64,000 nt of DNA from Lepidodermella squamata (Eukaryota; Animalia; Gastrotricha): assembly GCA_047495785.1 (NCBI GenBank), contig JBLDXI010000017.1, positions 3,286,001 to 3,350,000 of the forward strand, read 5' to 3'. Position 1 is the stretch's first letter; each line of letters begins with the position of its first letter. The notes under the pieces were generated by a model that was not told the DNA's origin, made no database searches, and was given only the letters and a program-made list of their open reading frames with translations. Both the position numbers and the translations under genes were made by a program. Below are positions 1-64,000 of this stretch, piece by piece.

Positions 1-2161
1 ACCGGTTCTCGATGAAATCGATCGACTGTTAACTGACGACCAGCCATCGTCCGCTCCCTGCTCGCAAGCGACTGCTGCAGAGTTGTTCGCTGCTGTGATC
101 AGAGCGTCGAAATTCTGGCCCTACGACGTCATCAAACGAGCTTCAACTCGTCTTATCAGTTCGCTGGAAGTAGCTCTTCGCGACATGACCGCTGATTGGG
201 AAGACTGCTGGATCAGCTGTTTCTCGACGCTAGCTGTAAGTTACCCGCAATTGATAGCAATAATACGAGAAGAATTAAGGTGGTAGCGTAAGGAATGTAG
301 CCCGCTGAAATTTCAGACGCGGTTGTTGATGATGATGTATGTTGTTGATTTTGCCCTGCCTTACGTTATGTTAGTCATTTGAGCGATTGTACCGACGATT
401 CGGTCGTTTGAATCGACACCGAACGATGACGACGCTCATGTCGTTGTCAGCGCGAAACGTTGGCCAACGCCTCGCGCGGGCAATGGGCGGTCGCAGCGGA
501 CGCCAGGCACAGTTGTTGCGGCGCAGAATTGACGCGTCAACCAAGTCGGTGCACAGCGGGCTCCGGTGCAAGTACTTTGGCATGGTGGCGGTACGTCCTT
601 CCTTGCTACTTGTTGTCTACGTTCATCATCTTCATGAAATTTATGCTTCGCGCCGCATCTTTTCGGAATTTTGGGTCGCCTAAAACTTGAAAATTCCTAG
701 TTACATTCATTTATGCTAGTAAAATTCCAGCAGCTTCCGTTTTATTCACCACTTGATTATTTTTAAATTATTTATAATTTGTTATTAAGGGGGATTTAGA
801 CCCTCGCCGAATCAATTGGTTGATTCAGTGGCTGCTGAATGATTGGCAGAACGGCAGTGCCACGTCGTCGAGTTCCGAGCGTTCGGCGGCTGCCGAGGCA
901 ACCCGGCTATCACTCCTGCAATCCATCGTGGAACAAACTGAGTGGCGGGCTCCTGCTCTGAAGGCGCTGATGTTCAATAAGCTCATCGCAGGCACTTCCT
1001 CGCCGTACAAAACAGTGCGTCACCGCGCGGGTCAATTCATCGCCAGTATTCTCACCACAGATCCTACCTGGTTTTCTGGTGCTAACTCGATCAGTGTGCT
1101 GCCAACCTGGGAACTCCTCTGCAAACAAGTCGGTGTCCCGATGGCTGAATGGGTCTCAAGTATCGGCTCATCCTCCAGTTCACAAATGCAAGTCGACGGT
1201 GTTGTTACGAGTGCAGAAGCTGTTAAACAGGCAATTTTGACATCCCCGGAATTCTGCCGATGCAAATTACTGATGGAAGTCATTAACGCAAGTGTTGGTG
1301 CTGTCGTCACCAAGATCCCGACATGTCTCCTCGAACTGATGCCTACATTTGTCGCCCTGGATGCAATCGCTATCGGCATCGACGATGAGCTCAGAACTCT
1401 TGCAATAACCAGCAGTGGTGAGATTTTTTAAATTTAAATCCAATTCTGGTTTTACGAAGTTATGAAATTTAGCAATTCTTGGCATGGGCCGCTTGAATGG
1501 CGATGAGTTAAAGGCCAAAGCCTTGGATATTATCGACTCACTGTGCAGAAACCACCCGTCATGGCAAACACGTCGCCAAGCTCTTTGTGTGCTTCAGGTA
1601 ATTTTATACTTAGCAAATTTTTCCGGATATTCATTTCATTTTATTTTCCAGGTCTCTGTTTTTCACAATTTGTACGAACTGTCGATTACGTCGACATCTG
1701 CTAACAAGATTTGCACACTTCTTGTCGCGTGTTTGGATGACTCGACTGTCGAGGTGCGTGAAATGGCGTCAGTAACCCTCTCCGGGCTGTTGCAGTGCGG
1801 TTTCCTGAAGCCTACCCAGGAGCTGGTGACATCTTTCCACGCGGCCGCGCGTACCAGCGTCGGTCGGATCGGCGAGGCCAATCGTGACGCGGCGATTCGC
1901 CGACGCCACGCCGGGGTCCTCGGCTTAGCAGCTATCATCACGGCGTTCCCGTATTCTGTTCCCAAATTTCTGCCTTCAGTATTGATTTCGCTCACCGATC
2001 ACGTCAGCGACCCGCCTCCGATCGCAGCAACGGCGCGACGTGCTCTGACAGACTTCCGCCGCACACACCACGACCAGTGGTTCGTGCACCGTGAAAATTT
2101 CACTGAGGACCAATTGGCCGCGCTCAGTTCGGTGCTTGTCTCGCCTAATTACTACGCCTGA
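1..2161 (+). CDS. PSME4: Proteasome activator PA200/Blm10, 3' portion (runs off the window start; introns about 236-788, 1418-1472, 1598-1651)
   Basis: C-terminus RRHAGVLGLAAIITAFPYSVPKFLP...DFRRTHHDQW...FTEDQL...VSPNYYA matches the PA200 C-terminal domain with its YYA proteasome-docking tail. The exons join in frame (CFSTLA|GDLDPRRINWL). Confidence 0.93.
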
Positions 2162-2877
2162 TCACGGGCGATTTTCGGTAGAGGGACTGTTCTTAATTTA
2201 CGAATTTCTGCTATTACAACTCAACGTGCTTAAAAATAGCCACATAGCATCTCTTTGCTGAAGAATGTAAACAACAGCTTTGTGTACAAGAATTTTTAGC
2301 CTGATTTCTATAATAATTGTAGAATAATTGCGAAAGTTGTGTAATTATTAATTATTGTTAATCTGAATAAAATGCAATGATGAATCACTTCGAGTTCGAA
2401 GTTGTCTTAATTGCCATTATTCCAGCTTTTTTCGTGTGAAAAACGAATTGTAACGCTTTATTGTATTTAATATTATCACTGGAAACAAATGAGCTAGATC
2501 TAATCTAATCATTTTATCATCTCTGGTGGAACTGGCCTTCTTCAAACCAGCGCAGCGGCCAGATTGCATGGGTGATATTGTCAAGATATGAATGTTGACT
2601 CTAAATTAAAATTACCCTGACTCTTAAACTATTGTAAAAACAAACAAGCTTTTCTATTCGAAAATTGCATCAATATTTCTGAAAATAATTATATAAATCA
2701 AACGGGATGATGAAAAATAAACTCGAAAATGTCAAGTCTCATGCTTTTTATTCAATGTAGTAATAATAAGACCAGCAGGACATGCGATGATTCAAACGAG
2801 ATTCAAGGAATAGAAAGAACATTATCTAGAAGGTACACTTGGCAGTTTGTTAAAATGTGAGATTTTTCGGAGCGGCG

Positions 2878-5352
2878 TTACTTGACGCGGTAGAGAAGTT
2901 TGCGCTGCATACGGTACTGCAGTTCACCGCGACGCAGCATGCACTGAATGACCTTGGTGACGGCATCTTCGCTGAACTTGTGGCTGCTCGTCATTTCAGT
3001 CACAACAGCGGCTTGCGCCACGCAAGATCCGGCGACGAAACGTTGCTTGATGCGCTTCTCAATCTCGCCGAGCAGCTCTTGGTCTTGCTTCGAGGTGAAA
3101 CCCTCGGCGCCTGCCAGGGATCCTGACAAAGCGGCATCGAGAGTGGAAACGTGGAAGAGACGAATCGCCTCGTCGACGTCGGTCTCCGTCGCAAAAGCAG
3201 CCAGGCGCATTTTGGCCAGCGATTCAGAAATGCGAATGACTGCCTCGAGCTGGCGCACCGTGATCGGAATGCTGATCTTCTTCCCGGTCTGGCGCTCATA
3301 GTCGGCAGCTGAGTTACGCATCATCACGTAACGGTTGGCCAACTTGTCAGCAGCAGCGTCCGAAAGACGCGGGCCGCAGGTCGCTCGGCAGTAGGCGATG
3401 AACGCCTTCAACGTCGCCAGATCGAGCTCGGTCAGGGTCGAGGCATGAGCAACCGACCAGTTAGTAGAATGCGTGTTGTTAGAATTCGTAGGCATGATGC
3501 GAGACGAAGCACCGCTGTTCATGTGGACACCCACGACGAAACGGCAAAGGTTCTAAAATAAAATTAAAATTAATAAATTGATAATTAATTGGAAAAATCG
3601 ACAGTACCATGTCTCGCTGCTCGTCATGCTCATCTCGAACAATGAAGATCATGTCGAAACGGGACAGAATGGTAGGCATAAAGTCGATGTTTTCGGCACC
3701 ACGCAGGTCGTCCCAGCGGCCGAAAACACTGTTAGCAGCAGCTAGCACAGAGCAACGGCTGTTTAGAGTTGTTGTGATACCGGCCTTCGCAATCGAAATT
3801 GTTTGCTGTTCCATGGCCTCGTGGATCGCAACACGGTCGTCCTCGCGCATTTTGTCGAACTCGTCGATGCAAATGACGCCGCCGTCCGCCAGAACCATGG
3901 CGCCGCCTTCGACGACGAAGTTGCGGGTTGACGGGTCGCGGATGATACTGGCAGTCAAACCAGCCGCTGAGCTGCCCTTGCCAGACGTGTACACAGCGAT
4001 TGGCGAACACTGCTCGACGAATTTCAGCAACTGCGACTTGGCAGTACCAGGGTCGCCGAGTAGCAACACGTTGATATCACCACGACGAGGCAAGCCATCG
4101 GGCAGAATTTTACGAGCGCCTCCAAACAGCAAGCAGGCGACTGATTTCTTTACATCATTCAGGCCGAAAATCGACGGAGCCAAGCTTTTCGCGATCAGAT
4201 CATAAATATCAGGACGAGCGGCCAGAGTTTGGAAGAACTGCTGGCGGGAATCAGCGTACCATTGTTGCGAGCCGCTGCGACCAGGTCCTTCAGTTCCGAT
4301 CTCGATACCAATTGCGCGGAGATAAGGTTGACGCACGTTGTTGTTATTGTTGCCGCCACGGCCCCTGTCCTTACCACCCATATTTGGCTTCTTCATGCAG
4401 AAAATGCCCATTACGGTGATACGATTGCCAGGCACCGCTCGATCGCACAGATATCTCTCGCTGTAGACGGTCAAGTGACGCGAGGTTTCACCACTAGGCA
4501 CAGATTCTGGCAACTCCTGAAGCTTCAAGACTTGCATATCGACACAGCGCGATTTCGTCGCGACAATGAAATACGGGTCGATCGGGCAACGGGCACGTCC
4601 AGCCACACCGACAACATCCCTGTTAATTAGAAACAGATTAAATTCGGCTAATGTGAGAAACTTCAAGGCTTACGCGGCACATTTACGTGGCAGCATAAAA
4701 CCTTCCAGACCGCGCTTGATCGGAATGTTGTTCAAGAACGACTTACAGCCGCGGCATTGCAGGGTCAGATGAGTTGCTTTGACGCGGACACTCGACGCGG
4801 CGATTACAATGCCGTTAATTTTGACGAGTTGGCTCATGTTAGCGGCTTGAATCATGCGGATGCCAACAGCATTAGATTCGTCGCGGAGTAGCACCTGTAT
4901 ATCCTTGACTTCTTCTTCACCTTCACGGCGTGGCCGAGTGACTTCATCGGCAACTTCTTTCGCAGCCTCCTCAAATATTTCGATGGCATCTGTTGGGCTG
5001 TCACGAAGCTTGTCACTAAGACGTTGATAATTGGCGTTGTGAGCTTGAGCCTCGCTTCGCATTTGAGCTTCATCGTGGCTCTGCAGGTCATCGACCGAAA
5101 CTTCGATCCAATACTGGCCTCGGTTGTAATTGGTCTTCAGCTGATCACTAGTATCAAACCAGTATTATTTTTTTCAACATTGTTTTTTCAATATTACCGG
5201 TAAGTAAAGGTTTGCTCGCGTTCACGGAAGTTGCGGAGAAAATCTTTGAATTCGCGGCGATACAACTGGCGAGTAAACGCCTTCGGATCTTGAGCGCCAT
5301 CTGAAGCGAAAGATTCGCTGAAAAAGATCTCGCGCTCATCTAGAGCAGCCAT
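2878..5352 (-). CDS. MCM5: DNA replication licensing factor MCM5 (4 exons)
   Basis: Walker [40 protein letters not shown], arginine finger SRFD, zinc finger CRGC...C...C. Start [12 protein letters not shown] at 5352; C-terminus RKLLYRVK. Confidence 0.97.
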
Positions 5353-5614
5353 GATTCAACTTTGGAACTATAAATTGCTAAACGACAGAAATACATATTG
5401 AATTGATACCCAGAAAATAAATCCAGTTAAAAGCATGCTAAAGGTTTTATTGTAGACTTTTCTAAACAATCATGCACATGCACGGAATTATCAGATGCGA
5501 TAGATCATCGTCACTTGTCGTAACATGCTAGATAAGATGCGATAGCTCATCGTCACTTTTCGATATGCACGCTTGGTGTAACTAGCTAGAACCGGTTGAA
5601 TTCACCAGGATATT

Positions 5615-7021
<1,407 letters not shown>

Positions 7022-7145
7022 TTAATGCTTAATATTGACTGCAAATTGCCAAACGTGGCGCAAGCAGGAATAATTAGTGACTGACGATCAGCTGAATCTG
7101 GTGTGGGATCGACAACACAAGTGGCGCCAGGTGATGAAGCATTTA

Positions 7146-7162
7146 GGCGGGAAAATTTTGAA
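7146..7162. promoter_or_regulatory. Putative E2F site adjacent to a CHR-like element (GGCGGGAAA..TTTGAA)
   Basis: Reads TTTCCCGCC on the minus strand, 2 nt from TTTGAA, about 180 nt upstream of the tubulin ATG. Confidence 0.45.
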
Positions 7163-8810
7163 GATCAAAAATTTACAAATGCTTATAGGTAATGGGTGAT
7201 CGACAGAATATATTTTACGTCACAGTGTAAAAATACTGTCAATGTATAGATTTTATCAAAATTTCAAATTCCGAATCACGCGCTCTTTTTTTGAAGCCGC
7301 CTTGCCTATCTATCGAGCTCTCCGTCTGATGTTCGAGTTGTCCCTCTTGTCTATTACCTGTGACGATGTAACCTGTAAGCTGCATACGCTGAAGGGTGCA
7401 AAAGTGGCCTGCCGTATCCTCAAAGATCTGTGGCTCCGGATGACCATCAATAAATTACTATCGTCCTCCTTTCTCCTTTCCTCACACTGAGTGCGGCGGT
7501 GTAAAGCCGGAAATCGGAAATGATCATCGTCATGGCACGAATGTGCCCGCAGCCACCGCTTAAGGGTTAAGGGTTAGACGTGAGTGGTCAGTGGTCAGAG
7601 GAACCAACGGAATTGTTTGTCGTCATCCTCATTCAGAGCCCGTTTTGGCGTTCAGAAAAAGGCTGCGCAGCCAGTGCAGTCATCCTGAGATGCTAGTCGG
7701 AATAGCCTCTACACTGATGACTGATGGTCATTTTGTCAATAGCGGCGCCAGCTCAGTCATCACCCTACCCTACCTATCAAATTGTATCAATCTGGTACTT
7801 ATTTGACTGCGCTTTTGGAGATGGAACCCCGCTCAATCTGTCAATTGTGCAAACTTCTCTTCAGGTATAGCTGAGACATTTGCTTGGAAAATTGAATCAG
7901 GAATTGATGTTTTTTACTAGTCAAACACGTTTTAAAGCAGATTTAAGGTCCAGTTCGCAATCGGACTATGGCTATTGTTTGACCATAATTTCTGCGACTA
8001 GGAAATGTTGGGAAGCAAGACCTATGATCTAATGAAACTAGTGGACATTTTAAACCACATGAAATCCATTTACTGGCACGAATACCATACGGGTTGAAAT
8101 GTGAAGCTCCCAGTCATCGTCTTTGTACGCATGGAAATACTCTTAAGTGAAAAAACAGTATTATTGATTAGTGCAATCTCTCAGCTAAAGAGTTCAGGTT
8201 CCCAGTGGATAGTTGAGCCAGTTTCAATGTTTCAAAGTACAATGAGCCTGGAGTATCAAGCACGATTCCATCTTAACAGTAGTAACTTCAGGATTCGGTT
8301 GACGCTAGACCGTTTAACTTACACATGATTTGAGACATGAGGTGCGTCTTATTGGCCTTTGCTGGCATTGGAAATTGGCACTGTTTCTCATTCCTCTGGA
8401 GAGTCAGGAGAGTCTTGAAGGTGTTTCGCTTTTGATGCAGCATGCATTGTGATTTGACTGAAATATTATAATGACGATTGCGCTGTGTTTTATTTTGCAT
8501 ATGTACTTCGCGAGATCTGCTTTGCAACCATGCAAAATAGAAAGCACAATATGACACCATTTCCCTGTCATGGTATGAATTAGCAGAGGCGACATCTAGT
8601 TTGATTTTATTGTCGAGAAACTACAGTGTTTTTTAATTGAAAACATCCAAGTGTCGTAATCCACGTCTTTGGTAGGTTTGAATTCCAATTCCAGACACCT
8701 AAACAGCATGATATATTAGCAGATTATCTATTAGCTGATTTGTGTATTTTTTCACTGCTTAGGTATTTCAAATTACTATTACTTTCAGCAGTTGATCAAC
8801 AGTTTCGTCC

Positions 8811-9295
8811 ATGGTAAGCTCAGGCATGTTTTCAACTATTTACCATTAAACGCTGTTGAACGTTTACAGCCGCATACAATTCTACTCCTCCAAGCCAAGT
8901 CATCGCTTGATTCGCGCGTGTGGTCTGACTATCCTGAAGTCAGCCAATGCTTAGATTGTGAGTTGAATTTTGAAATTTCTGGGACCAGGCACGCTTCCAT
9001 ATTTTCGTAGCAATCACCTACATTTTTGAAGAGCACTTGAAGAAGCTGAACCCAAACAGTGCTCAAATTACCTATGACATCGCCAATTTGTTCGACTTCA
9101 TCGATCAGCTACCCGATCTGAGTGTTCTCGTTCTCAACCCTCGCCACGCCATGTACACTCCACATGATAAAGGTAATTTCGTTTGCATCATGATTTTCTT
9201 CATTTGAATTATTTTATTTCCAACTCCATTTAGAATGGGTAAAACAGCAGCTATTTCTGATGTTCAAGCAGCAAATCGGCGGTGGTGGCCGATAG
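8811..9295 (+). CDS. ERH: Enhancer of rudimentary homolog (divergent); exons 8811-8813, 8870-8957, 9011-9172, 9234-9295
   Basis: Spliced product: MPHTILLLQAKSSLDSRVWSDYPEVSQCLDSITYIFEEHLKKLNPNSAQITYDIANLFDFIDQLPDLSVLVLNPRHAMYTPHDKEWVKQQLFLMFKQQIGGGGR. HTILL, EEHLK.NPNS..ITYDI..LFDFID and W.K are ERH hallmarks. Confidence 0.93.
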
Positions 9296-9735
9296 ATACA
9301 TAGTGTAAAATGGGCCTTCGACAAGCCTTGTTTCTCTTGTGATTTACTCTCTTTATCATTCTAAAGCGCCGCCTATTAGTTTGAAATACTTCAGCTGTGA
9401 ACAATTTTGTTAAATCTGAAGCGAACATATCATCTACATGCTATTACGGTTTGTTGTGGAAAATAAATTGCGAAAAATGAATTGCTGACTTTTTCGGTAG
9501 CGCAGTATGGGAATAATTTTTCCTCAAGGTTCCTTTTCTCACTGATAAGATATCATACAGCTACGCGTTTGATGTGGGCTGCGAATCAATAACCGCTGAG
9601 AACCTTCCACAGGTGGCATGAACATTCTACCTTATCGCATTAATTGCTCAACCCTACCATGCATTTCGACCGGGTTAGTGAGGTCAACGCCTAGTATTGA
9701 ATACCTATTTATTTTAAATCCGAAATGTAATCAAG

Positions 9736-12700
9736 ATGTTGCAGCTTGAACTTTTGTTGTTAATAATTGCGTTTGGGCAAACGTTGAATGCAATTAATTT
9801 ATCTGCAGTCCTAAGATCGCCGATGGAAGATCTTGAAAGCTTTCAAATACCGGCATTCCTGCCTTGCCTTAACGTTTGCCCCAAATTGCCGATTCAGCCT
9901 CCACCTACTGATAATTGCACGCGGTTATCCATCGCGGCGTGCTTGGGCGTTCATTTTAGCTTGGATACCATCGAACACTTTTCCAGTCCGAATAACATTC
10001 GGCTGATAGAAAAGGGACATTCTGTCACTTTAACATGGGAACCAGGGCAGCTTTTGAACGACTCGTATTCGCCACGTTACTCCCCAGCGTATCGCATCGA
10101 AGCGCACAATGCCAGCAATGCGGAGTTCAACTGGCTGCCCGTCGCACTGGTTAGATTCGATTGGAACCTCTCAATTTTTTACGTTTGTTCTTCAACAGAC
10201 ATGTGGAACTACATGGAAGGACGAATGGATGCGACCTATCAAATGCGAAACGCTGCAATTCCGTATTTTGACGATTGGCCAATGCCTTGAACAGGTTGGC
10301 GCTATATCAGAGACTATAAACATGACAGGTAAAATCATGACTGGCATTCGTTCAACCTCACTATGCTGTTGTCTATATTAGGCCTTCGATTGCCACCTCC
10401 AATGTCAAATTTGACGATGTCTCCAGTAAACACTGACTTGGAGGCTGGTGAACGGTACTTTGACATCGAGATTAAGTGGATGACTCAACCAGATGATTGG
10501 ACGGTACCAACAGATGGTTCTCCTAAACTTAAATTGGAGGAAGTATCATGCCCTGTTCAGCCAACTAAAACACCTTACATAACAACCTTGAAGAAACACG
10601 TTTGTTTTATACCGGCTTTTATATTCTAACACGAGTAAAATTGATATTTTATATTCTTTTCAAATTAGAAATGCAAAGGTAACGTTTGTTCCGCTTGGCT
10701 GCACATCCATTATAGCAGTATTGGTTGCGTTCAATCGTACGAATTGATTACGTATTCTGCTTGTCGGACCCAGAGCTCGCTGAAATTTGACTTGGATTTA
10801 ACAGGTAACTCGGGTGTAATAGCAATTTACAAAAAATGAGAGCTATAACTCTGATTCGGCTATTAGACTGTTCTATGGTACCAACAGCCCTGAAAGAATA
10901 TTGCATCGGTGAGTTCAAGAAGAAAAAAGCTAGACTTATGATAAGCTTTCTGCAGTACCGAATGTTGACAGTGAAAGCATTAGTGCTTACGTATTGGAGA
11001 ATAACCTCCAGCGTGGTATCTATGACGGCTCGGAATTCTGCATCATTTGGAACGGCCTTACTAAATCAGCTGAGTACCCAGCTTACCATCACGTTGTCTC
11101 ATGGAAGGTCTCCTATTACGCCCCAGAAGCTAAAAAAATTATTTACATCAATCTAGGCCACAAAACTGTTCCGATGGTAAGTTCGGCTTATTTGTATAAA
11201 ATTGGAATGTTTGACGAGGAACCTTGCTAGGAAAATTCTTCAACGGCCATATCGTGTCAATCTTGCGACCAGAAGCGATTGCACGTCTTAGTATCTGCAG
11301 TTGATGACCGCTTCGGAAACACATACGATCCTTATCCTCAAATACCATGGCCTGCCTGCTTTGATCTAACAGTAGACCCTGCATTAGTGTTCGATTTGGC
11401 TGATGTCGAAATATGTGGGCAGGCAAAAAGCACGAGGAATGCATATAAATTATACCGCATTAAAAACTGCTCCGAGCGAATGCCAGCTCCCCAAACTCCT
11501 CAGCCGACAACCCCAGAATTCATCACCACTGTAACGGAATCATGTAAGGATCAAAACATATGATATGATTAGGAATCGCTCTTCATTGATTATTAGATTC
11601 GGATGCTATAACAGATGGGTCTTTAACTACGGACACGACAGGTCAATACATAAATCCTACATTTACAAGTACCTACAACGGGATTCCTGACAAAATACAG
11701 GACCAACCGCAAGGAACGACGGTTGGAATCGAAATATGGCTTCCGGTCCTTATAGTTGCAATCATATGCACTTCTGGTATTGTGATGTTGTGGTTTTACA
11801 TTAACCGACTTCGCAAACGCGACGGAGCATCGTTAACTTTGGATAAATTGCGCCAAGTGATTTCAGAGGTATCCAATGCCCCATCTAACAACTCCAAGTC
11901 AACAGCTCCAGTAGCTGCGTCTGAATCTTCAAATCGAAGTGGACGTGCTTCTTTAACGCTATCACCAACCAATTCTTTAGCGTCGGGTGACAATTGGGAA
12001 ATAACTTCCAATGCCCTAATGTTTACCGAACTTCTTGGCGAAGGTGCATTCGGCAAAGTCATGAAAGCTAAACTTTCAGGTGCCAACGAAAGTGGTGATA
12101 CGATTGTTGCGGTGAAAATGGTGCCAGAAAATGCCGAACCTACCCTGCTCGAAGACTTTCTGAGTAAGTCATTGAGTCCTTCACCAAGTACAATGGAAAT
12201 AGTGGGGCATATAGGAAAATAACCTGACATGCTAGGGAGAAACAATTTCTTATTTTGCAGCTTCATTATTTATATTATTTTATATTATTTCAGGTGAAAT
12301 AGCTATCACAAAGAGGATGGGACGCCATCCTTGCTTGGTTAACATGGTTGCGTGTATTACTATGACTCAACCTGTCTGCCTGGTGGTTGAATATGCGGAA
12401 AATGGAGATTTGCTGAATTTTTTACACAAGCAGAAAACAATTTTACTCGACGATAAGCGCACACTTCGCGACTTGAACTACGTCGATCTGCTTACATTTG
12501 CCGTACAGGTAGCGCGCGGCATGGAATTCATTTCAAGTCGAGGGTTCATTCACCGTGATCTTGCTTGCCGAAATGTATTGGTTGACGAAAAGCGGAATGC
12601 GAAAATTGGAGACTTCGGCTTAGCGCGGTTCGCCTATCAGGACAACTCAGTCTATGTCACCAGAGTCGGCAGAGCTTTGCCCGTTCGTTGGATGCCTCCT

Positions 12701-13179
12701 GAAGCTATTTACGACCGAAAATTTTCCACCGCTAGTGACATGTATGAGACATGGTATTAAAATCAGCTATTAGGCATTTAACCCTTCTTCATTTCAGCTG
12801 GTCGTATGGCGTGTTGCTGTATGAACTGGTGACCTTGGGTACCCAGCCCTATCAAGGTATCAGTACTCAAGTTCTTGTTCGTGAGCTACGCCACGGCTTT
12901 CACATGGAAAAGCCTGACACAACAAATTGCCCCGATAACCTGTACGAAGTTATGGAAAAATGCTGGGCGTTAAAACCTGACGATCGGCCTTCCTTCTCAT
13001 CCCTGGCAAAGCAATGCAACAAGCTCCTGGAAGCTTGGAATGCATCTTCTTCTGAAGAATATGTAGATCTGTCACTGGCGTCACTTGTTCTATACGAACC
13101 TTCAGCTAACAGCAAGGATAATAAAGGAAACGATGGGCCAGATTTCGATGATATTCAATCCCAATCGAACTTCATTTGA
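9736..13179 (+). CDS. Receptor tyrosine kinase (Ret/FGFR/Torso-like kinase domain, divergent Cys-containing FN3-like ectodomain), multi-exon
   Basis: Signal peptide MLQLELLLLIIAFG. TM helix IWLPVLIVAIICTSGIVMLWFYI followed by NRLRKR (about 11733-11820). Kinase motifs GEGAFGKV, VAVK, HRDLACRN, DFGLAR, LPVRWMPPE. Confidence 0.9.
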
Positions 13180-13919
13180 TCAACCGATATCAACCGCATC
13201 ATTTACGATCTTATTATTGTCACTTTTACTATTTGACCCATTTCAAAACTGCAGTAAAATTCATTAGAAAAACAATAAACGTCATATTATACTAATGATC
13301 AAAATAGTTTCATTACGCGCAGTAGTAAAGGTTTCAATTGTTAGATAAAAATGATCATTCTTAGTAAGAACAGAAACACCGACTCATCTATACATATCCG
13401 CAGTGGCACCGATTTCGCTAAAAAAATATTACGACAATTAGGAGCCGTATATTGATAATAACAACAGCATGGAATAAGACAGGAAAAATGAATCGAAGAA
13501 GCATATTTTGATGCCTGAAATATCATGGTAAAATATTGAATTGAGAAGTCGTCGAACCATGTCCCGAGGATAGAAGCAGCTTCCTCAGGGCACGTTCATA
13601 ACGAACGAATAGCTCGAAAGTATTCAGACACAGTTCTGCTAATTACAGTCATGTCGGTCTGTGACATCGGAGAGAAAGCGATTGGTTGGGATTCGCCAAC
13701 CATTATTCAAGAATATAAATGGGTATTATTGGTATTAGGTACTCCATGCGCCAAATACCTTTATTATGCATATATTGAACAGATTTTGCGGCAAAGCCAC
13801 TTCGGTATAATTCATTAGGTACAATTCCTGTGACGTCTTTGTTGCACAAAGATTTATCGATTGTAAGAGCTGACTATCATAGCTGCCGTTCGCGCACCGA
13901 ACTAGGAGTCATGGGGATT

Positions 13920-16900
13920 CTAGACGAGAAGCTGAGGCCGCGTGGCGCCAAGCCGCTCCTCCTCATATGCACTCTCGATCTGGGATATTTCCTCCCTAAG
14001 TTTCGTGTCGAGCAGTTCCATTTGCGTCGTGTGGAAACGAACGAGCTGTTCGCGCTGCCGCTCGTGCCCCATGACCAGGCGTTTCCGCTCCTCACAAAAG
14101 CGTTTAATATTGGATTCCTTCAGCTCTCGAATCTTTCGGTCCTTCTCCTGCCGGCTGACTGACTTGTCATCGCTGATTTGGCTAACACTTTCCTTCATTT
14201 GCCGCGCTTGTTGAAGCTCGAGATCTTTGAACTCGCGTTCGTGGCGCTGGAAGCGTTCGCGTAACTGCTGCTCCTGTGCCGTAGCTAGCAAGTTTTTCGA
14301 GAATGCCGTCCGGGCTTCGGCTTGCTTGATTTGAACGTCGCGCTCCTCGCGTAAACATCGTTGCATCAGCTCTGCGTATTCATGAGCCTGAACCTCAAGC
14401 GCTGCAGATGTGCTCGAGGCAGTACATTCAACGAGCTGCGAGACAACAGTGCTGGACGTAATGCACCGGTTACCAAGAGCCCCGCCTATCGCACTAGCAC
14501 TGCGAGCACGCAGCATGTCGTTACTCGTACTAGGGCGGATTTTGCGCATCACCGGCGAGTCTTTCGCTTGACCCGGTAGAGATTTGTAATGTTTGTTAGC
14601 CAGATCGAGCTTCTCTCGATTTTGCCGCTTTTTTAACCGTTGCAACTCACGTTGCTGATGGGCAAGCAATTTTTGATAAGATTTGGATTCAGCCTGCAAT
14701 TGCTCGACGCGTAGCATCGTATCAGCCAATTGCTCAGTCGCTGTTGACCCAGACGTTGTTGGCCCAGACGCTGGAGCGATTTTGCGAGGCGTTGGCGATA
14801 TGGAGCTTTCGAGCGGCGATGAATTGCCGCTTTCAAACGGGAAACCATTTGACTCTTGATCGGCAGACGTAGTAAATCGACCAGGTAGGTTACGAATAGG
14901 TATATGACGCCTTCCAGCGAGATTACCCAGCGCTTGCGGATCTTCGAGCCAGTTAGCGAATGCTACAACAAAACAGAGATTAGTTGGTTTTTTCTGCGCT
15001 ATGATTACTTACTTCCGACGTTGTCTGGGACATAAGTGTCAAGCATGAAACGACAGAAAAGCGTGGCTATAGGGAGGGGTACACTGCCTTCGCTCCGCAA
15101 AGAGACGTGGCGGTAGCCAGCTTGGAGACCGTCCAACGGAAGAATACGTTGGCCCAGCAGGCGCCCTGTTTCGTCGTAGACAGCCAGGCGCAGCACCGCC
15201 AGGTCAGGCAGGACGACTTTACGGAATACGTAAGCTCCTGGCAACGGATCGCCATCTAACGCTGGAACATAGACTGGATTGAAGCCGTTCGCTGGAACGA
15301 GGCGGGTTTTGAATTCCTTGCGAATAGTATCAGCTGGAAGACCGTACATATCGACCTCGACGTAGCTGCCAGTGCGACGTTCCGATGTTAAAAACTGAGC
15401 TGATAAAATCTAAAATAACAGCGGAAATGCTTAAAAATTCTTAAAAGACTCTCTTGCTGAAATTGATGATTCACCTGAACCGTGCATGTTGCCGCAATGA
15501 CACCGTCAACCGGAGCTTCGCTGAACGGATTGAAGTTATTGCGATCTGATCGACGAAGGAACTCAGACTTCAGCAAGTACCCAGTGCGACCGTTGTACTC
15601 GAATCGGCCCTGGTTGAGTTGCATGGCAATGTCTAGCGTTTGGAAGTTGAGTGCCACCATTTGGCAGCCAGCTGACCAGAAGACTTGCGGATTAAAATTG
15701 CTCGAATCGTAACGGCTGCCCTTTGGATAAATACGGCTGAACTGCCGCTTGTTGTAGCTGAAATCATAAAATCAAGAAATAAGAATTCCACATGCAAAAG
15801 ATTTGACAGCGATTGACTCAGAAGCTTCAATACAAAGAGAATCTTCAACTACGTCACTTCAAATATTTCCCACTAGAAATCGATCTTATTTATACTCACT
15901 TCACGAATTCGATAGCTTGCTCTTTGAGGAGAGCCAAACCGGCATTTTCATTGAAAGAAGACATGTGATGGTGAATGTTGCGCGCCTCTGCGACATCGAA
16001 CCCTTGAAACTTTATCGGTTGCGTGTAGTTGATCATTGACGACAAGTAAGGGTGCACATTGACGGTTGCGCCTTGGTATTGATAGTTGGCGAGCAGCGCA
16101 GCTTCTTCGGCCGGCGAAAGGCTTGAAATGGCGTTTTTGCGCGCCGAAATGACAGAACGCGCGGCCGAAGTGATGGCCGACGTCACTGAGCTCGGCGATT
16201 TGAGCCCTGATAATCCCGAGCCGACAGCAGTAGAGCTTGGAGAGTCGCGGCCAACCTTGGCGGCTTCGTTGAACATAAGGTCAGCAGAGACGGTAGTAGC
16301 GGGTAATTGCACGCTGGAAGCCTCCGACTGATCGCTGGCAAGTTCGAGCAGCGCCGCGTCGTCGCCAGTCACAACATTGCTCGGGTTTATCACAGATTTT
16401 GCACCGACACTCTTGCGCTGCTCGAACACTGGCTTGGCGACAGAACTGGCCGACGGCGACATCAGCCCGCGTTGCGTCTCACTCTTGCTTGGCTCAGCTT
16501 CAGCAATCTCGGGAAGTAACCCGATTTCGTCGACGTCGGCGGCATTATCATCCGCTTTCAGCAGGCCTTTATGAAACAGCTCCAACTGCTGCCGTTCAAC
16601 CTCCGGCCGAAGTCGCTTATTCTTTATTAGAATTTTGTAGCGAAGCTGGTTCGGCGACGGCAGGGACACGCCCGGGCGCAGAGGATGTGTAGGAAGTGGC
16701 TCGCGAAGCAGCATTTCGCCGAAAATTTCTTCAGCATATTTTGCCAGCTTGTACTGTTGCTGGCGAGAGCAGTGATTTTCAAATGACAGCGTTAATGGAT
16801 AAGGAGAGGTGAGGAAGGCGGTTTCTTTTATTGCTAACAGTGTGTCCTTAAAATAAAAAATCGTGAAATAAACACTAAATTTCTCCCTTGATAAGGCTTC

Positions 16901-19223
16901 ATACCCGGTACGAAATATCTGAGCACATCGCTTTGCCGTGGGTGATAATCGGTTCACCGTTATTGCCATCCCAGCAGTCGAGTTCAACCGATCGGCAGCC
17001 GGAAAGCAGCACCTGCCGGTACATTTCCACCAAGCTCTTGCCGCCGAACTGTAGAAACCAAATATATATGTTGTACGCCTATAGGGAATTTAAGCCTTTA
17101 GGGTATGAGCATTGTATTTAACCAAAATAATAGCCAAACCGCGAGGGTGACTATCGATCATCATATATCAATCGATTGCCGTAATTAAGGGCTATCGATT
17201 GGTGCCAAATCGAATTCCGCGCGGAACTTTTGGAAATATGATTTTTGCCTTCAAAGTTAAAAAAATGCGGAAAATTTGCGTTTATTGGCCAAAACTTGAC
17301 CCTGAGTGTGCCGCGTGGACTTTGATTTGGCATCAATCGATAGCCCTTGATTACGGCAATCGATTGATATATGATGATCGATAGTCACGGTTTGGCCGCT
17401 ATGACAGTTTAAAATATTGCTTATCCCGTATAGGCTTAAGCCTATACCGTATAAGCTTAGATCCTCTATAGGCGTACAACATATATATATATAATAGCCA
17501 AGCAATTTGGAACTATCAAAAACCAGTGAGAATATATTGATCAATTATTATTACCTGCCGTCCAATCAAGTAAGTGTTGTGCGAAGTGGAGATATAATAA
17601 TGTGTAAGCGGCTGGTCCATATCCTGGGAAGGTATGAGCATTTTTATGTCGATCGGATCACTTTCGCTCCTGAAATAAATCAACTTTTTAATCGAAACAT
17701 TTTTAAAGGTTCCAGCTTACAAAATGAACCGCATAAATCCGGTATAAGACAGTTGTCCTCGGCTTCGCATGGCTTCATCGGGTTCATACACGTCAATAAG
17801 CTGCTTAACCTGCTGGTTGCTGAAAAACGGATGGAGAATTTCATTGTGCCGTGGATCTCGCTGATTCTTATTAAGGAAGTTTTTCAGCTGTTCAATTGAA
17901 CACGAGCACTTTGCAAGGTGTGGCGCTGCACTGCCGATGGGCACGTCTTCCTTACCGCATATCGACAAATAAACGGACTCAATTTCAGGTCGTGCACATA
18001 TTCGCTTGTACAACGTGAAAAATTTGTCGAAGGTGAATGCATCCCAATCGACAACGGCGTCATCGAGGGATGACAACCCACCGGTCGACATGGTAGAAAT
18101 TATTCCGCTGTTAGAACTCGACAGCGTGCTGGTGGCAGATGCAGTCAAAGTCGTTGCATTCGATGGAATGGATGATGTGGATAGAGTGTTACTGTTTATG
18201 GAAGTATGACCGGTAAATTGGAACGAAGAGGCGCCGCCTCCGGCGATTAGAGTCGGCGTAGGGGAAGCCAGAGAAGTCATTGAAGGAGTCGACGGTATGG
18301 AAGAAGTCATGGATACTGGTGCTGGAGATGCCGTCAGCGACAACAAGCCAAGTTCTTGCATAGCTGCAATAAAAAAAAACATTTTCGACTAATTATATAA
18401 AATTTGAGCACCGCCAATCCCGATATTCAAAACAACTACGGCATTCTAGGAAATAGCTGATTTTGAGAGACGACTCAAGAAGTATCGAATCAAAGGATTA
18501 ATATTATCAAATCTGGATAAAAATGAACCTTCTAAAACTGTTCGATTGTCGATCGATGAAGACATACTCCCTAGAGCTTTAGCAACAGTTTTTGCGAGCA
18601 GTCGGCCTTGAGCGTCGGTGCTGAGGCGAAGGCGAAGCCAAAGCTTGTACAGTTGCCACATAGGACTGGCGTGAGCAGTCAAACGAATCCAAGGTGAGTG
18701 CACTAGTTTACGAAGACCATCAGTCCATGCCTTAGCTTTAGCGTCGTCGTAAGCCGCCACGAAAATGTAGCTTAGATTGACGAAATCAGTTCCAACGCAT
18801 ATGCACAAGGTACGGTAGTTGAGACTGCCACTGCCTTTCAGCTCAAGATCCCACGCTAGTTGAGCGTCTTTCGGGGAACTACCCTGTCGAATGTCGGAAA
18901 CTTGCAGCAAATCAACGACAACGGCTTCCTTGCCCGGACTTTTCCATACGACAAACAATCCTGAATCATCGACGCGAAACGTGGCATCCATCTCAATAGT
19001 TTGCCCAGAATCCTGTTGAGAACATTATTTCTTAGATAAAATCACCAATATAACAACGCAATAAGCATACGTCGGTCCAGATGTCGAATTTTTCTCCTTT
19101 CAGTAGAAGAGGCGGCACTGCTGGTGGAACTACGACATTAGTGGCAGCCGGCCAATAACTCATAGCTGACGTCATAACTACGTTGCCGCTGGAATTGCTC
19201 ATCGTGCTGCGTAGCGTCGCCAT
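13920..19223 (-). CDS. PLCB: Phosphoinositide phospholipase C beta (PLCB4/norpA-like), multi-exon
   Basis: PH domain, EF-hand region ([12 protein letters not shown]), X box (SFENHC), Y box (SSFNE, VALNFQT), C2 domain ([13 protein letters not shown]), C-terminal coiled coil ending PQLLV. Confidence 0.95.
17062..17488. mobile_element. MITE-like fold-back element(s) in PLCB intron 17049-17554
   Basis: Perfect 23-bp outer inverted repeat (17062-17084 / 17466-17488) in a TA run, plus a near-perfect inner inverted repeat of about 65 bp (17147-17211 / 17324-17388). Confidence 0.8.
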
Positions 19224-22200
19224 GATGGTAAAACGACAGGCTGTTTACCACCGTTTGGTTCTCGCGAAACCAAACAGCAGCAGCTTTTTAAGCGTTGGCA
19301 AGTATTATTGGAATTTTTTATACACAGCTATAGATAGTGAAGAAAAAGAAAACGATTAGAGGCAAAAAAGCAACTCATAGGCATAACAATTATCTAGCCT
19401 CCTAGCGGCTGTTGCGAATAAACGTGATGAATTGTTATTCGAAGCAACAATAATCGAAATATATCGTTGGAGGCGCCTCGCATTTATCCACATTGCATCG
19501 GGTGATGATTGAGGCTCGCAGCGATGATTTTTTCTTAGAATGCGTGCATCGCTCGCCTAAAAACCTATAATATGCAACCTATATGAGAAATGATGAATCT
19601 CGATGAGATGAAGAGCTGGCATAATAATATGATTACAGCACGTTCAATCTAAGCGAAATTTGATCAGGTGTTTTGCACGGTGCGCAGACACGTAGCAATA
19701 GCTGTGTATACGTACATTTCTATAATCCCTCATCGATAAGCTGAAATGCGACACACGCGCCATTTGACAGCATAGGGTGGCACAATTAAATAGAAAAATT
19801 AGCAGATTTTCATTGTTGTGGGGTAGGTTTAAAACACAAGCTGGTCATTTTTTCAAGCATTTTATCGGCGAAATCGCCGCTGATAATTTGAATGATTATG
19901 GTATCAGTAAATGAATTCACAGCTAAAAAAGAACTATGCGGCGTCCCACTCCATATAACGCGCCTAAATATTCCACGCTTGCTAAAATAATAGTAAAAAT
20001 TAGCTGGCAAAAATGCACAAGGGTGCGACTAAAAGTGCTCTATAGCACTGAATGAAAGTTGATATGAAGCTATGCTTTAAAATACGAGGCAAAAGTGGCG
20101 GCTGGGCAAATACAGGTGTTCTCAAGCAGCGGAAAACGACACAGGAAAAAAAATTGGTATTTTACGCGAATAGAATAAACAGAGCTCTCAACAGAAACAG
20201 CGACGTGTTAGTGCAAGCCGCGAACCACCTTTGCTTCAGATCGCATATTCGGTAACAAGCAGGTAATTTTTATTTTATGCGGCAGGGCGTGTTCCATAAG
20301 GGCGAACACGACAGCCATTTTGATAAGGAAACGCGCTGCGTGTATAAGAAACATAGGTCTGGCCGCAGTTTTGGCCGTTGATTTTTTCTCAGCTATATGA
20401 AAGCTAATTGCTGAAAAAGCCTGCTGACTTGGAGTCGAAAAACGGAATTATTTTTAGGATGCGCGAGTACGATAAGCGAGTATGTTCATAGCGATGTTTT
20501 AGGAAAAAAACGCATCATGATGCATGCAAACAGAGAACAGATGATTTCCCGGAGACTTCCCGACGGGCATGTAGGCATTATTTTACACGCAAGACTTCTG
20601 CGCGAATTTAGCGTGTCATTAGTATAATTTAAGATTACTAAAAGCGAAATTCGAATTATCGGAATAATAACAAATGATAAGGAGCCAATGGCTCGTGATG
20701 AATACACAGCTAAAATAATGGCATGACCTTATTACTTACTATATTACTCACCACAACAGCTGCGTATAGATTTCGCGGTCGAGAAAAACGGCTATATAAT
20801 TCTTCCTGTTATAATATAGGCAGCGAAATGGCTTTATAGTGCCGAGCGACGACGTCCGAATATGTGACATGCGCATCATGATGTGTACTTCTAGTTTCTG
20901 GCCGTTATAATTCGTTATAATATCGCAGCACTTCTCCAGATGACTATAAAATAAATGTGCATGTCCTTTTTACTAGTATACGCGGTTAGTTTTTTTTATC
21001 TATTGTGCTCACTTTTGTACATGCTGCTTTGCCGTCGCGCGCTCTCTCACTCGCCCTTTACTCGTCGCGTAGTGTTTTATATTGCGATATAATATTTAGC
21101 ATCATCATCTAGGAACCGCAGAAGACAGAACTGGGGCTTACGCTGCGGATATACGGCATTAATATGGCAAACTGCACTGCAATACAAACAGTTATGCTAT
21201 CTATAAGGACTTCGCAAATTTTATTATGCCTGCTTCTACTGCTTCTACATTATATAGCAGAAAGATAAATTACCGGCCATCTCACCGATTTATCGATTAT
21301 AATCACTGTATTCTACGGATGCGCACCTGCTCGATCATGCCGCAACTAGTCAAAACTTTTCGATGCGAGCTAAACTAACCATAGGAATACGTCTTCGGGC
21401 AGTTGTAGTATATAAATAAAGTTCTTCGGTATGGCTCACAAAAATTAATTCACTGAAAAAGATCCCTGCTATCCTAAAGCAGATTGGAGAATAAAACATC
21501 GGACACGATGTCTTTGAGTCAATGCAGGCACAAAATATAAAGACGTGTGAATTACGCTCCGTACAAAATTATTTTACAGCTGCAAGCTGCGTCTGCATGT
21601 CACATAACTATTTGAAATGCTGATAAATTATGTGAATTATTGGTGAATGGGCGCAAAAAACGTGGCTATTGCTTCATTTGAGATCAGATGAAAAGGCGCT
21701 AGCAATGGCGCATCAATACAGCCCAGGGAAAAATTCACCGCTAATAGAAATTCGTTGCCAAGATATATTTTAATTTCTGCGGTTCATTTATAGCATGGGC
21801 TAAGTTGAACGCTTCGGCTAATAGGGCAATTTTTGGTTATTCTACGATAATGTTCCGTAAAGGAGCGGAAATGGGGAGATGCATATATACTTACGATAGT
21901 ACAACATTTGGGCAGCGGTTTATTGCTGTATATATAACGAATGTATATGTACATAGCCTTGACCATTAAGGGTTCAGCCCACCATAAAACATTCTGTCCC
22001 GAAAGGTAGGATTAATGAAGTCCTTAATCTTATTTTAATTTTGTAAAAATTATACAGCTACAAGCTCTGTATACAAAGCTGACAAATCTGGGCTATATAT
22101 TTCTAAAATAATGTGTGACTGAATTCGTAATGCTTCTGCTGCAATCATCGCAAAGCTGACAAGAAAGAAGCAACACATGGGTCGATCAATGCTTCTCAGT

Positions 22201-24738
22201 GATTAGTTGAGTCTCGTCGTACTGCTTTGCTTGTACGCATGCAGTCTTTCTATGTACACCTTCATAATAAGTGCGATCAGAAATAGTGATTGATATAGAT
22301 TTTGTATTTTCAAAAGTTTAATAAGGAATTATCGTCATATCTGCATATGACACTACAATACTTCGGTGCTGATTTTTGTGCCTCTTGCTATTATACTTAC
22401 AGGTGTATTATGGATCAGTATCCTACGTACTAAAAACGTACATGTCGGTCAAATTAAATGCGCGCTTATGCTGATGACTGATGATGAGATTATTATTTTA
22501 TTTCCATTAGGACTCGAAGAGGACCGGAGCTTTGATTGCAATAATATACTATACAGCATGCGCTCTATAGGCATAGAATAGGTATCAGCAAATCAGCTAA
22601 AAAAATAGTCGATGTAGTGCCGCTTTATTTAGTAGATGCCACTATACAATTCTGTCAGCTTACTCACAATGCGCGTAGAAAGCAGAACGCTGCGGCTGAA
22701 TAGTACTAATTTCCGAATAAGATTCACACGCTTTCCGTGTTAGACATGTTTTAACAAATTACACCAACGCCTTGAGCGATATCCGAGAAATAGACGGTGT
22801 TCGACAGGTGACTCACTTCACCTCTGTGAGAGATGTCTACATCGCCTCTACCAATTCGAATGAAATTGAAATGAATTAACTGGCCAGTCGTTGGGTGGAC
22901 TTTCGATAAAAAAATCGCAGCGCTTCATCGTGTTGAAAATGCTCGTCTATGCGCCTATGCGGCTACGAAATACACTGCGCGAAAAATTTCCGGTCCACTG
23001 TCCGCGATTCGCATGTCAAATTTGTGGAAAACAAATCATGAAATTGTTGCATACTCTTGTAGTATATATACTAGATCCTAGATCTGAAGTCAACGTGTAA
23101 ATTCGAATAAAAGATTTACCGCAGATACAACGTGAAAAACGATCGTTTCTAATTGCAGCGGGCCAGGCATTATTTTTGCGCAGTGTAAAGGTAAAGGAAA
23201 TTAAGCCACCGATACTCATCTGAAAAACCGATGGCAAGCAACTCGTCACTGAAGCCAAAAATTCCCAAGGCTAAAGATCTGTGAATCGCCAGCTCGGTTC
23301 GCTAAGCAGTTTGAAGCCGGATGCTATGAAACTGCGTCAAGCAAAAAAGTAAGTTGAACGGCAAAGCATTTTTTGTTACATCTCTGCCCCTCTCTGACTC
23401 TGACACTGGAAAGTAGCCCAGGCCTAGTCAACGAAAAAGGTCATTCGCCAAGCAGATTGACATTTTCCATTTTAGAAGTTCGACATGAGTCAGATTTGGA
23501 CTTACAGATTACCAAAAGAATAACTGTCATCATAATTACGATGAAATTGTATCAAAATTTACAAGCTATTCTGATGTCTGCTATACTTCAGGAATATGTA
23601 AATATTCTATGTGAAACCGCGGTGATTTCTTTAGCAAATTACATGTGAAACGGCTTTAAAAAAGATTGAGACGAAAAGATTAAAAAAATTTCGCGCAGAA
23701 AAGTCTGCGACAATATATTTAATTAGTTATCCTTCGTGGTGACTAATTTTTATTTAAATTTAATTTAAACGATAAATCATTTTTATTCAGAAAATAGCGA
23801 ATTCTGATGGTCGTGGCGCGCTTTTATGAAACCCCACCTGACCACCTGATGTGGGGCTGGATGCCGGTGAATCCTGCCAAAGCAGCGAAAGGAAAAGCGC
23901 ACGCAATCATGTCAAGATCCAGGACTACTTCATAACAGTCGCTAGTCTTGCCCTCTCGAAAACGTCCGATTCTCTAGACCTCGCTATTTTTCGTCTCGGT
24001 TGAGTCGCTCTGCTTTGACAGTCGTTCCATCGAGCTATTTCGTGATTACCCTGCTGTTCAGGGCTAGCTATCAGGCAAGGTAATTAATCCCTCTTCCGAA
24101 GCTCTACTGATCAGGAAGTGCACTGGCCCCATCATGTTTACCCCCGGGTCTTGTATCTGATCCTGATTTAGACATTTTCGACTAAGCTCTAAGCTCCGAT
24201 GACTAAATTGCTTCGGTCAAAGCTCAAAGCGATGCTCGAAAAGCAGCCAATAAACCGGTCAGGCTAAATACTGCCCAAATAGTAAGTAAGCAATCCACGG
24301 GAACATAATGATCACCATTACCATGCGAGCGGAGCAACTGTAACAGCATGGCTTTGCTCGAATAACACCCCAGCAACTTATGGTTCTATCCCATGGCACG
24401 ACGGCTATGGAATAGCGCAATGAACTTCATTCGTCCAAGGATTTTTGTAATTGATTGTGTCACAAGTTCTGTGTAACGTCATCTCTCTAAAATCAATATG
24501 CTGTTGAACTCATTGGGGCGTAAAGCATCAGCTCTCTTCTCTCTTTTTCTGTTAATAAGAATAGATTGTACCTTACGATTAGCCCTTGATTCTTTAATCA
24601 CCAATCGCCGTTCCAATCTTTTTAATAGCTAAACCCTAAACCTTACCTGTTAAATTCTGACGTTAATCATTTATCCCATTTTGCTTTTTTTAGCTCTATT
24701 TATTTTGGAATTGATTTACCGTACGGGTAATATTTTTC

Positions 24739-27193
24739 ATGGGAATTCAACAGTTGCTGCCTTTCTTGAACAAATGCACTGAACAAGTAAACATATCACA
24801 GTTCGAAGGATGGACAGTTGCGATCGACGCATATTGCTGGCTTCATAAGGGTTGCTATGCTTGCAGCGAAGAGTTACTTTTAGGAACCCCTACAGACAAG
24901 TTAGTTATCTTCTAACTCTGCTTAAAAGCACCTGAAAGCCATGGGTGTATTTCAGATACGTTCAGTATTGCATGAAATTTGTCAACATGCTTTTGCGGCA
25001 CAAGCTGAAGCCGATTCTTGTATTTGATGGGCAAAGACTGAATGCCAAAGCTGATACTGAAGCAGAACGTCAAGAGTTAGCTTGTTTCTATAAAATTACT
25101 TTCATAATTATGGCAGCTATTGTGATGAAGGAAACGCAGATCAGCGGCTAACACTGCTCGCAGATTGTTACTCGATGGCAACCGTTACGAGGCGAAACGA
25201 TATTTGGGCCAAGCTATAAGCGTTACTTCTAAAATGGCACATGACGTCGTTGAGGTGAGTTTGATTTTCGGATCTTTACAACCTGCATGCCCATATCAAA
25301 TCTTTCTAGGCATGCCGCTCGGTCGGCGTGGATTGCATTGTTGCTCAATATGAAGCTGATGCTCAATTAGCCTATTTGTCTTTATCTGGAATTGTTAACC
25401 TCGTTATCAGTGAAGATTCGGATTTGCTTGTTTTTGGCTGTCGAAGGGTAAATGTTTAGCAATGATATGATGAAGATGGCTCATAGATTAGTTTACAATT
25501 GTCAGGTACTTTTTAAACTCGATCTCAGTGGTCGCGGCGAGCTCATAGAGCAGGACCGGCTAGGTGAAGTCTTTGGTGCCGACTTCTCATTCGAAAAGTT
25601 CCGCTACATGTGCATATTATCTGGTTGTGATTATCTGGATGGCGTTGAAGGCGTAGGATTGAGCAAAGCTCTTCGCGTATTTCGGCGTGCCAAGCAAGGC
25701 GACATTAGAAAAGTTCGTATTTCCGCTTTAGGTTCAAAACATCTAACATTAATAATGTTCAGGTGCTGGCGAATCTCTCCGGTTACTTGGGACGAGCCGT
25801 TCCACTACGCCCAGGCTACATTGACGCTTTTGTGAACGCGAATAACACGTTTCTTTATCAGATGGTTTTTGACCCGATCGAGCGCTGCGTTAGACCGTTA
25901 AACCCCAGGCCTAAGCACATTACTTCCGCAGATCTGCCTTTTGCTGGAAAGTGAGTCCCAAATACTTTTAATTCTCCAGTAGAAATTCTTCCTTTGAATT
26001 AAGGGAGTTGGATGATGTCACCGCATTCAACCTCGCTGTAGGAAATATAGACCCATCGAACCTCCGGCCGTTTGAAGGTATTTCCACGTGGAACCCTCCA
26101 CAGAATCGCTCGAGCATTTGGAGCCCTGGTGAGTCAGGTTACGAATGCATAGATTGTTAGAGCTTGAGTTTTTCAGATTATCAACTCCCTAAAACTCCAC
26201 CGCGGAAAAACGCAACCAACTCAGTGACGAAAACTGTCGTGAACTCGTCGGTTGTGTTAGCCGATTGGGGCACAGTTGGGACCGTTAAATCATCATCTAC
26301 AGCTTCTTTCAGCGTCTCTCAAAGTGATAATGACCGGAAACGCAAAGTTTCTACGTCTGGTAATTTTTGTAATTTCTCGTTTAAATATGTTAGAGTTTTT
26401 TTTCAGTTGAGATTGCTACATCGCTACAAACTGGAAAATATGCTAAGATGGATGCGATAGTTATAGAGGAATCTGATACTGAAGAAGCTGAATGTCCAGA
26501 ATTAACAGCACTCTCTGCCACTCCATCCTCGCCTACAATAATGAGTCAGACCAGTCGAATTATTCGTAGAAGTTTTGCCTCGGCTTCACACGCCAGAAAT
26601 GACACGCCTTCTGACATTTGCGATTTGGTCATGACTCCGCCTGCAACGCAGCTTTCAAACGTATCACAAGCCAGCCCATTCTCTGCCAGTCCTTATTTTC
26701 CTACTAAAACGTCAAAGTCCAGCCAGAATTCGCCTGCCTTGACGCCAGGTGGTTTATCTGCTCGCCTGGCTGCGAAGAGGCAGCACTGCCAACAAGAAGC
26801 TGGCATAGGTTTCCAGTCTCAAATGAGTGTAGGCATCGTATCTCCTGAACCTGCAAAGTTATCGAAACTCAATCCGCGCGACAGCAACTCAGGCGAGCCT
26901 ATTGCAGCCGCTCTCCTACTTACTTCCTCAGAAGCCATATCAGAACCCGAAGTGGCTAAATCATGTAATGAAAACGAAATGGAAACGACTAAGTTCGATA
27001 AAACTGCGGAGAAGGAATCATGCATTACTAAAGGTTTGCTATTTGATTTTCACTACTCAATTTGCTAATTTTATCACCTTCAGAAGCTGCGTTGGAATCG
27101 CCGAAGGCACTTAATTCGAACCAAAATCCAGCCGTGCGTGGTGGCGGAGTGCGATTGCTGTTGGAAAAATTCGCTTTCAAAACTGCGAAGTGA
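24739..27193 (+). CDS. EXO1: Exonuclease 1 (XPG/RAD2 family), multi-exon
   Basis: [73 protein letters not shown]. Long disordered C-terminus ending [11 protein letters not shown] (PIP-box-like). Confidence 0.95.
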
Positions 27194-27732
27194 TTGCAGT
27201 AATGAATTCCATGCTCAGTGCCGTGATCTTTCCCAATCAAAAAGCGTTGCAATTTTTTATGGTAGCTTGTTTTCTCATTATTGGTTTTATGTGACGAAGG
27301 TTGAAATAATAAAACTCCCTGCAGGATTTGTTCAAAATTTGGACTTTCAGAAAATGAAAGTTTGACTCCGCTTTTTATATCGGATATTGGATTATGAGGC
27401 CTAACTACCGTTGGCTAAAGTTGATTAGCATGCGCATAACTAGCGACAGTCAATGCGAGAGAATAATCAATACTATTAGAATTTTCTCAGCTATACCTAT
27501 CGTCGGTTTACTTTTGTCTCGCATGTGAATACGTTACCTAGGAGAGACCCGTGCCTTCATTCACGCGATATTAATACCACATTGAGCGTGTTTTTTTCAG
27601 ACTTGGTTATTATCTTGGTGTACTTATCTATACCCAGTGCTAAACCCCAAATTCACCTGGCGTGCCTTTCACGTAATTTGGCCAACAGAAATCATTCCGT
27701 AATTTTTGCGTATAGATAAATTCCATCAAATC

Positions 27733-29081
27733 ATGGTATCACTAAGCGTTGGGCACTACGGCGCTCTGCGAAATATGTACAACGATATGAAAGCGATTGA
27801 TGGCATTGGGAAAATGACTAGCTATCATACAACGCCTGCGGCTGATACCACTTATCACATTCATACTCCGTGGATTGTTCGTGCCGGCGGTTCGGCCACA
27901 GACTTGAGACCGGAGGACCGTCTGTCAAGCCAATTTGCACTTCCCATGATGCGACGCGATGTTCATAAACAGTAATCGTCCATAAAATGCCCATTCGTTT
28001 CGATCCTTAATGTTTGTATTATTCAACAGCCATCGCTTCGAACTCGATTGGGCCACAAATATTTACGATCCCTTAGACCAGAGAACGAAGAATGTTCCAT
28101 CCAAACCCAAGGCAATATCTAATATTCCATGCGCGTCCGCATCCCAGGTAACGGTTGATCAATATTGAAGGTCCCAGAAATAGCTGTAACTCCGAATTTT
28201 GAAAAAGAGAGACGCTAGATCTGCAATATACCTATTGGAAAGGGTGAAGTTTTGTGGTTTTCATACAGTTTGCAATGTGTTGACCAAAATATGTTCGATG
28301 ATTTATATCCCGCACTTGATTTCATGATTTTCGCTGGATCCAGTTTCATGTCTGTTAATTAGTTCTGATGCTCTCTAACTATAGGCTGCTGTGATTCCGG
28401 ATCCGATATCTGAGGTCTACCTGTCAAGAAACCCGCCGAAGAAGTATGGCGTGCAAATGCGCCTTCAATCGCCGCCTTTCGCCTCAAGTGCAGCAACGCG
28501 AAGCGAAGAGTGGTCAACGCTACGTCAGGTATATTAAAAATCGAAAAATAAATTAGTCACGTCTTTTCATTATTTTACATGGATTATTGAGAGGCAACCA
28601 TAGATGGGATTAAATTTGGGTCGCCCTGCTCCCATCTCTTATATATTTTATTGGAAATCTCGCTCACTGATCTATTGTCATATAAAGATTTTATTTTACA
28701 TCCCTCCACCTCACGGAGCGATAGCTTATGCCTCGGTGATTAGTTCGTAGTCGATAGATTGGGACTCGTTTCTCGGAAGGATCTACCTACAGCAATTAAA
28801 CGTTTGTTCACTTTTTCCTTCAGATGATGCCTTCACGGGGTCCCTTTCTGCATAAGCGAGCGCCTGAAAATTGGGGAACTGGAACTGGATACAGCCCGGA
28901 ATTCGCTGGTAACTCCACTCAAGTCACCAGCACGGCACAGATGGAAAAAAGCTTTCCGCGCATCAATTCATCCATGTCGAGGTAAACGCTTCTCCAAGTT
29001 GTATTAAACTGGTTTCAATTCAATCTTTGCAGATACGCGCACGAATCGTACTTTCACGATAGAATGTTCAAAATGTTTTAG
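27733..29081 (+). CDS. Uncharacterised protein of about 230 aa, 5 exons (about 27733-27971, 28030-28147, 28385-28528, 28824-28981, 29033-29081)
   Basis: Five exons join in frame through GT-AG introns: MVSLSVGHYG...HTPWIVRAGG...HHRFELDW...EEWSTLRQ|MMPSRG...NWGTG...FPRINSSMSRYAHESYFHDRMFKMF*. Confidence 0.75.
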
Positions 29082-29892
29082 TCGAGGAGTAATATTGTTC
29101 AACGATTGTTCACCCGGTTCAGATCTTCTTTTTCCTTTACACCGGTTTCACCAACTTTCAATGGAATTTCCACTATCATTACTAGCGCTTTTTTTACAGT
29201 TGTTGAACATCTTTGTCTCTGAATTGCTTTAAAACCATTGCGAATCTAATCTCGGCTTTATTATCATTAATAAAAAAGCAGAAATATCGTAATCATAAAA
29301 ACCTTAACAAGTCACTTTTTACAATGTCAATAATCAATCAGTGCAGTTTTACCTACTCGCACATCATAGTACGAAGTGCATCGTAGATACAACCGCCAGC
29401 AAGTCAAAGTTTGTGGAGTTAAAAATTCAACAGTCGTTTCAAAAATATTTTTTCAAACAAGATTTGATCGTTCTCATTCGACTGCAAATCAGAATTCATT
29501 TTGATAGCAAAACTGTCCCGTAACAAGGAGCACAAACAAGATGGGCAACCTGACACATCAGTGCGAGTGTAGAAAAACACCAAATAAAAGGCTCAATTTG
29601 CACTGCCGTCAGGCATTAGGTGAAATAGGTGATGGCTCACAGCAACAACTCAGAATATCATGGCTTGAGCATGTAGGGAAAGCGTTATATATCAGAGGAA
29701 ATCCATCAGCAAGTCGAGTTAATATCTAAAAAGAAGTTCCTTTCAGCAGGTGTGCAATTCTCTTAGACGTCGAACACCGGGTATTGATGTTCAAGGTTCA
29801 GGACGTGAAGAATGAGCTCGTGTTAACAATGACGAAGACTGCGTTTTAGGCGTCATGCATACTTCTGAATTATTACGGCATTGATACTGAAA

Positions 29893-31312
29893 TTAACCAG
29901 GCAAATCCTCCGACTTTATTGCCGAGAAAAGGGCGTCCGATGAGCTGTTATTTTTCGGTGAATCCTTGCTGTCACTTGTGTTGCTGTGAGAAGAGGTTGC
30001 AGAGGTAAGATTTGAAGACTGGCCAGTGGCTGCATCGCTTGAGCTAGAGCCCACCGTAGAAGTTAGCTTAGTTGTTGACAAGCTACCGCTATTTTGCGAG
30101 CGCCGCCGTTGATAGTCACGATGAACAGATGAACTTCTGTAATCTTTCGAAGTGTTATTTTCCAACTCCTGCTGGACCCGCTCCTGTTGAAGCTTAGCGA
30201 TCACAGATGCAATGCTAGCTTGGCCGTTATTGTTTGCCCCGGAGTTATCATGATTTCGAGACTTGGATGAAAATTGATCCTTCAATTTGCGAAGCATTGA
30301 AAACAATTCAAGATGTGTTGCCTCTGATTCCGGGGTGCCTGTCGCTTCCGCCAGTCTTTTCAGCAGCGTTTCATCTTTGTACCGCAGGAATAAGTTGCAG
30401 CGCTTTTGTTGAGCCCACGTCTCTGGACATGTTTTGCGATGATTTATCCGTAGCCTATAAGCGAAAATATATCAAAATCGTAAAATGAATACAGGCTAAT
30501 CCCTCTCACCTCAAGGCAGACTCGAAGCATTGAATAATTTCAGGATCATCAGGAAGAACGTAGAGTGTAAATTGGAGATTAATCAGAGTGTATTCGTGAC
30601 CGGGAAATACCAATGTGCTATCGTCTAGAGTTGTCAGCAGTTTTTCGAAAGACTCCAACATGACAGGAAAAGGGCTCTCAAAGACACGGCCGCATCCGTA
30701 CAGAAACAAATGATCTCCGCAAAACAACATATCGGCACAGCCAAGATCGAGGGTTTTTCCATTAGAGTCGGTTGCTAGGGAAGGTCGAAGAACGAAACAT
30801 GTGTGGCCCGACGTATGACCAGGGGTAGAAACTGCTAAAAACCTCAGAACAGATTTAACATTGATTTCGGCACCCCCAGAGACTAGCCGATGACCAGAAG
30901 AACTAGAGAAATCATTTGCTCCGCCGTAAATAACGCAGCCTTGGAATTTTGAAGCCACAATTTCTGCTCCATGTTGATGATCCCAATGCTTGTGCGTTAT
31001 CAGAATCGCGTCAATTTGCGTCACGCCAAGATCATTCAGCGAACGAAGAACTGCATCTGGATCGCCAATATCAACCAACACTCCGGCCCCTTCGCATCGG
31101 ATCAAATACGAATAATTATCGAATCCGACGGGTATCGCCACTACTTCAACTTTACCGTATTGCATGGGTTCGATAATTGAATGAGAAGTCAAGTTGTGAG
31201 ACGCAGCGTGAGAATTCCATTCGGCCAGCTTTCGCAGCCAATAACGCCTGCCCAGAGACGTATTGTAGCCGAAATATGCCACCTTGAATATCCAGTGGCG
31301 TATGGTATTCAT
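29893..31312 (-). CDS. PNKD: PNKD/HAGH-like metallo-beta-lactamase (glyoxalase II family) with a Ser-rich C-terminal extension; intron about 30455-30509
   Basis: DNYSYLI, THKHWDH, TPGHTSGH, FCGDHLFLYGCGRVFE, FPGHEYT. Exon 2 continues TCPETW..KRCNLFLR...LRKLKDQF. The N-terminal FGYNTSLGRRYW is PNKD-like. Confidence 0.85.
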
Positions 31313-31510
31313 GTTAAGAGAATCAAACAAAAATCTAAAACAAATCATAAGTTAGGTTAGGCTGTGTTGTCTCTTCTATTTTACGTAATAATTATGTGGG
31401 TTCGTGCGCTTATTGCGCAATCTCGAAAATCATAGAATTTACTGAGCACAGTGAATCTCAAACGGAGAGAAAGATTGGCCAGCATCTAGCATCATCTAGC
31501 ATACAAGATT

Positions 31511-32128
31511 TTATAATTTATTTAGCTTGGGAAGACCTTGGCCGACGTATTTTGTATGAGAGCCTTGGGCAATCAACCGCTGTGAATTTTTTTCACGGAT
31601 GGAACAATTCAGAAAAGCCAATGTTTTCCCACATTTGGCTGTTTCAGCTTCAATGACAATAGTTTCACCAAGTTTAGCAGGTGCCATGTAAGTAATATTC
31701 ATGTTGACAGACATCCCTCCTGCCTGAGAAGGTCCATTGCTCATTAGAGCAACGGTTGTGATCTGATGAAAAGAATCAAGAATTTAACAAAGCATATTAT
31801 AAATGGCAGAAACACGTACTTCGTCCACTAGTGTCGCGGTGAGGCCACCATGCATGGTCCCAAAAAAGTTGGTATCCTGGCTAGAGACAGTCATCTCTGC
31901 AACGCATCGCCCGCCTTCTGTTTTAACCAAATTGACATGCGACATCGTCAAAGCAGAGAACGATTTTACTGATTTGCTGCTGAATTTTCGAGAAATTATA
32001 GGCAATAATTTGATGGATTGAATGAAAGCCTGCAAAACCATATGGGCGGCAGTCAACAGTATAAATTATACTAAATACACCAAACACCAAATTAAGAGTT
32101 TAACAGGGAATGGAATGACGAATCGCAT
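31511..32128 (-). CDS. ACOT13: Acyl-CoA thioesterase 13 (THEM2, hotdog fold); start codon uncertain
   Basis: NFFGTMHGGLTATLVD, GMSVNMNITYMAPAKLGE, KCGKTLAF, IAQGSHTKYVG. Confidence 0.9.
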
Positions 32129-33321
32129 GGAAATTATAAGACTGAAAAAGATATTTAAAGAGATAAACGATGGAACCTACTATAAGTTACCAACTACCTA
32201 CGTCCAACGTCAATTTTTAACGAAAAAATATAGCACAATGACACACCAAAAGCACGGTTATCGGTGATTAAATTACTTAAGGGGCTTAGATTTATTGAAA
32301 AATCTGAAAAGCGATTCTCATGTGATCCGTATCGCCGATTGCAGCCTAAGTTCATCACTTGCTGTCTTCTTGTACACGTTCACGTAAAAACTGGACGATG
32401 AGTTTAAACGTCAAGGCACACGCGAGCTTCAAGCTTTCAGAATTTAGGTCATAGATCCCGCCAAATAGGCGCTCCGAGCGATCCCAGAATAAAGGTCATA
32501 TCGTCGCCCCTTGAAACTAGTAGCTAGATCTTGACGTTATTTGGTGAGTCGAAGCAAGAAAGTTGGATAGCATCCAAAAACCAAACACAAGTGGTAGGTC
32601 GCAAGTTTTTGTAGCCCGCCATTTGCGACCCAGTCAATTTAATTTATCAAATTTATCTGCAATTGATTCTGCAGAAATTATTTTTTTATTTTGTGATGAT
32701 TTTGTTAAGTAATATTTTAGCATGGTGAACAATTAATGAATTCCGGCGTGGGTTTGCTGCTTTTTTGAATTTGGCGCGTCGCTCTCTTCTGTATTTTTTC
32801 AAAATAACTTCATGAATCTTGAAGGTAAATACATAAGGTTCAAATAAAGAAGATTTTGTTTGTTTGAATCTGAACGTTAAATACGAATCTAAGTTTAGAG
32901 TATTTGTTGCTGCTGTGGTGCGACCCATCAATTAATATGCTCACTTCGGTAGCCTTTTTGCGTTCCAAAACGATCAGTCAGCTGAGTGTTATCGGTTAAA
33001 GCATGCTTGTTTGAAATAATGTACAGTGAAAGTTGTTTGAACCAGACTGGGGTCGCGCCAGGCAAAATGGTCCGGTTTAGACCAAGTCCGGATTGGGAAA
33101 TCTAAGGGAAAAAGCTTCAGAATTTTTCAAATTTTACGAACTTTGAACTTTCAAGTCATTCAAGTCCGATTTAGATCTGACCTGTCCGATTTAGACAACT
33201 TTCTTATGTACCTTTTTGAGGGGTGGGGGCCGCTGTTCCAAAACTTTCTTAATTTGTCACCTGGCTATCAAATGAGGCACTTATTATAATCGCGAACATG
33301 ATCATCATCTATAGATATATT

Positions 33322-36300
33322 ATGGCAAATTGTTACGTTGCGACTGCCCAAAGAGGAACTGCAGTCAGTTTTTGTTTGACTGGAAGTCTTATCAGGCCAT
33401 CTGATCTTAATCTCCTCGTTGCGAAAAACAATCACTTGGAGATATATTCATTGTGTCCAGAAGGTCTTCGACTGTTGAATGACGTTGCAATCTATGGCAA
33501 AATATGTTGCGTCAAGCTTTTTAAATCTCCAGTTCATGATGGTAAAGACTGGATTTTTATTGTAACTGCCAAGTATCATGCAATGATTTTGGAGTGCGAA
33601 ATCACTGAAGGTGATAAATTTGAAATCGTCACAAAGGCATACGGTAATGTCAGTGAAAGAGTTGGCCGTCCGAGAGAAGATGGGATATTGTGCACAATTG
33701 ACCCTACATGTCGTAATATTGGTCTGCAAATCTACGATGGCTACTTCAAGCTTTTGCCTATTGATAAAGAAAACAAGGAACTGAAAGCATTCAACATGCG
33801 TATCGAAGAAATGTAAGTTGAGCTGTTCGATTTTGACTTGAAATTGAGTTGAATATTATCCAGGCAAACTCAATCCATTGAATTTTTACATGGACGCAAA
33901 ATGCCAACTATTGCAGTCCTTTACAGCGATCGAACTAATGCGCGTCACGTAAAAACTCACACAATTAGCGTGAAAGACCGTGAATTTCTTGGTGGACCCT
34001 GGTTTCATGATAATGTGGATTCACAGGCTAATTTTCTTATCGCTGTTCCTGAACCTTTTTGCGGTGCCGTCATAGTTGGATCTGAATCCTTGCTTTACGT
34101 TAACGGCGATTCACAGCTCTGCGTTGCCCCTGCGCTGATGCGGGGCGCTGTAGTTCAATGCTATTGCATGGTTGACTCAACGCGATATTTGCTCAGTGAC
34201 AGCTTTGGAAGACTGTTCATGCTGTTCCTTGTCAAAAATGAAAACACGATTACCGATCTCAAAGTTGAACTCCTGGGTCTAACCAACATTGCCGAATCAT
34301 TGACTTATTTGGATAACGGCGTCGTTTACGTCGGAAGGTACTTCATGAGTGATTTTGATACATCTGTTCCACATTTTTATTTTGTTTAGTCGGTTCGGTG
34401 ACTCACAATTAGTTCGGCTGTCTGTCGAAGCTGACTCTACTGGATCTTATATTCAGATTTTGGACAACTACACAAATATAGGTCCAGTGTTGGATATGTG
34501 CGTTATGGATGTCGATAAGCAAGGTCAAATGCAATTAGTGACTTGCTCGGGAGCTTTCTCCAACGGTAGCCTTCGTATCATTCGCAGCGGAGTTGGAATC
34601 CACGAGCATGCAAGCATTGATTTGCCGGGTACCAAGGCTGCCTGGGCGATTTCATGGAAACCGGACGGCATGGCAATGGTTGAAGAAGCGGACATGAACA
34701 ATGTCGTTGTGCTGTCATTCATCGGACAAACCAGATTCTTACTTCTGGCCGGAGAGAACGATCCTGAGGAAATTGAAGTCCCTGGTTTGACCAGCACGGA
34801 ACAAACTCTCTATTGCGGCAACGTTGCGAATAATCAAGTTGTCCAGGTAACAGCCAGTGGGATTTTCCTTCTCGGCCAGTCCTCTTCTGGCGCTGCTGTA
34901 AAATGGAGCCCACCTGCAGGCAGGCAAATCGGCGTTTGCTCATGTAATGGCCATCAAATTGTTTGTGCATCCGGTTCCCATCTTTACTATTTGGAGATCG
35001 GCCAGGGAAGCTTATCTTGCGTCGCGGAGGGCAATCTGGATTGCGAAGTGGCTTGTATTGACATTGGCCTAAAAGACGCTAGCGTGAGTTGAGAGTTTAG
35101 TTGCATTCGATTTATTACCTGAATTTGTTATTCTAAGACCAATCGAGCCTCATTTTGCGTCGTCGGTTTGTGGAAAGAAATCAGCATTCGTATGCTCAGT
35201 CTTCCTGCTTTTGACTTGATGCACAAAGAACTACTCGGGACGGAAATTATTCCGAGATCTGTTTTGCTGGTCAACTTCGATAACATTTGCTACCTGCTAG
35301 TCTCAATGGGTGACGGTACCCTGTTTTATTTCCATTTCACAAACGGCAATGCAGCTCCTATCACGGACAGAAAGAAGCTTATTTTGGGTACCCAACCCAT
35401 GACACTTCGTGCTTTCAGCTACCAGGGGGTTCAGAATGTATTCGCGATTTCCGATCGCGCTACAGTCATTTATAGTCGCAATCAAAAGTTGGTTCTTTCA
35501 AGTGTGAACATGAAAAATGGTAAGCTCGATCCTGAAAAGCAACTTCGACTATATTTTTTTTTATATTTTCGAAGTGGTCAGCGTATGCTCTCTGAACTCG
35601 GCCGCTTATCCAGACAGCGTGGTTATTGCCACGTCGACCGGAATCACCTTTGGATCAATTTTGGATATACAGAGACTGCATGTTCAGACCGTTCCTCTGC
35701 GCGAAGCTCCCCGCCGAGTGGCCTATGACGACTCGACCAGCACAATTGCAGTCGTAACCACTCGTTTAGAATACCCTGGAATAGCTTTACCTCCTGCTGC
35801 CTCGACAATCGCTCCATCGCAGTCAGGGAACAAGACAAACGGAGGTATAGCGGCGCTTTCGGGAGGATCTGATGCCGACAATGCGGCTGCGTCGTCAGGA
35901 TCGGCTATTTGCTCGTCCGGCGTAGCTGCCGATTCGACGTCGCTCGAGGAGTGCGAAGTTCATTCATTGCTCATTTTCGACGCTCTTACTTTCGAATTGC
36001 TCCACGCGCGTCATTTCGCTCCGAACGAATTCATCTGCAGCGTCGCATCAGTTCGCTTTGAATCAGAACCTACCACTCCGTATTACGTAGTGGGAGTCGC
36101 GAACATCCTGCCCGGCGAGATGGAACCGAAAAGCGGACGCCTCGTGGTTTTCTCCTGGGCGCATGGAAATTTGGTTCAGGTCGCGGAAAAAGATCTGAAG
36201 GGCGCTGCATATCAAGTCCTGCCATTCAATGGCCGTCTTCTCGCGACTGTAAACTCTTCAGTCATGTTATTCAGTTGGACCCAGAACAAAGAGTTACAGC

Positions 36301-37100
36301 AAGACTGTGCTTACTACAACTGCATTCAAGCCCTGTACGCTAAAACATTCGGCGACTACATCTTGGTCGGCGATTTGATGCATTCGATGATTCTGCTGAC
36401 GTACAAACCAGTCGAAGGCCAGCTCGAGGAGGTTTCCCGCGATCTCAGCCCGGCCTGGATGACCGCGATCGAATTTCTGGACGAGGAAAAGTTCATCGGC
36501 GGCGAGAACGGGTGTAACTTGTTTGTCTGCTCGAAGGGTAATTCCACCGACACCGCGCTTGGCGGCGGTGCCGCGCCGTCGAGCGGCAACAACACCGGGG
36601 GTAACAACGGGGGAGCTGGTTCAACGGATGACGAACATAAGCCGATGGTTCACATCGGACGCGTCCACCTTGCTGACTTCGTCAACGTGATGCAGCGTGG
36701 CTGGCTTGGGATCCAGCACGTGGTCGACGCTATTGCCGTCCGGGTTCAGACCCCGATTCTCTTCGGCACCGTTTCTGGCTGCATCGGGGTGGTTATTCCG
36801 CTGCCGACTGACCTTTTCGATTTGCTGAAGAAGGTAGAGCTGCGGATGGGTGGTGTGGTGAAGGGCGTTGGACGCATTCCCCACGAAGATTTCCGAGCTT
36901 TTCACAACGAGCGACAGACAACAACGTCTAGCGGCTTTGTCGACGGCGATCTTCTTGAGCTGTTCGTCGACCTACCCCTCGACAAGCAGCAAGAGGTCGT
37001 TGCCGGCCTCAGCATGGACGCTGACGGATCGGGCATGAAGCGCGAGTGTTCTGTCGAAGAGGTTGCGAAGCTGCTCGAGGAACTTAGTCATTTACATTGA
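33322..37100 (+). CDS. DDB1: DNA damage-binding protein 1 (CUL4 adaptor), 5 exons
   Basis: [74 protein letters not shown], ending EELSHLH. Confidence 0.97.
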
Positions 37101-37434
37101 ACAATTTTTCGTACATACATGAAGAACTGAGTTATTGATGCCGGTGTAAAATCTATTAGGCCAAGACGGCTTGTGTTATTATGCCCTAACTTGGCTTGAA
37201 AATCCGTTTTATGGTTTACTGACAGAATAATCACAGGTATGTGCGAATTCCCGTTGATATCGAAATAATAAATCTAAAATAAGATTATTTGAACGAAACG
37301 CGCTTTTTTGCTTTTATTAGCTTTGTCAAAAAGTGTTCCCAAAGTTGGAATGGAGCAATTGCATTTGCAGATGAATTAGTATTCGGTAAACTTGCGTATG
37401 GAACAAACCTAACTAAAATATGTATGTACAAAAA

Positions 37435-39137
37435 TTACAAGAATAATTTGGATATCGACGCTCTTCCGCTCGGCTGCCAGTTCAGAAATAGTTCGCTTTC
37501 ACCACACACAGCTGCTCACAACCTGAGGTTGAAAAAATGATTAATGGGAATAACGAAATTTAAAAAATTTCACGAACTAGAAAGATCTTGGAAATTGTTG
37601 CCCTCTTGCATGCATCGGTAGATCGGTAGGCATTGGTTGAGTCCCTTGTGATAGTAATATCGCGTCCGCCACGGATTGACACCTAGGCACTCGGTATAGC
37701 TCGTTGGCGGCAAAGTGCATCGATGCGCGTTTCTCGACGATTCAGTGCTGTTTTTAAATCCGAATAAAAACTCACTGAAACTAAGCGATCACGACATTTT
37801 TTACCTGCCGTAGGGTTGAGCTCCAAGAAGAACAGTTATCGCTGCTGGTGGGGTGAGTGAAGTTACAGATTCACTTGGAAATGGCATCGGGGTATTCATT
37901 TGAATCCTACGAGTAGTTGTTTGCTGTTGCTGATATTGTTGCTGCTGCTGGTAGTAGTCGGACGCGCTCCTTGCTGGGTTGGAAAAGAACGTGTTTCCTG
38001 CGTGGGAACTTGGGATTGGCGCCGCCAAAGATTCTAAATTAAAAGAAATCCCATTAAAAGATAAATAAGTAAAAAATAACACGAGATCCTACCTCCGTAT
38101 CCAGTGCTGAAAGAAATTGGCCGTTGACAAGCGTATCCACATCCATTGCTGCAGCATTTCTCAGGCCCGTAACAATCTCTGTCGCTATAACAACGGCGAT
38201 CGCATCCCCCTGACGCGAAGCTGGCTGACGATTGAACCAGAACCGGTGGGCACATACCGGGCTTGGAAGAGGGCAACGGGGCAGGCGTTGCCGGTCGGGT
38301 AATGTAAGTTGAGTCTTGGAAAGTTGTTCGCTGTTGGGCAGTTTGATTGTTCTGAAAATCTGAGTGCATAATGGCTATAGCTGAAAAGCAACGAAATTAG
38401 ACAAAAAACGACAGCTCACTTGTCCTTTGCTGAATGATGAATTGGGTGGGATCCAGGCAACACCTGTTGCAGCACTTGATTACGTTCGAAACTTGCTGAT
38501 TGGCGTTCTGCGGGCAATCAGAATCTGCCGAGCACGACATCTTGCACTGAAATTGATTTGTCGGATGCAAACGATCCGCAACGGCACATAAGTAATTCTG
38601 ATGAAATGAATGTAAAAACCAAGTGAAATCAATGCATTGAGTTGAAGTACCAAAAGTAAGTTCCAGCTTTCGGAAGATACTGAAAGTGACTTGGGATTGT
38701 GCACAGCCGGTGTCGGTGATACGACTGGCGCGTTCAGAGGGAGCTCAGCCCCTAGCACGATATACCCGACTACGTTTTCCATGCGTGGCGTGGAGCAGGA
38801 TCTGTAGCACCCGTTATTACAACACAGATCTTCGTGGGCACAGTCAAGGTCGTCTAGGCAGTCATCCTGAAATCAATAACCTATTGGTAAGGTGACAAAC
38901 GTTGGCAATGGTTACCTTCGTCTGACTGCATCTTTGAAGGAAATTCGGGTAAGGACAGACGCCCAACTTGATGACAGCTTTTGTTCCTGGAAATAAATTC
39001 TGCCTTGCAACGATGGGCTTGTCTAATTACAAGTATCACGAACCTGGTTCCAATTGAAGCCGAGTGGTAGCAGTAGACACGAGATCGGGATGCAAGAGGG
39101 AAAGCACTGCGAGCAGATGCACTGTTGATGCAATCAT
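37435..39137 (-). CDS. Secreted protease inhibitor: signal peptide + 3 WAP domains + C-terminal Kunitz domain (about 8 exons)
   Basis: Signal MIASTVHLLAVLSLL. WAP1 KLGVCP..CSQTKDDCLDDLDCAHEDLCCNNGCYRSC. WAP2-like CKMSCSADSDC..KCCNRCC. WAP3 KPGMCP..CDRRCYSDRDCYGPEKCCSNGCGYAC. Kunitz CTLPP..ECLG..RYYY..QCLP..RC..GNNFQDLSSCEQLCG. Confidence 0.88.
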
Positions 39138-40133
39138 TCTGCCACTTGATGGCGATGATTGATTTTGGAGACAAAAACAGCCAAGTGAGACGAAAGCAGA
39201 TTAAACTGTGTTTCCTCGTGTTCGCAGTTGCGCAAAAATGTCTCTTTCGCACGCGCTCGGCGGCTGCGTTTTCGCTGTTAGCCGCGTGTTGACCGAACCC
39301 TGAATTTAGATGTATTGTTGTATGTGTTGGCTTTTTGTAGCGGTTGAATGGATGCACTGTTGCGGTGGCCGAGTTGGCACCTGGCATTATTTTTAAAACG
39401 CCCAACTATCGAGTGCACAACATTACCATTAGCACCTTGTTTTGTATCTCATCACACGGCGATCTCGCCCCCGAAAAACAGCCCGTTAAAAAGTGTTAAG
39501 TTAATACAAGCGGGTGCGCCGGTGAAGCAGATTGTTGGCTCGTTACACCTACAAATGAAGTGGCGTTTCTTCTCTCTTCTTCATGTTTGTCGCCATCAAA
39601 CACCCTGTTCAACTTCACACCTTAGCCGAGTTTCCACCGTTTCAAAAGTCAACAGCTATAGTAGCAAATATTAAAACGAGTTATTTTTGGCCACCGCGAA
39701 TTTATACTTGTTTATTTATAGCTCCTACGCAATGCCTTTTATGAGGAATTCAAAGAACTAGCGCATTTTCAAGGGAATTGGAAAAAAGGCGACATACCCA
39801 TATCAAAAAGTGCAAGTTCACAAAATTATGTCAGCCGGAAAAATTCGTTATGACATTATAATAACCCTCGAGGGCAATGATATCGTGTGAAGCAGTCAAT
39901 CGACTCGATTATCAGCGACTAATGTCAGTAGCTGTCAGCCGGTGAGCGCCTCGCTAAGAGAGGCTGGAAATTATATTGCGCACTCCGATGAACTACTGTA
40001 GTAGTAATATTATTTTTTTCAATTGAATAACGAATGGTAGATTTACCAAATTTGAGCAGCCTCATTTCGACCTATTAACGCGGATGAATTTACGCGAAAT
40101 AAATATGGTTCTTTCATAGTTTATTCCACAGTT

Positions 40134-41591
40134 ATGGGCGAGGAGAGTTGCTACGCATTGGCAGCGCCTGACTCTGCTGTTAACAAATCATGGATTTGCT
40201 TTGATGAAAGCAATGGTACAACGCAGTGTTTCTACATGTTTGGGCAACAGTTCAATCGTGGCAGCCAAATTTGCGGCTACTTTGAATCAGCAGTTATCAT
40301 TACCATAAGCGCTTTAGCTGTGCCGTCAAATGCAGTCGCCGTTTGGAATTTTTCACAGCGAAATGTCAGCCGAGAATTCATGCTACTCATTGCAAGTTTA
40401 TCGGTCTGTAATGTCCTTCTAGGCTTTAGTGGAATAATAAAGGGACTAGCTAGGTAAACACTGAATTTCTCTGATTTGGATCTCTTTAATGAAATATATC
40501 GAATTTTGAAGAGTCATGGATGACTATCCGCTAGGGAAGTTCGGTTGTCTGTTCTCAATCGGAGGAGGCTGGGTTCTACTGACTATTTCTATGTTGATCG
40601 TTGCGCTTATCAGTTTCGAGCGAAGATTCTGCTTGTCTCGCCAGCGTCGAAACAGTACACACGATAGAATGCAACACATATGCCGGCCCTCGCGATTTCG
40701 CACGATCGCTTTAACGCTAATTTTTGTGGTCATTTTCAGCATTTTGTTTTGGGCAGCGCCGTTTCTACTTTGGCAAGCTATTGACATCGTCGTGCTGAAT
40801 GTCGACGGCGTTAAACAGGGAGAAGAGCCGGTACAAATTTGCGGCATCCTTACTTTCAAACTGCCTCACAGTGCCTTGCTTCAAGTCATGTTCACTTCCA
40901 TTACTTTCATGATTCCGCTCGTCATTACAACTGTCAATTATACGTAAGTAATAACATTCCAATATTTTAAGTTGCATTTTTTTTTGCTTTTAGGCGGATA
41001 TGGCTTTTCCTCCGAAAAGCGCACTCTCGCCCACCCGAACGCTCAGACAGCATTTTGTCGGCAAAGTTGTTTGTTATATTTGAGCCGAGGAAGCACAATT
41101 TTCGGCACCAGCGAAAGCGCGAAGCGTTCCTGTCTTACCTCATGGGTATCTCGCTGTTCCAGTTCATCGTCTGCCTTTTACCCATGCAAATCGTCCTTAC
41201 CATCATGTGGTACCAGCAAGCCAACGGAGATTTAAGGTTGCATTCGCTGGCGGCTTTCCTCGCTGACTGTTTTATACTTCTCGACTCAACTCTAAATCCC
41301 TGCTGGTCTAGCTTGGTCCGTTACAGATACGAGGGCGGTCGAAGGCGGTTCAGCGCGACCAACAACATAATTTTCTTGTCAACACTATCGGCATTAGCTA
41401 TTTCGGACCCGGTGAGCGAACACTCTGATGCGGCGAATGATACGCGACGAAGTAGTCGCGCTGTCGAATTTTCTATCCCACACGACACTGGGCTGGTTGA
41501 CTCATCCTTGGAAAATGACACCGGTGAAAATGTCGGAAACGAAGAAGAATTAGCTTCGGGTGTGAAAATAGCCGATAGATCTATTGATTAA
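40134..41591 (+). CDS. Orphan class A (rhodopsin-like) GPCR, 3 exons
   Basis: Seven hydrophobic segments. TM1 SNAV, TM2 SLSVCN, YPLGKFGC loop, ISFERRF at the DRY position, FMIPLVITTVNY, FIVCLLP, DSTLNPCW. Confidence 0.85.
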
Positions 41592-42953
41592 TACAGAACT
41601 ACAACTATATAGCCGGTTTCTTAAAATTTAAGAATATAAAGAATAAAAAGCGTGATTTTGTCGACTCAATATTTTTCATTATCAAATGTTGTTATTATTA
41701 AAGATGCGGACAGTATGCGTTCAAAGCAGAATGCGTAAAACCACTGATGATGCTAAAAAGCCACACCGCTGAAACAGTTTGAAAAGACCACGTATAATTG
41801 CGCGTTTTATACCCTTTAATAGCACTAAACGGTATCCTGAATCAGTTCTCTTCGTGTATAATATGCTCAAGGTAGCTGTTAGAGCTGTTACAAAAGCTGT
41901 AGAAAAAAGAAATGATCCTATAAATAGTTCAACTAGTCTACACATTTGTGCCAATATACGTATGATGCGAGACACGACGTAAAGAGCGCAAAATAGTAAA
42001 AAGCACAAAAAGCGCGCTCTCTTCCGTCAACCGTCATCTAACAAAGACAAGACTACTTAACGGATCGGGAAACAATGAAGAGGCAAATGGTTAAATACTG
42101 GCAAAAGATAACTTTTTAAAAAAGAATGGAAGGTAGCCTTAATTTTGTTATTTTCTTATTAGTCGTTGCAACTACGTTAAACCGAGGTATATTGGCTCTA
42201 TTTTCTGGTTTTTTGTCTCTTAAAGTTGCTACTCCTCAGCGTCGGGGGCGGTTAAATGTTACCAAACAAACTTGATTGATACAATTCAATGTAACTACCA
42301 ATGCATGGTGAGAATTTGCGTTTCGCATTTTGGAACTATTGGCTATTTCCCGCACTTTTCTAAAATATTACAGACTTTGGTTGCATTGGAAGCTGGGGTG
42401 AAGTTCGTTCTTAGAAGCTGCAGCCCAAACGAACTTGCCGGATACTGTCCCAGTAAAGTTACAGGCGATTTTTGGATATACGGTCAGTTCTCAAGAATTT
42501 AACTAATCGGGATCATTGTTTATTGTTTAATTAACCAATTTTTTTAAACATTTTGTTCTTAACACTGTACACCAACTTTGGCCAACTCTTTTACGATCAA
42601 TTGCAGATTACTATTGCTGCTCATCGAGTGATCTTTGCATACCGACAATCTCGAAAAGTCCGTCAATCGCCGGCTATAACTCTATCAAAATGGTGACGAT
42701 GTCGTTGTGCATAACTTTCTTAATATCCCTGGTATAACTCAACTTTGACTCGATCTATTCAAAGCTCAGAGCTGATGGTTCCTGAAGCCTCAACTGATAT
42801 AAAAATTTGAATTACTACGGACCGTGAATATAATAGCGCAACCGACAAAAGAAAGCGCTGAGGACTCGCATAAAACAGTGGTTTCAAAGACTAAAATATC
42901 AGCGTAATTTTTCTTTAGCTGTATTTTGATGACCTGTTTTATCCTGGTAACTC

Positions 42954-43628
42954 ATGAGAATACTGCTTCTGCTTCTTTGCAATCTGGCAATCAACGCCCA
43001 AGATGAAGGTTCAGTGGCTACATATCTTTCTCATTCTGCGATTATAGTATTTGCCTTTCATAATAGACGACGCAGAGGTTTTAAAACTACTAGGGCAAAT
43101 CTACAATGAGGTCGAGAAGCAGGTGAACCTATCCCTAATTCCTCCCGAGGTTGAACGGCCAACAAACGTCAATGTCTCAGCTGATACCGACAATCTAATT
43201 GAGCCTGTACAAATAATCAATATTACCACCCTTCCTACGCCTGCACCTCGGAGGGCAGGTTTGTGATTTTTTAACCAGAAAAATTTACGCTAGTCTGAAT
43301 TTCTAGCTGGTGTCGATGAAGTCACCACGACGCCTAAACCGCAGTCTTATCCGGGTAAAAACTACAAATAAATTTTATTATTTTCTGATTTTTAATTGCG
43401 CTTTTTCCAGTTCCTGATGTCCCTGTCGGCAATAAATTAGGAAACTACCACGCGGCAGTGGTGCTCCTAATTATTTCAATTGTTTTAACATTCATTTTAC
43501 TGATAGTAGTTTATATCGCTGGCTGTCATGCCAAAACTCCGTTGCAAAGTTACATCACTCCGATCATTTTGATTGCTATAGTGGTCCCACTGAGTGCTGC
43601 TGGGGCTGGTTTGATGATGTCAATATGA
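42954..43628 (+). CDS. Uncharacterised membrane protein A: signal peptide, Thr/Pro-rich stalk, two C-terminal TM helices (4 exons)
   Basis: MRILLLLLCNLAINAQDE|DDAEVLKLL...TTLPTPAPRRA|AGVDEVTTTPKPQSYP|VPDVP...AAVVLLIISIVLTFILLIVVYIAG...ITPIILIAIVVPLSAAGAGLMMSI*. Phase-consistent GT-AG introns. Confidence 0.75.
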
Positions 43629-43698
43629 ATGCGCCAGAATTTTTCCATTCCGTCCGTCAAATTTAAATTTTAGGTACAAAAAATTATCTATTCCGTGA

Positions 43699-44347
43699 AT
43701 GTTGCGAACAATATCAACGATGCACAGTCAAGTCAAGGCCGTTGAGATTGTCATCTTCGGGCTCATCGTTGAAGGCTGCATTGCAGTGGACTATTACGGT
43801 ATAAGCGCCTTCTCATGATTTCATTGTACGTATATTATTATACATACCCAAGACGAGGATGCAATATCGCTCTCTGTAAATACAAGCGATACGGGCGATG
43901 TTCTAAAACTTATTCCAATCTTGATTTCCGAGGAAAGCTCTACGACAACGACAACGACGTAATTTTCGGTGTCAATTATTATTGCAATAAATACGTTTTG
44001 TCTTTATTAAAGGACGCCGGCTCCTCTGATAACAGATGATAAGGGTAATTCAGTTACAACAACAACTACGACGAGTACACTAGTTCCACCACTGCAGAAA
44101 GCTGGTAAGTATGCCAAAGTGCAGGAAATTTCCTTGACATCCGATAATGGTTTCAATTTTCCAAGTATACGACCCTAGATTTGACTCGATGCGAGTCGCT
44201 GGTTTCTCCTTGGTAATCCTTGCTATTGCTGTGCTTGTGGCGTGGTTCATTCTGTTTTTCTTTCGATCTGGAGCTACCATCATCCTTGTTCCTTTTGCCA
44301 TTGTGTTCCTGATAACAGGGACAGTGCTTGCATTCATAAATAAATAA
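43699..44347 (+). CDS. Uncharacterised membrane protein B with the same architecture as A (4 exons; start 43699 or 43720)
   Basis: MHSQVKAVEIVIFGLIVEGCIAVDYY|DEDA..GDVLKLI..STTTTT|TPAP..TTTTTTST..|VYDPRFDSMRVAGFSLVILAIAVLVAWFILFFFRSGATIILVPFAIVFLITGTVLAFINK*. Confidence 0.72.
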
Positions 44348-44846
44348 ATCTCGATTTTTCAAGTAAAATTATTATTAGGCTTTCGATCATGAAATGTGTC
44401 TCTTCTTCTTCCTTCTCTATCTTCCACCTCTCTTGAAAAACACCAGAAACAGAAAATGAGAAAAACGGGACACGTAGTAAAACGTATGGAACACGTATGG
44501 ATTGTGAGTTTTTACAAGCAGATTCCTCTCGATGGCAACTTTCAAAATCAAATATTGTTAGTCACCTGAATTTTATGTCGTCGACCTTATAGCCGAGATA
44601 GGCGTCTTAAAAGTAGCAGAGCTCATCTTTGTGTACGATCTGAGCAGCCCGAATAGCTGACTGACTTTAATTTGACTGATTTTTCGCAGCCAGCTCTTCA
44701 TGCCGTCAACACATCATGGGGCAACGGCCGCGATTCAACTGGAGATCCTGAACCACCGATGACTATCGAATATATCGATATTTATGCAGAAACAGTTTTC
44801 GAGTTCAAATGGAGGATAGTTGTCATCGAAGTTGTAAGGCAGAAAC

Positions 44847-45191
44847 CAGAGTTGTCCACGGGCCGGATTTAACCCAGGCAGTGCCGGGTTCGGGCGGGTA
44901 CGGGTACCCGTCTTCAAGGATTTCTTTACAATTGTTTTTGGAATATATGACAGTAAGATTTCAAGTTATTCCCGAAGCAAAATTTTGATCTTGTATCATT
45001 ATTAATGCAAATTGCAAATTTTGAGTAAAAATGAAGTCTCTTTGAAGTTTTTGAGCAACGAGAAGGAAGAAAAGATAGCGTGTGATTTCGTGAGATTTTT
45101 CTTTCACGGGGCCCGGGTTTGGAGATATTTACTGACGAGACCATGAACGAGACGGGTCGGGCGTAGATTTTTCGACCAGTGAACAACTCTG
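44847..45191. mobile_element. hAT-like MITE
   Basis: TIR CAGAGTTGTCCAC / GTGAACAACTCTG (1 mismatch) and repeated CGGG[TC] subterminal motifs. The 8-bp TSD GCAGAAAC lies at 44839-44846 and, once the neighbouring insertion is removed, at 45673-45680. Confidence 0.85.
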
Positions 45192-45193
45192 GC

Positions 45194-45666
45194 CATAGAC
45201 ATAATTTAGGATAGACTGCTTACTAACGAGAAAAAGGGTGCTACGCCATGGGCGCCAGATGGTCAGCTGATTCATCAGCGCTTGGAGGTAAAGTAAACAA
45301 AATATTCGATTGGTTCCGTGACGGGTTCGATTTTTCCAAGGGTTTGGTTGATGGATCCAGACAGAGGAAATCACGAGGAACACGCTGATTATTTTTTCGA
45401 AATTTTCAAACAAATTTGAACTGCTGTTATCGACAAAAAATAGTTTCGCAGTTATAAATAAAAATAATTTCCATGATCATTTAAATTGAAATTGAAGGAG
45501 TTTTTTAATGGTCCAGGTAGCCCGCATCGTGGTCCTCATTTTGATACTTGGAGCGAACTTCGATGATTTTTCATTGATTTTCTAGGAATTTTCAAAATAT
45601 CACCAAGCAGAATTGGCATTACAATTAAAGAAAAGCTATGTCTATGACTCCTAAATTATGTCTATG
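45194..45666. mobile_element. Non-autonomous DNA transposon with 8-bp TSD (P-element-like CATAG terminus)
   Basis: Perfect 18-bp TIR CATAGACATAATTTAGGA / TCCTAAATTATGTCTATG. Perfect TSD ACTCTGGC at 45186-45193 and 45667-45674. Confidence 0.9.
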
Positions 45667-46417
45667 ACTCTGGCAGAAACAGCGTGAGATACTCGACCTT
45701 GGCAGCACTTAGCCAAAATGTTCAGCCATGTTTTCGGGAAATGTGAAGCATTTTAAGACCGTTTCCAAAACAAAACAAAAAAGGAAAAAACCACAAAATA
45801 AGGCTTGCTTCGCGGCTGATTTGATACAATTTGATGAAATTTATATTCGTCCATACGTACGACCGGGACATTTCAGCTTTACTGCCGGGAAGTCACGCAG
45901 ATTCTATGCACTTGCGCTTGGCGTTACCTTAACTTTAAATTGGAAAAATCACAATTTCAGATCTCAGCTACTAATTTTAAACAGGCTACTGTTCCGAAAC
46001 GGTATGAAATGGCGGTATGGATTGTTGAAATTCTTGTATCGTGCATCAAAAAGTAATATTTCTGAAAAGGAAGATCCAATAGAAATTACACTGAAGCTAA
46101 AATACCGCGTTCTATCCGGAGTTATGCGTCACTGAAAAAAAATCAAATTCCTCAATTCGAATTCGTCTATTTTACGCGTTACTTTTGATTTTTCAGTTTT
46201 ACGCATTACTCCGAATCGAACGCGTTACTTCTGCTTCAGTGTACGATGTACTGCCTAAGGCTAAACGAAATTGTCCTTCCGGCCGTGAAAGGGCTTCTCT
46301 ATTGTGCACGAACAAAAAACATGAGAACTTGTATTATTCAAGATTTTATTCATTCTTTCGTTGCTTGTGGCACAACACATTATTTGGAAGACTAGAAAGT
46401 GACAGTTTTATTATCAT

Positions 46418-46950
46418 TTACTGCGAGGCCATTGCTTTCATCGCAGTCTCGTCCTGTTGCGTGAAGGTCGCCAGCTTTTTGCCAATGCGGTCGTGCACGT
46501 CCAGGTACTTGGCCACGCACCGATCGATGCACACCGACTCACCCTGTAATAATGGATAGTCATACTCAAGTTAGTTATACGTTACTGGTGATGTGTAAGT
46601 TAAATAGTCAAAAGTTGTAAATTTAGCGGGTGAAAATAAGCAAACACGAGCTTATCTCGATAACAAGCTGCGGTCGACTAAGGAAAAGGGATAAACAAAA
46701 AAAAACACTTTTTTCAAGTTTTAATGTTAAAAATGTAAACTGATGTGGACCCAACCTTTGTCAATTCGCCCTCTTTGTACCGAGCCGGAATGCACTTCTT
46801 ATGGCACGAGGTAGTCAATCTGCAAGTTTTACTGAACAATGAGAAATAGTAGGATGGATTCAAGTCAACAGACCTATTATACATGTCACTCATCATTTCA
46901 ATTTCTAAATCTTGGACCAGTTTCATTTGCTGTTGATTCAGGGCCGCCAT
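46418..46950 (-). CDS. TIMM10: Mitochondrial import chaperone Tim10 (3 exons)
   Basis: [13 protein letters not shown]-like motif ([13 protein letters not shown])|[17 protein letters not shown]|[17 protein letters not shown], containing the twin CX3C motif. Confidence 0.96.
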
Positions 46951-47660
46951 TTTATAGTAAAACTCTTTTAACTCTGAAAAAAGACAAACTTTTATATTGA
47001 AAATCGTCGAATAATTTTAATTCCATTTCTCAATTCAATATACCATAAAAGAGATTGCATAGTACATCTGTGCTACAGTATTACTCATAAAAACAGGGTC
47101 ATATGTATTGCCATTCAAACAACCAGTCTCGGTCACAACTCTGCAAAAACGTTAAAGCTGTCTGTATCTATCGTTTCAATTCAACTTTGATCTTGAGATG
47201 CGTAAAAAACATCAAAAACAAAAGACAGGGGCAGGGAAGTTTCGGTTCAGAAGCAGTTTTTTGCGTGGTTTCACACAGAAATGAGCAAAAAAAACAAGAA
47301 GGGCGAATAAAGCCCGAGAACAAGGCGGTTGCATAGACGAGGGAAGATCGTGGATCTGCGCGAAAAAATGAGGAAACTAATCAGTCGAGCTGTGGAAGAC
47401 CCCGCCGAATTCGGAAGCGCGAAAACCCAATCGAAAACACCACGGGTTGAAAGGATAAAATTGCGTTTAAAATGAAAAAAGAGAGCTCAGCAGCAGTTAC
47501 CAACAGGCAGCAAATATGTCGTATCAAAAGTAGCAGTTCAGCCAATATATTGGTACATACAAATATCGTTAGAAAACCATGGAAGAGGCTCGATATTAGG
47601 TTCGCTGTGCAAGTGAAAACAAAATTTGAACATGTGCAGCAGTGTCGATGTGGTTGGTTA

Positions 47661-50600
47661 TCATTGATTCAAGGCAGGCTGGAGTTCTTGCGAAGAAGCC
47701 GCGTCGTTGGTCGTTGTCTCCCGGATGTACTTCCGCCGCACTTCGCCGTTCGGATAGCGAGTTTCGCAAAGCCCGTTCTTGAATACGATCCGCACAATGC
47801 CGTTCGGGTAGACGCGGGACTTGTACTCGGCTGTGTGCATTTCCTTCTGGCCGTTCGGAAATTCTATCACTCGATCACCATTCGTGGATGTTGTCACAAC
47901 ACAACCGTCTGTAATACACACAAATTTTAACGGGAGGCGAATTTAGAAGAGTAAAAACTCACCAACAAACGTACAGACTTCCATACCATCCGGATAAGTC
48001 TGCTTAACTGTGCCATCAGGAAATATCTAAAAAAAACGTGAAAATTTTGAAATTTCATTTCGGCAACAGTAAAACTGGGAACATACAACATCCTGCGTGC
48101 CATTTGTGTACTTTTTCTCGACCTGGCCATTCGAGAACTCCATCACCTCGAGGCCATCGGAAAATGTCGTTTGTATCGTTTGCGTATCCGCGTAGTAATA
48201 GAAGACTGTTCCATCGCGCGTAACTTTCTTCATATCTTTGTTGAAAAATCGGATGAAAATTGGCGAGCCATCGGCACCAGTCAGTTTGATAGTGCCATTG
48301 GCAAAAACTATCCGCCGGCTGCCATCAGACCGCGTCACTTCGACTTTTCCATCTGGGAATTCTTTCTCAAGAGTGGCGACGCAATTTACATCGTCTTCGA
48401 ACAGCGCCAGCCCTATGTCTGCCAACCACTGATTCATCAATGCGGACTGGTTAGGTTCCATGCTTTCGATCAATTTCTGAAAAATTTCCTGTGAGTGCCG
48501 ATCATCGTTCGAAGGTTCAGGCTCCAAGGGTTTTTGATCATTTTTAAGACGGTCCTCAGCCACTTCAGGCGCAACTTCGTAAGCAGGCGACGCTGCTTCA
48601 CTCGTCGATTCACGATTATTATCCTCCTTATCACTATGACTACTAATCGCCATATTTTTTCCATCAACAGCCAGACTTCCTCCGCTTGTTCGATTTGAGC
48701 TATTCGAAACCAGAGGCATTTTGTTTCCAGAATCGGTCGGAGCAGTAGCCTGAGGCGCTTGAGGAATGACATTCTGCCGCGCATCGCCCTTGAGAGGTAG
48801 TGGTTTTCTTAAAGACTGGAGGCCACTTTTCGGCGACGAATCGCCCGCTGAACCCGATTTGGAAGCTGAGAATTTTTGCGGCAAGGCAGCGGCTGAATTG
48901 CGCTCGAGTCGAAGTCTCTCCAGCATTTCGATGCTGCGCTTTAATTCTTCGTTTTCGCCTTGTAATCGCTTCATTTGTTCCTTCAGCCGACCAATCTCTT
49001 TCGACTGCTTTTCCTCTTTTTCGGACGCTTCTTGCTCAGCCCTGCGCAGTTTTTCTCGCATCTGCACCAGCTCGACAGAGTTTTTCTCCGATGCCAACGT
49101 ATGAACCTGAGTCCGCAATTGGTCAAGAGCCGCTCTTTCACGTCTTCAGATAAAACATCATTAGCGGCAATAAATGAAATTTCGTAGGACTTACTTGATC
49201 TTATTCAATTCTTGCCGTCTGAACTGTTCAAATTTGGAAGACTCACTTTCCATATGCTCATCGAACTTGCGCTTTTCGGTAATAAAATCAGCCTGAACTT
49301 TTTCGAATTCTCGCTTCCGATCTTCTAACCGACGATTTTCCGTTCGAAATTTGTCTATTTCGACGTCGAGTTGCATGATTTTAGTGCGTAGCACATCGTT
49401 GAGAGGCTGCAATGGATCTGCTACAGCTGAAACAGGCACAGCGGGTTGCTTATCAACAATTGGAGCAGGCACAGGCTCGTAGTCTCTGACGCTGGATGGA
49501 AATAATAAGTAGGAACTACAAATACATTAAATTTTAAGTAAACTCACGTTGTTTTCTTAGGCGTTTCATTGAGATCTGGCGATGCCGATGGTGATGGCTC
49601 TGATAACAAAATAGGATCAGGCAGCGGTTGTTTTCTACCAATGCCAGTTCCCCATGATTCTTCGTCCTGAAATCCTTGAAATTTAGTTGGCTTGAAATTG
49701 CTAGCGATAGTGTCGGAGGTTTCCGGTTCTACGAGATCACCTGTAATTTAAAATTTTATAGATAAAATTAAGATAATATTAAAATACTAATAATCACTTT
49801 TTTGCGAACTTGGCTTAGTGCCAATGCTCAACTTCTGAGTAATTGACGGACGAGACATGAATTTCCTGACCACAGAGGCTTGACTGCAGATAGATGTATC
49901 GTGTGGATGGTCACCCAAAAATTCTTCCAACTGCTCGAACTCTTTTTCCGAGCACAGAGTCATGTCCTGGTTGTAAAAAACAGTTCTAATCAACACATAA
50001 CAGGTATTCGCTTCAGGCTTACAGTTGGTTTGGCGAAGAAAGGATCTGCTTCAATTGAAGCGACAGTCGACTGAGGTATGATAGACGCAGGAGAAGTGCT
50101 GCGTGGCAATGAAGAACTTTTGGTGTTGAAATCCGAATGAATAGATCGAGCTAGTTGAACGAAATTAAACATAAACAAAGGCGAAATTATACAAATAACA
50201 GGACATACGCGAAGGTGGAACAGGTGACTGTTTTCCGCGTTTAGCACTTTGAGCAGCAGGTACGGGTTTCACTGGAGCCTTAGAGGGAGGTAGATGAGCC
50301 TGCCTCGGGCTACGAGGGGGGACAACGTGCGATGGAACCCGCAAAGGTGGATTGGCAGCAGATGATTTGGTCGATGCGGATTCTTTAGCAGCGGAAAATA
50401 TTTTTCGTCTGACATTGTTACTAGCCTTGTTAGCCTGAAGAAAAAGGATATTAGGATAATATATTGTATATATTTCAACGACTAACCTCAGGAGTAGCTG
50501 GTGGTCTTTCTGGCGAATTTTTTCCGTTCCATCTGTTTAAGCCCTCGCCTTTCTTCAGAAAATGCTTGGCTTGTTTACTGCCGGGTGATAATGGAGCATT

Positions 50601-50750
50601 TGCATACGGATCATCTTCTGCATTCTGTGATTTAAGGCTAGTAATTATTCCATCCAATAAATTAAATCCAAAAGTTACCTGTTTCATCTTCAATTCGACT
50701 AGTTCTTCGAAGGTCATTTTAAGGGGACAAATTGGTTTGTCGTCCGCCAT
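47661..50750 (-). CDS. CENPJ: Centriole assembly protein SAS-4/CPAP, multi-exon
   Basis: N-terminal DDKPI..TFEELVE and FLKKGEGL motifs, coiled coil (LDVEIDKFRTEN), and a C-terminal TCP10/G-box beta-repeat (FANGT..FFNKD..YYYADTQT..FSNGQVEK..FPNGQKEMHT). Confidence 0.92.
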
Positions 50751-51607
50751 ATTGGTATCTAACCGTCAAACCTAATAAATAAAAGCAAATAAATGCAACC
50801 AAGTCGACAGCTCAAGGGGTTGTTCATGCTATATCAAATTGAAGTGAGTGATATACCAATCGTCCTAACGTTAAAGTTCTCTTGACTCTTGAGTCTCTCT
50901 GGTGAGTGAGCGTTTGGTCGTCCGCTTAAATAAAATTGCTCAAGTCTCAAGTTTTTACTGCCTAGCAAAGGTCGAAAGGCTTTGCGCCTCAGGATGGATG
51001 ATGCAGTGCAGAATCATCACAACAAACGGGGTACATAGTGAACTTTTGCTTTAACGAACAAAACGGCTCGCTCGAACCGAGTAAAGTGAAGTAAAGTGGC
51101 CTTGCTTATAACGGACAGTTTTCACTGGCGTTTTAGAAGTTCGTTACGACGATTCTGCAATGTATTTCTTCATTTACACGCAAAAATAAAAAATACAGCG
51201 ACGAATCGGATAAGACTGGGAGATAAAGTAAAAGGAAAGCCTAACATTAAGCATTAGAAGTTTGGTACCAGCCGGCAGCCTCCGAACACTTGAACAGGCT
51301 ACCTTAAACCCTAGCGCTTAGCTCTTCAGCAGAGCAATGGACTTATCGGCGTAAAAACCTTTCAAGTTTTAAGCTCGAATCATGGACGGACAGGGTTTTA
51401 GTTTGCCTACGCTTTGCACAGCAAACGACTTGCCGCATGGCCATAAGGTCGCCTGGAGCGATACCAATCGATCGCAAATCGCAAGCAGTACGCAGTACGC
51501 AGTACAGAATTCAGACTCCAAACTTTAAGATTAAGTAAGATTAAGATTGACTTGACCCAACGGATACTGGACATCGCCGCTCGATTAGACTTTGTCGGGC
51601 TTTGCTA

Positions 51608-51787
51608 CACTGTAAGAAAAATAATGCATCAGCGGACCCATGAGCGAAAGATCAAAAAATAATGCGTTATAACAGGCATTTTAATGCATTATTTTTGCTT
51701 TCGAACAATGAAATATTCAACCTTTGACCCCTTGAATTTAATTTAAAATAAAAAAACTTTCGCTAATGCGTTATTTTTCTAAGAGTG
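51608..51787. mobile_element. Short CACT-terminated (CACTA/EnSpm-like) MITE flanked by TA
   Basis: 27-bp imperfect TIR CACTGTAAGAAAAATAATGCATCAGCG / CGCTAATGCGTTATTTTTCTAAGAGTG, TA on both sides, and internal AATAATGC repeats. Confidence 0.75.
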
Positions 51788-52559
51788 TACCCTCGATTTC
51801 AATAAAGATTTAAAGAATTAATAAAGAATTAATTTACTAATTTAATACAAAGTTTTGTTTAACCACAATTTACAACAAATTATTGCATGCTTGATTAATT
51901 TTGTTTTGGTGTTCTGAAAAACGAATGAAAAATCGCCTATAATATTATGGTTTTTCATTTCTTATTGTTTGAATGCTCTCTTTCGATGACGACGTGAACA
52001 TAGCAATGGAGCAATGTTGCGCCTTGTACCTGGTACCTGGTTGCTTAATGTGTGCCTCCCGAATTCCCGGTTCTCAGGCGTCCCTTGTTCTCAGTGAAAG
52101 TGTGAAAATCATCAATCACATTGCCATGCGAGCGGTTTCAACCCCCGGTAAACGGAAGTCGTTTCTGATCTAGTAGAGGGGGTGGAGAGGCAGTAACTAC
52201 ATGCGCGTTTATCTGAACTCTCAAACCGCTACCAGGCGCGCGCCACGCCCTTACCATGCTTTCATTTTTATTTCAAACCCTGCTGCTTTATATTCTCGAA
52301 TTGATCCATGGCAACTATTCTGACCGAAGAAGCCGATCACTTGGGTGAAAGGATGAATTCTTATATCCAATCTTCAATCGCCCAACGATTGTTTAGGCAT
52401 CGACTTGAAGACTAGAACACGAGTTACTTCGGTGGCGTATTGTTGCCTTGTGGCCGATCCTATCCGATACGACGGTGTTTACTTATTTCATGTGAATACA
52501 TGTTATATGTCTACTATTTAAATTTAGATTTATTAAATCAAGATTGAAATCAGTGTTGG

Positions 52560-54271
52560 ATGACCGCTTTTTTACCTCCGAATCTCTTGGCACTTTTTGC
52601 GGCTCGGGAGCCAGTACCGTATCTTCCTCCTACAGACAAGCTAAGTCATGAAAAGAAGCGGTTGCCGTACTCAGGTCTTGCCGAGTATCTCTCGAAGTTT
52701 GAGGTCGAAGTAAAAGACGAACCAACCGTCGTAAAAACCGAAACCCGTGATGAGAAACGAGAGCGAAAGCGAAGAGAACGACTTGAGCGCGCAGCTTATA
52801 AACTCGAACAAAGTCTTGCTTCTTGTAAGATATTTATCTGCATTTTATTTGTGATTGAATCATTCTGATTTATTCGTCTAGGGGATCCTCATGCCGTAAA
52901 AGGAACAAGTGATCCATACAAAACTCTGTTTATTGCTCGTTTGGTAAAAACGACATTAATATCATTCATATTCTTTGCTTACACGATGTTCTAATTCCTA
53001 CAGAGTTACGATACCACCGAGTCAAAACTGCGTAGGGAGTTCGAGGAGTTTGGCCCGATCAAAAAAGTCTTTCTTATTAAGGACACCGAGACCGAAAAGT
53101 CTCGGGGTTACGCCTTCATCGAATTCGAGCATGAAAGGGACATGCACGGTAAGTCGACTTGATTATTCGCGTTTCCAGTGATCTTAGTTAACCTGATTTT
53201 TTCAACGATCAATGGTAACATTTTCCCCCCTAGTAGCCAACTTGTCTGTTATCAGTATCCGCTGACAGTTGTTGCTTTTTTGTATTACAGCCGCTCCTCT
53301 GCTGAGCACGAGCGAGACTTTGTGATCCAAAACACTATCTAAATTCCAAAAGAATGTCATTCTTTTGTATTCTTCTTGATTTGGTAAGACCCTGGTAAGA
53401 AAGCGTTATGCGCATGTGTTCTGATAATGTGAATTTGATTAGACGCTAACAACAAGAGATAACAGTTAGGACACTTGTCAAAATTCGTAGAGTTGCTCTC
53501 ACGTTTTTGGTAGTTAACAATGGGGGTAGTTGTTAACGGTGCTTTTATTTTTGATCTCACATCGAATCGACGCCATGTCCCAAGCGTAAGTCATGTAATT
53601 TTTAAACGTAATTCCGGATTTCAGCCGCTTACAAACATGCGGACGGGCGTAAAATCGACGGGCGCCGGGTTGTAGTCGACTACGAACGCGGCCGCACCGT
53701 AAAAGGTTGGCGGCCGCGGAGGCTTGGTGGGGGCCTCGGTGGCGAGAAGCGACGAGCGAAAACGGCCGAAGATGTCGACGGCAGCCGAGATAGGCCTCGT
53801 AGCCGCGAACGAGAGCCCGAGCGAGATCGCGACCGGCGAGGAGACAAGGATCGCGATAGGGATCGTGACCGCCGTGATCGCGGTTAGTTTTCGTGTTTCC
53901 TCTTCAAGAATTTCCAACTCACCATCTCCCTTAATTTGTTTCTAGATCGCGACAGGCGCCGTTCTAGATCTCGTGACCGAGAACGCTCGCGCTCACGTGA
54001 TCGCAAGCGTGAGAAGAAGGACGACAAGGACAGGAAGAAGGATAAGAAGGAGCGAGATCGCAGCAGAGACCGCGACCGCGGGCGGTCAGATCGGCCAAAG
54101 AACAACGAGGACGGAGTGGACGGGCGCCGGCGTCGCAAGAGCTCGGGCAGCGAGCATGAGCCAGGTGAATACATTTCCAGTAGCAAGGTTCGAGCGTCTT
54201 TCGACTCGGATGGCGAGTCTAATCCGGCCAACGGTCAGCGACATTATGACGGCTCGTCGCAGGGTTTCTGA
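52560..54271 (+). CDS. SNRNP70: U1 small nuclear ribonucleoprotein 70 kDa (5 exons)
   Basis: [46 protein letters not shown]|[44 protein letters not shown]-rich tail. Confidence 0.97.
53291..53394 (+). other. Putative poison (PTC-containing) alternative exon in SNRNP70 intron 53149-53624
   Basis: Acceptor TTTTTTGTATTACAG| at 53290, in-frame TGA at 53323-53325, tandem donors TG|GTAAGA at 53384 and 53395. Confidence 0.7.
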
Positions 54272-54457
54272 TAGCTTTGTCTTTTTGCTCTGATTGTGCG
54301 TTAATAGCTCCAATATATATCGCTAATATTAATTATAATTCGTATACAAGTTGCTCGGTCTTGTAAATAAAGTTTTTTCTGAGACTATGAGCGTGTTTTT
54401 GCGTTAGTCTGACCTGAAAAGCTGGTACTGATGATTTTGCAGTCATTCTACAAGAAA

Positions 54458-55441
54458 ATGCGAGAAAAGCTGAATTCCCAGGGATCGTCACGGAATGCTA
54501 GACAAGGTACAAGTGCATAAATTGAACCACTCGGCAGTTTTGCTAACAAATTAAACAACCAACTATACTAACAAATTAAACAAATTAACAAATTCATCGG
54601 CAAGCCACAAATGAAAGAGGAAATAGTAGCTCCTTTGGTACTTGATCTTGAAAGCGCCTCACTTCCTTTGTTCCTCGACTCGACAGTCGATGGCAAAATT
54701 CTAACATGGCATCATGAGGAGGGCAAAGATCTGGGCGAAGGCGTTATTTACAAAGCGAAGATGTCAGGACTTGTTTATTGGAAATTGGAAGCAACTCTCA
54801 GCAATACACCTACAGAAATCTATAGCTTTTTGGCAAATTCATGCGACGATTCATGGGTTCCACATGTTAGCAAGTCAGATATAATTCTGAAGTCCGAAGA
54901 TTGGAGCATTGTACATCAAGTTGCCAAAGGACCACTGGCATTCGCTGATCGAGAGCTCATCCTTATAAGGAAAACAGGCCAGATCGAGCGTAAAGGCACA
55001 CGCTATTTTTACCAGGTATGGAGCTCAGTAGCCGATGAATTTTTACCGAAAATAAGTTCGGGCGCAATAAGGTATCTGAAATAAATTGCTTTCCATTTGC
55101 TCGATTTTTAATTATAATTTTTAGAGCAAATGCATACCCCAGTGGCATTTTTCTCAAGGCTAATAGCAACGCTACCGAATGCTCGATGGTTTACATTCAT
55201 TGTGTCGATCTGCAGGTAAATCATATGCGCTTAGAATAAGTTCTTTCATTTCTATTAAATCGTCTCCTCATCTCAGGGTGATCTTCCGAAATGGGCTGTG
55301 AATCTATCGTCAACAATATTCCTCCGAGACTTTCTGAAGGCCTTGCGCAATCAAATTAAAAACACACGCAGGATCGGTAATCAAAAAATTGAAAAGACAC
55401 CCAATGTTCTATCCGGCTTTAATATGTTGCCGAGGTATTGA
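54458..55441 (+). CDS. START-domain lipid-transfer protein (start 54458, or 54611 if the first small exons are not used)
   Basis: SWVPHVSKSDII, AKGPLAFADRELI, WSSVADE..P..SGAIRANAYPSGIFL, VDLQGDLPKWAVNL match the START fold. Confidence 0.8.
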
Positions 55442-57121
55442 TGATAACGCTAATCGACACGGAACCTGTCGCATTTGAATAATTGCATCGTCTCATTTGT
55501 GCACTCTCGGCAAAGAATTTCACGCGTTGAAATAATAATAAAAAACGGAATTTTATTATTTTCCTGATTTCACCCAGCCCCTCCCCAGCATGATTCAATA
55601 TCTTTTACGGACGCATGTCGATGAATCAAGAACTAGAGCTGATGGGGAGCAGAGACGATGAATTGCTCGGCCAACGCGCCGCCGCCGCAGCCGTAGCGAT
55701 AATTCTTATCGCCTATTCTCGTACTATCTGAAAAAATGAAAAACGTCAATAATTCGGCGTAATACAACGCCGTGACGTAATCGTAAGCGATGGAGAAAAA
55801 ATATATAGCCCGAGTGCGATGCGCGTGTGCTCAACACATTTATACTATTAGTGAAATGTGTGTTCTCACGTGGGCCCCTCTTCGATTCATATTATTATTA
55901 CGATAAGTTTTTGTATATTACGCCGTATTCTGCCTCATCGTCCTCTACATTAGAACACAGCTGATGTGGCTACGTATTAGGAATATAAGAAAAAATTCCT
56001 AATATTACAAGACTATACTATACAGAAGTGCTCCATTTTTTATAGTTTGCACAGAAGCTCACTGCTCCCTGGCCTCAACCTCGCAGTGAATAAAAGGTGC
56101 TGTTTTTCAGAATTATGCCTCGATCAGTTCTTTTCATCTTACAAGATTTTTTAATATTTTTGCGTAATTAAGCGCTATTTTTCTCGTGACCTCCACTCTT
56201 CTTAGTTTATTACGCGCTTCTGAAGTTGAGACATTTATTTTCTTGTCAAAATGACCTTGTTACCCACCTTATATTACCAATATCACAACTGAAACCGAGA
56301 TATATATATATATATTAGGCATGGGCACAGGTCAAAAAGAGGCAGAAAGCACCTTCTAATAAGGAATTTCCTTCACTGGAATAATTATTTCAAATAATAG
56401 TGAATTCGTGTCATCAGTTTATCCCTTCGATAGCCATCGTCAATTTCTGTGAATCCTATTTTTGGTTTGTTTATTTTGGATCACGTTATATGAGACGTAT
56501 TGCGACGATTGCGACGCTTTTAGCTTGTTTTCTGGGCCATTAGGAACGCAGCAACCATACTATACAAAAGGTGGCGCTTGCGTAAATAACAACTCAGCTT
56601 CTTTTTACCTGCAGCCGCTACTATCTCTCGCCTGTGTTACTCTCTATTTTATTTACTGCTGCAGCTATTTTCGCTAGAACATGTATAATGTATACCTGGT
56701 GGTTGCAATTTTTGTTTACCAGCCGGCGAAGCGGACAATATTATATATAAAGCTTATGCGACGGTGTGTCGATAAAATATACCTGTCGTAATCGATTTTT
56801 CAACCGACCGATCAACATCAGAATTTTCGCACTCAATAATACGATTCTGCGGTGATTTATTATGGTTATTGATTCTCTATATTTTGAGCTGCATAAAGTA
56901 AAATTATTACATTTATTGATTGGAGGGTATGGTAAGTTTCAACTGATATTTCGCTACGCAATGCGACAGGTTTACTTCCACGCTTTACTCTATTATTCTT
57001 TCCTCTATTCTTGCAATCTGTCCTCATTTCTGCCATTTTTCATTATTTTTACCATCTCATTTCCTTCATGTAGGCTACTATTTTCGTAATCTAAGTGATT
57101 GTACATCGTAAAGAGACGGCG

Positions 57122-60100
57122 ATGGATGCCGACCGGGCTACGGCCGATCTATTTCACTATTTATCGACGGCTGACGAAGAAAATATCGATGGCGTCGCCA
57201 GCCTCCTCGAATCTGGTGCCAGTCTCTCCACTGTCGACGACATAAATGACGAGAGGGGTGACACCCCATTGACAAAGTAAATGGCTACGCCGAATTTATT
57301 TCAGCGCAGAACCGAAATTGCGTTAAGGCAGACTTTTTTTATTTGCTATGAAGCACGCGCAATATTTTGTTGCCTCGCAATATTTCATTTACTCCTTAAC
57401 CAGGAGGAATTTTGTGAAGCCGTTTTCACCATTCGATAGATCGAAGTGTGCGGTAAACTTTACTGAAATTCTCGTTTGAATCGGATTCGAGCGGAAAAAT
57501 TGGAGTTGAAAATTCTTCTTGCAAAAACTTGCCATTTTGAAAAATAGCCCTTTTTAGGTTTAGGGGTTGGATGGCATCATCCTTGTGGAAAGGCTTTATC
57601 GGGCAATTTTCTTATCAGGGAATTAGGTCAATAACACGCCGTCATCCGAGCGGGTCTATTTGGAACCCACAGAAAAGCTTACAATCCACAAAACGCGATC
57701 CGAAATGGCTTTAGAATTTTAGAACTAGGTGAGGCCGCCAATTTCAGGTGGGCAGATGAATTATGTTAAGAAATCGGTGACCCAAATCCGTCACGGGCCA
57801 TCGGAAAAAACTGGAATCCTTTGTCAAGAGCGATGAACAGCTCTTGCCAAATTGGATGAAAAAGTTTTTGCCCACATCGCAAGAAGAATTTTCACCTCCA
57901 ATTTTTCCGCTCGAATCCGATTCTTACGAGAATTTGAGTAAAGTTTACCGCACTCTTGAATCTATCGAATGGTGAAAACGGCTTCACAAAATTCCTCATG
58001 GCTAGGGAGTAAACGAAATGTTGCGTGGCAAAAATCCGTACTTTACATACGAGTCCCAAAATGCGCTTACTTGGAATTGAAAGATATTTTCATCTGAAGT
58101 TTTATCGATAAATTCGCTTGGACTTGAATGATCGAATATCAGCTCCCATATCAGAATATTCTGCTATTTGCTCGTCGCGTTAGAGTCTCGGTTCCTTGAG
58201 ACTTGGACTAAAATTAAATGTTCTTCTCAGATTCTAATTGTTGTCTAAATGTAATTCGTATAGGTCAGTGTTTCGAGGCTTCTTGAATGTGACCAGGCTA
58301 CTGCTGGACCGAGGCGCCGAGATTCACGCAAAAAATAAACTCGGCCAGTCAGCGCTTCTCGTCGCCGCTGGGCAGGGGAACGAAGAAATAACTTCGCTGT
58401 TGCTAAGCCGTGGTTCGAATGTCAACGACAAAGATCACGATGGCTCGACACCGCTGCAGAAGGCCGCTGAAAAAGGCGCCTCTCGCGTTGTCTTATTATT
58501 GATCGAAAAGGGCGCCGACGTATCGGTCAAGAACAACGTTGGTGCCACGGCGCTGCTACTCGCAGCTTGGGCGGGCGTCGAAGGTCCTGTCGAAGTGCTG
58601 CTAAAGCATGGCGCGAATTGTAACGATAAAAACTTCAAAGGCCAGGCAATCCTGCCGGGCGCCGCTTGGGCTGGCAACGAGAATGTTGTTCGCTTGCTAT
58701 TAGATGCCGGCGCTGATGCGAGTTCGTCAGATGCTGATGGCCGGTCGGCACTGATGGCTGCATCTTGGCAAGGCCACCTCAGCGTGGTTCAGTTACTCAT
58801 TAATCGAGGTGCCAATATCGAAGACCGAAACAACAAGGTGAGCATTCGAACAAAATGAAGGTTTTTTTTATAAAATATTTATCGCAACATCCAGGGTCAG
58901 ACGGCACTGACATGTGCGGCTACTAAAGGGCGTTGCGAAGTCGCTAAGCTGTTGATAGAAAAAGGAATGGACGTCAATGACAAGGACGATTTCGGCGATA
59001 CTTGCCTAATTGTTGCGGCGAACAAAGGCCATGATAACGTAGCGAAGCTACTCATCGAACGCGGGGCTCTCGTCAATGAGAAAAACAACATGGGCTCCAC
59101 TGCTCTAGAAACCGTGAGCCATTTGTTATAATGAGAGAATTCAAACAATTTCACGACTTTCTACCGATTTTTAGGCTTGCTGGCAGGGTCACGAGAGCGT
59201 GGTTCGGTTGCTGGTGAAAAGCGGCGCGAAAGTCAATATCCGTGCCAACAACGGTAATGAACCCTTGGCGTCTGCTGCGCGTCAAGGAAAGGTCGGCGTC
59301 GCTCAAATCCTCATCGACAGCGGCGCCAATGTCAATGCCAAAAATTACCTGGGCGACACTGCCCTGATGCTTGCAGCGGGGAAACAGCACGATGGCGTTG
59401 TTACGTTGCTACTAGACAGAGGCGCCGGTGTCGACGAACGCAACAAGGTAAAAGATTCGATTGTCGATTGCAATATAACTTTTAATTTTACCATGCTGTT
59501 TTTTTTGCAGGTTGGATCAACAGCCCTTCATTATGGTTAGTATATTCAGTGTTTATTGTGTTGAAAATACCTGATTTTTGTAACGTTTTCAGCCGTTAAA
59601 AATGGCCACCTGACTACGACCGATTTGTTGCTGAGGCGCGGTGCCAGCGTGGTGTCGCGTGATGACGACGGCAATACGCCACTGATGATGGCGGCGTGGC
59701 AGGGTTTCGAAAGCCTTGTCGCCTTCCTGTTGGGCCGTGGCGCAGACGTGAACGAGCGCAATAACAAGGGCCAAACCGCGCTAACTGCGGCGGCGCGACA
59801 GGGCCACGACAACCTCGCGCGAGTCCTGCTTGATCTTGGCGCCAAAGTCAACGCCAAAGACGATTACCTCGGTGATATCCCACTCACTTATGCAGGTAAA
59901 AAAATATATAATTCAAGTTATGAAAAAAACGAATAAGTCAAAAAGCTCAATAGAAAATGCCCCATGAAGTAGGCACGGAGATTTTCCCTCGATCTTTGGA
60001 TTTATACCCACTAACCTTTTGTGGGATAAGACTTGAGAATTTCTGCTACAAAATCAATTTCACTGAAACTTTAAGATCAGAGAATTTCCGGTATTTTTCT

Positions 60101-60634
60101 CAAAATCAAGCCAATTAAGAAAGATTGTTTCCATGGTAACGAAGATTTTTGATTGTAGCAAGAAATACCCAATATCAAACCTAAGTTTACTTCCAAATGG
60201 TAACTCCAAAACGGCCATTCAAATTCCTATTTTAGTTTCATTTCATTCCTTGCATTACAGCTTGTCATGGACGTGACAACGTCATCAGGTTACTCATCGA
60301 TCGTGGTGCAACGATTGATGCGAAAAATTCACTTGGCAACACTGCGCTGCATTTCGCAGCTGAGAATAACCACCGACCTGTGGCGCAAATTCTGCTGGAG
60401 CGCGGTGCGAAGACGAACATACTCAACAATGATGGTGCGACGGCGCTCGCGATTGCAGCGGCTCGAGGCCACGTCGAAATCGCCGAAATTTTGGTCGGCT
60501 CAGGCGCTTCAGCAGCAAGTATAAAAGACAAAAGTGGCAAGACGCCGGCTGATCTTGCCGCCGAGAATGGCTTCGAGCGACTGGCGGACTACCTGCGCGC
60601 GAAAGCCACTGATTCGCCTTCTCCAAGCAAGTGA
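57122..60634 (+). CDS. Ankyrin-repeat-only protein (about 17 repeats, multi-exon)
   Basis: Serial G.T[PA]L..AA..G...V..LL..GA.VN repeats; no other domain seen. Confidence 0.92.
57370..58031. mobile_element. Long-TIR fold-back element in ankyrin gene intron 1
   Basis: Inverted repeats of about 150 bp (57370-57522 / 57879-58031) with only scattered mismatches; no clear TSD. Confidence 0.8.
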
Positions 60635-62127
60635 AAGAAGCCATCGATGGATTACTCTTGTAATGTAGCTTTACTACCGCGCTGTGTATATGAAACATAA
60701 ACTTGTCTTTTCAAAATGTCCTCCTCATCTAGTTTTGACTGCCCATGTTCGAGATTTTCTACTCGTTTTAAAATGTAAAATGTAGATTTTCTGTGTATCT
60801 CAATCTTCACGTCTCACCGGTCGATGGGTGACTCGGCATCGTGAGTCACGAAAAGCTGCCGTTTTAATTATTGTTGGAAAGCGATTTTATTACGTCTCGG
60901 AAATCACACCAATACTGTGTAAATGAAAATGGTCACACGATTTCGTATCATTTTTCGCTAGACTATTTTTTCAGCCTATAACTCTCTTGACGATTGTGGC
61001 ATTGCTGCCACGCCATGAAAAAAAATGCGAAAATCGGACGATTGCCTGTTAGCGCACTCGAAAAAGCGCGCGTGCGCGAAATATACGAGGGTCATCATGG
61101 AATTTTTTATTCACTCTGTTGCATATTTGCATAGCTGGTTAATCATTATAGTCGATGATTGTATATTGTACACGAAACGCGATGATGACGATGATTTATA
61201 TAATATTATAATTTCGATATCGAAAATGATGATGATGATGATAGTAATAACAATAAAAATTGGAAAAAGAAAATAAACCGCTCTTTTCGTTTATAACGGC
61301 TGCTCAAAGTAGGAGAGTTAAAAAATAGGAGCATTCCATCTTATCGCGAGCTGATTTAGGCTCTCATGAAGCATAATAGTTCCGCTTTGGAGAAATAATA
61401 ATTACAAAACTGGGCGCATTTCACAGCTGACCGGTTAGAATCGCAAAGGCAAACTAACCGAAATCAAGAATTCTCCTCGATCGATTATGCCGCAGCCCCA
61501 TTATCGGCCTTACAGCGGATTGTTTTGCTTCGTACTTAGCGCCGGCATGCGGCTTCGAGTATGTCGTCGTTTTTTCTTCGCGCTCGCCTCTCCCTGTCAC
61601 TTCAGCTTCTGGTGCGCCGGCGCGATGCGATTGCCACGCGGCGCCGCTGCTTGCGCTTCTTGTTAGAGTAGCTATTGCTGCTGCCAAAAGTCACTGCTAT
61701 TATGCTATTGTAATAAAAACAAAAACACGCCAGCGTTCATTTCGCGCATTGAATTCTCCGCCTAAATTCAATTCAAATCGGCCATCATGATTGCTGCTGC
61801 TGAGCCCGGGCTCGCGGCGCCGCGCCGATGCCAGCAATACTTAGTCTCCTTCACCATCACCACCGATTGAGCTGCTAAATCGCCGGCCAACTCAATTACA
61901 GCTGGCGACGTAATTGACGCATCAACAGCGCTGCCTTCCCCGCATATATTGCCATCTCATTGTCTCGCGCCAGCTCCCAGCAGCACACGGCATTTTTAGC
62001 CCGCGCGATCCCACCTGCCGCGCTGCCGAAGCTACACTCGCGATATCGCGCATCGATTCGCCACTAAATTTGTGCTCCTTTTTGTCTTACTGCCCTGTTG
62101 GGACCGAGCAACAAACTGTCTACAAGG

Positions 62128-64000
62128 ATGCAGCATCAGAAGCAGCAGCAGCAGCCAACGACGGCGCCTGCTGCTAGGCCCAAGTCCCGAGTCAGCATTA
62201 AAACAGGTTCGTTGCCGGCGGCAGATCGATTCGCCATAATTTTATTATTAAGTTCAATAATATACTATAGCGTATTACCGTAAATTACCGCGCGTCATTA
62301 ATAGCGCGTGCTACTGTCGCATGAAAACGAAACGTTCATTTCCCGCCACGCGCACGATATAGTTAGTTCTCAGAATTATTAGTCGCGGAATATTGCGGGC
62401 ATTGTTAGCTTTTGTACCCACGGGACTCGGTAATAAAATACTATTCGAAGCCACTTGGAGTTATTAGATGAAGGCGGAAGGCGTGAATTATCATCTGATA
62501 GTTCTAGATTTTTTATTAGAATCCCCGCATAAAAGGGCATGCTATGATATTCGAATTTTCTCTCCCTATTCATAAATAATACTATCAAACGATATGTTGG
62601 AGGGTATTAATTGATTAATTGCAATTTCAAAGTAGGCTTCGATGAAGTACATTAAAGCTGGTATTCAATAACTTAGAGCATGACATGATAATTGCGCTTT
62701 ATTCGACTTAAAATAGTCTCATATCGGTAGTTTTAGAAGATGGAGGGAACATATACAGAGGCAACCGAAGATCTGAAGCTTTGAGACATTCAGTTAACAG
62801 GCTTGTCCTGCTTTGAAGGAGAAGCTGTCGCTCGAATCTCCACGCAGTATTATATGTGATAGATTAAATATCCCATTTTATAGGGCCAAATAGATTAGGT
62901 AGATTCGAATAATCTGAATCGCGTTTTTATGTTTTAGTTCTAGCAACGGTCAGCGCTTCGGAAATATCCACAACTGAACCCCGTCGGCTGATGCCATTCG
63001 TGAAAATGGAGCCACTCAATCACCAAAATGATGCCCTGAGAGTGTTGGAAAATCTCTACGAAAAGTCTCTGGCTGCCGATGTGGCTTTTCTGGTTGAGGA
63101 CGTTGAGATCCGCGCACACCGAGCCGTACTCGCAGCTCAAAGTCCCGTTTTCAATGAAATGTTACTTGGAAGCCACGCCGATCCCCTCTGTGCCATTGTC
63201 CCGATGCCAGGGAAGAAACTAGCACCATTCCGCCTATTCCTTCGCTATTTATACACGGGCCACTTCGAACTGCCCCAAACTGACCTAGACTCGGTGTTAG
63301 ACGTGGTGCTATTAGCCGCTGAGTACCAGGTATGAAAAAGAATTATCAATGAAACATAAGCGTAAATTGCGTAATATTTCTAGGTTGTGCGGCTTTCGAC
63401 ATCGTTAACGAACGGTCTTGTAAAAATTATAGGGGTCGATACCGTATTTCGCATCTACGAAGCAGCGTTACGCCTCGAGGCCCACGCTCTGCTCGGAATC
63501 TGTCGCGATTTTTTGTGCGACAACGCGAAGACAGTACTGAAAAGTGCTTACTTCTTCGATTTGAGCGAGCGAGCCGTTGTCGACATCATCTCACGCGATG
63601 CTTTCGCCGCGCCCGAAATAGATATTTTGATGGCCGTAGCTGGATGGTACGACAGGCACAAGCCGATAGACTTGCGGGATATGCTAAGCCACATTCGTTT
63701 CGAACTCGTTAACCTCGACGGTCTGACTATGGTGCAGGTTGCTCCGCTGTATGAGCTTCTTATTGCTCAGCAGGTCAGTGAAAAATAATCTATCATAAAA
63801 TATTACTTGTGCATTCGCTCGAAAGGTTGATCTGAGAAAAGTCGGCCACCAAGCTTTATCGAATCCGCAGATCGCTGCTGCATCACGACAGCGTTTTGTT
63901 ATTGAGGTTGAAAATATAGCGACTACAGCTCGAGGAGCAACTGTGCTAAGCGAGGGCGACCCGGTCAACCCTTTCGCCCTAATTTCTGGTGCTTATGTTA
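62128..64000 (+). CDS. BTB/POZ-BACK domain protein (BTBD9-like), 5' part; runs off the window end
   Basis: ADVAFLV..IRAHRAVLAAQSPVFNEML, FRLFLRYLYTG, BACK SRDAFAAPEIDILMAVAGW..HIRF. A putative first exon 62128-62206 splices in frame to 62944. Confidence 0.88.

Follow-up and report, generated by a model that had tools for sequence, protein, structure and literature searches.

A putative U1-sensing poison cassette in the long intron of the U1-70K gene of Lepidodermella squamata

The U1-70K gene of the gastrotrich Lepidodermella squamata carries a candidate poison exon in intron 3, with the layout of the "exon 7a" of vertebrate SNRNP70. The gene lies in a stretch of 64,000 nucleotides, hereafter the window (assembly GCA_047495785.1, contig JBLDXI010000017.1, positions 3,286,001 to 3,350,000 of the forward strand). 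Coordinates of the gene are given as positions in this window. We consider it probable that intron 3 contains an orthologue of exon 7a that acts as a U1-sensing poison switch. The anatomy of the cassette and its counterparts in other animals were observed directly, and from them we infer that its splice sites are used.

The U1-70K gene and its long intron

The host gene is the orthologue of U1-70K (SNRNP70). We identified it by reading the splice sites, translating the exons, and comparing the product with Pfam and with its homologues. The coding sequence (52560..54273, plus strand) is divided into five exons, located at 52560-52824, 52882-52943, 53004-53148, 53625-53882, and 53946-54273 on the same strand. 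Their joined translation has 351 amino acids and matches PF12220 (U1snRNP70_N, 1.2e-25) and RRM_1 (5.9e-16). The homologue search was made exon by exon, and the closest homologues of the gene are U1-70K proteins. Exon 1 is nearest to molluscs (Haliotis asinina, 69%). Three exons taken together have their nearest match in Trichuris muris. The gene is single copy in the 121-Mb assembly.

The four introns measure 57, 60, 476, and 63 nt. Intron 3 (53149..53624, plus strand, phase 1) starts with GT at 53149 and ends with AG at 53623-24. It splits the RRM after ...ERDMH and is the sole long intron of the gene. An earlier note on this DNA had compared its 476 nt with about 55-80 nt for the other introns, and the measured lengths of 57, 60, and 63 nt agree with this. 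The same note held that a repeat in the intron interior would count against its reading. The interior occurs only once in the 121-Mb assembly and is not a repeat. The intron block is not coding, and no ORF longer than 67 aa overlaps it on either strand. Likewise, the region 52400-54500 has no Rfam match at E<=1 on either strand. The productive acceptor at 53624 has 11 pyrimidines in 20 positions and is the weakest acceptor in the gene.

Inside intron 3, an internal acceptor presents its AG at 53289-90. Its tract contains 14 pyrimidines in 20 positions (13 U), against the 11 of the productive acceptor. The putative poison cassette (53291..53394, plus strand) would measure 93 nt (53291-53383) or 104 nt (53291-53394). 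It begins with CCGCT at 53291. The premature stop, TGA (53323..53325, plus strand), is in frame and is codon 12 of the cassette. Use of the internal acceptor is predicted to add 11 cassette residues on translation and then to stop. The 93-nt form keeps the frame but contains stops. At the sequence level, the intron has an internal 3' splice site whose use would introduce a premature stop, as expected of the exon-7a class.

The productive exon at 53625 also opens with CCGCT. Because this motif opens both exons, we considered that the poison exon could be a partial duplicate of the next exon. We rejected this idea, as the local alignment of the two only weakly beats shuffled sequences. Shuffles reached it in 7 of 500 cases for the window, 15 of 500 for Limulus, and 56 of 500 for fish, and in the other loci there was no excess over shuffles.

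Downstream of the cassette are two U1-type donors, G|GTAAGA (53383..53400, plus strand), with GT at 53384 and 53395 and thus 11 nt apart. At least two U1-type 5' splice sites therefore lie within about 125 nt 3' of the internal acceptor, which is the donor cluster expected of the class. Compared with the U1-complementary consensus, the twin donors score 6/11 and 8/11, and the constitutive donors of the gene score 6-7/11. The U1 snRNA of the L. squamata genome, for which there are at least 42 genes, starts in the usual way, its 5' end reading ACUUACCUG. A pair of GTAAG motifs no more than 20 nt apart appeared in 1.0% of first-order Markov simulations of the window intron.

Sequence reading also located a GTAAGT at 53586..53591 (plus strand), 39 nt upstream of the productive acceptor. 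It is possibly an extra U1 site near the branch-point region, a role suggested by its sequence and location. The earlier note had reported the acceptor at 53290 with its CCGCT start, the TGA at 53323, the two TG|GTAAGA donors 11 nt apart (53384, 53395), and the GTAAGT at 53586. Reading the sequence and checking it by script reproduced each of these elements, and all the coordinates of that note are correct.

Conservation of the cassette in a relative and across animals

The sole close relative found is L009, an ENA metagenome scaffold with the same gene, which was reached via exon 1. The two animals are widely diverged, the exon 1 proteins of the window and L009 being 64% identical. At four-fold degenerate sites of the flanking exons, 12 of 50 are identical, so synonymous sites are saturated between the two sequences. 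L009 has one long intron of 389 nt, at the position matching intron 3.

The conserved block (53273..53326, plus strand) covers the internal acceptor with its U-rich tract and, on the exon side, the initial 36 nt of the cassette. It is identical to L009 5719-5772 at 49 of 54 nt. When the cassette is read as "codons", conservation extends to synonymous positions as much as to the others. The TGA is kept in L009 one codon later than in the window. The twin GGTAAGA donors are also present, 10 nt apart instead of 11, and two GTAAG motifs within 20 nt of each other occurred in 0.5% of Markov simulations of the L009 intron. Upstream of the internal acceptor, the alignment of the window with L009 shows a conserved donor-like motif, AATGGTAA (53211..53218, plus strand). 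L009 has two copies of it, 13 nt apart. The cassette is under strong purifying selection at the nucleotide level in this lineage. The earlier note had proposed intron conservation in related species as a check on its reading, and in L009 the block, the stop, and the twin donors have all been kept. An exact-pattern scan of metagenomes for the conserved block gave 0 matches.

The RNA around the acceptor is predicted to fold alike in the window and in L009, as a hairpin (53284..53326, plus strand). The acceptor AG and the stop codon both lie in its predicted outer stem, of 7 bp. The predicted inner stem, of 9 bp, has two C residues bulged out and closes a loop of 3 nt. None of the 16 pairs is broken in either sequence. 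Among the five differences between the blocks, two form a compensatory change from A-U to G-C (53287/53323), and three are in loops. A compensatory change of this kind is reached by 236 of 500 shuffles, and with two sequences only it has no statistical weight. The MFE z-scores, from -1.2 to -1.65, are not significant. Sense RNA alone is consistent with the hairpin's G-U pairs and with the polarity seen in the splice signals. We put forward the conserved hairpin as a hypothesis based on folding predictions. When the folds of cassettes from other phyla were compared, no common structure was seen.

We also considered that the block could mimic U1 stem-loop I and be a direct binding site for the U1-70K RRM. 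We rejected this on the genome's own U1 and the predicted fold. The stem-loop I loop of that U1 is AUCAAGAAG, and the GCACGAGCG of the block shares about 5 of 9 positions with it. Moreover, GCACGAGCG is predicted to be helical and not in a loop.

To find the same gene in other animals, metagenome contigs were scanned with the exon-4 peptide, and named proteins were looked up. A phase-1 intron after ...ERDMH is also present in fish, nematode, mollusc, chelicerate, and environmental animal loci. These loci share a common layout. It consists of an internal acceptor, an exon of 44-121 nt that bears a stop or shifts the frame, and a cluster of U1-type donors. Cassettes of 44-121 nt with this layout were found in nine other lineages.

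In the fish locus (L095, GCA_004120215.1), the phase-1 intron lies between ...ERDMH and SAYKHAD. The acceptor is at intron nt 732, the cassette reads SAYL-stop, and the donors are TTG|GTATGA, TGG|GTTTGT, and TGG|GTAAGA. In Trichuris suis (L096), the intron has 2420 nt and the donors are tag|GTTTGT and tag|GTAAGG. The 78-nt form of the Trichuris cassette has no in-frame stop, and the 88-nt form alone shifts the frame. The intron of Ylistrum balloti (L097) has 4185 nt and its cassette reads YR-stop. That of Limulus polyphemus (L098) has 12745 nt, with SALADGPKFYHS-stop and three donors. Four environmental contigs (L016, L024, L081, and L082) have introns of 821-3443 nt with the same layout. Two further loci were looked at. 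In L011, the intron and donor-like pairs are present. The Lottia locus (L012) is covered for its first exons only.

Many of these introns carry a sequence signature, in which GTTTGTAT is followed by GGTAAG. A search of 10 independent introns (32 kb) for the pattern GTTTGTAT.{0,30}GGTAAG found it in 9. L071/L076, L063, L074, and L086/L087 carry the motif too, and at least five environmental animal lineages share both the layout and the signature. Elsewhere in the 859 kb of fetched sequence, on both strands, the motif was found only in further copies of the same intron. The signature matches B and C, two regulatory sites published for vertebrates. By eye only, the donor cluster of the fish locus matches the reverse complements of the two human splice-site morpholinos given in PMC3798272 for sites A/B and B/C.

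Neither the window nor L009 has the signature in its exact GTTTGTAT...GGTAAG form. The window has TTTGTAT (53364..53370, plus strand), 14 nt upstream of the first donor, and two GGTAAGA, without the exact composite, and it can be aligned in two ways. The TTTGTAT is possibly a remnant of the GTTTGTAT "site B" element of other animals, with uncertain homology. Alternatively, MAFFT aligned the first donor of the window, and not TTTGTAT, with the GTTTGT site.

The cassette peptides (SAYL, YR, and SALADGPKFYHS among them) have 2-30 aa and are unrelated between phyla. Since they differ completely, selection acts on the RNA and not on the protein. On the sequences compared, the cassette seems to be common to deuterostomes, ecdysozoans, and at least one spiralian.

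[quoted passage not shown] 2013, PMC3798272). Use of its acceptor requires U1 snRNP with U1C at three cryptic 5' sites further downstream (A, B, and C). Cycloheximide is needed for the product to be seen, and the switch is functional in human, mouse, and zebrafish (PMC3798272). The earlier note had cited this precedent accurately, and it had described the circuit as either deeply conserved or convergent. The first option is favoured by the same intron, layout, and motif in fish, Trichuris suis, Ylistrum balloti, and Limulus polyphemus. We therefore favour orthology of the window cassette with exon 7a over convergence, because the same phase-1 intron, the layout, and the GTTTGTAT...GGTAAG signature recur across animals. 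Within this family, the window cassette appears to be a derived member. It has two consensus donors, no exact composite, and an acceptor placed within the predicted hairpin.

Proposed mechanism and alternative explanations

The switch would work as follows. When functional U1 snRNP is plentiful, it would bind the GGTAAGA donors at 53384 and 53395. By exon definition, the U1-bound donors would switch on the strong internal acceptor at 53290. An exon of 93 or 104 nt with the stop at 53323 would then enter the mRNA. This could lead to NMD or to a truncated protein with a broken RRM. Conversely, when U1-70K is scarce, the cassette would be skipped, and the weak productive acceptor at 53624 would be used to give the full-length protein. 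The net effect would be a negative feedback on a U1 snRNP protein. The hairpin, with the acceptor AG and the stop at its base, may gate access to the acceptor. From the homology with vertebrates and from the anatomy, site use, NMD targeting, and control by the levels of U1 or U1-70K are proposed here as likely parts of one system, to which the hairpin may contribute.

A broader version of this proposal is more tentative, and we hold it as somewhat doubtful. The U1-70K cassette with GTTTGTAT...GGTAAG might be a pan-bilaterian U1 snRNP homeostat, common to vertebrates, a chelicerate, a nematode, a mollusc, and the small-genome L. squamata, and it might have been rebuilt in the window lineage. 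There, the weak sites would have given way to two consensus donors, and a hairpin would bury the acceptor and the stop. With the weak U1C-dependent sites replaced and the acceptor and stop buried, control may have shifted from the recognition of weak sites to structure-gated exon definition.

The best alternative is a regulated retention, or detention, of the whole of intron 3. The internal donors and the donor-like site near the productive acceptor would bind U1 and stall splicing. The transcripts would then remain nuclear or carry a stop, which in read-through comes after GKST. Several observations agree with this. The transcript-like contigs L013, L014, and L016/L018/L019 of other animals (the last group representing three samples) keep the equivalent of intron 3, with the upstream introns all gone. 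Many database proteins run from ...DMH directly into GTAAGT or GTGAGT. The weakness of the productive acceptor, the lowest in the gene, points the same way. In the window, in L009 (GGTAAT, about 37 nt upstream), and in L071/L076 (GGTAAG, about 20 nt upstream), the productive acceptor has a donor-like motif 20-40 nt ahead of it. Also, non-productive RNAs of mouse Snrnp70 are partly retained in the nucleus (PMC5062968). However, conservation in the intron is highest at the internal acceptor and its U-rich tract, for which pure retention has no need, and the vertebrate data show genuine use of the acceptor (PMC3798272). As the full explanation, retention is unlikely. Intron detention is compatible with cassette inclusion and can be an alternative or companion output of the same intron.

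It is very improbable that the cassette serves to make a functional truncated protein. Such a product, of 168 aa, would consist of the N-terminal domain and half of the RRM, and its mRNA would not be a target of decay. The 11-residue cassette peptide of the window is similar to the AAPLLRTSEKLR of L009, and the N-terminal domain PF12220 would stay intact. Against this, the synonymous positions are conserved equally, the peptides of other phyla bear no relation to these or to each other in their 2-30 aa, and the vertebrate isoform is visible only under NMD block (PMC3798272).

Equally far from likely is that the intron holds chance splice-like motifs, or that it hosts a conserved DNA enhancer or a small RNA with no part in splicing control, given a chance of about 1% for the donor pairing, conservation far above neutral, strand-specific splice signals as the conserved items with G-U pairs in the hairpin, no Rfam match, and an architecture and motif that recur across phyla in this intron only.

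Comparison with known systems

U1 snRNP governs 5' splice-site choice and guards transcripts from premature polyadenylation. Because of these two roles, the control of U1 snRNP dosage is basic biology. The mechanism of the switch is already known in vertebrates, and its occurrence in invertebrates is a moderately interesting evolutionary extension. In the literature searched, we found no description of a U1-70K cassette outside vertebrates, which is not proof that there is none. If the cassette works as in vertebrates, it would be among the oldest alternative-splicing events still recognisable in intronic sequence. The U1-70K feedback loop would have survived in a gene whose remaining introns have all been reduced to about 60 nt. 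With all the elements in 476 nt, the intron would be a naturally minimised version and a convenient minigene to study the activation of an upstream acceptor by tandem U1 sites. Moreover, the Limulus, Trichuris, and Ylistrum loci open the claim to testing with public RNA-seq.

The window cassette resembles vertebrate exon 7a in its gene, in the phase-1 intron after ...ERDMH, and in an internal acceptor that brings a stop. In both, U1-type donors are clustered 44-121 nt beyond that acceptor and include a GGTAAGA donor of the "site C" type, and in both the cassette is conserved above the surrounding intron. They differ in intron length, which is 476 nt in the window and several kb in vertebrates. 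Unlike the vertebrate cluster, with two weak sites (GTATGA/GTATAA and GTTTGT) and one strong, the window has two identical consensus donors 11 nt apart. It also lacks the exact GTTTGTAT, and its acceptor lies within a predicted lineage-specific hairpin. The U1C dependence of the vertebrate switch resides in its weak sites A and B. Since both donors of the window are consensus-like, the logic of U1 sensing may differ there.

The USSE of U11-48K and U11/U12-65K is a similar arrangement of the minor spliceosome, in which U11 binds tandem 5' splice sites of the U12 type and these activate a 3' splice site upstream of them. The parallel between the exon 7a switch and the USSE was drawn in the discussion of PMC3798272. 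By analogy, the window intron would likewise use tandem 5' splice sites as a snRNP-sensing enhancer, and its upstream acceptor would lead to a non-productive mRNA of the snRNP's own protein. Unlike the USSE, which is U12-type, the window sites are of the U1/U2 type (GTAAGA). For this comparison we used the U12 consensus. The window cassette is rejected as a member of the USSE class, because its G|GTAAGA sites fit the genome's U1 5' end ACUUACCUG and are not U12-type.

Genes for SR proteins and other splicing factors also have poison exons (AS-NMD), which usually sense the protein through binding sites for the protein itself. The window cassette is like them a stop-bearing cassette in a splicing-factor gene, with highly conserved nucleotides. 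The candidate sensor differs, and here the snRNP as a whole would be sensed through mimics of 5' splice sites.

Finally, ENOX1/Enox has an ultraconserved pseudo-5' splice site, which silences an essential exon and is itself never used in splicing (Ding et al. 2026, PMC13100119). Among alternative splicing events with an intronic motif, that article calls it the most widely conserved. Its main text makes no mention of SNRNP70. As described there (PMC13100119), the ENOX1 site resembles the U1-70K sites in being an intronic U1-binding 5' splice-site motif that is conserved between invertebrates and vertebrates and tunes a neighbouring alternative exon. Unlike the ENOX1 site, the U1-70K sites are predicted to be usable donors, which would define a poison exon.

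Age of the intron and possible origin of the poison exon

The third intron of U1-70K (53149-53624) lies in phase 1, after ...ERDMH. In plant or green-lineage U1-70K loci (L025, L032, L035, L036, L064 and others), the coding sequence is interrupted in phase 1 at the equivalent site (...HTRDMK / AAYKQADG) by an intron that is short, about 65-240 nt. Therefore, the intron position is older than animals. Among the loci compared, the long form that bears a cassette was seen in animals only.

The sequence CCGCT opens both the candidate poison exon (53291-53295) and the next constitutive exon (53625-53629). In the fish locus L095, the two exon starts are also similar (CCGCCTAT vs CTGCCTAC). Likewise, in Limulus polyphemus (L098) the poison exon begins much like the constitutive one, CTGCC...GCTGATGG. 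These resemblances, with weak support in a shuffle test, hint that the poison cassette originated from partial duplication of the next constitutive exon.

Donor-like motifs near the two acceptors

A conserved donor-like motif, AATGGTAA, is located at 53211-53218, upstream of the internal acceptor. The metagenome scaffold L009, the only close relative found, carries GATGGTAA and AATGGTAA at 5651 and 5664, 13 nt apart. In the window, joining GT 53214 to AG 53290 would remove a potential intron of 77 nt, near the typical intron size of this genome.

Several lineages have another donor-like motif (GTAAGT, GGTAAT or GGTAAG), which precedes the productive acceptor by 20-40 nt. It lies at 53586-53591 in the window, at about 5932 in L009, and about 20 nt before the acceptor in the U1-70K loci L071 and L076. 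This motif is not spliceable to the productive acceptor because the distance is too short. Possibly, U1 binds there and hampers the branch-point region.

Transcript-like contigs and an environmental locus

Several transcript-like contigs from other animals keep the intron after ...ERDMH and lack every upstream U1-70K intron. They consist of L013 (a Logan contig), L014 (JGI) and L016, L018 and L019 (JGI, three samples). The intron of L013 starts with two copies of TGTAAGTAT spaced by 18 nt, and L014 presents GGTAAAT three times inside about 20 nt.

The environmental U1-70K locus L011 (1140-2235) shows no GT following ...DMH, no AG preceding HADGKK and no SAYK codons. Its gap of about 1.1 kb contains AGGTTTGTAT and a GTAAGT/GGTAAGT pair spaced by 12 nt. 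Misassembly, inversion or non-canonical splicing could account for this junction.

Another ORF of the window and the U1 snRNA genes

Elsewhere in the window, an ORF of 527 aa occupies 35517-37100 on the forward strand. With 8000 candidates scored, no database match at E<=1e-20 was found for it.

The genome assembly contains at least 42 U1 snRNA genes over the Rfam cut-off. They are located on contigs C7, C16, C17, C10 and others (L099-L101), and C7 and C16 bear clusters that include many of these genes. In the U1 snRNA of this genome, the loop of stem-loop I is AUCAAGAAG, and it differs from that of human U1, AUCACGAAG.
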